A stretch of 29,649 nucleotides of DNA from Planctomycetales bacterium. Its GTDB lineage: Bacteria; 4484-113. Position 1 is the stretch's first letter, and the number at the start of each line of letters is the position of its first letter. Below the pieces are notes generated by a model. The model did no database searches, was not told the DNA's origin, and was given only the letters and a program-made list of their open reading frames with translations. The position numbers were made by a program, and so were the translations under genes. Shown one piece after another: positions 1-29,649 of the stretch. Location: assembly GCA_037445915.1 (NCBI GenBank), contig JBBIJQ010000024.1, positions 1,340 to 30,988 of the forward strand, written 5' to 3'.

Positions 1-1002
1 TGAGGATATTTTAACCTTATAAGCGTGGTCGCCAAGGGCTTTCTTGATGCCTTCGGTTTCGTTCTTGTCGTTAAGCTCGGTTGACGTCCCGTGCGCGTTG
101 ATGTAGCCGACCTGCTCCTTGGCAATGCCGGCATCTGCAATCGCAAGCTCAATTGCCTTTGCTGCGCCAACGCCGCCCGGGGCTGGGGCCGTGATGTGGT
201 AGGCGTCGCAGGTGCTCCCGTAACCCACGACTTCGCCGTATATCTTCGCGCCGCGCGCCTGTGCAGCTTCGTATTCCTCCAGCACCAGCGCGCCGCCACC
301 TTCTGCCATCACAAAGCCGCTTCGCTTCGCGTCAAACGGGCGCGAGGCGCGGGTGGGGTCGTCGTTGTATTGGTCGGTGACGGCCTTCATAACGCAAAAG
401 CCGCTCAAGCCCAGCGGGTTGATTGCGGCTTCTGCGCCGCCTGCGATGCATGCGTCAATGTAGCCGTCGCGTACGGCGCGGAAACCCTCGCCAATGGTAT
501 GGTTGCTGGTGGAGCATGCGGAGACAATGCAGAAGTTGGAGCCGGTTATGCCGTATTCCATCGCGATAACCGCCGCGCCCGCATTGCTGATGCTCGCGGG
601 GATGAACATTGGGCTGACACGCCCGGGGCCACGGCTGAGAATCGTCTCGGATTGAGTAAGGATAGTTTGCAAGCCGCCTATGCCGCTGCCGAAGTAAACG
701 CCGATATGGTCGCGCGTTTCGTCGTTGATGGGCAGCCCGCTGTCTTCAATCGCCATCTTCGCGCAGGCTACTGAAATGCCCACATACAGGTCGTAGCGCT
801 TGGAGTCCTTCGCGTTCATAAACTCTTCGGGCTTGAAGTTCTTGATGGTCGCGCCAATGCGCACTGGATAAGCGCTGACGTCAAACGTGTCAATCACGCC
901 GACGCCGCTTATGCCGGCGAAAACGGATTCAACGAGAACCTTCGCCCCGTTGCCGTAGGAGGTAACCGCACCCACACCTGTTATCGCAACACGTCGCTTC
1001 AT
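1..1002 (-). CDS. fabF: Beta-ketoacyl-ACP synthase II, 3' end runs off the window
   Basis: Not in the ORF track because it is open to the window edge. Manual translation from ATG 1002 (AAGGAG SD) gives MKRRVAITGVGAVT..., GVYFGSGIGG, catalytic IVSACSTS, SRPFDAKRSGFVMAEG and YINAHGTST. Confidence 0.95.
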   Translation of the reverse strand, partial: MKRRVAITGVGAVTSYGNGAKVLVESVFAGISGVGVIDTFDVSAYPVRIGATIKNFKPEEFMNAKDSKRYDLYVGISVACAKMAIEDSGLPINDETRDHIGVYFGSGIGGLQTILTQSETILSRGPGRVSPMFIPASISNAGAAVIAMEYGITGSNFCIVSACSTSNHTIGEGFRAVRDGYIDACIAGGAEAAINPLGLSGFCVMKAVTDQYNDDPTRASRPFDAKRSGFVMAEGGGALVLEEYEAAQARGAKIYGEVVGYGSTCDAYHITAPAPGGVGAAKAIELAIADAGIAKEQVGYINAHGTSTELNDKNETEGIKKALGDHAYKVKISS

Positions 1003-1031
1003 GAATAACTCCTTAGATATTGCCTGCGAAG

Positions 1032-1793
1032 CTAGACGCGCAGGCCGCCGCCGTTGATATGCAATGTCGCACCGTTTATGTAACTTGCGCCGTCGGAAAG
1101 CAGGAAGCAGATAGCAGGCGCCACTTCCTCCGGCAAACCGAGCCGGTTACATGGAATCTGCGCAAGCACCGACTGCTTGAACTCCTCTCGCAGGTTTTGG
1201 GTCATCTCGGTTGAGATAATCCCCGGAATTACTACGTTCGCGCGGATGCCCTTCGCGCCGTATTCCAGCGCCACGGACTTCGCCAGCGCGACTATTCCCG
1301 CCTTTGACGCCGCATAAGCGCTTTGGCCGACGCTGCCGATTGAGCCTGCGATGCTGCTCACGAAAACAATGCTCCCGCGCTGGTGCTTGGACATCGGGCG
1401 CACGACTTCCTTGGTCACGTAAAACGCTGAATCTAAATTCATGCGAGTGCATTCGTCCCACGCCTCGGGAGCAATGCCTTGAGTTAGGCCGTTAAAGCGC
1501 ACACCTGCGTTGTTCACTAGCAGGTCTATCGCTTCTTCCCGTTCCAGTATCGCCGTAATTCCTGCAGAGGCCTGCAACGGGTCGGACACGTCAAACCGGG
1601 CCAACTCCGCCAGCCCTCCAGCATCCCTGATAGCTGCGGCAACTCCTTGGGCGCGTTCAGGGCTGTTCAAGTAGTTCACATACACCTTCGCGCCGCTTGC
1701 GCCAAGCAGCCTTGCCGTTGCCGCCCCGATTCCCCGGCTCGCGCCGGTTACTAGAGCTACTTGCCCGGAGAAGTTGAAAATCGCATTAGACAC
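1032..1793 (-). CDS. fabG: 3-oxoacyl-ACP reductase (SDR family)
   Basis: TGASRGIG, NNAG, catalytic YAASK and INGG C-terminus; directly upstream of fabF. Confidence 0.88.
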   Translation of the reverse strand: MSNAIFNFSGQVALVTGASRGIGAATARLLGASGAKVYVNYLNSPERAQGVAAAIRDAGGLAELARFDVSDPLQASAGITAILEREEAIDLLVNNAGVRFNGLTQGIAPEAWDECTRMNLDSAFYVTKEVVRPMSKHQRGSIVFVSSIAGSIGSVGQSAYAASKAGIVALAKSVALEYGAKGIRANVVIPGIISTEMTQNLREEFKQSVLAQIPCNRLGLPEEVAPAICFLLSDGASYINGATLHINGGGLRV

Positions 1794-1911
1794 CGATGCC
1801 GTAGCACACCCCCTGGATTGGAGTTAGATACGAGAGAATATAGCATATCCTCATTTAACTTCAGAAGCCATCCGGCGAATATCTAACAACTGTGAACGAA
1901 CTGGAGCGCAG

Positions 1912-2769
1912 ATGCTGATACACCGCACCGCCATAGTGCACCCGGAAGCGCGCGTTGACACTGGCTGCGAGATTGGGGCGTACTCCATTATTGGGCGCAA
2001 TGTCTCCATAGGGGCGGATACGCTTATCGGAAGCCACGTTATCATCAGCGAGAATACAACCATCGGCGCAGGCTGCAAGGTTTAAGCCCATGCTGTCATC
2101 GGGTCCGACCCCCAGGACATTAAGTATAACGGAGATGTGTCAAACGTGGAGATTGGCGAGGGCGTGCAAGTGCGTGAGTTCGTCACGATCAACCGTGGCA
2201 GCAAGAATGGCTCGGTAACGCGCGTTGGTGACAACTCGATGCTTATGACCGGCGTCCACATCGCCCATGACTGCCAGGTCGGGAAGCACGTCATTATGGC
2301 GAACCTGGCGACCCTTGCCGGGCATTGCAAGGTTGAGGATCACGCAGTCCTCGGCGGGATGGCGGTCGTCCACCAGTTTGTCCGTGTAGGGAAAATCGCG
2401 ATGGTAGGCGGCACCAGCGGGCTGATGCAGGACGCTCCACCTTTTATGATGGTCTTCGGCCCCGCCCCCGCGCGCGTCGTGAACATCAACAACATCGGCC
2501 TGAAGAGGCGCGGCACAACTCCCGAGGTCAGGCTTGCGCTGCGCCAGGCGTTCCATATCCTCTACCGCCAGCAGTTAAGCACTAAAGACGCCATCGCCAA
2601 GATTGAGGATACGATTCCTCCAAGCGATGAGATGGCATACCTGCTCAACTTCTACCGCAGCAGCGAGCGGGGCATCTGCCGCTCAAAGCTGTCGATAGCG
2701 GAAGGTGTTGCAGAAGTCGACGGGAGTGACTTCTTTAACGAGCTGACCGCTAGCATCCCTGCGACGTAG
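1912..2769 (+). pseudogene. lpxA: UDP-N-acetylglucosamine O-acyltransferase interrupted by an in-frame TAA at 2083-2085 (nonsense mutation or sequence error)
   Basis: From ATG 1912 (GGAG SD): MLIHRTAIVHPEA...TTIGAGCKV*AHAVIGSDPQDIKY..., in frame with the 2137..2769 ORF. Hexapeptide repeats, PQDxKY, REFVTINRG, HIAHDC, VHQFVRVG, GLKRRG and SERGICR are present. Confidence 0.9.
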
Positions 2770-2817
2770 GGAAGTAGGCAAAGGCAGTCGGTAGTTCGTC
2801 CTTGGGATTCCAGACTA

Positions 2818-3078
2818 GTACGCCGGGCGAACCAGCGCGGCTATGATAATCTCTGAAACTGTAGGCCTGGCTTTAGCCTGGCTCTGGATTCAGGGGTGGA
2901 ACAGGCGACCCGCCTGTTCATTAAGCAGCACAAGCGAGACACATGTGCCAACTTCCAGATTCCAGTGCGGTGTTGAAACACCGACTACAAGAGGAAGACA
3001 AGAGCCGCACTGGTGAGTGCGGCTTACTCGTCTTTGGTTGTTCCTGTGTTTCCCAAGCAGGACTAAAGTCCCGCCTGC
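2818..3078. repeat. Mosaic of six REP-like imperfect palindromes between convergent lpxA and ccdA
   Basis: On +: 2818-2842, 2861-2888, 2896-2918. On -: 2961-2988, 3003-3027, 3057-3078. Each is a GTAG/GTAC/GTAA/GTGG/GCAG tetramer followed by a 7-8 bp stem hairpin. Confidence 0.8.
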
Positions 3079-3108
3079 AAGGTTAGTACTTACCTGCGCA
3101 AAAGCGCC

Positions 3109-4044
3109 CTAGCCCTTCTTCAAGGCCTGGACTTCGTCGAAGGAAAGGCCGGTGATAATCAAGATGTAGGTCGGCACCATCGGCAGCACGCACGGCGAGA
3201 GGAACGACGCCAAGCCGCCCAGGAAGGCAATGCCCAGGGTCGCAGCCGAGCCTGCCAGCGCGGACTCAGCGTTGATGTTCGCGCCGCCGAGCATTATCGC
3301 CAGCTTCACAACTCCCCAAAAGATAATCGCGGTTCCGCCGATTGCCGTAAGCGCGAGCGTTGCGACAGTTAGCTGCTTATAGAGGGTCTTGACTGCGATG
3401 CGCAAGGCGGCAGCGACGAGTAGGAGGAACAAAGCGCCCACAGCGATGTATAGCGCGGTGTTGAGGATGGGCGTCGGGTCGGTTGAGGGCTTACCCGCGA
3501 TGTAGCCGAACAGCAGCGCAAAGCCGACCGCGATTAGCAGCAGCGAGCTGACAAAGTTGATGATAGGGATGTAGCGCGTGAGCTTGCGCACAAAGCCGAT
3601 CGCATAGCCGATGAGCAGCGCGACAAGCAGGAACGGTATCGCCAGGCCCAGTGAATACGCAACCATCATCGGAATTGCGGCGCCCGGCGTGTTCATCGCG
3701 ACTGCCAGGATTGCAGCAAGGATGGGGCCGATGCAGGGCGTCCAACCGGCGGCGAAAGCGACGCCGATGATCACGGTTGACCAGTAGCCGCCCTTGGACT
3801 GGTAGTGCATCTTCTTCTCAATGAGCAGGAACTTGAGCGGCGACAGGTTCCATGCGCTAAGGAGTATATGCAGCCCCATTAGGATTACGACAACGCCGCC
3901 GACATAGCCGAAAAGCTGCGGATTGCGGCTGATGAAGGTGCTGATAGCGGCAGCCGGCAGGCCGAACGCGATGATGAACACGGCGGAAAAGCCGAGGACA
4001 AACGCAAATGCGTGGCTAAGCGCTTTAACGGCTACTTTTCCCAT
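3109..4044 (-). CDS. ccdA: Cytochrome c biogenesis / DsbD-beta family protein CcdA, circularly permuted with two extra TM helices (311 aa)
   Basis: Both Pro-Cys motifs are present: AGWTPCIGPIL internally and GLASFLSPCVLPMVPTY at the C-terminus. Start reassigned to ATG 4044 (GGGGG SD-like), which removes the overlap with the upstream acylase. Confidence 0.85.
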   Translation of the reverse strand: MGKVAVKALSHAFAFVLGFSAVFIIAFGLPAAAISTFISRNPQLFGYVGGVVVILMGLHILLSAWNLSPLKFLLIEKKMHYQSKGGYWSTVIIGVAFAAGWTPCIGPILAAILAVAMNTPGAAIPMMVAYSLGLAIPFLLVALLIGYAIGFVRKLTRYIPIINFVSSLLLIAVGFALLFGYIAGKPSTDPTPILNTALYIAVGALFLLLVAAALRIAVKTLYKQLTVATLALTAIGGTAIIFWGVVKLAIMLGGANINAESALAGSAATLGIAFLGGLASFLSPCVLPMVPTYILIITGLSFDEVQALKKG

Positions 4045-4075
4045 GAGTAACCCCCAAATACAGTAAAGAGATTTA

Positions 4076-6262
4076 TCAGCGCGCAGGCTGATACTTGTAG
4101 CTTCCCGAAAGGTAAAGCGGAACCTGGTCGGCGAAGTGGGGGTCGCCGGGCCGCCCGCTGTTGCCGCCAGGGATAACTGACCAGTATCCGCCTTGAGCGC
4201 CGGGGGACATGATAAGCCTCGCAGTTGCTGCAAAGCTCTTTAACAGGTATTTGCCATCCCAGCGCACAGCTGAGACATTCACCGTACTAAAGCCGCCATC
4301 GTCAGGAACGAGGCCTGGCTGCTGCGTCAAGTAGAATGGCAGCGGGCACACGAGCGGCAATTTATGGATTTCGCCATAAGCCGGCAGCTTGCCGGTAACT
4401 TTCGCTGCGTCGGCGACTGCGGCTTTCCAGGCTGCGAAGATTTCATCGTCTCCAAGCGTTACCCAGCCTGCGCCATTCAGCGCAGCGAGTAGGACGATGT
4501 CTGTATCGGCGGTTATTGCGTGGTCAGACCACAGCCTGCGGAACAGCATGATGCGCATCAGCTCGTAGAGCGGCGCGCCCATTGAGCTTCTTGACTCCTC
4601 GTAATCCCAGGCGGAGAGGATGCGCAAGGCTTCTTGTTCCAGCTCGCTCATCTGCCCTTCCAATGCTTGCAGGCGTGGCAGGAGCGGAGGCAGCATCTCT
4701 TCGGCATAAAGCGAATGCGCGTCGCATTGGATTCGCGCCAAGTCGTTGCGCGTGAGCTTTGCGCCGGCCTTCGTTTTGCTTACTATCAAGTCGCTTATGC
4801 GCTTGTTCCTAAAGCCGGCCGCGTAGTTGCCGGGAAAGACAGGCAAGCTCTCTTCGGTGAGCGCAGGCGGGTCGTTGCTTGTGACGATAAAGCCGGAAGG
4901 CGGGTTGATTGAGGCAGGCATATCGCCTGGCTTTATGAAACTCCAGCGGTACTGCGAGGCTTTCTGCGGGGTGTCAACCACATGGGCATCATTGGCATCA
5001 TAATCGCGGATGGGTACCATGCCGGCCGCGAAATAACCTATGTTGCCTTCTATATCTGCGTAGGCGAAGTTGTAGGGAGTCAGCATTTGCGACAGCGCTG
5101 CGCGGAAGTCAGCAAGGCTGCGCCCCATGTCAAGGTTTATGAAGCCAAGCGCTTGGTCATTTTCGTAGAGCGCTGTCCAGTGAAGCACGTAATAGTTCGC
5201 ATCATCTTCCCGCACCACGGGGCCGTAGGGCGTGTCTAGCACATCCACAATCTCCTCGCGCATTCTGAAGCCGTCACGGTAGCGCAGCGTCTCCTTTCTC
5301 GCCCGTGGGGCTTCTCCCAGGACTTCGGCTGCGCACACTTTCGGGATTATCATTACATCTTCGTTGTCGGCTTGCAGGGCTGTTATGCACCACGCGTAGT
5401 AACCGTTGTCGCCCATCGTCACAAGACAGGTTCCGGGGATGGTTATTCCCCTAATACTGAGTTCGTTAGGAATCACCAGCGCGACTTCATACATAATTCC
5501 GGGAAAGGTTACTTCAAGGTGCGGGTCGCCGCAGACCACCGGCTTGCCGTCAACGGTCAGCTTGCCCGACACCGCGAAAGCGTTGGAGCACTGCGCCGCA
5601 AACGACCCGCCGGAGAAAGAAGCGTTGGCGAGTTGAGGCATCGGTCCGTGAATACTGGGATACCATCCGCGCTCGGCAACCGCTGAGTCGGTTAGCCCTT
5701 GGATGCGCGCGAAATCACCGCCCCGCGCGCGCGCATTCAAGCGCGAGAATTCCTCCTCGCTGTCGCCGGATAAGTAAAGATGCATGAGCGCTGCGGCAAG
5801 CAATGTGTCCTCGGGCTTCCATTCTTCAAAGCGCGGGAGGATGAAATACTCCTCCGGCAGGCCGTTCGCTGCAATATAGTCGTTAATGCCTCGCGCGTAT
5901 TCTACTAGCGCCTCGTAAGCTTCCGGACCGGTTTTGCGCAGCCGTTCAAGGTCGCGCTGGGCAAGCCTCGCCAGCCCAAGCTTGCGCATCGCAATATCTT
6001 CTTGCAGCGAGTCTTTGCCCGCAAACTCGCTGATGCGGCCAGCAGCCTTGCGGCGCGTCATGTCAAGTTGGATGAGCCGGTCTTCGGCTGTAACCCATCC
6101 AAGGGCGTAGATTAGCCCTGACAGGTTATCGGCAGTGATGCGCGGAACGCCCCATTGGTCGCGGACAATGCCTGGAGGCGCAGCAAGAGAAGCGCGCGGG
6201 TTGAGGAAGCCAAAAGCGCAGGCAACGCAGACAAATGCTATTACGGTAATCAGGCGGCGCAT
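4076..6262 (-). CDS. Penicillin acylase family Ntn hydrolase (peptidase S45), secreted
   Basis: N-terminal signal peptide, RDQWGVPRI, AEDRLIQLD, nucleophile SNAFAVSG, DPHL, NFAYADIEGNIGY and PGGNSGRPGDPHFADQ. Confidence 0.9.
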   Translation of the reverse strand: MRRLITVIAFVCVACAFGFLNPRASLAAPPGIVRDQWGVPRITADNLSGLIYALGWVTAEDRLIQLDMTRRKAAGRISEFAGKDSLQEDIAMRKLGLARLAQRDLERLRKTGPEAYEALVEYARGINDYIAANGLPEEYFILPRFEEWKPEDTLLAAALMHLYLSGDSEEEFSRLNARARGGDFARIQGLTDSAVAERGWYPSIHGPMPQLANASFSGGSFAAQCSNAFAVSGKLTVDGKPVVCGDPHLEVTFPGIMYEVALVIPNELSIRGITIPGTCLVTMGDNGYYAWCITALQADNEDVMIIPKVCAAEVLGEAPRARKETLRYRDGFRMREEIVDVLDTPYGPVVREDDANYYVLHWTALYENDQALGFINLDMGRSLADFRAALSQMLTPYNFAYADIEGNIGYFAAGMVPIRDYDANDAHVVDTPQKASQYRWSFIKPGDMPASINPPSGFIVTSNDPPALTEESLPVFPGNYAAGFRNKRISDLIVSKTKAGAKLTRNDLARIQCDAHSLYAEEMLPPLLPRLQALEGQMSELEQEALRILSAWDYEESRSSMGAPLYELMRIMLFRRLWSDHAITADTDIVLLAALNGAGWVTLGDDEIFAAWKAAVADAAKVTGKLPAYGEIHKLPLVCPLPFYLTQQPGLVPDDGGFSTVNVSAVRWDGKYLLKSFAATARLIMSPGAQGGYWSVIPGGNSGRPGDPHFADQVPLYLSGSYKYQPAR

Positions 6263-6265
6263 AGC

Positions 6266-7063
6266 CTAGCCGCCGTGTATCAGCATAGCGAACCTTCCGA
6301 CAATCTCCTTGCCTATCCAATCAAACATCAGGAATTGGATGCGGCCGATGAGCAGCGAAACGCGCGCCATAATGGTGTAGCCAAATGACGCGCCGAAGGA
6401 AATCATCAAGAAGTAAATGCCGACCCGCGAGAAGCCTCCTACAAAGCCCCGATGCTCCACCGAGAAGAAGAAGTAAACCAGGACGGTCAGAGCGCCGAAG
6501 AACAGCACGAGAGAATTGAGAAGCAAGACCGCCTCGTCAATGCCGGTGACCCGCCAAGGGATAGCTTGGACGGTGGCGGAGAACTGCGGGAGGAACAGGT
6601 TACTCACTACAAGGGGCAGCCCGATGCCGGTACCGCCTCCGATGAGAAATGCGAAGGTAATGCGCGAAACCCAGCCCTTGCCTGGCACTAGCCGCATTAG
6701 TATAAACGCGCCCAGTATTGCCGGGATAATAACCCAAGGGTTGAAGAGCGTGCCTTCAGGCGTTCCGTACTTGGGGTCTAGCGTGGGTATCAGCGGGTAG
6801 ATGAGCTTTGGCTTGATGTAGGAATACCAGTAAATGGTTGAGCCATAGCCCGCCGAGATTCCAAGGTAGAGGTACTCGCCAAACCTGAAAAGCGGGTTAT
6901 CCTTGTATATGAAGGAGAACATGCAGAGCGTTAGGCCTGCGGCTATCCATATTCCGATAGTGACCATTAACGGCCCAGTCAGGACAGCGTGCATAGCCTG
7001 CTGCCACGGTGCCAAATTGTCAGCTCCCTGCAATAGGATGAGCGCCAGGTGGTTCATAATCAC
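6266..7063 (-). CDS. Uncharacterised polytopic membrane protein (265 aa)
   Basis: About 6-7 hydrophobic segments; SFIYKDNPLFRFGEYLYLG and LMISFGASFGYTIMAR motifs; GGAGG SD; GTGA start/stop overlap with the upstream gene. Confidence 0.85.
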   Translation of the reverse strand: MIMNHLALILLQGADNLAPWQQAMHAVLTGPLMVTIGIWIAAGLTLCMFSFIYKDNPLFRFGEYLYLGISAGYGSTIYWYSYIKPKLIYPLIPTLDPKYGTPEGTLFNPWVIIPAILGAFILMRLVPGKGWVSRITFAFLIGGGTGIGLPLVVSNLFLPQFSATVQAIPWRVTGIDEAVLLLNSLVLFFGALTVLVYFFFSVEHRGFVGGFSRVGIYFLMISFGASFGYTIMARVSLLIGRIQFLMFDWIGKEIVGRFAMLIHGG

Positions 7064-7923
7064 TTGGCCTCCCGCGCTTTACGGCGCTTCTGGACTACTA
7101 AAATCATCGCGAATATGTTAGCCAGGATGATGGCGAAAAAGATAAGCGCGTGCACCGCGGACTGCGAGTCCATCGCGGAAGTTGCTTTTCCCGACTTGCC
7201 TATCAGCTTTTCGTATTCAGCCGCACCCCTGAGCCCGCCAATAATGCCGTTTATCTGGCCGGCTTGAAGGTAAGGGTAGTACTGTGGGGCGATGACGGCG
7301 GTAACGCCTGCGCCTACGGGGATGTTGAACTTCTCGGTCCCGTATACAATCCACCAGTCTCCTGAGTTTCCAGCCTCAAGCATAACCATGTAATCAGTAT
7401 CTTTGAGCTTGTTGAAGTTCCTAATGATTGGCATTGGAGATGTCGCGTTGCCGTAATGGTCTTTGGGGAATGTCTTGGAGATGTCATTGCCCATAGACAT
7501 AATTACGATGGTCCCACCAACCTGGAAGCCGAGGAAGGCGTAATCCTCGCCGCTCTTCCAGTCGGGATACTCCTTACGCAGCTCGTCAATCGCCTGGGCG
7601 ACTAAGTTCGGGCCGTTAATCCACAAGACGACGATTAGGAGCTTATGCTTCTTGCGGACGATATGCTCCATCACAGCCATTAGCATCGGGTATAGCTCAG
7701 GCTGCGAGGCGGGGTCAAAATCTGCCGCGAGAAGGATATTTGAGCCCTCGGGAAGGCTCTCAATCTTGTCGTAGATGCTCTGCACCTCAGGGGTAACATT
7801 GATTGGAAGCCCAATCGGGATAAGCAGGGGCACCGCGACTGCGAGCACAACCAGTGTATAGATAATGCGGCGGTCAAGCTTTAGGAACAGCTCAACAAAA
7901 GTGGCATGTTGTTTAGCTTCCAC
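7060..7923 (-). CDS. Uncharacterised protein with N- and C-terminal TM anchors and a central soluble alpha/beta domain (287 aa)
   Basis: Long ORF; TAGTG overlap with the upstream stop; GGAGG SD; motif YPYLQAGQINGIIGGLRGAAEYE. Confidence 0.85.
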   Translation of the reverse strand: MEAKQHATFVELFLKLDRRIIYTLVVLAVAVPLLIPIGLPINVTPEVQSIYDKIESLPEGSNILLAADFDPASQPELYPMLMAVMEHIVRKKHKLLIVVLWINGPNLVAQAIDELRKEYPDWKSGEDYAFLGFQVGGTIVIMSMGNDISKTFPKDHYGNATSPMPIIRNFNKLKDTDYMVMLEAGNSGDWWIVYGTEKFNIPVGAGVTAVIAPQYYPYLQAGQINGIIGGLRGAAEYEKLIGKSGKATSAMDSQSAVHALIFFAIILANIFAMILVVQKRRKAREAK

Positions 7924-8555
7924 TAATCGCCACCTCCCATGTAGGTGCGCTCAATGCCGAAGATAATGCGTACCGAAATTGCGATTTGCGCCAGGGCTAC
8001 TCCAAGCGTTACGCCTCGCGACGCCGCCATATTGGGGTTGTTCATAATCCATTCAGCTAGGAACCCAAGCTTAGGCAGGATGGCTTCGCCAATTGGGACG
8101 CGGCCAATCATCACTATCAAGCCCGCAACCAAGAGCGCAAGCGCTTCCCAAGTGCGGGCGCGGAAGGCGCGGAAGGCGGCTGAGGCGATGAAGAAGGCGA
8201 GGGTTGCAAACATCGTCGCCTGCATCGGCACGAAGACGAATTGGTACTGCCAGGCAGTTGGAGTTCCGGCGTCTTTGCCCAATATCAGCCCCAACAGCAA
8301 AATCTGGGTGTAGGCGACTAATGTGAGCACCGAGAAACCGTAGCCGGGGACCTTCTTGCGGACTTTGGCGACATGGTAATGCAGCAGCGAGATAATCGCA
8401 AACACCGCCGCGAAACCCGTAATCACCAAGCTCCAATTAACGAAACCCTCGTAAAGGCTCTGCGCGATTTTAGCCGGAACGAACTCCCGGATAAACATCA
8501 CCATACCCAATACGAAGGCCAGAAGCACAGGAAACTTCTTTTTCAGGAACTGCAT
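7923..8555 (-). CDS. Uncharacterised polytopic membrane protein (210 aa)
   Basis: About 6 hydrophobic helices; ATLAFFIASAAFRAFRAR and RIIFGIER motifs; starts 3 nt after the upstream stop. Confidence 0.85.
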   Translation of the reverse strand: MQFLKKKFPVLLAFVLGMVMFIREFVPAKIAQSLYEGFVNWSLVITGFAAVFAIISLLHYHVAKVRKKVPGYGFSVLTLVAYTQILLLGLILGKDAGTPTAWQYQFVFVPMQATMFATLAFFIASAAFRAFRARTWEALALLVAGLIVMIGRVPIGEAILPKLGFLAEWIMNNPNMAASRGVTLGVALAQIAISVRIIFGIERTYMGGGD

Positions 8556-8558
8556 TGT

Positions 8559-10046
8559 TTACCCCAACTGGGTGAATAAATCTTTGACGAATGTGATGCC
8601 GAAGGTAACGAGTATTGTTCCAACTAAAATCACGATCATCATAAACACTTTCGCCATGTCCTGCCCTTTCAAGCTCCCTAGGATGAGCGGCTCTCTGGAA
8701 AGGTAGGCGCTGGCGGCGTAAAGCTCTTCGCCGATGAGCGTGTAGTCGCAGGTCGTTATGAAAAACGGGAGCTGGGTCATCGCGTCGGTGCCGGCTATTT
8801 GAATGGCGCCGGTGCTCGCGCCTGTCTCAGCTAGAATCAGGCTTTCCGCGTAATAGAAGCCCATAAAGAAGTTGGCGGCGGGCTTCTCGCGCAACATCAG
8901 ACCAGCCACCGCGGCTGAATAGGAAAACTGGTCGTCAGTAAGGAAGTAAACGCTATCAGGGTTATAAGCGTCCGGGCGCCCGGCGTCGGTGTATGCGGAC
9001 TTGACGATTTCCTGCGCAACAGTAAGCACGATGGGGTCGCGGCAGGGAACGGTCAGGCTTGATTCGTAGTTGGCGACGCGACCCGCAACGCGGCCAAGAA
9101 TGTTAAGCGCGGCCAGTGTGCTTAGGTCGCCCAATCCTGCCAAGCCATTGATATAGAGGATGGGCTTGCCCATTTCCGTCGCGCGCCCGATGGCTTCGTC
9201 GACCGCGTTCAAGCCGGCGATGCGGCGGATGAATAGGTTCGGGTCGCGGCGCGCACGCGCGATAAATAAGAGGATTGTTGTGCCGAAGAGGATGGCGAAG
9301 ATAAACGCGTTCAACTTACTCGTTGTGAACCACTGTTCCTTCGCGTCAACCTGGAATATCTCAGGCGCAATCGCAGTTACCCCGTCCCGGACAGCAGTGA
9401 ACTTGATATACATCGTGCCGATTTTGCGCGGTTGGATGTCTGCGAGGATAGGGGTGATCTTCGGCAAGCCGGTCTTTACATCAATCACATCAGGGTCAAT
9501 CGGCTCACCCGCGTCATCCTTAGGTCCCAGATTCGGCTTTACCGTGAATCCGACCGGCTGAGGAATGTGAATCTGCCTGCCGATCTTGTCGTACTCGCCG
9601 GTGGGCACGTTCTGAATGATGGCAACGTGCACCTGCTTCTCACGACCGTTCTTGCCGAACCAGAAAAAGCCTGGGAAGTACTTCCCATGGTCTTCCATGA
9701 AGACCGCATCGGCAGGCTGAGTAAGCGCTTCAGCCCACGGGCCGTCTGGGCTCTCGGCAAGGTAAATGACGTAGTTAGTCTCGGCAGATTCGCCCGGCAC
9801 CACCGACCACTTAAGGTAGACGCCGCTGCCATCGTCATTAGGCAGGTCGCCAGCAAAGAGGTCGGTCGGGAGCTTTATCTCTACTGGCGGCGCGGCAGGC
9901 TGAGCCTCGACTGGTTCTGCGGCTTCAGTGGAAGCGGCAGCATCAGGCGCGGTTCCTTCAGCCGGCTGCTGGGCGAAAGAGCCAGACGAGATAGCGAACG
10001 TGCACAAGATTGCAAGGATTACAGTTAACTTGATTGTGTTCCCCAT
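8559..10046 (-). CDS. DUF6754-type membrane protein with signal peptide, Ala/Pro/Glu linker and FN3-like extracytoplasmic domain
   Basis: Signal peptide; DLPNDDGSGVYLKW; after a TM helix, IRRIAGLNAVDEAIGRATEMGKP...GEELYAASAYL...GSLKGQD and a final TM. The DUF6754 assignment is from recall of the motif and needs an HMM check. Confidence 0.75.
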   Translation of the reverse strand: MGNTIKLTVILAILCTFAISSGSFAQQPAEGTAPDAAASTEAAEPVEAQPAAPPVEIKLPTDLFAGDLPNDDGSGVYLKWSVVPGESAETNYVIYLAESPDGPWAEALTQPADAVFMEDHGKYFPGFFWFGKNGREKQVHVAIIQNVPTGEYDKIGRQIHIPQPVGFTVKPNLGPKDDAGEPIDPDVIDVKTGLPKITPILADIQPRKIGTMYIKFTAVRDGVTAIAPEIFQVDAKEQWFTTSKLNAFIFAILFGTTILLFIARARRDPNLFIRRIAGLNAVDEAIGRATEMGKPILYINGLAGLGDLSTLAALNILGRVAGRVANYESSLTVPCRDPIVLTVAQEIVKSAYTDAGRPDAYNPDSVYFLTDDQFSYSAAVAGLMLREKPAANFFMGFYYAESLILAETGASTGAIQIAGTDAMTQLPFFITTCDYTLIGEELYAASAYLSREPLILGSLKGQDMAKVFMMIVILVGTILVTFGITFVKDLFTQLG

Positions 10047-10073
10047 ACGCTTGCGACCTTTAGAGGGTAATCC

Positions 10074-10082
10074 ATTATAGCA
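10074..10082 (-). promoter_or_regulatory. Extended -10 element (TGcTATAAT) for the DUF6754 operon
   Basis: Perfect TGnTATAAT on the minus strand, 27 nt upstream of ATG 10046. Confidence 0.6.
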
Positions 10083-10197
10083 GAATAATCAGCAGTCAAT
10101 AGGCTGCCTGGAAAGAGCATTTGAAAATGGCAGTTTGCGGAATTACCAGCTTTTCCCTTATTCTATGAGTCCTTTATCCTTTATCAAGGAGCTTATT

Positions 10198-11097
10198 ATG
10201 GCGAAAATCGTTGAATGCGTTCCCAATATTAGCGACGGGCGCAACCCCGAAGTTGTGCAGGCCTGCATTGAGCCAGTGCGGCAAACCAAGGGAGTTAAGC
10301 TCTTGGACTTCTCGTCTGATGCCGACCATAACCGCTCGGTCATCACATTCGCCGGCACGCCCGAAGGGTGCGCCGAGGCTGCATTCGGTGTTGCTAAGAA
10401 AGCCGTCGAGCTTATTGACTTGACCAAGCACCAGGGCGGCCACCCCCGCATGGGCGCGGTTGACGTAATCCCCTTCGTGCCTGTAAGCGGCGTGGACATG
10501 GACGAATGCGTCAAGCTTGCCAAGCAAGTTGGCGAGAGAATGTGGAACGAGCTGAAAGTTCCCGTGTTCCTATATGAATGCGCCGCCAGTGCCCCGCACC
10601 GCCGCAACCTCGCCGAAGTGCGCAAGGGCGAGTTTGAGGGAATGGCGGAGAAGATGAAGCTCGCTGAGTGGAAACCCGACTTTGGCGAGAATGCGCCCCA
10701 TCCCGCCGCAGGCGTGACCGCCGTCGGAGGGCGCACATTCCTCGTCGCATATAACATCAACTTGAACACCGATAACCTCAAAGTCGGCAAGAAGATAGTC
10801 GCCTGCATCCGCGAAGCGAAGGGCGGGCTTGCCAACGTCAAGGCGATGGCGCTGTTGCTTGAAGACCGCAAGCAAGTGCAGATATCCATGAACCTCACTG
10901 ACCCGTTTGACACGCCGATGTACCGGGTGTTTGAGTTGGTGAAGCTGGAAGCCGAACGTTACGGCATTGGCATAGTCGGCAGCGAGGTCGTGGGCTTGGT
11001 TCCACTGGAAGCGATCGTGAAGACGCTTGATTACTACCTGCGCCTTGAGGGATTCAAGAGTGGGCAGGTTGTAGAGATGGGCCTCTTCGGCGAATAG
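10198..11097 (+). CDS. ftcD: Glutamate formimidoyltransferase (FT domain only, 299 aa)
   Basis: ECVPNISDGR, DADHNRSVIT, HPRMGAVDVIPFVP, LVAYNINL, QISMNL and SEVVGLVP; start moved to ATG 10198 behind AAGGAG. Confidence 0.93.
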   Translation: MAKIVECVPNISDGRNPEVVQACIEPVRQTKGVKLLDFSSDADHNRSVITFAGTPEGCAEAAFGVAKKAVELIDLTKHQGGHPRMGAVDVIPFVPVSGVDMDECVKLAKQVGERMWNELKVPVFLYECAASAPHRRNLAEVRKGEFEGMAEKMKLAEWKPDFGENAPHPAAGVTAVGGRTFLVAYNINLNTDNLKVGKKIVACIREAKGGLANVKAMALLLEDRKQVQISMNLTDPFDTPMYRVFELVKLEAERYGIGIVGSEVVGLVPLEAIVKTLDYYLRLEGFKSGQVVEMGLFGE

Positions 11098-11106
11098 CAC
11101 ATCCAT

Positions 11107-12069
11107 ATGCCAAGCAGCGAAAATCCGCTGGACGAGAAAGCGTTGCATCCCAAGCGAAGCGCCAAGCCTGACACGCGGCAAGCAACGGCACGAAACGTCG
11201 CCATAGTGGTAGTTGCGCTGGCAAAAGTGTTCCCGCCGGCCGTCCTCATCCCCCTCGCGCGTGGGCTGGCATCGCTCGCCTGGGCTTTTTACCCAAGGCT
11301 TAGAGAAGTCGCAATGCGAAACCTTGAACTTGCGTATGGCGACGAACTGGGCATCCGCGAGCGCAGGCGAATTGCGAAGCAAAGCGCAATGAATGTGGCG
11401 ATGACCGCACTGGAGTTCATCTACTTCATGCACTGGACGCCGGAGCGCGTAAAGGCGACCGTCGTGGAAACCGAAGGATGGGACTTGCTGACGGCCGCGC
11501 TTGCGCAGAACAAGGGCGTTATCGGGCTTGCGATGCACTACGGCAACTGGGAAGTCTCCGGCGCATACCTGACGCTCTCGGGCGTCGGTCTGGCAGCGGT
11601 GGGCAAGCGGCAGCGCGACGACTTCTTCACCAACCTCGCTTTCCCCACCCGCGCTAAACTCGGTATAGAAAATATCTCCAAGGGCGGGCAGACGAGCCTC
11701 ATCCTGCGCGCATTGCGGCAAAACAAGGTGCTCGGGCTGCTCGCCGACCAAAACGGCGGCATGGATGGCGCATTCGTGCCGTTCTTCGGGCTTCCCGCAA
11801 GCACTGTGCGCGGGCCGGCGTCGCTGCACCTGAGGCTTGGCGCGCCAATGCTACTCATCGTCGCCAAGAGAATAAAGCCTTTCCGGTTCCGGCAAATCGT
11901 CCGCGAAGTGAAATGCGACGTGGCAAAGGACGACCCCGAAGCGGAGGAGAAGGTGCTCGCGGCGATGAACGATGCGTACGGGCAAGTCATCCGCGAGGAC
12001 CCGACGCAGTGGCTGTGGATACACACGCGCTGGCGCACGCGCCCTCCCGGCGAGCCGCCGCTTTACTGA
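11107..12069 (+). CDS. lpxL: Lipid A late acyltransferase / lysophospholipid acyltransferase (LpxL/HtrB family)
   Basis: NLELAY, catalytic HYGNWE, LADQ, VPFFG and PTQWLWIHTRWR. Acyl specificity cannot be inferred. Confidence 0.8.
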   Translation: MPSSENPLDEKALHPKRSAKPDTRQATARNVAIVVVALAKVFPPAVLIPLARGLASLAWAFYPRLREVAMRNLELAYGDELGIRERRRIAKQSAMNVAMTALEFIYFMHWTPERVKATVVETEGWDLLTAALAQNKGVIGLAMHYGNWEVSGAYLTLSGVGLAAVGKRQRDDFFTNLAFPTRAKLGIENISKGGQTSLILRALRQNKVLGLLADQNGGMDGAFVPFFGLPASTVRGPASLHLRLGAPMLLIVAKRIKPFRFRQIVREVKCDVAKDDPEAEEKVLAAMNDAYGQVIREDPTQWLWIHTRWRTRPPGEPPLY

Positions 12070-13391
12070 TTCAAGCCCGGCAGGCCGGTTTCGCCCAAGC
12101 CAAGCGCTTTCGCTATCGTCCCCAAGTAATAGATGCTTCCCGCGACCAGCACTGTCCCGCCGCTTTCCGCATCAGCGCGCACCCGCGACATCTTCTCTGC
12201 AAACGGCACGCCTGTATGGAGCACAGCGAAGCCCGTCGCCTGCGCGCCTTGCGCCACATCAGCTTCGGGCATGGGGTGAAGTATCGGCAGCTCAACAGGC
12301 ACCACACCTAACACCAGCGCTTGCAATGGCGCGAGCAGGCGCGGGACATCCTTCCCTTCCTGGCAGCCGAAGACGAGCAGCGGCTTCGCATCCGGCAGGT
12401 ATTCGCGCAACGTCTCCGCAAGCGAGCGCATTCCTTCTTCGTTATGTGAAGAATCAAGGATAACAAGGCCGTTGCCGACTCGGTGCGGCTCAAAGCGCCC
12501 GCGATACACTGCGTTAAGCGCTGGCGGGACAGCTAGCGGTGCGGGAATAATGCCCAACCCCGCAAGCTCCGCGGCGATGGCGAGCGCGCACCCAAGGTTG
12601 TGCGCCTGATACAGCCCAAGCTGGTTCGTAACTATTTCGCTCGGCAACGACAGGCGCGCATCCTCGCCGTCTAATGCGAACGATTGCACTGGCGGGATAA
12701 GGCTTCCGCCAGTGCGCGATGCGCGGATGCGCGGTTCCATTACCGGCGCGTGCTTAAGCATTGAGAGCTTGCGCAGGATTTCAGCGCAGTCGGGGCTTTC
12801 GGTTCGCATGCCGCGCGAGATGATGCAGGGGACGCCCTGCGCCATTATCCCCGCCTTCTCCACGGCTATGCCCGCGAGCGTCGCGCCGAGGAACTTCTCG
12901 TGGTCGCGGCCGATGGAGGTTATCGCAGTGAGGACGCGCGGCAGCGCATTAGCGGCGTCAAACCTTCCGCCTAAGCCCACTTCAACGAGCGCAAGCTGCG
13001 CGCCCGCGTCGCGAAAGGAGATTAGCGCGGTGATGAGCGTCGCTTCAAAGAAGGTCACGGAGACGTCAACACGCGCGAGGTAATCCATAAGCTGCTGCAC
13101 TGCGGCGCAAAAAGCCTCGTCATGCACGGGACGGCCGCCGATGCGCACGCGCTCGGTGATGTGAAAGACGTGGGGCTTAACGAACGCGCCTATGCGCACG
13201 TGCGGTGCGAGGAGCGCCTCGGTGAATGTGACAACGCTGCCTTTGCCGTTGGTGCCCCCAATGATCACGGCCGGAAACGGCAGGGGGTTGAGGCCAAGTC
13301 CAGCGATGACGCGCTTCAGCCGCGCCAGGTCAAGGTCAATCTTCCCCGGCTGCAGCGATAGCAAATACTTCTCGGCGTCGGCGATGTGCAT
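12063..13391 (-). CDS. folC: Bifunctional folylpolyglutamate synthase / dihydrofolate synthase
   Basis: GGTNGKGSV, TFFE, EVGLGGRFDAAN, IAVEKAGI, DSSHN and AGSIYYLG; start reassigned to ATG 13391 (MHIADAEKYL). Confidence 0.92.
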   Translation of the reverse strand: MHIADAEKYLLSLQPGKIDLDLARLKRVIAGLGLNPLPFPAVIIGGTNGKGSVVTFTEALLAPHVRIGAFVKPHVFHITERVRIGGRPVHDEAFCAAVQQLMDYLARVDVSVTFFEATLITALISFRDAGAQLALVEVGLGGRFDAANALPRVLTAITSIGRDHEKFLGATLAGIAVEKAGIMAQGVPCIISRGMRTESPDCAEILRKLSMLKHAPVMEPRIRASRTGGSLIPPVQSFALDGEDARLSLPSEIVTNQLGLYQAHNLGCALAIAAELAGLGIIPAPLAVPPALNAVYRGRFEPHRVGNGLVILDSSHNEEGMRSLAETLREYLPDAKPLLVFGCQEGKDVPRLLAPLQALVLGVVPVELPILHPMPEADVAQGAQATGFAVLHTGVPFAEKMSRVRADAESGGTVLVAGSIYYLGTIAKALGLGETGLPGLNQ

Positions 13392-13436
13392 GCGGGGAAT
13401 GATAGCAGAAGGGAACAGAGGGATTAGGCGTAAGGG

Positions 13437-13538
13437 GGGCGAGGGTTTATCCACCGCCGTATGGTAATCCCTCCAACGGGAGCGCGGACTTAAGTTCACG
13501 CTCCGAGATTTAGTGCGGCGGGGCGTAAAACCTCGCCC
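13437..13538. repeat. About 100-bp element with imperfect 25-bp inverted repeats flanking a central palindrome
   Basis: 13437-13461 gggcgagggtttatccaccgccgta versus reverse complement of 13514-13538 gggcgaggttttacgccccgccgca; centre 13479-13504 ggagcgcggacttaagttcacgctcc. Confidence 0.65.
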
Positions 13539-13564
13539 TTCAGGGCATCTGCTAGAATCCCCCT

Positions 13565-14968
13565 ATGCCCGACGAAATGAACTTCAAGCTGAGGGATTTG
13601 CCAAGCGTGAGCAGCCTGCTCGCGGATGAGAGGCTAACCTCGCTCGCAGCGGCACACGGCCTGACGGCTGCAGACTTGAAGCGATGCGCCGAGGATGCGC
13701 TGTCGGCATTGCGCAGCGAGCGCAGCGATGACGGCGCGCCGATGGACAAAGACGGCCTGCGCGCGCATGTTAACGACGCCATTGCCGATGCGCTGCACCT
13801 CGCATCCCTGCGCAAGCTACAGCCGGTCATCAACGCCACGGGCATCCTCGTACACACCAACCTCGGGCGCGCGCCGCTGGGCGAGAAGCTGCTGGACGCG
13901 GTGCGCCCGGCGCTGCTCGGCTACACCAACCTTGAATACGAACTGGCGGATGGCAAGCGCGGCAAGCGCGGCACGGAGATTGAGCGCATGCTTTGCGCGC
14001 TGTCCGGCGCGGAGGCGGCGCTCTTGGTCAACAACAACGCGGGCGCGGTGTTCCTCATCCTGCGCGCGCTTTGCGCCAGTCGCGAAGTCGTCATTTCACG
14101 CGGCGAGCTAGTGCAAATCGGCGGCGGCTTCCGCATCCCCGACATCATGGCCGAAAGCGGCGCGGTAATGCGCGAAGTCGGCACCAGCAACATAACCACT
14201 GCGCAGGACTACGCCGATGCGATGAGGCCGGACACCGCCGCAATCCTCAAGGTGCACCGCAGCAACTTCGGGCTGACCGGCTTCACCGCCGACGCAAGCC
14301 TGGAAGAGCTGGCGCCCATAGCGCAAGAACATAACGTGATTCTCCTTAATGACATGGGCGCGGCCGCGCTACTGCCTGAAAATGAAGCGAATACGCTTGG
14401 GTTGCCGCATCCCGCGCCATCGCTACGCGCGGGTGCGGACGTCGTGTGCTTCTCCGCCGATAAGATACTCGGCCTTGCGCAAGGCGGCATCATCCTTGGC
14501 AAGAGCGCGCCGCTCGCGAAGCTTCGCAAGTCGCCGCTTTACCGCGCGCTGCGCCCCGACAAGTCCATGCTCGCTGTGATTGAGGCGGGACTGTCGCTAA
14601 TCGCCGCCGGTGATTACAGCGCGATACCCGTTAACGCAGTGCTGATGCAGGGCGCGGACGCGCTGAAAACCAAGGCGTTCGTGCTGGCGAAGAAGCTGCG
14701 CAAGGCGGGCGCGAATGCGGAGGTCGCGGAGTCGCAGGGCGAAATCGGCGGGGGCATCGCAGGGCGCAAGCTCAAGTCGTATGCCGTCGTGGTGGGTATC
14801 AACAAGACGCCGCCCGACGCGCTGGCGGAGAAGCTGCGCCATGCCCGCCCGCCCATTATCGCGGTCGTGCGCGACGGGAAGCTCATGCTTGACGTGCTTG
14901 CGCTTATGCCCGGCGACGACGAACGAATTACCGTCGTCATCGCGGGATTAGTTAAGGAAGCGCAGTAG
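13565..14968 (+). CDS. selA: L-seryl-tRNA(Sec) selenium transferase
   Basis: VINATGILVHTNLGRAPL, NLEY, VNNNAGAV, SRGELVQIGGGFRIPDIM, LKVHRSNF and PLP-lysine motif FSADK. Confidence 0.9.
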   Translation: MPDEMNFKLRDLPSVSSLLADERLTSLAAAHGLTAADLKRCAEDALSALRSERSDDGAPMDKDGLRAHVNDAIADALHLASLRKLQPVINATGILVHTNLGRAPLGEKLLDAVRPALLGYTNLEYELADGKRGKRGTEIERMLCALSGAEAALLVNNNAGAVFLILRALCASREVVISRGELVQIGGGFRIPDIMAESGAVMREVGTSNITTAQDYADAMRPDTAAILKVHRSNFGLTGFTADASLEELAPIAQEHNVILLNDMGAAALLPENEANTLGLPHPAPSLRAGADVVCFSADKILGLAQGGIILGKSAPLAKLRKSPLYRALRPDKSMLAVIEAGLSLIAAGDYSAIPVNAVLMQGADALKTKAFVLAKKLRKAGANAEVAESQGEIGGGIAGRKLKSYAVVVGINKTPPDALAEKLRHARPPIIAVVRDGKLMLDVLALMPGDDERITVVIAGLVKEAQ

Positions 14969-14971
14969 AGG

Positions 14972-15160
14972 CTACTTCACCTTCTTCTTAGTTTGCGGGA
15001 AGAAGACGAAGATGACGACGATGGAAGTGAGCAGGCTGGCGAGGACGGCAACGGTGACCGGCTCCATCGGCGTTTTCATGAAATACTTAACAAGCGCGAA
15101 GACGCCTGCGCTCAGCACGAGCGAGATTGTCGTGGCGATAAGCCATTTCAGGAAGAACAT
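14972..15160 (-). CDS. Small two-TM membrane protein (62 aa)
   Basis: Starts 4 nt after the mnmG stop behind a strong GAGGAG SD; two hydrophobic helices and a Lys-rich tail. Confidence 0.7.
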   Translation of the reverse strand: MFFLKWLIATTISLVLSAGVFALVKYFMKTPMEPVTVAVLASLLTSIVVIFVFFPQTKKKVK

Positions 15161-15164
15161 AGTC

Positions 15165-17066
15165 TTACTCCTCCTCGGTTCGCGGTGATTCTAACAGATT
15201 GCCGCCTTGCCCGCCTCGCATGTGCCGAAGCGTGACCATCAGCGCGTTCACGTCGGTGGGGCGCAGGCCGGAGATGCGCGACGCCTGCGCGATGGTGGCG
15301 GGCCGCACGCGCGCGAGCTTCTCCTTCGCCTCCGACGAGACGCCCTTTATCGCGCAGTAATCAAGCTCCGGCGGGATGCGCAGCACCTCGTATTTGTGCA
15401 GGCGCGCAATCTCCTCTTCCATGCGCTTGATGTAGCCCTCGTATTTAGCTTCGGTGTAAACCTCGCGCAGCGCGGCGCGGTTGAGCGCGTCCTGCAGCCC
15501 CCAGCCGATTGCGTCAGCGGCGATGGGCGCGAATGCAGTCTCGTCAACTTCGGGCTGCTTCGCCAGCTCGCGAAGCGTCATTGACGCGCCACGATGCTTC
15601 AAGCGCACGCTGTCCAGCGCGCCCTCAAGCTTGGCGATGCGCGCGCGCAGTTCAACAAGCGCCGAGTATTTATCACTGGGCAGCAGGCCGTTATCATGCG
15701 CGATGTCCCCCAGCCGCAGCGCAGCATTCCCGCTGCGCAGGAGCAACCTGTATTCGCAGCTTGCGGTGAACATGCGGTATGGCTCCTGTGTGCCCATCGT
15801 CGTCAGGTCGTCCAGCATCACGCCGATGTATGAGTTGCTGCGAGAAAGCGGCAGCGTGTCCTTGCCAAGCAGCGTCAGCGCGGCATTCGCGCCAGCGACA
15901 AGCCCTTGCGCAGCGGCTTCTTCATAGCCCGTCGTGCCGTTGACCTGCCCCGCGAAGTAAAGCCCTTCAACGCGCTTTGACTCTAGCTGCGGCGTAAGCG
16001 CCAGCGGGTTTTGGAAGTCGTATTCAACCGCGTGCCCCGGGCGCAGTATGACCGCCTTTTCCAGCCCCTGCGTGCGCGCCAGGAAGCCTTGCTGCACATC
16101 CTCGGGCAAGCTTGTCGTCAGCCCCTGCACATAAACTTGCGGTGTGCCGACACCGTCGGGCTCCAAGAACACGGGATGCTTGATGTTATCGGGGAAGCGG
16201 CGCACCTTGTCTTCAATGCTGGGGCAGTATCGCGGGCCCGCGCCGCTGATGTTCCCCGAATACAGCGCGCTTTGCGAAAGGTTTTGCGCAATGTAGCCGA
16301 CCGTGTCGGCGTCGGTGCGCGTCTGCCAGCAAGGCAGCAGCAGCGGAGGCATGTCCGACTCGCGGTAGCAGCTAAAGCCGTCGCGCCGCCATTCCGATAG
16401 CTGCGCCGAGAGCGCGGTATAGTCAAGGCTGTCGCGGTGCAGGCGCGGGCTGGTACCGGTCTTCAAGCGGCCAAGCGTAATGCCAAGTTCCTCAAGGCTC
16501 TCCGAAAGCGCGATGCTCGGCGCTTCGCCCCACCGCCCACCATCCCACGCGCGCGCGCCAATCATCAGCCGCCCGCGCAAAAACGTCCCCGCCGCGAGTA
16601 TCACGCGCTGCGCCATGTATTCGCGCCCATCGGCGAGCGCAACGCCGGTAACGCGCATTCTGCCACCTTCCGCCGCAACGGCACTTATGCGCACGGTTTC
16701 GCCTTCGATAAGCTCAAAGTTCTGCACACGCGCAAGTGCAGCCGTCATCATGCGCGTGTATGCTTCGCGGTCGGACTGCGCCCGTAGCGCCTGCACGGCA
16801 GGGCCCTTGCCAGTGTTGAGCATGCGCAGGTTCGTGTAGGTCGCGTCGGTAATTTCGCCTTGCAGGCCGCCAAGCGCGTCCACCTCGCGCGTGAGGTGCC
16901 CTTTGGCAGGGCCGCCGATGCTGGGGTTGCAACTCATGCGCGCAATAGCGTCAAGCTTCATCGTCACCAGCAGCGTGCGAAAACCCAGCCGCGCGCAGGC
17001 GTGCGCCGCTTCGCAGCCCGCATGGCCGCCGCCGATGACTATCGCTTGGTATTCACCGCTGCTCAT
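15165..17066 (-). CDS. mnmG: tRNA uridine-5-carboxymethylaminomethyl modification enzyme MnmG/GidA
   Basis: [36 protein letters not shown] and [17 protein letters not shown]. Confidence 0.97.
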
Positions 17067-17085
17067 CCGCGCCTATAATACCAGC
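17067..17085. promoter_or_regulatory. Overlapping bidirectional -10 boxes for leaderless mnmG and maf
   Basis: TATAAT on + at 17074-17079, 6 nt before GTG 17086; TGgTATTAT on - at 17075-17083, 8 nt before ATG 17066; no SD for either gene. Confidence 0.6.
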
Positions 17086-17691
17086 GTGAGAATTATCCTT
17101 GCATCACGCTCGCCGCGCCGCCGCGAATGCCTACGCGGTTTAGGGCTGCATTTCACGGCGGTTGACCCCGGCGAAGACTTCGCGCCCGAACACTGCGAAA
17201 TGCTCACAGAATCGCAGGCTGCTCGTTTTGCGCTGGAGGCAGCGCAACATAAGGGCGCTGAAGTCGCGCGCAAGCATGCGGACGCGCTGGTCATCTCAGC
17301 CGACACCATCGTCTTTCTTGGCGGGCGCATTTACGGCAAGCCCAAGGACGCGGATGATGCGCGCAAGGCGCTGCGCGCGCTATACGGGCGGGCGCATGTT
17401 GTTATTACCGCACTGGCATTGTTCGTTGGCGATGAGCGCGCAAGCGGCTATGAGCGCACAGAAGTTACATTTGGCGAGCTTACTGAAACCGAGGAAACGG
17501 CGTTCATTGAGCTTGCGAAAGTGATGGACAAGGCGGGCAGTTATGCGATACAGGGCGTCGGCGGCGTATTGGTGACGGGCATCTGCGGGGATTACTTCAA
17601 CGTCGTGGGAATGCCTGTGAACTTGCTTGACAGGCTTCTGAAGCAGGCGGGATTGCCGGGGATACTAGAGTTGGCAACCCCCGCCTTGTAG
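17086..17691 (+). CDS. maf: Maf family nucleoside triphosphate pyrophosphatase (201 aa)
   Basis: IILASRSPRR, ISADTIV, GKPKD, DKAGSYAIQG and NVVGMP; start set at GTG 17086. Confidence 0.92.
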   Translation: MRIILASRSPRRRECLRGLGLHFTAVDPGEDFAPEHCEMLTESQAARFALEAAQHKGAEVARKHADALVISADTIVFLGGRIYGKPKDADDARKALRALYGRAHVVITALALFVGDERASGYERTEVTFGELTETEETAFIELAKVMDKAGSYAIQGVGGVLVTGICGDYFNVVGMPVNLLDRLLKQAGLPGILELATPAL

Positions 17692-17817
17692 GCGGGACTT
17701 CAGTCCCGCTCCGGACACTATTACAAGAACACATACTATGGGTACGCCGCGCTCTCCAGCGCGGCTCTAGCTTTGCGCACAAATACCCATGAGTGCACCG
17801 AACTCGCCAGCCCGGTT
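17688..17817 (+). repeat. Cluster of REP-like palindromes between convergent maf and dnaN
   Basis: 17688-17715 gtaggcgggacttcagtcccgctccgga; 17742-17766 gtacgccgcgctctccagcgcggct; a degenerate copy at 17793-17817. Confidence 0.8.
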
Positions 17818-17858
17818 CTTTCATTCCGGATATGCGGCGTCTGCTACACGTTCTCAGC

Positions 17859-18983
17859 CTAATCCATACGGATTGGCATGACGATATATACGAATCCCGG
17901 CTTGTCGGGGACTTCCACCTTGAGCGGGTTCACTTCGCTAGTCCAGTTCAAGTCAACCGTGTCTGCGTCAATGACCGATAGCAAGTCAACGAGGTATCCA
18001 GGATTAAGCGCAATGCGCATGTCGGCGAACGGCTTGCCTTTCGTGAAAGGCATCTCTTCAACGCCTTTGCCGACTTCCTGCGATTCGCTCAAAATGATAA
18101 GGCTGTTGCCTGAAGTCTCCAGGCGCACGACTGGGTTTTGTTCCTTCACTTTGAAGACAATCAGCACGCGCTGGAGCGCTTCGCGCAGCGCGGTGCGGTT
18201 CACGTTGGCGATTGATTTGCAGTCCTTGGGCACGACCTTGTTGTAGTCGGGATAGCGGACGTCAAACAGCGAGCCGCCGAAAGTCGTGTTGTCAAAGCGG
18301 AAGAAGACTTGGTTGCTTAGGTAGTAAACTTCAACGGGCTTCCCCTCTTCGGCAGTGAGCGCGCGGCTAAGCTCGCCCACTATCGTCGTGGGGATGAGCA
18401 GGCTCTTATCCTTCACCTCTGGCGAGGGGTTGTCCATCCTCTCCACCGCAAGGCGGTGGCCGTCTGTCGCGACGATGTCAAGGCTCTCTTCGTGGAAGTT
18501 GAGCAGCACGCCGTGCGTGTAATGGCTTGTCGTCCCGCCGATGTCCTTGGCGGCGCTGAAGACAGTGCGACCCAGCGCGGCCTTGAGCAGCCCCGATGAA
18601 ATCTGCGCAAGCTTGCCTTCCTCAAAGAGCGGGAAGCTGGGAAAGTTCTCGTCCGGGAGGATGTTGATGTCATAAACTGAAAAGCCGCTCGTGACCTTGA
18701 GCACGCCGTCTTTGCGCTCAAGCACAACATCCTTCTTCGGCAGCCGCGACACAAGGTCAACAAACAGCCGCGCGGGGACGAGCAGCGCGCCTTCGCGGTC
18801 GCAGGCGACGTCAAGCGTGTGCTCAATTGTGAAGTCGCCGTCGGAGCCGGTGAGCGTCAGGCTCTTCTTGGCCGCTTGCAGGCGGATGTGCGCAAGCACA
18901 AGGTTCAAGGTGCGGCTGGATACCGCTTTGCTAACAAGGTTGAGCGCCTGGCTCAGGCGTTCCTGGGAGATGGAAAGTTTCAT
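17859..18983 (-). CDS. dnaN: DNA polymerase III beta sliding clamp
   Basis: About 374 aa; LTGSDGD, VPARLF, VATDGHRL, YPDYNKVVP, IALNPGYLVD and C-terminal IVMPIR. AGGAGG SD before tandem ATGs (18986/18983); TGcTATAAT at 19011-19019. Confidence 0.95.
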   Translation of the reverse strand: MKLSISQERLSQALNLVSKAVSSRTLNLVLAHIRLQAAKKSLTLTGSDGDFTIEHTLDVACDREGALLVPARLFVDLVSRLPKKDVVLERKDGVLKVTSGFSVYDINILPDENFPSFPLFEEGKLAQISSGLLKAALGRTVFSAAKDIGGTTSHYTHGVLLNFHEESLDIVATDGHRLAVERMDNPSPEVKDKSLLIPTTIVGELSRALTAEEGKPVEVYYLSNQVFFRFDNTTFGGSLFDVRYPDYNKVVPKDCKSIANVNRTALREALQRVLIVFKVKEQNPVVRLETSGNSLIILSESQEVGKGVEEMPFTKGKPFADMRIALNPGYLVDLLSVIDADTVDLNWTSEVNPLKVEVPDKPGFVYIVMPIRMD

Positions 18984-19044
18984 CATGCCCCTCCTGGGAT
19001 AGGAAAGGAGATTATAGCAGAAGCTTTGGCGCGGCGCATCAGCC

Positions 19045-19073
19045 TTGCCGCCAAGGTGTAGGAGGGCTAGAAT
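19045..19073 (+). promoter_or_regulatory. Sigma70-type promoter for mqnE-mqnA-mqnC (likely leaderless)
   Basis: TTGCCG (19045-19050), 17-nt spacer, TAGAAT (19068-19073), then 7 nt to GTG 19081. Confidence 0.55.
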
Positions 19074-19080
19074 AGCGGCG

Positions 19081-20157
19081 GTGAAGGAGATTTCCCAGGA
19101 ATTGCGCCGAAAGGCGCAGGCGCGGGAGCGGCTGTCGCCGGACGAGGCCGTTTTCCTGCTGACCGAAGCCCCCCTGCACGGCCTTGGGGCGCTGGCGCAC
19201 GAAATCAGGATGGCTTGGCACGGCGAAAAGGCGTTCATGGCCGCCAACCGGCACGTCAACTACACGAACATCTGCACCAGCCGATGCAGCTTCTGCTCTT
19301 ACCGCGCGGACGCAGGCGTCGCGGGCGCATTCCTGCTCCAGCCGCGCGAGGCTGCGGCGATGCTGCACGAGGCCGGCATGGACGGCATAACCGAGCTGCA
19401 TGTCGTCGGCTCGCTCGCGCCCAAGGAGATGGCGGGCTTTGGCTATTACGTGGAGCTTTTGCGCGCGCTGCGGGAGGCGTTCCCAGGCATAAGCCTCAAG
19501 GCGTTCACGGCGGTGGAAGTCGTGTGGATGGCGAAGCTCGCGGGCAAGCCGGTGGAGGCAGTGCTCGCGGAGTTGAAGGCGGCAGGGCTGGATGCGATGC
19601 CGGGCGGCGGCGCTGAGATATTTGACGAAGAAGTGCGGCGTGAAATATGCGCCGGGAAGATTAGCGGCGAGGAGTGGCTAAGCGTTCACCGCTCCGCGCA
19701 CAAGCTTGGCATCCCCACGAATGCGACGATGCTCTACGGCCACATTGAGCGCTCTGAGCATATAGCAGACCACCTGCTGCGCCTCTACGACTTGCAGGCG
19801 GAGACAGGCGGCTTTCAGGCGTTCGTGCCGCTACCCTACCAGCCGTGGGAGGGGGGGCTTGCGTGCGCAGGAAGCACGGGGGTGGACGACTTGCGCGTGC
19901 TCGCGGCGTCGCGCATCGTGCTTAGCAACGTCCCGCATATAAAGGCATACTGGATTGGTTTCGGGCTGAAGCTTGCGCAGGTGATGCTCGCCTGGGGCGC
20001 GGACGACCTGGACGGCACAATCGGCAGCGAGCGCATCTTCCACGCTGCGGGCGCAAAGACGCCGGCAGGGGTAACATTGGACGCGTTAGCTGCTATTATT
20101 AACGGCGCGGGGCTGCGGCCTGTGCTTAGGGACGCGCTTTACCGCGAACTCACCTGA
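19081..20157 (+). CDS. mqnE: Aminofutalosine synthase (CofH/MqnE radical SAM)
   Basis: NYTNICTSRCSFC, ELHVVG, KAFTAVE, MPGGGAEIF, TNATMLYGHIE, HIKAYW and GADDLDGT; adjacent to mqnA and mqnC. Confidence 0.9.
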   Translation: MKEISQELRRKAQARERLSPDEAVFLLTEAPLHGLGALAHEIRMAWHGEKAFMAANRHVNYTNICTSRCSFCSYRADAGVAGAFLLQPREAAAMLHEAGMDGITELHVVGSLAPKEMAGFGYYVELLRALREAFPGISLKAFTAVEVVWMAKLAGKPVEAVLAELKAAGLDAMPGGGAEIFDEEVRREICAGKISGEEWLSVHRSAHKLGIPTNATMLYGHIERSEHIADHLLRLYDLQAETGGFQAFVPLPYQPWEGGLACAGSTGVDDLRVLAASRIVLSNVPHIKAYWIGFGLKLAQVMLAWGADDLDGTIGSERIFHAAGAKTPAGVTLDALAAIINGAGLRPVLRDALYRELT

Positions 20158-20174
20158 TACCGGGGAGAAAGGGT

Positions 20175-20933
20175 ATGGCTGAGAAGTATAAGGTTGGGCT
20201 TCTTCCATTTCTGAACGCCTTGCCGCTGGTTTACAGGCTGCAAACGCGCGACTCGGTAGAGCCGGTTTGGGGAATGCCGTCAGAACTGTTTCATTTGATG
20301 CAAGCGGGGAAGCTGGACGCGGCGCTGACATCCTCCTTCGTGTATGCGGCGAAGCTGCGCACGCGCATTACCGATCTCGGCGTGGCGGCCGAAGGGCGCG
20401 TGCTCACGGTTATGCTCTACTCCCAGGACCCGCTTGATATGGTTGAGGTGATTGAGGAAGACCCTGCGAGCCTGACTAGCAACGCCCTCATGCGCATCAT
20501 TTTCCACGAGCGCAGGCAGCACGTGAAGTTCATCCCCTGCCCTAACTTGCGCGGGAGGCTTGCGCCGCGCACCGGCCGCATCGTCATCGGAGACCATAAC
20601 TTCCAGCCGCCGTTTACTTACCACCACGCCTATGATGTTGCTGCGCTTTTCCACAGCATCTTCAAGCTGCCGGTTGTCTTTGCACTCTGGCAAGGCGGAG
20701 ACAGTACACCGCAACCGCTAGTGGAGCTGCTTGAGCGCGCCTACGCCGAGGTTGAAGCAGACTGGGAAGGGACTTACAAGTATGCAGTCCGCGAGTGGGC
20801 CATCACCCACCAGGCGGTTGAGGAATACTTCGGGACCATCCTCCACTTCCGGCTCACACCGCGCGACCAGGACTTCCTGGAACTTTTCGGCCGCAAGGTG
20901 CATGAGCTAAAGCTCGTGAACCTGGGGCAATAG
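20175..20933 (+). CDS. mqnA: Chorismate dehydratase (futalosine pathway)
   Basis: PFLNALPL, GMPSEL, DPASLTSNAL, RIVIGD and LPVVFALW; lies between mqnE and mqnC. Confidence 0.85.
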   Translation: MAEKYKVGLLPFLNALPLVYRLQTRDSVEPVWGMPSELFHLMQAGKLDAALTSSFVYAAKLRTRITDLGVAAEGRVLTVMLYSQDPLDMVEVIEEDPASLTSNALMRIIFHERRQHVKFIPCPNLRGRLAPRTGRIVIGDHNFQPPFTYHHAYDVAALFHSIFKLPVVFALWQGGDSTPQPLVELLERAYAEVEADWEGTYKYAVREWAITHQAVEEYFGTILHFRLTPRDQDFLELFGRKVHELKLVNLGQ

Positions 20934-20944
20934 GCGAAACGGAC

Positions 20945-22030
20945 GTGCCTCGCGCGCTTACTTACGATGAGACTGCAAAGCTCGCAGCAAAGCCGCTAGA
21001 AGGCGGAAGGCTTAAGCAAGACGAGGGTATCGCACTGCTGGAAGGCGGGAACATCCACGCAATAAGCGCCGCCGCGCACGAGTTTCGGTTGCGCAAGGCT
21101 GATGCCACAAGCGTGACCTACGTCGTTGACCGCAACACTAATTACACGAACATCTGCGTGACGCGCTGCGCGTTTTGCGCATTCTCATGCGATGAAGGCG
21201 AGTCGGATGCGTATGTGCATCCATACGACCCTATTCTCAAGGCAAAGATTGCCGAGGCCGTCTCGCTTGGCGCGACGCAGATACTCATGCAGGGCGGGCA
21301 TCATCCCGCGCTGCCGCTTTCGTGGTATGAGGAGCTTGCGCGCAACATCAAGCGCGACTTCCCCGCGATAACGCTGCACAGCTTTTCCGCGCCGGAGATT
21401 GTGCACATCGCGCGCCTGTCGGGGCTTGCGCCGCGAGAAGTGCTGGCGCGCCTGCGCGATGCAGGGCTGGACAGCCTTCCCGGCGGCGGCGCGGAAATAC
21501 TAGTGCAGCGCGTGCGCGATGTCGTGTCGCCGCGAAAGGCGAGCGCGGACGAATGGCTAAGCGTGATGCGCGATGCGCATACGCTGGGGATGCGCACGAC
21601 GGCGACGATGATGTTCGGGCATGTTGAAACGCTGCCCGAGCGCATTGAGCACCTTGAACGCATCCGCGCGCTGCAGGACGAAACCGACGGCTTCACCGCG
21701 TTTATCTGCTGGGCGTTTCAGCCGGAGAACACGCCGCTTGGCGGGGCGGCCATAGGCGGGCTGGAATACCTGCGCATGCTCGCCGTGTCGCGGCTGTATT
21801 TGGATAACTTCGCGAACCTGCAGGCGTCTTGGGTGACTATGGGGCCGAAGGTGGGGCAGCTTGCGCTGCTCTTCGGCGCAAACGACATGGGCGGGACGAT
21901 GCTGGAGGAAAACGTCGTCGCCGCCGCAGGCACGAGCTATTCCCTCACCGAGGCCGAGCTTCGCCGCCTCATCACTTCCGCCGGCTTCGCGCCCATGAAG
22001 CGCGCCACCGATTACACGCTGTTGGAGTAA
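20945..22030 (+). CDS. mqnC: Cyclic dehypoxanthinyl futalosine synthase (radical SAM)
   Basis: YVVDRNTNYTNICVTRCAFCAF, LMQGGHHP, PGGGAEIL, TATMMFGH, QASWVTMG and GTMLEENVV. Confidence 0.93.
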   Translation: MPRALTYDETAKLAAKPLEGGRLKQDEGIALLEGGNIHAISAAAHEFRLRKADATSVTYVVDRNTNYTNICVTRCAFCAFSCDEGESDAYVHPYDPILKAKIAEAVSLGATQILMQGGHHPALPLSWYEELARNIKRDFPAITLHSFSAPEIVHIARLSGLAPREVLARLRDAGLDSLPGGGAEILVQRVRDVVSPRKASADEWLSVMRDAHTLGMRTTATMMFGHVETLPERIEHLERIRALQDETDGFTAFICWAFQPENTPLGGAAIGGLEYLRMLAVSRLYLDNFANLQASWVTMGPKVGQLALLFGANDMGGTMLEENVVAAAGTSYSLTEAELRRLITSAGFAPMKRATDYTLLE

Positions 22031-22086
22031 GCCGCATCACGCGTTCTTCCTGCGCGCACCGCATCCCCTGTGCTAACATTTCGCTG

Positions 22087-23274
22087 ATGGACGAAAAGCT
22101 ACATATTGATTCGCAGGCGATACACGGTGACGCGCGCGAGGATGCGCCGGAGCTCTCAGGCGTTGCGCCGATGTTTATGACCTCATCGTTTGGCTTCGCG
22201 AGCGTTGAGGAAGGCGCGGAAATCGCGCGCGGGCACGGCGAAGGGCACATGTATACGCGCCAAAGCAACCCCACGATTGCGCGATGGGAAGAGCGCATCG
22301 CTGTGCTTGAGGGCGCAGCAGGCGGATGCGCGGCCGCGTCGGGCATGGGGGCGATAAGCGGCGCGGTGATGCACATCGTGCGCGCTGGCGAGAGCTTCAT
22401 CGCACCTCCGACGCTGTATTCAGGGAGCGTGCGCTTCTTCCGCGACATCCTACCGCGCTACGGCGTTGAATGCCGTTTTGTGGACTTGCGCGAGCCGGGC
22501 GCGTTGAAGGCTGCGGCTGATGCAAAAACGCGCGCGCTATATTTGGAGTCGCCTGACAATCCCCTGCTGCGCATGCACGACGTGGAGGCACTCATCAACG
22601 AGGCGCACGCGCTTGGCCTGCGCGTCATTTTTGACAACACATTCAACACGCCGCTGCTCTTTCGGCCGATGGATTGGGGCGCGGACGTCGTCGTGCATTC
22701 CGCGACGAAATACCTTTCGGGCCACGGGCATGTCATCGGCGGCATCATCCTTGCGCGGGACGAGGCGCTCCTGCGCGAGATACACCACGAAACCGTTTAC
22801 AACTTCGGCGCGACAATGTCGCCGTTCAACGCATGGCTCCTGCTGTTGTCGGCGGAGACGCTGCCTGTGCGCATGAAGCGGCACTGCGAAAACGCGTTGG
22901 AAATCGCGAAGTTACTGGAAACGCATGCGAAAACCGCGTGGGTGAACTATCCTGGCCTCGCGTCGCATCCCGAGCATTCGCTGGCGAAGAAGTACCTGCC
23001 GGACGGCTGCGGCGGGATGATTGCGTTTGGATTGAAGGGCGGGGCTGAGGCGTGCTCGCGCGCGCTTGACGCGGTGAATCTCATCACGCACCAGGTGAGC
23101 CTCGGCGACGCGAAAAGCCTGATGATTCACCCGTTCAGCATGATGTTTGAGACGATGCCGGAGGACGAGCGCAGGAAGCTGGGGATAATGCCGGAGATGC
23201 TGCGCCTCTCGGTCGGCCTTGAAGATGTGCGCGACCTCATCGCCGATTTGGAACAGGCGCTGGAGAGGGCGTAG
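22087..23274 (+). CDS. PLP-dependent Cys/Met metabolism enzyme (trans-sulfuration family, 395 aa)
   Basis: YTRQSNPT, ASGMGAI, ESPDNP, DNTF, HSATKYLSGHG, VSLGD and RLSVGLED. It has TLYSGS rather than the YGCT Cys typical of methionine gamma-lyase, so the exact activity is unresolved. Start reassigned to ATG 22087. Confidence 0.88.
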   Translation: MDEKLHIDSQAIHGDAREDAPELSGVAPMFMTSSFGFASVEEGAEIARGHGEGHMYTRQSNPTIARWEERIAVLEGAAGGCAAASGMGAISGAVMHIVRAGESFIAPPTLYSGSVRFFRDILPRYGVECRFVDLREPGALKAAADAKTRALYLESPDNPLLRMHDVEALINEAHALGLRVIFDNTFNTPLLFRPMDWGADVVVHSATKYLSGHGHVIGGIILARDEALLREIHHETVYNFGATMSPFNAWLLLLSAETLPVRMKRHCENALEIAKLLETHAKTAWVNYPGLASHPEHSLAKKYLPDGCGGMIAFGLKGGAEACSRALDAVNLITHQVSLGDAKSLMIHPFSMMFETMPEDERRKLGIMPEMLRLSVGLEDVRDLIADLEQALERA

Positions 23275-23300
23275 GGGCGAGGGATTAGGGTTCCTGAATT

Positions 23301-23417
23301 TGGAGCGGCACTGAAGCAAGCCAGCGTCCGGCTGGTGCCGCCTACGTGTTAATTGGCATATCTTCTCCTAAGCAATGTACCCCCCAATTGTAGGCGGGAC
23401 TTTAGTCCCGCTCTGGA
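23301..23417. repeat. Two REP-like palindromes between convergent PLP-enzyme gene and ftsY
   Basis: 23301-23345 on - (gtaggcggcac...gtgccgctcca, long loop) and 23390-23417 on + (gtaggcgggactttagtcccgctctgga; 26/28 identical to 17688-17715). Confidence 0.8.
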
Positions 23418-23428
23418 ATCCGAAAGCC

Positions 23429-24412
23429 CTAAGGCTCAAGCATCTCACGGACGAATTCGGCGGCGTCAAACTCAACGATGTCGTCCGCCTGTTCGCCGAC
23501 GCCGAGGAACACGACCGGCACCTTCGCCGCCTTCACGACGGGGAAGATGACGCCGCCCTTCGCGGTGCCGTCAATCTTGTTGAGGATGATGCCGTGCAGC
23601 GGGACGGCCTCGGCGAAAAGCTGCGCCTGCGATATCGCGTTTTGCCCCGTCGTCGCGTCAAGCACCAGGAAGTTCACCTCGTGCAGCGCGGCAGCCGCAT
23701 TCACCCCGCGCTTCTCCGCGACCTTGCGCGCGGCGCGCCCGACCTTGCTCAGCTCGTCCATCAGCGACTTTTTCGTCTGCATGCGCCCCGCGGTGTCAAC
23801 TAGCACCGCGTTCTTTCCCTGCGCCAGCGCGTGCTCTACCGCGTTGAACACGACGCTCGCGGGATCAGCGCCTTCCGCGCCGGTGATGACGGGGAAGCCG
23901 ATGCGCTTACCCCAAATGCAAAGCTGCTCCACGGCGGCGGCGCGGAATGTGTCGGCGGCCGCTGCCACGCAGGTTATTCCTTCCGCCTGCAATAACTTCG
24001 CTACCTTCGCAAGCATCGTCGTCTTCCCCACGCCGTTCACGCCCGCAAACAACACGACGGATAGCTTCCCCTCGGCGGTGATGCGCATCGGCTCGGCGGC
24101 GCTCAGCATCGCGGTGAGCTTTTGCCCCAGCAGCGCGCGCACTGCGTCAATGCTTGTCGCGCCGTGGTCTTTCGCCATGCGCTTCAAGTCTTTGACGATG
24201 ATGTCCGTCTCGGCAAGGCCGATGTCAGCCAGCACCAGCGCGTCGTGCAGCTCCGCGTAATACTCGTCGTCAACTTCGGTTCTGCCGGTCGCCGCAAGCT
24301 GCATTAGGTTCGTGAACGCGGCGCGCGTGCGGTTCAGGCCTTTGCGCCAGCGCGAAAGCTCGGCCTCGCTTGGCTTCGCTTCCTCCTTGCGCTTGCCGAA
24401 AAGCCGCATCAT
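23429..24412 (-). CDS. ftsY: Signal recognition particle receptor FtsY
   Basis: GVNGVGKTT, DTFRAAAVEQL, DTAGR, LDATTGQN and KIDGTAKGG; ATGA overlap with the smc stop. Confidence 0.96.
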   Translation of the reverse strand: MMRLFGKRKEEAKPSEAELSRWRKGLNRTRAAFTNLMQLAATGRTEVDDEYYAELHDALVLADIGLAETDIIVKDLKRMAKDHGATSIDAVRALLGQKLTAMLSAAEPMRITAEGKLSVVLFAGVNGVGKTTMLAKVAKLLQAEGITCVAAAADTFRAAAVEQLCIWGKRIGFPVITGAEGADPASVVFNAVEHALAQGKNAVLVDTAGRMQTKKSLMDELSKVGRAARKVAEKRGVNAAAALHEVNFLVLDATTGQNAISQAQLFAEAVPLHGIILNKIDGTAKGGVIFPVVKAAKVPVVFLGVGEQADDIVEFDAAEFVREMLEP

Positions 24413-27400
24413 TGCGCCCCACCTTCCACGTAGCCTTCAGCCTGCTTGAGCGTGACTTCCAGCACGCGCGAGACTCCGCGCGGCTGCGTCACCACGCCGA
24501 CGAGGCGCTGCATTACTTTCATCGTGTGCTTGTTGTGCGTGATGATAATGAATTGCTCTTGCTGCGAAAGGTCTTGCAGCAAGCGCAGCAAGCGCACGAC
24601 GTTAACGTCGTCAAGCGCGGCGTCAACTTCGTCTAGCACGCAGAAACTGCCTGGGCGCACCATGTGCACGGCGATGAACAGGGCGATGAATAGAAGGCTG
24701 CGCTCGCCGCCGGACAGCGACTTGAGGTTTTGCCGCCGCCCGTTGGGGAGCTGCACTTCAATTTCCACGCCGGACGCGGTGAGGTTGTCCGGCTCGGTCA
24801 GGCGGAAGCGCGCGAAGCCGCCGCCGAAGAGCTGCACAAACAGCTCGTTGAACTTCGCTTCAATGCGCTTGAGGCTTGCGGCAAAGCGTTCCTTCGTCTG
24901 CGCATCCAGCCGCTCCAGCGCGTTTTGCGTGTCGGCCGCAGCAAGCTGCAAGTCCTCTTCCTGGCGCTGGAGGAAAGTTAGGCGCTGGCGCTTTTCCGCA
25001 TATTCGCGCGGCGCAAGCGGGTTCACTTCACCCAAGTTAGCCAGCGCGCGCTCCACGCGGGAAAGCTCCTCGCGGCAGTCCTTCTCGCCAATCGCGCGGT
25101 AATCAAGCATCGGCGCCATCTCGCGCGCCGGCGCGTCAACCGTCTCCACTGCCTTCACCGCGCCGAAGCTCGGGTGAAACTCCGAGGGCTGCACCTGCGG
25201 GCGCACGATGTCGCGCTCAAGCTCGTGCATCATCGTTATGACGGAGATGCCGAGGCTGCCGTGAACTTCGCGGAACACTTCGGCAAGCTCGCTTTCCGCC
25301 TGCCACATGCGCTCGTTTTGGTCGGTGGACGACGCTGCCAAGCGCTGCTGGCTATCCAACAGCGATTGAAGCTCGGAGTTGAGCTGCTCACGCCACGCGG
25401 CAAGCTCCGTCTGGCGCGCTGTGAATCCCGACGCATCGCTCTCTGATGCGGCAAGCTTCTCCGCCAGCGCTTTCAGCGATTCGGCATTCGCCGTTTGCTC
25501 GCGCGTGAGCGTGGCAAGCTCGCTTTCCATGCCGGCACGAGCAGCTTCATTGCGCGCGCATTCCGCTTCCAGCGCTGATGTTTCGCGGGCGAGGCGCGCA
25601 CATTCCGCATCCACGACTTCGCGCTCGCCGGCAATGCGCAGGCGGCCATTCTCCAATTCGCGTATCTTCTCGCGGTGCTGTATCAAGCGCTCTTCGCTGG
25701 CCTTGAGGTTCGCAGCCTGACGCTCGGTTTCGCCGCCCATCTTTTGCAGCTCCGCCGCCAGCGTTTCATGCTTCGCCTGGAGCGATTGCTCAAGCGCATT
25801 TAGCTCGGAAAGCTGCGCTACCAGCGCCTTGTGCTGCGCCGCCAGCTTCTCGCGCTCGCCGGATACGCCCTTCTCACGTGACTCTGCCTCAGTGAGCTTG
25901 CTGCGCAGGTCAACCGACATAACTTGCAGGTTGCGCACAGCCTTGTCCCAATGCGTAATCTCGCCGGCGAAGCGGTTGCGCTGCTCATCCAGCGAGCGCA
26001 CGCGCTCTTCAATGACCACGCGCTTCTCCGCCAGCGCGACGATTTCCTCGTCCACGCGCGGCAGCTCGGCATGCTTGTGGAACAGCAGCGTGGCTTCGGG
26101 CGCGCCGGGCTTGCGGATGACGCCGCGCGTAAGCAGCGTCAGCGCAGGGCGGATGAGGCATCCGCTTAGGCCGCTGTGTTCGGCGAGCAGCGCTTGCGCA
26201 TCGGCAGCGGTGTTCACTACGGCGATTTCGCCGAGCGCAGTGCGCAATGCTGAAATGACGCGGCGCTCGCCGTGCAGGAAACCCCACAAGCTTTCCCAAG
26301 GCTTCTGCTGGGTTTCTGCGGCGAGGTTTTGCGGCGCGATGAATATGCCGTGCAGCGAGGGCTCGCCGACTATTTGTTCGCCGTTTCCGTCCGCGATGAC
26401 AAACGCTTTTGCGACTTCACCCAGCGCAAGTTCCACCGCTTCCGACCATTCGTCCTCAAAACTGATGAGGTCAAGCAGCGGCGTGAGTTGCAGCGCCGAC
26501 GCACTTTCGCCGGTGGCGTAGAAATCGGCCTTGAGCGCTTCGTATGTATTTTTCATCGCGGCGAGGTAGCTCGCGCGCTCGTTAACCGACGCAAGCTCGC
26601 GCTCGGATGCGCGCAGGTCGTCGGAAAGCTTTGTGAACTGCGCGCGCATCTCCTCAAGCCTGCGCTGCTCGGCAGTCAGCCGTTCTTCCTTCGCAACGAA
26701 ATCTAGCGATAACTGGTCGCGCGATGATTGCAGCTTGCTTAGCTCCTCCGCGCGCGTCTGGCGGTCGGCTTCAATCTCCTTGATGCGCCGCTCGCATATT
26801 TGCCGGTCGCGCTGCGAATTCGCCAGCTTCTCCTTCGTCACCGCAAGCTCTCGTTCCGCATCCGACCTGCGCTTGCCCGCGGCGTTCATCTCATCACGCA
26901 GCCACGAAAGCGAGTTTTCCTCGCGCAGCACAAGCTCTTCGGCCTTGCGCAGCATCCCGTCGGCTTCCTCAAGCAGCTTCGCGCTTCCAGCCACGCGCTC
27001 GTCAAGCCCGGCGCGCATTTTCCCGATTTCCTCAAGGCGAAGGCGAGACGATTGCAGCCGCGCGGTTTCTTCCTGAATCCTCAGCGCAAGCGAGCGACCC
27101 TTTTCCTGCATCACGCTGTCGCTTATGCGCAAGCGCGAATGCTCCTCGCGCAGCCTCGCCAGTTCGTCCACCAGCTCACGGTTCTGGCGCAGCGCTTCCG
27201 CCGCATCCCGCTCCGCTTGCTCAAGCTCGCTTCTGCGCGCCGCGATTGATTCCTCAAGCTTGGCGGTGCGCTCCGCATGGCCCGCCCGCTCGGCGGCAAC
27301 CTTCTCGTATCTCGCGGCGGCGGAGAGCAGCCTTCCCCGGATGAGCTTCCCGGCAAGCCAGCGCCGCAGCTCGCCCAGGTATTCATGGCGCAGCGCGTCC

Positions 27401-28215
27401 TGCGCCTGGTCGTGCAGCGCAGCGACGTCCTCGTCAAGCGTGGAGATGATGTCGCGCACGCGGGTCAGGTTGCGCTGAGTGCGCTCAAGCCTGCGCGCGA
27501 TGGTCGTCTTGGCGCGCAGCAGCAATGCTACGCCGCTCGCCTCGCCGAGCCATTCGCGGATTTCCTGCGGGGATGAGAGCAGCTTCTTCTCAACTTCGCC
27601 CTGGTTGATTGAATACGCGGCGAAGCGGCCAAGCTGGAAGCGCGCGAAAGTGCGGTCTATCGTTGAAAGGCGCGCAGCCTTGCCGTTAATCTGGTAATCG
27701 GAAAGCCCTTCGCGGTATGCCTTGCGGCTAAGCGTGATGAGGTCGCCGGGCTGAAGCCTCGCCAGCCCATACGGGTCGGGCTCGGCAACGCCTTCGCTTG
27801 CGCCTTCATCGCCCGCAGCATCATCGCCTTCGCCGGCTTCACCTAGCTCGCTGCCGAAGGGGAGCGAGGCATAGTCGCCCGCCTCGTCGTCTTCGGGAAG
27901 GTGAATCAGCTCAGGCTCTATATCGCCTGCGCCCGCGCCCTCGTCGTCGCCCAGGTATTCAAACGTCAGCGAAACGCGCGCGAGGTTTTGAGCGGGATGC
28001 GTTTTGGTGCCGCCGAATATGATGTCGGACAAGCGCCCGACGCGCAGGACTGTCGGCTTTTGCTCGCCGAAAACGAAGTGAATCGCGTCAAGCACGTTGC
28101 TCTTGCCCGCGCCGTTTGGTCCGACAATTCCAAGAAGGTCGTAGTCGGTCTCAACGGTCGTGGGCAAGGCAAAGCTCTTGAAGCCGTTTAGGTCTATTTT
28201 AGTTAGCCTGAGCAC
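24409..28215 (-). CDS. smc: Chromosome segregation protein SMC
   Basis: GFKSFA, Walker A GPNGAGKSN, Q-loop INQG, long coiled coils, signature LSGGE, Walker B/D-loop LDEVDAALD and ITH; classic smc-ftsY synteny. Likely start GTG 28215 (the ORF is open to 28260); TGcTATAAT at 28281-28289. Confidence 0.93.
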   Translation of the reverse strand: MLRLTKIDLNGFKSFALPTTVETDYDLLGIVGPNGAGKSNVLDAIHFVFGEQKPTVLRVGRLSDIIFGGTKTHPAQNLARVSLTFEYLGDDEGAGAGDIEPELIHLPEDDEAGDYASLPFGSELGEAGEGDDAAGDEGASEGVAEPDPYGLARLQPGDLITLSRKAYREGLSDYQINGKAARLSTIDRTFARFQLGRFAAYSINQGEVEKKLLSSPQEIREWLGEASGVALLLRAKTTIARRLERTQRNLTRVRDIISTLDEDVAALHDQAQDALRHEYLGELRRWLAGKLIRGRLLSAAARYEKVAAERAGHAERTAKLEESIAARRSELEQAERDAAEALRQNRELVDELARLREEHSRLRISDSVMQEKGRSLALRIQEETARLQSSRLRLEEIGKMRAGLDERVAGSAKLLEEADGMLRKAEELVLREENSLSWLRDEMNAAGKRRSDAERELAVTKEKLANSQRDRQICERRIKEIEADRQTRAEELSKLQSSRDQLSLDFVAKEERLTAEQRRLEEMRAQFTKLSDDLRASERELASVNERASYLAAMKNTYEALKADFYATGESASALQLTPLLDLISFEDEWSEAVELALGEVAKAFVIADGNGEQIVGEPSLHGIFIAPQNLAAETQQKPWESLWGFLHGERRVISALRTALGEIAVVNTAADAQALLAEHSGLSGCLIRPALTLLTRGVIRKPGAPEATLLFHKHAELPRVDEEIVALAEKRVVIEERVRSLDEQRNRFAGEITHWDKAVRNLQVMSVDLRSKLTEAESREKGVSGEREKLAAQHKALVAQLSELNALEQSLQAKHETLAAELQKMGGETERQAANLKASEERLIQHREKIRELENGRLRIAGEREVVDAECARLARETSALEAECARNEAARAGMESELATLTREQTANAESLKALAEKLAASESDASGFTARQTELAAWREQLNSELQSLLDSQQRLAASSTDQNERMWQAESELAEVFREVHGSLGISVITMMHELERDIVRPQVQPSEFHPSFGAVKAVETVDAPAREMAPMLDYRAIGEKDCREELSRVERALANLGEVNPLAPREYAEKRQRLTFLQRQEEDLQLAAADTQNALERLDAQTKERFAASLKRIEAKFNELFVQLFGGGFARFRLTEPDNLTASGVEIEVQLPNGRRQNLKSLSGGERSLLFIALFIAVHMVRPGSFCVLDEVDAALDDVNVVRLLRLLQDLSQQEQFIIITHNKHTMKVMQRLVGVVTQPRGVSRVLEVTLKQAEGYVEGGAQ

Positions 28216-28330
28216 GCGTCCTGCCACAAGCCCCGCGCCTATTCGGTGCGCCTTCCGCACCCGCGCATGGGATGCAGGGGATTATAGCAGTCAGAGGCAG
28301 AATTGGGGGCTGAAAATCCCGCTTATCGTG

Positions 28331-28775
28331 CTACGGCGCGGTGAAGGTGCGCTTGCCGGCGGAGTTAGTCAGCGCGAGCGTCGAAGTGCCATCGTAGGCG
28401 AAGTTAAGCGAGGCGCGCGACGCCGAATTCGTCGTAGAAGGTCATCGCCGGCGTGCCGTCCATTTCGGTAATGAGCATTTCCCGGGAGCGCCCGACATCG
28501 TCGTAAAGGAACAGCCCGACCGAGTTGTTGCGCGCCACGCCCAGCTGCGCCCGTATCGCGTTGAGGTCGTCAACGATTTGGATCGTGTTCGCGCAGATAG
28601 CCCCCTGCGCGTTCCACCACTGCGGCACGGCGGAGAGGATGAATGCCAGTGAGATAACGGCAAACAGGCCGGCAAGGGAAAACGTCAGCACGCGGTTGTG
28701 CGCCTTGAAGCGGCTGAGCCGGGCTTCCAGGCCGTCAAGCCTCGTTTGCAGCGCGGTGTATTCGCAGCTATCCAT
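28331..28775 (-). pseudogene. Small membrane-anchored protein with 23-aa beta-repeats, apparently frameshifted near 28413-28419 (as written ends at TAA 28404)
   Basis: ATG 28775 with AGGAG SD; coiled coil, TM helix and two 23-aa repeats. A third repeat and the C-terminus (LNFAYDGTSTLALTNSAGKRTFTAP*) continue in another frame to TAG 28331. Confidence 0.65.
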
Positions 28776-28886
28776 CGGGATACTCCTGAGTTTATGCATG
28801 TAGCATTCGATACCCGGCTCGCACTGAAACAAGATGCGATGGTGGAAGCGGATTGCCAAAGCCCCGCCAATGCTAGAATTGGCGCG

Positions 28887-29519
28887 ATGAACGAACCGCA
28901 TGATGCGACACAAAGCGGCGACCACCGCGCGGGCGAGGGCTTCGCGCGGCTGGCGCAGATAATGCGGCGGCTGCTCGGCGAAGGCGGATGCCCGTGGGAC
29001 AGGGAACAGACGCTGGCGTCGCTGCGGCAATATGTCTTGGAGGAAGCGCAGGAAACCGCCGCCGCGATTGACGAGCTGCTGGCGGTGGAGGCGCAAGTGC
29101 GTGCCGCGCGCGGGCTGCCCCCTGACGATCCCACGCCGCCGCCGGGCTTCGCCACTTCGCACAACGACAAGGGCACGACGCACGCGCACCATCCCGCGCA
29201 GATTGACTTTGCGCAGGAAGCATCTGCGTCGGGCGCGCCGCTGGGCGATGGCGAGCTGCCCGATGAATTGCAGGCGAGGTGGGATGCGGCGAAGAAGCAC
29301 CTCGTCTTGGAGCTGGGCGACCTGCTGCTTCAGCCGGTGTTTCAGGGCGAGCTGGGCGCGCTCATGGGCTACTTCACGCTTGACGAAATCATCGCGGGCA
29401 TCTGCGAGAAGCTCATCCGCCGCCACCCGCATGTCTTCAGCGATGCCGAAGCTAAGACCGCCGAGGATGTGCTGGATAACTGGAAGAGGATTAAGGATGG
29501 GGAGAAAAGAGAGGGATAA
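28887..29519 (+). CDS. mazG: Single-domain MazG nucleotide pyrophosphohydrolase with about 70-aa internal insertion
   Basis: GCPWDREQT, YVLEEAQE, ELGDLLLQ, KLIRRHPHVF and NWKRIK; start reassigned to ATG 28887, with TGcTAGAAT 7 nt upstream. Confidence 0.88.
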   Translation: MNEPHDATQSGDHRAGEGFARLAQIMRRLLGEGGCPWDREQTLASLRQYVLEEAQETAAAIDELLAVEAQVRAARGLPPDDPTPPPGFATSHNDKGTTHAHHPAQIDFAQEASASGAPLGDGELPDELQARWDAAKKHLVLELGDLLLQPVFQGELGALMGYFTLDEIIAGICEKLIRRHPHVFSDAEAKTAEDVLDNWKRIKDGEKREG

Positions 29520-29648
29520 GGGATAAGAGGTTAGGGGTAAGCCCAGAACCGTAGGCCGCACTTTAGTGTGGCTCCGGTGTTCGGTGTTCGGTCAGATAGT
29601 GAGAGACTCATGATCATAACTGAGTACGCCGGGCTAACCAGCCCGGCT
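29513..29648 (+). repeat. Heptamer tandem repeats and two REP-like palindromes downstream of mazG
   Basis: gggataa gggataa gaggtta ggggtaa (29513-29540); gtaggccgcactttagtgtggctccgg (29551-29577); cggtgtt x2.5 (29575-29592); gtacgccgggctaaccagcccggct (29624-29648). Confidence 0.75.
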
Positions 29649-29649
29649 C

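Follow-up and report, generated by a model that had tools for sequence, protein, structure and literature searches.

The locus

The window analysed here, the whole 29.6-kb stretch of DNA (29,649 nucleotides), carries on its minus strand an intact open reading frame at positions 3109–4044 that opens with an ATG at 4044, closes with a stop codon at 3109–3111, and codes for a protein of 311 amino acids (P0001, hereafter the window protein). A G-rich stretch lies 8–12 nt upstream of the ATG, and the start Met is shared by homologues. A penicillin-amidase family gene (4076–6262, minus strand; Pfam PF01804, E 4.5e-140) is found 31 nt upstream, an order that recurs on the two related contigs described below. 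On the downstream side, a consensus scan picked out a GC-rich hairpin with T-rich tails on both strands (3002–3025), a terminator-like element situated between the convergent ccdA and lpxA genes.

The encoded protein is, as judged by sequence, a circularly permuted member of the CcdA/DsbD_TM family (PF02683), and its gene falls into three parts. The first, residues 1–185 (3490–4044, minus strand), comprises a predicted cytoplasmic N-terminus, which was originally the second half of the TM1-TM2 loop, and the core helices TM2–TM6, as delimited by alignment with the solved Thermus CcdA (5VKV), with the canonical CcdA P0021 and with the DsbD_2 profile. The second, residues 186–255 (3280–3489, minus strand), is absent from relatives of 249 amino acids and comprises a putative periplasmic turn and two additional transmembrane helices, X1 (residues ~191–217) and X2 (~222–253). 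The third, residues 256–311 (3112–3279, minus strand), consists of an acidic, probably periplasmic linker, the relocated TM1 (~266–298, SFLSPCVLPMVP motif) and a predicted cytoplasmic tail equivalent to the first half of the loop that once joined TM1 to TM2; here the boundaries come from alignments with 5VKV, P0021, and the DsbD_TM profile. The two Cys residues expected to be catalytic are Cys104, in the GWTPCIGP motif of TM4 (codon at 3733–3735, minus strand), and Cys285, in the SFLSPCVLP motif of TM1 (codon at 3190–3192, minus strand). Both codons lie where the original prediction had placed them, and its claim that both residues are intact extends to the relatives as well: in two alignments of permuted sequences, Cys104 and Cys285 are invariant (15 of 15 and 24 of 24), as are the surrounding Pro-Cys motifs in the larger of the two, and in a 141-sequence alignment the Cys104 column is at least 90% conserved.

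Order of the transmembrane helices

The relationship to CcdA is readily detected, a search of a representative library returning 2617 matches to the window protein at E values up to 1e-10, but the helix order is not that of a canonical CcdA. Against Pfam, residues 14–174 align with positions 37–197 of the 199-position DsbD_2 profile and residues 269–299 with positions 4–34 of the 219-position DsbD_TM profile, each below the gathering cut-off; the score of the whole protein against PF02683 is 24.4, under a cut-off of 27.1, as is expected where a match is split by permutation. BLASTP against P0021, a canonical CcdA of 244 amino acids, yields the same two pieces, with residues 7–178 matching P0021 residues 56–224 (43% identity, E 3e-44) and residues 269–309 matching P0021 residues 8–48 (61% identity, E 6e-14). 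With phmmer, the protein matches 5VKV at E 2.4e-24, residues 7–181 corresponding to residues 38–202 (TM2–TM6) and residues 269–299 to residues 4–34 (TM1). All six helices of the CcdA core are thus present in the order TM2–TM6 and then TM1, rather than collinearly from TM1 to TM6.

These alignments bear directly on the original prediction, which had the chain starting in the TM1-TM2 loop, passing through TM2–TM6 and ending with TM1. BLASTP and phmmer agree on precisely this arrangement, the profile pieces come in the reversed order that it anticipated, and the alignment is non-collinear with P0021 and 5VKV alike. The expectation that joining the two ends would recreate a normal CcdA loop was borne out as well. 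The joined termini amount to 8 residues (310–311 plus 1–6) where P0021 has 7 (49–55), which places the new termini within the former TM1-TM2 loop. By reading, the place of the former C- and N-terminal tails is taken by the linker between TM6 and TM1. The protein therefore has two swapped segments homologous to its parent, old termini that have been joined, and new termini that lie in a former loop.

Conservation and selection

A genome scan recovered orthologues of 57–58% identity on two metagenome-assembled contigs of 190 and 150 kb, assigned to a Planctomycetales bacterium (L001) and to a bacterium (L002), respectively. A neighbourhood of about 14 kb is collinear between these contigs and the window, the shared gene order being FabF, FabG, LpxA, permuted CcdA, amidase, three unannotated membrane proteins, DUF6754, formiminotransferase, LpxL, and Mur ligase. 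A search of a protein collection added thirteen further full-length clusters (P0002–P0014) of 308–317 amino acids and 49–83% identity. For the permuted ccdA genes of L001 and L002, the Nei-Gojobori dN/dS ratio is 0.19 overall; the core has a value of 0.17, the extra hairpin one of 0.32, and the relocated TM1 one of 0.105, and by this comparison of coding sequences purifying selection acts on each of the three parts.

These results speak to the possibility that the unusual order stems from a misassembly, or that the gene is a decaying leftover of a tandem ccdA duplication and no longer works. The window's own protein is known from a single contig, and the question of misassembly was addressed indirectly, through the two independent contigs that carry the same gene order within the protein and the same 14-kb synteny around it. 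The thirteen additional full-length clusters, the invariance of both Cys residues, and a dN/dS ratio of 0.19, with the tightest constraint on the relocated TM1, are likewise at odds with an artefact or a remnant. Nor do CcdA fragments flank the gene: tblastn searches with four CcdA proteins detected no other fragment in the window, L001, or L002, all further matches in the window having E values above 1. We regard an artefact or remnant as strongly disfavoured and its probability as very small indeed.

Predicted structure and topology

AlphaFold2, supplied with a 141-row alignment, modelled the protein as eight long helices with a mean pLDDT of 78.5 and a pTM of 0.75. The core helices of the model span residues 3–40, 42–64, 87–118 (kinked at 101), 123–143/145–156, and 159–178, and both TM4 (87–100/102–118) and TM1 (266–281/289–298) are broken at their Pro-Cys motifs. 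Confidence differs along the chain, the pLDDT reaching 82–89 for residues 271–300 in TM1 and 61–73 for most of the X1-X2 hairpin. When the model was searched against the PDB with Foldseek, 5VKV ranked first with a probability of 1.00 over 178 collinear columns (TM-score on the target 0.46), and none of the other PDB matches had a probability above 0.23. A separate prediction of the core (residues 1–185) and TM1 (256–311) as a complex, based on alignment A3, scored 0.02 against a mark of 0.32 and was run without controls, such that it counts as evidence neither way.

The model fits a topology with eight transmembrane helices and both termini in the cytoplasm, in which TM1 would keep its native orientation. 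With the AlphaFold2 helices as boundaries, the loops predicted to face the cytoplasm hold 13 Lys and Arg residues and those predicted to face the periplasm hold 2. The original prediction had reasoned that two inserted helices, being an even number, would leave the orientation of TM1 unchanged; the insertion of about 62 columns and the AlphaFold2 helices agree on the count, and the charge distribution fits the predicted topology.

The extra hairpin

Relative to the permuted relatives of 249 amino acids, the X1-X2 hairpin stands out in the alignment as the insertion of about 62 columns already mentioned, and by phmmer and hmmsearch its significant similarity is confined to a clade of long permuted forms. 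A match of the corresponding P0013 segment to short forms (E ~4e-5) was discarded, as the query had contained orthologous linker residues. P0140, a protein of 300 amino acids that combines canonical order with two C-terminal transmembrane helices, gave no match to the hairpin at E values up to 10.

Where the hairpin came from was approached by profile-profile comparison with hhalign after removal of the linker. The hairpin of P0013 and P0014 matches core residues 128–185, i.e. TM5-TM6, over 55 columns with a score of 29.6 and an E value of 1e-4, against 9.9 for the reversed profile, 14.6 for the next-best region, and a maximum of 19.1 among 100 column shuffles, none of which reached the observed score. 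The hairpin of the window clade is in turn collinear with that of P0013 and P0014 (score 22.9, reached by 0 of 100 shuffles). Compared directly with TM5-TM6, the window-clade hairpin displays no similarity, 83 of 100 shuffles scoring as high, so that the case for an origin from TM5-TM6 depends on two successive profile matches, each moderate and each between hydrophobic helices. It is plausible on these grounds that the hairpin is a diverged tandem copy of TM5-TM6, and such a duplication would leave TM6 followed by precisely one more out-in-out hairpin.

Permuted relatives

By presenting the protein without relatives of its kind, the original prediction implied a one-off, and in this it did not hold. 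Among 366 CcdA-like proteins fetched after a profile search, 44 share the permuted order, 322 are canonical, and none was left unclassified; the first fetched set had comprised 34 permuted and 233 canonical proteins out of 267. Each protein was assigned to an order class from the relative position of its phmmer matches to the core and to the TM1 segment of P0001. The sets were retrieved with a permuted query, and the fractions of permuted proteins are thus not estimates of prevalence. In a search of 50%-identity representatives, 16 of 150 were permuted among the matches listed.

The 44 permuted proteins come from many assemblies, and most lack the extra helices. A search for homologues with the same order, as the original prediction had suggested, yielded a range of forms, the closest shorter relatives being P0015–P0019, proteins of 249–250 amino acids that have the permuted order without X1-X2. 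In all permuted proteins compared, the cut lies in the TM1-TM2 loop.

The short permuted forms, namely P0015–P0019 and the more distant P0128, P0162, P0173, and P0251, have the same cut, the same order and both Cys residues in common with the window protein. They differ from it in what lies between TM6 and TM1, a periplasmic linker of about 25–35 residues with none of the extra helices. The two sets of short forms also differ in their affiliations, P0015–P0019 grouping with the window protein and the distant forms with differing canonical CcdAs. A further instructive comparison is with P0140, which resembles the window protein in having eight transmembrane helices, two of them after TM6, but belongs to a type that keeps TM1 N-terminal. 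The beta domain of DsbD also has eight transmembrane helices.

Apparent recurrence of the permutation

Trees were built from the concatenated TM1 and core columns, about 230 positions of a hydrophobic protein. The FastTree analysis comprised 171 rows, 31 of them permuted (without the fragments P0012, P0020, and P0022) and 140 canonical, the latter being all canonical proteins among the listed 50%-identity representatives plus 6 of the 99 canonical proteins from the protein-collection search. A second tree was computed with IQ-TREE in quick mode from 168 rows. In both large trees, the window protein belongs with 99–100% support to a clade of 18 permuted rows, composed of the long forms P0001–P0011, the long forms P0013 and P0014, and the short forms P0015–P0019, among which there is an unresolved three-way split. 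The remaining 13 permuted rows occur at scattered positions elsewhere in the CcdA tree.

Parsimony requires 12 changes of helix order on each of the trees (171, 168, and 56 rows), and when strongly supported branches only are counted, the minimum is 4 (FastTree, 171 rows), 5 (IQ-TREE, 168 rows), and 6 (56 rows). The smallest set, in which 19 permuted rows were combined with 37 canonical rows selected with knowledge of the first tree, served for an AU test that rejected a single permuted clade (delta lnL 385.8, AU p = 3.1e-5). The scatter of permuted forms in the tree and the outcome of the AU test are the reasons why the permutation appears to be recurrent. Several permuted proteins have canonical proteins as sister groups at 97–100 support (P0162 with P0267, P0128 with P0215, and P0132 with P0125, P0133, and P0247), and the identities tell a similar story: P0162 shares 62% identity with the canonical P0267 and 41% with the permuted protein that it matches best, the corresponding values being 55% and 49% for P0180 and 51% and 45% for P0159.

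Alternatively, a single ancient permutation might have given rise to all permuted CcdAs, with the scatter reflecting the noise of a short hydrophobic alignment. Such an origin would account for the identical cut loop in every permuted form and for the fact that the permuted label is clustered beyond chance, 0 of 500 shuffles being as low on the large trees; moreover, 68–72 of the approximately 165 forks in these trees lack support, many deep branches among them. It is, however, difficult to reconcile with the AU test, with the strongly supported pairs of permuted and canonical sisters, and with the closer identity of P0162, P0180, and P0159 to canonical proteins than to any permuted one, and we consider a single origin improbable.

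From the alignments and trees, then, the permutation of CcdA seems to have arisen repeatedly. Taken to its full extent, this reading would make CcdA a family with repeated, independent circular permutation at the level of helices, entailing at least about five changes of order, always with the cut in the cytoplasmic TM1-TM2 loop and between forms of up to 62% identity, and in which the lineage of the window protein additionally enlarged its scaffold by duplicating the TM5-TM6 hairpin; to this composite account we would give about even odds.

As for the route, ccdA may have been duplicated in tandem, the copies fused, and the outer portions of the fusion then lost, leaving the permuted form. 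In canonical CcdA the two termini are periplasmic, with which the charge counts are consistent, and it is their position on the same side of the membrane that makes such a route feasible. By eye, the TM6-TM1 linkers resemble the C-terminal plus N-terminal tails found in their closest canonical counterparts, which a history of duplication and fusion would lead one to expect. Among the 366 fetched proteins, whose lengths range up to 555 amino acids, none contained the two TM1 matches that an intermediate would show. Weak second matches to TM1 were considered as candidate duplicates and set aside, as they fall on TM4 and represent the known internal repeat.

Probable function and mechanism

Our preferred explanation, to which we assign a probability of roughly 80%, is that the gene specifies a working CcdA that became circularly permuted in nature; its activity as a membrane thiol-disulfide electron transporter is deduced from homology. 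The chain would start in the cytoplasm at the former TM1-TM2 loop, pass through TM2–TM6 and the X1-X2 hairpin, cross a short acidic linker in the periplasm and end with TM1, giving eight transmembrane helices with both ends in the cytoplasm and each core helix in its native orientation. Most likely the protein works like a canonical CcdA, in that thioredoxin, acting from the cytoplasm, would reduce the pair formed by Cys285 of TM1 and Cys104 of TM4, which would then hand its electrons to a thioredoxin-like protein in the periplasm, with cytochrome c maturation as one possible use. Canonical CcdA is modelled as six transmembrane helices arranged in two inverted repeats, in which the Cys-bearing TM1 and TM4 move inside an O-shaped scaffold (PMC7329351); this redox-relay mechanism is presumed to be common to the window protein.

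The permuted protein might instead be real and conserved yet have another job, for example transport of the kind carried out in the DsbD/LysE superfamily, or the dedicated supply of reductant to the conserved neighbouring cluster of membrane proteins and amidase rather than to cytochrome c maturation. Its conserved place at the end of a six-gene cluster on one strand, together with DUF6754, three unannotated membrane proteins and the penicillin-amidase homologue, could be read in this way, although the genomes that share the synteny are closely related, with housekeeping genes 70–80% identical, and their relatedness may be all that it reflects, and by reading the neighbouring proteins contain no CXXC motif. 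Similarly, the protein has a match to the NCBIfam ArsG efflux permease, albeit a weak one (E 4.9e-7, 29 bits against a cut-off of 200), and CcdA proteins are by far the best matches. The 29.6-kb window contains neither a gene for a thioredoxin-like partner nor one for cytochrome c maturation, which also leaves room for another role; against this, both redox Cys motifs are strictly kept. We view a different function as unlikely.

Comparison with known systems and implications

Relative to canonical CcdA, of which that of Thermus thermophilus (5VKV) is a solved example, the window protein retains the six core helices and both Pro-Cys motifs, with 33–46% identity over TM2–TM6 and 61% over TM1. 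The differences concern order and attachment. In place of the order 1-6, the window protein has 2-3-4-5-6-(X1-X2)-1, with two additional helices; its termini are predicted to be cytoplasmic, whereas those of canonical CcdA are periplasmic; and TM1 is tethered to the scaffold by its periplasmic end, in contrast to canonical CcdA, where the cytoplasmic end of TM1 is joined to TM2.

A full-text literature search, in the body of work outside subscription journals, found no description of a permuted CcdA or DsbD, in line with the statement in the original prediction that no described case was known to it. Two apparent matches were set aside as chance co-occurrences in reference lists, one of them on inspection and the other as judged by its entry. 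A general search of the literature on natural circular permutation in membrane proteins led to a sole related precedent, VKOR and DsbB, whose helix threading is proposed to be related by circular permutation, with duplication plus deletion as the route (PMC4555120). The two cases are alike in that both concern membrane thiol oxidoreductases with permuted helix threading; they differ in that VKOR/DsbB is a structure-based hypothesis linking two distant families, whereas the CcdA forms belong to one family, in which the permutation appears to recur, and are up to 62% identical, so that it can be read unambiguously from the sequences themselves. We regard permuted CcdA as a new architectural variant of a known family, one that is real, conserved, and apparently recurrent.

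Natural circular permutations of single transmembrane helices are rarely documented, and the CcdA forms constitute natural evidence that the termini of this protein can be joined, that the link between TM1 and TM2 can be cut, and that a Cys-bearing helix tolerates being tethered anew. They bear in this respect both on the proposed elevator mechanism and on the membrane insertion and evolution of polytopic proteins. The recurrent fixation of a TM1 tethered on the periplasmic side, with its cytoplasmic end free, implies that the TM1-TM2 link is not needed. If so, this covalent link would be dispensable for the proposed elevator-type redox relay, and the Cys-bearing TM1 would represent a semi-autonomous, mobile element for which a tether on either membrane face suffices. 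Repeated fixation also hints at an advantage, and it is tempting to speculate that a start on the cytoplasmic side confers one, by sparing the cell the translocation of an N-terminal tail that lacks a signal peptide.

The split match under the Pfam cut-off has a practical corollary. The four closest clusters, P0001–P0004, are without a precomputed Pfam domain, and these two observations together indicate that annotation blind to architecture either misses permuted CcdAs or labels them as plain CcdA. A search of the ESM Atlas gave generic CcdA clusters only. Where the source databases name the permuted proteins, the names are 'cytochrome c biogenesis protein CcdA' or 'cytochrome c-type biogenesis protein', and P0173 is entered at NCBI as 'CcdA [bacterium]'.

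Divergence and variant forms of the permuted CcdA

The permuted CcdA (window positions 3109–4044) shares only 57–58% identity with its orthologues on the two related metagenome-derived contigs L001 and L002, whereas the housekeeping genes flanking it display 69–81% identity between the window and the same contigs. The permuted protein therefore evolves faster than its neighbors, and despite this faster evolution its dN/dS is low.

Among the CcdA-like proteins retrieved from databases, P0012 (260 aa) is a near-copy of the long permuted form P0008 without its N-terminal residues and without X1, the first of the two extra helices located between TM6 and the relocated TM1. With X1 absent, the count of inserted helices becomes odd, which would flip the orientation of TM1; P0012 therefore probably reflects an error of assembly or gene calling, or else a dead variant. 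P0140 (300 aa), a CcdA of canonical order, carries two additional TM helices at its C-terminus, for which no similarity to the X1–X2 hairpin of the window protein was detected, with no match at E values up to 10. When used as a query, the TM1 segment of the window protein also yielded weak second matches on TM4 in many canonical CcdAs (approximately residues 125–165; independent E 0.1–1), which reflect the known internal inverted repeat of CcdA.

Genomic surroundings

A weak terminator-like hairpin (4074–4093, minus strand) overlaps the stop codon of the penicillin-amidase family gene just 5' of permuted ccdA, and a consensus scan identified no sigma-70-like promoter in window positions 2750–4300; co-transcription of permuted ccdA with the amidase gene is thus uncertain.

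Immediately upstream of these two genes, and on the same strand, lie four membrane-protein genes (6266–10046, minus strand), whose order is kept in L001 (4050–7752) and L002 (4106–7751) with 58–73% sequence identity. One encodes a DUF6754 protein of 495 aa; the other three products, all multi-TM proteins (210, 287, and 265 aa), gave zero Pfam or NCBIfam matches. The cluster may encode an unrecognised envelope complex.

Elsewhere in the window, a homolog of the selenocysteine synthase SelA (13565–14968, plus strand; PF03841, E 2e-107) makes it probable that the organism produces selenoproteins. Two radical-SAM genes of the CofH/MqnC type on either side of a VitK2_biosynth gene (19045–22030, plus strand) look like the futalosine route to menaquinone. 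Finally, the DnaN ORF (17859–19259, minus strand), listed with a TTG start, encodes from that codon approximately 92 residues before the first beta-clamp domain, and the true start probably lies downstream.
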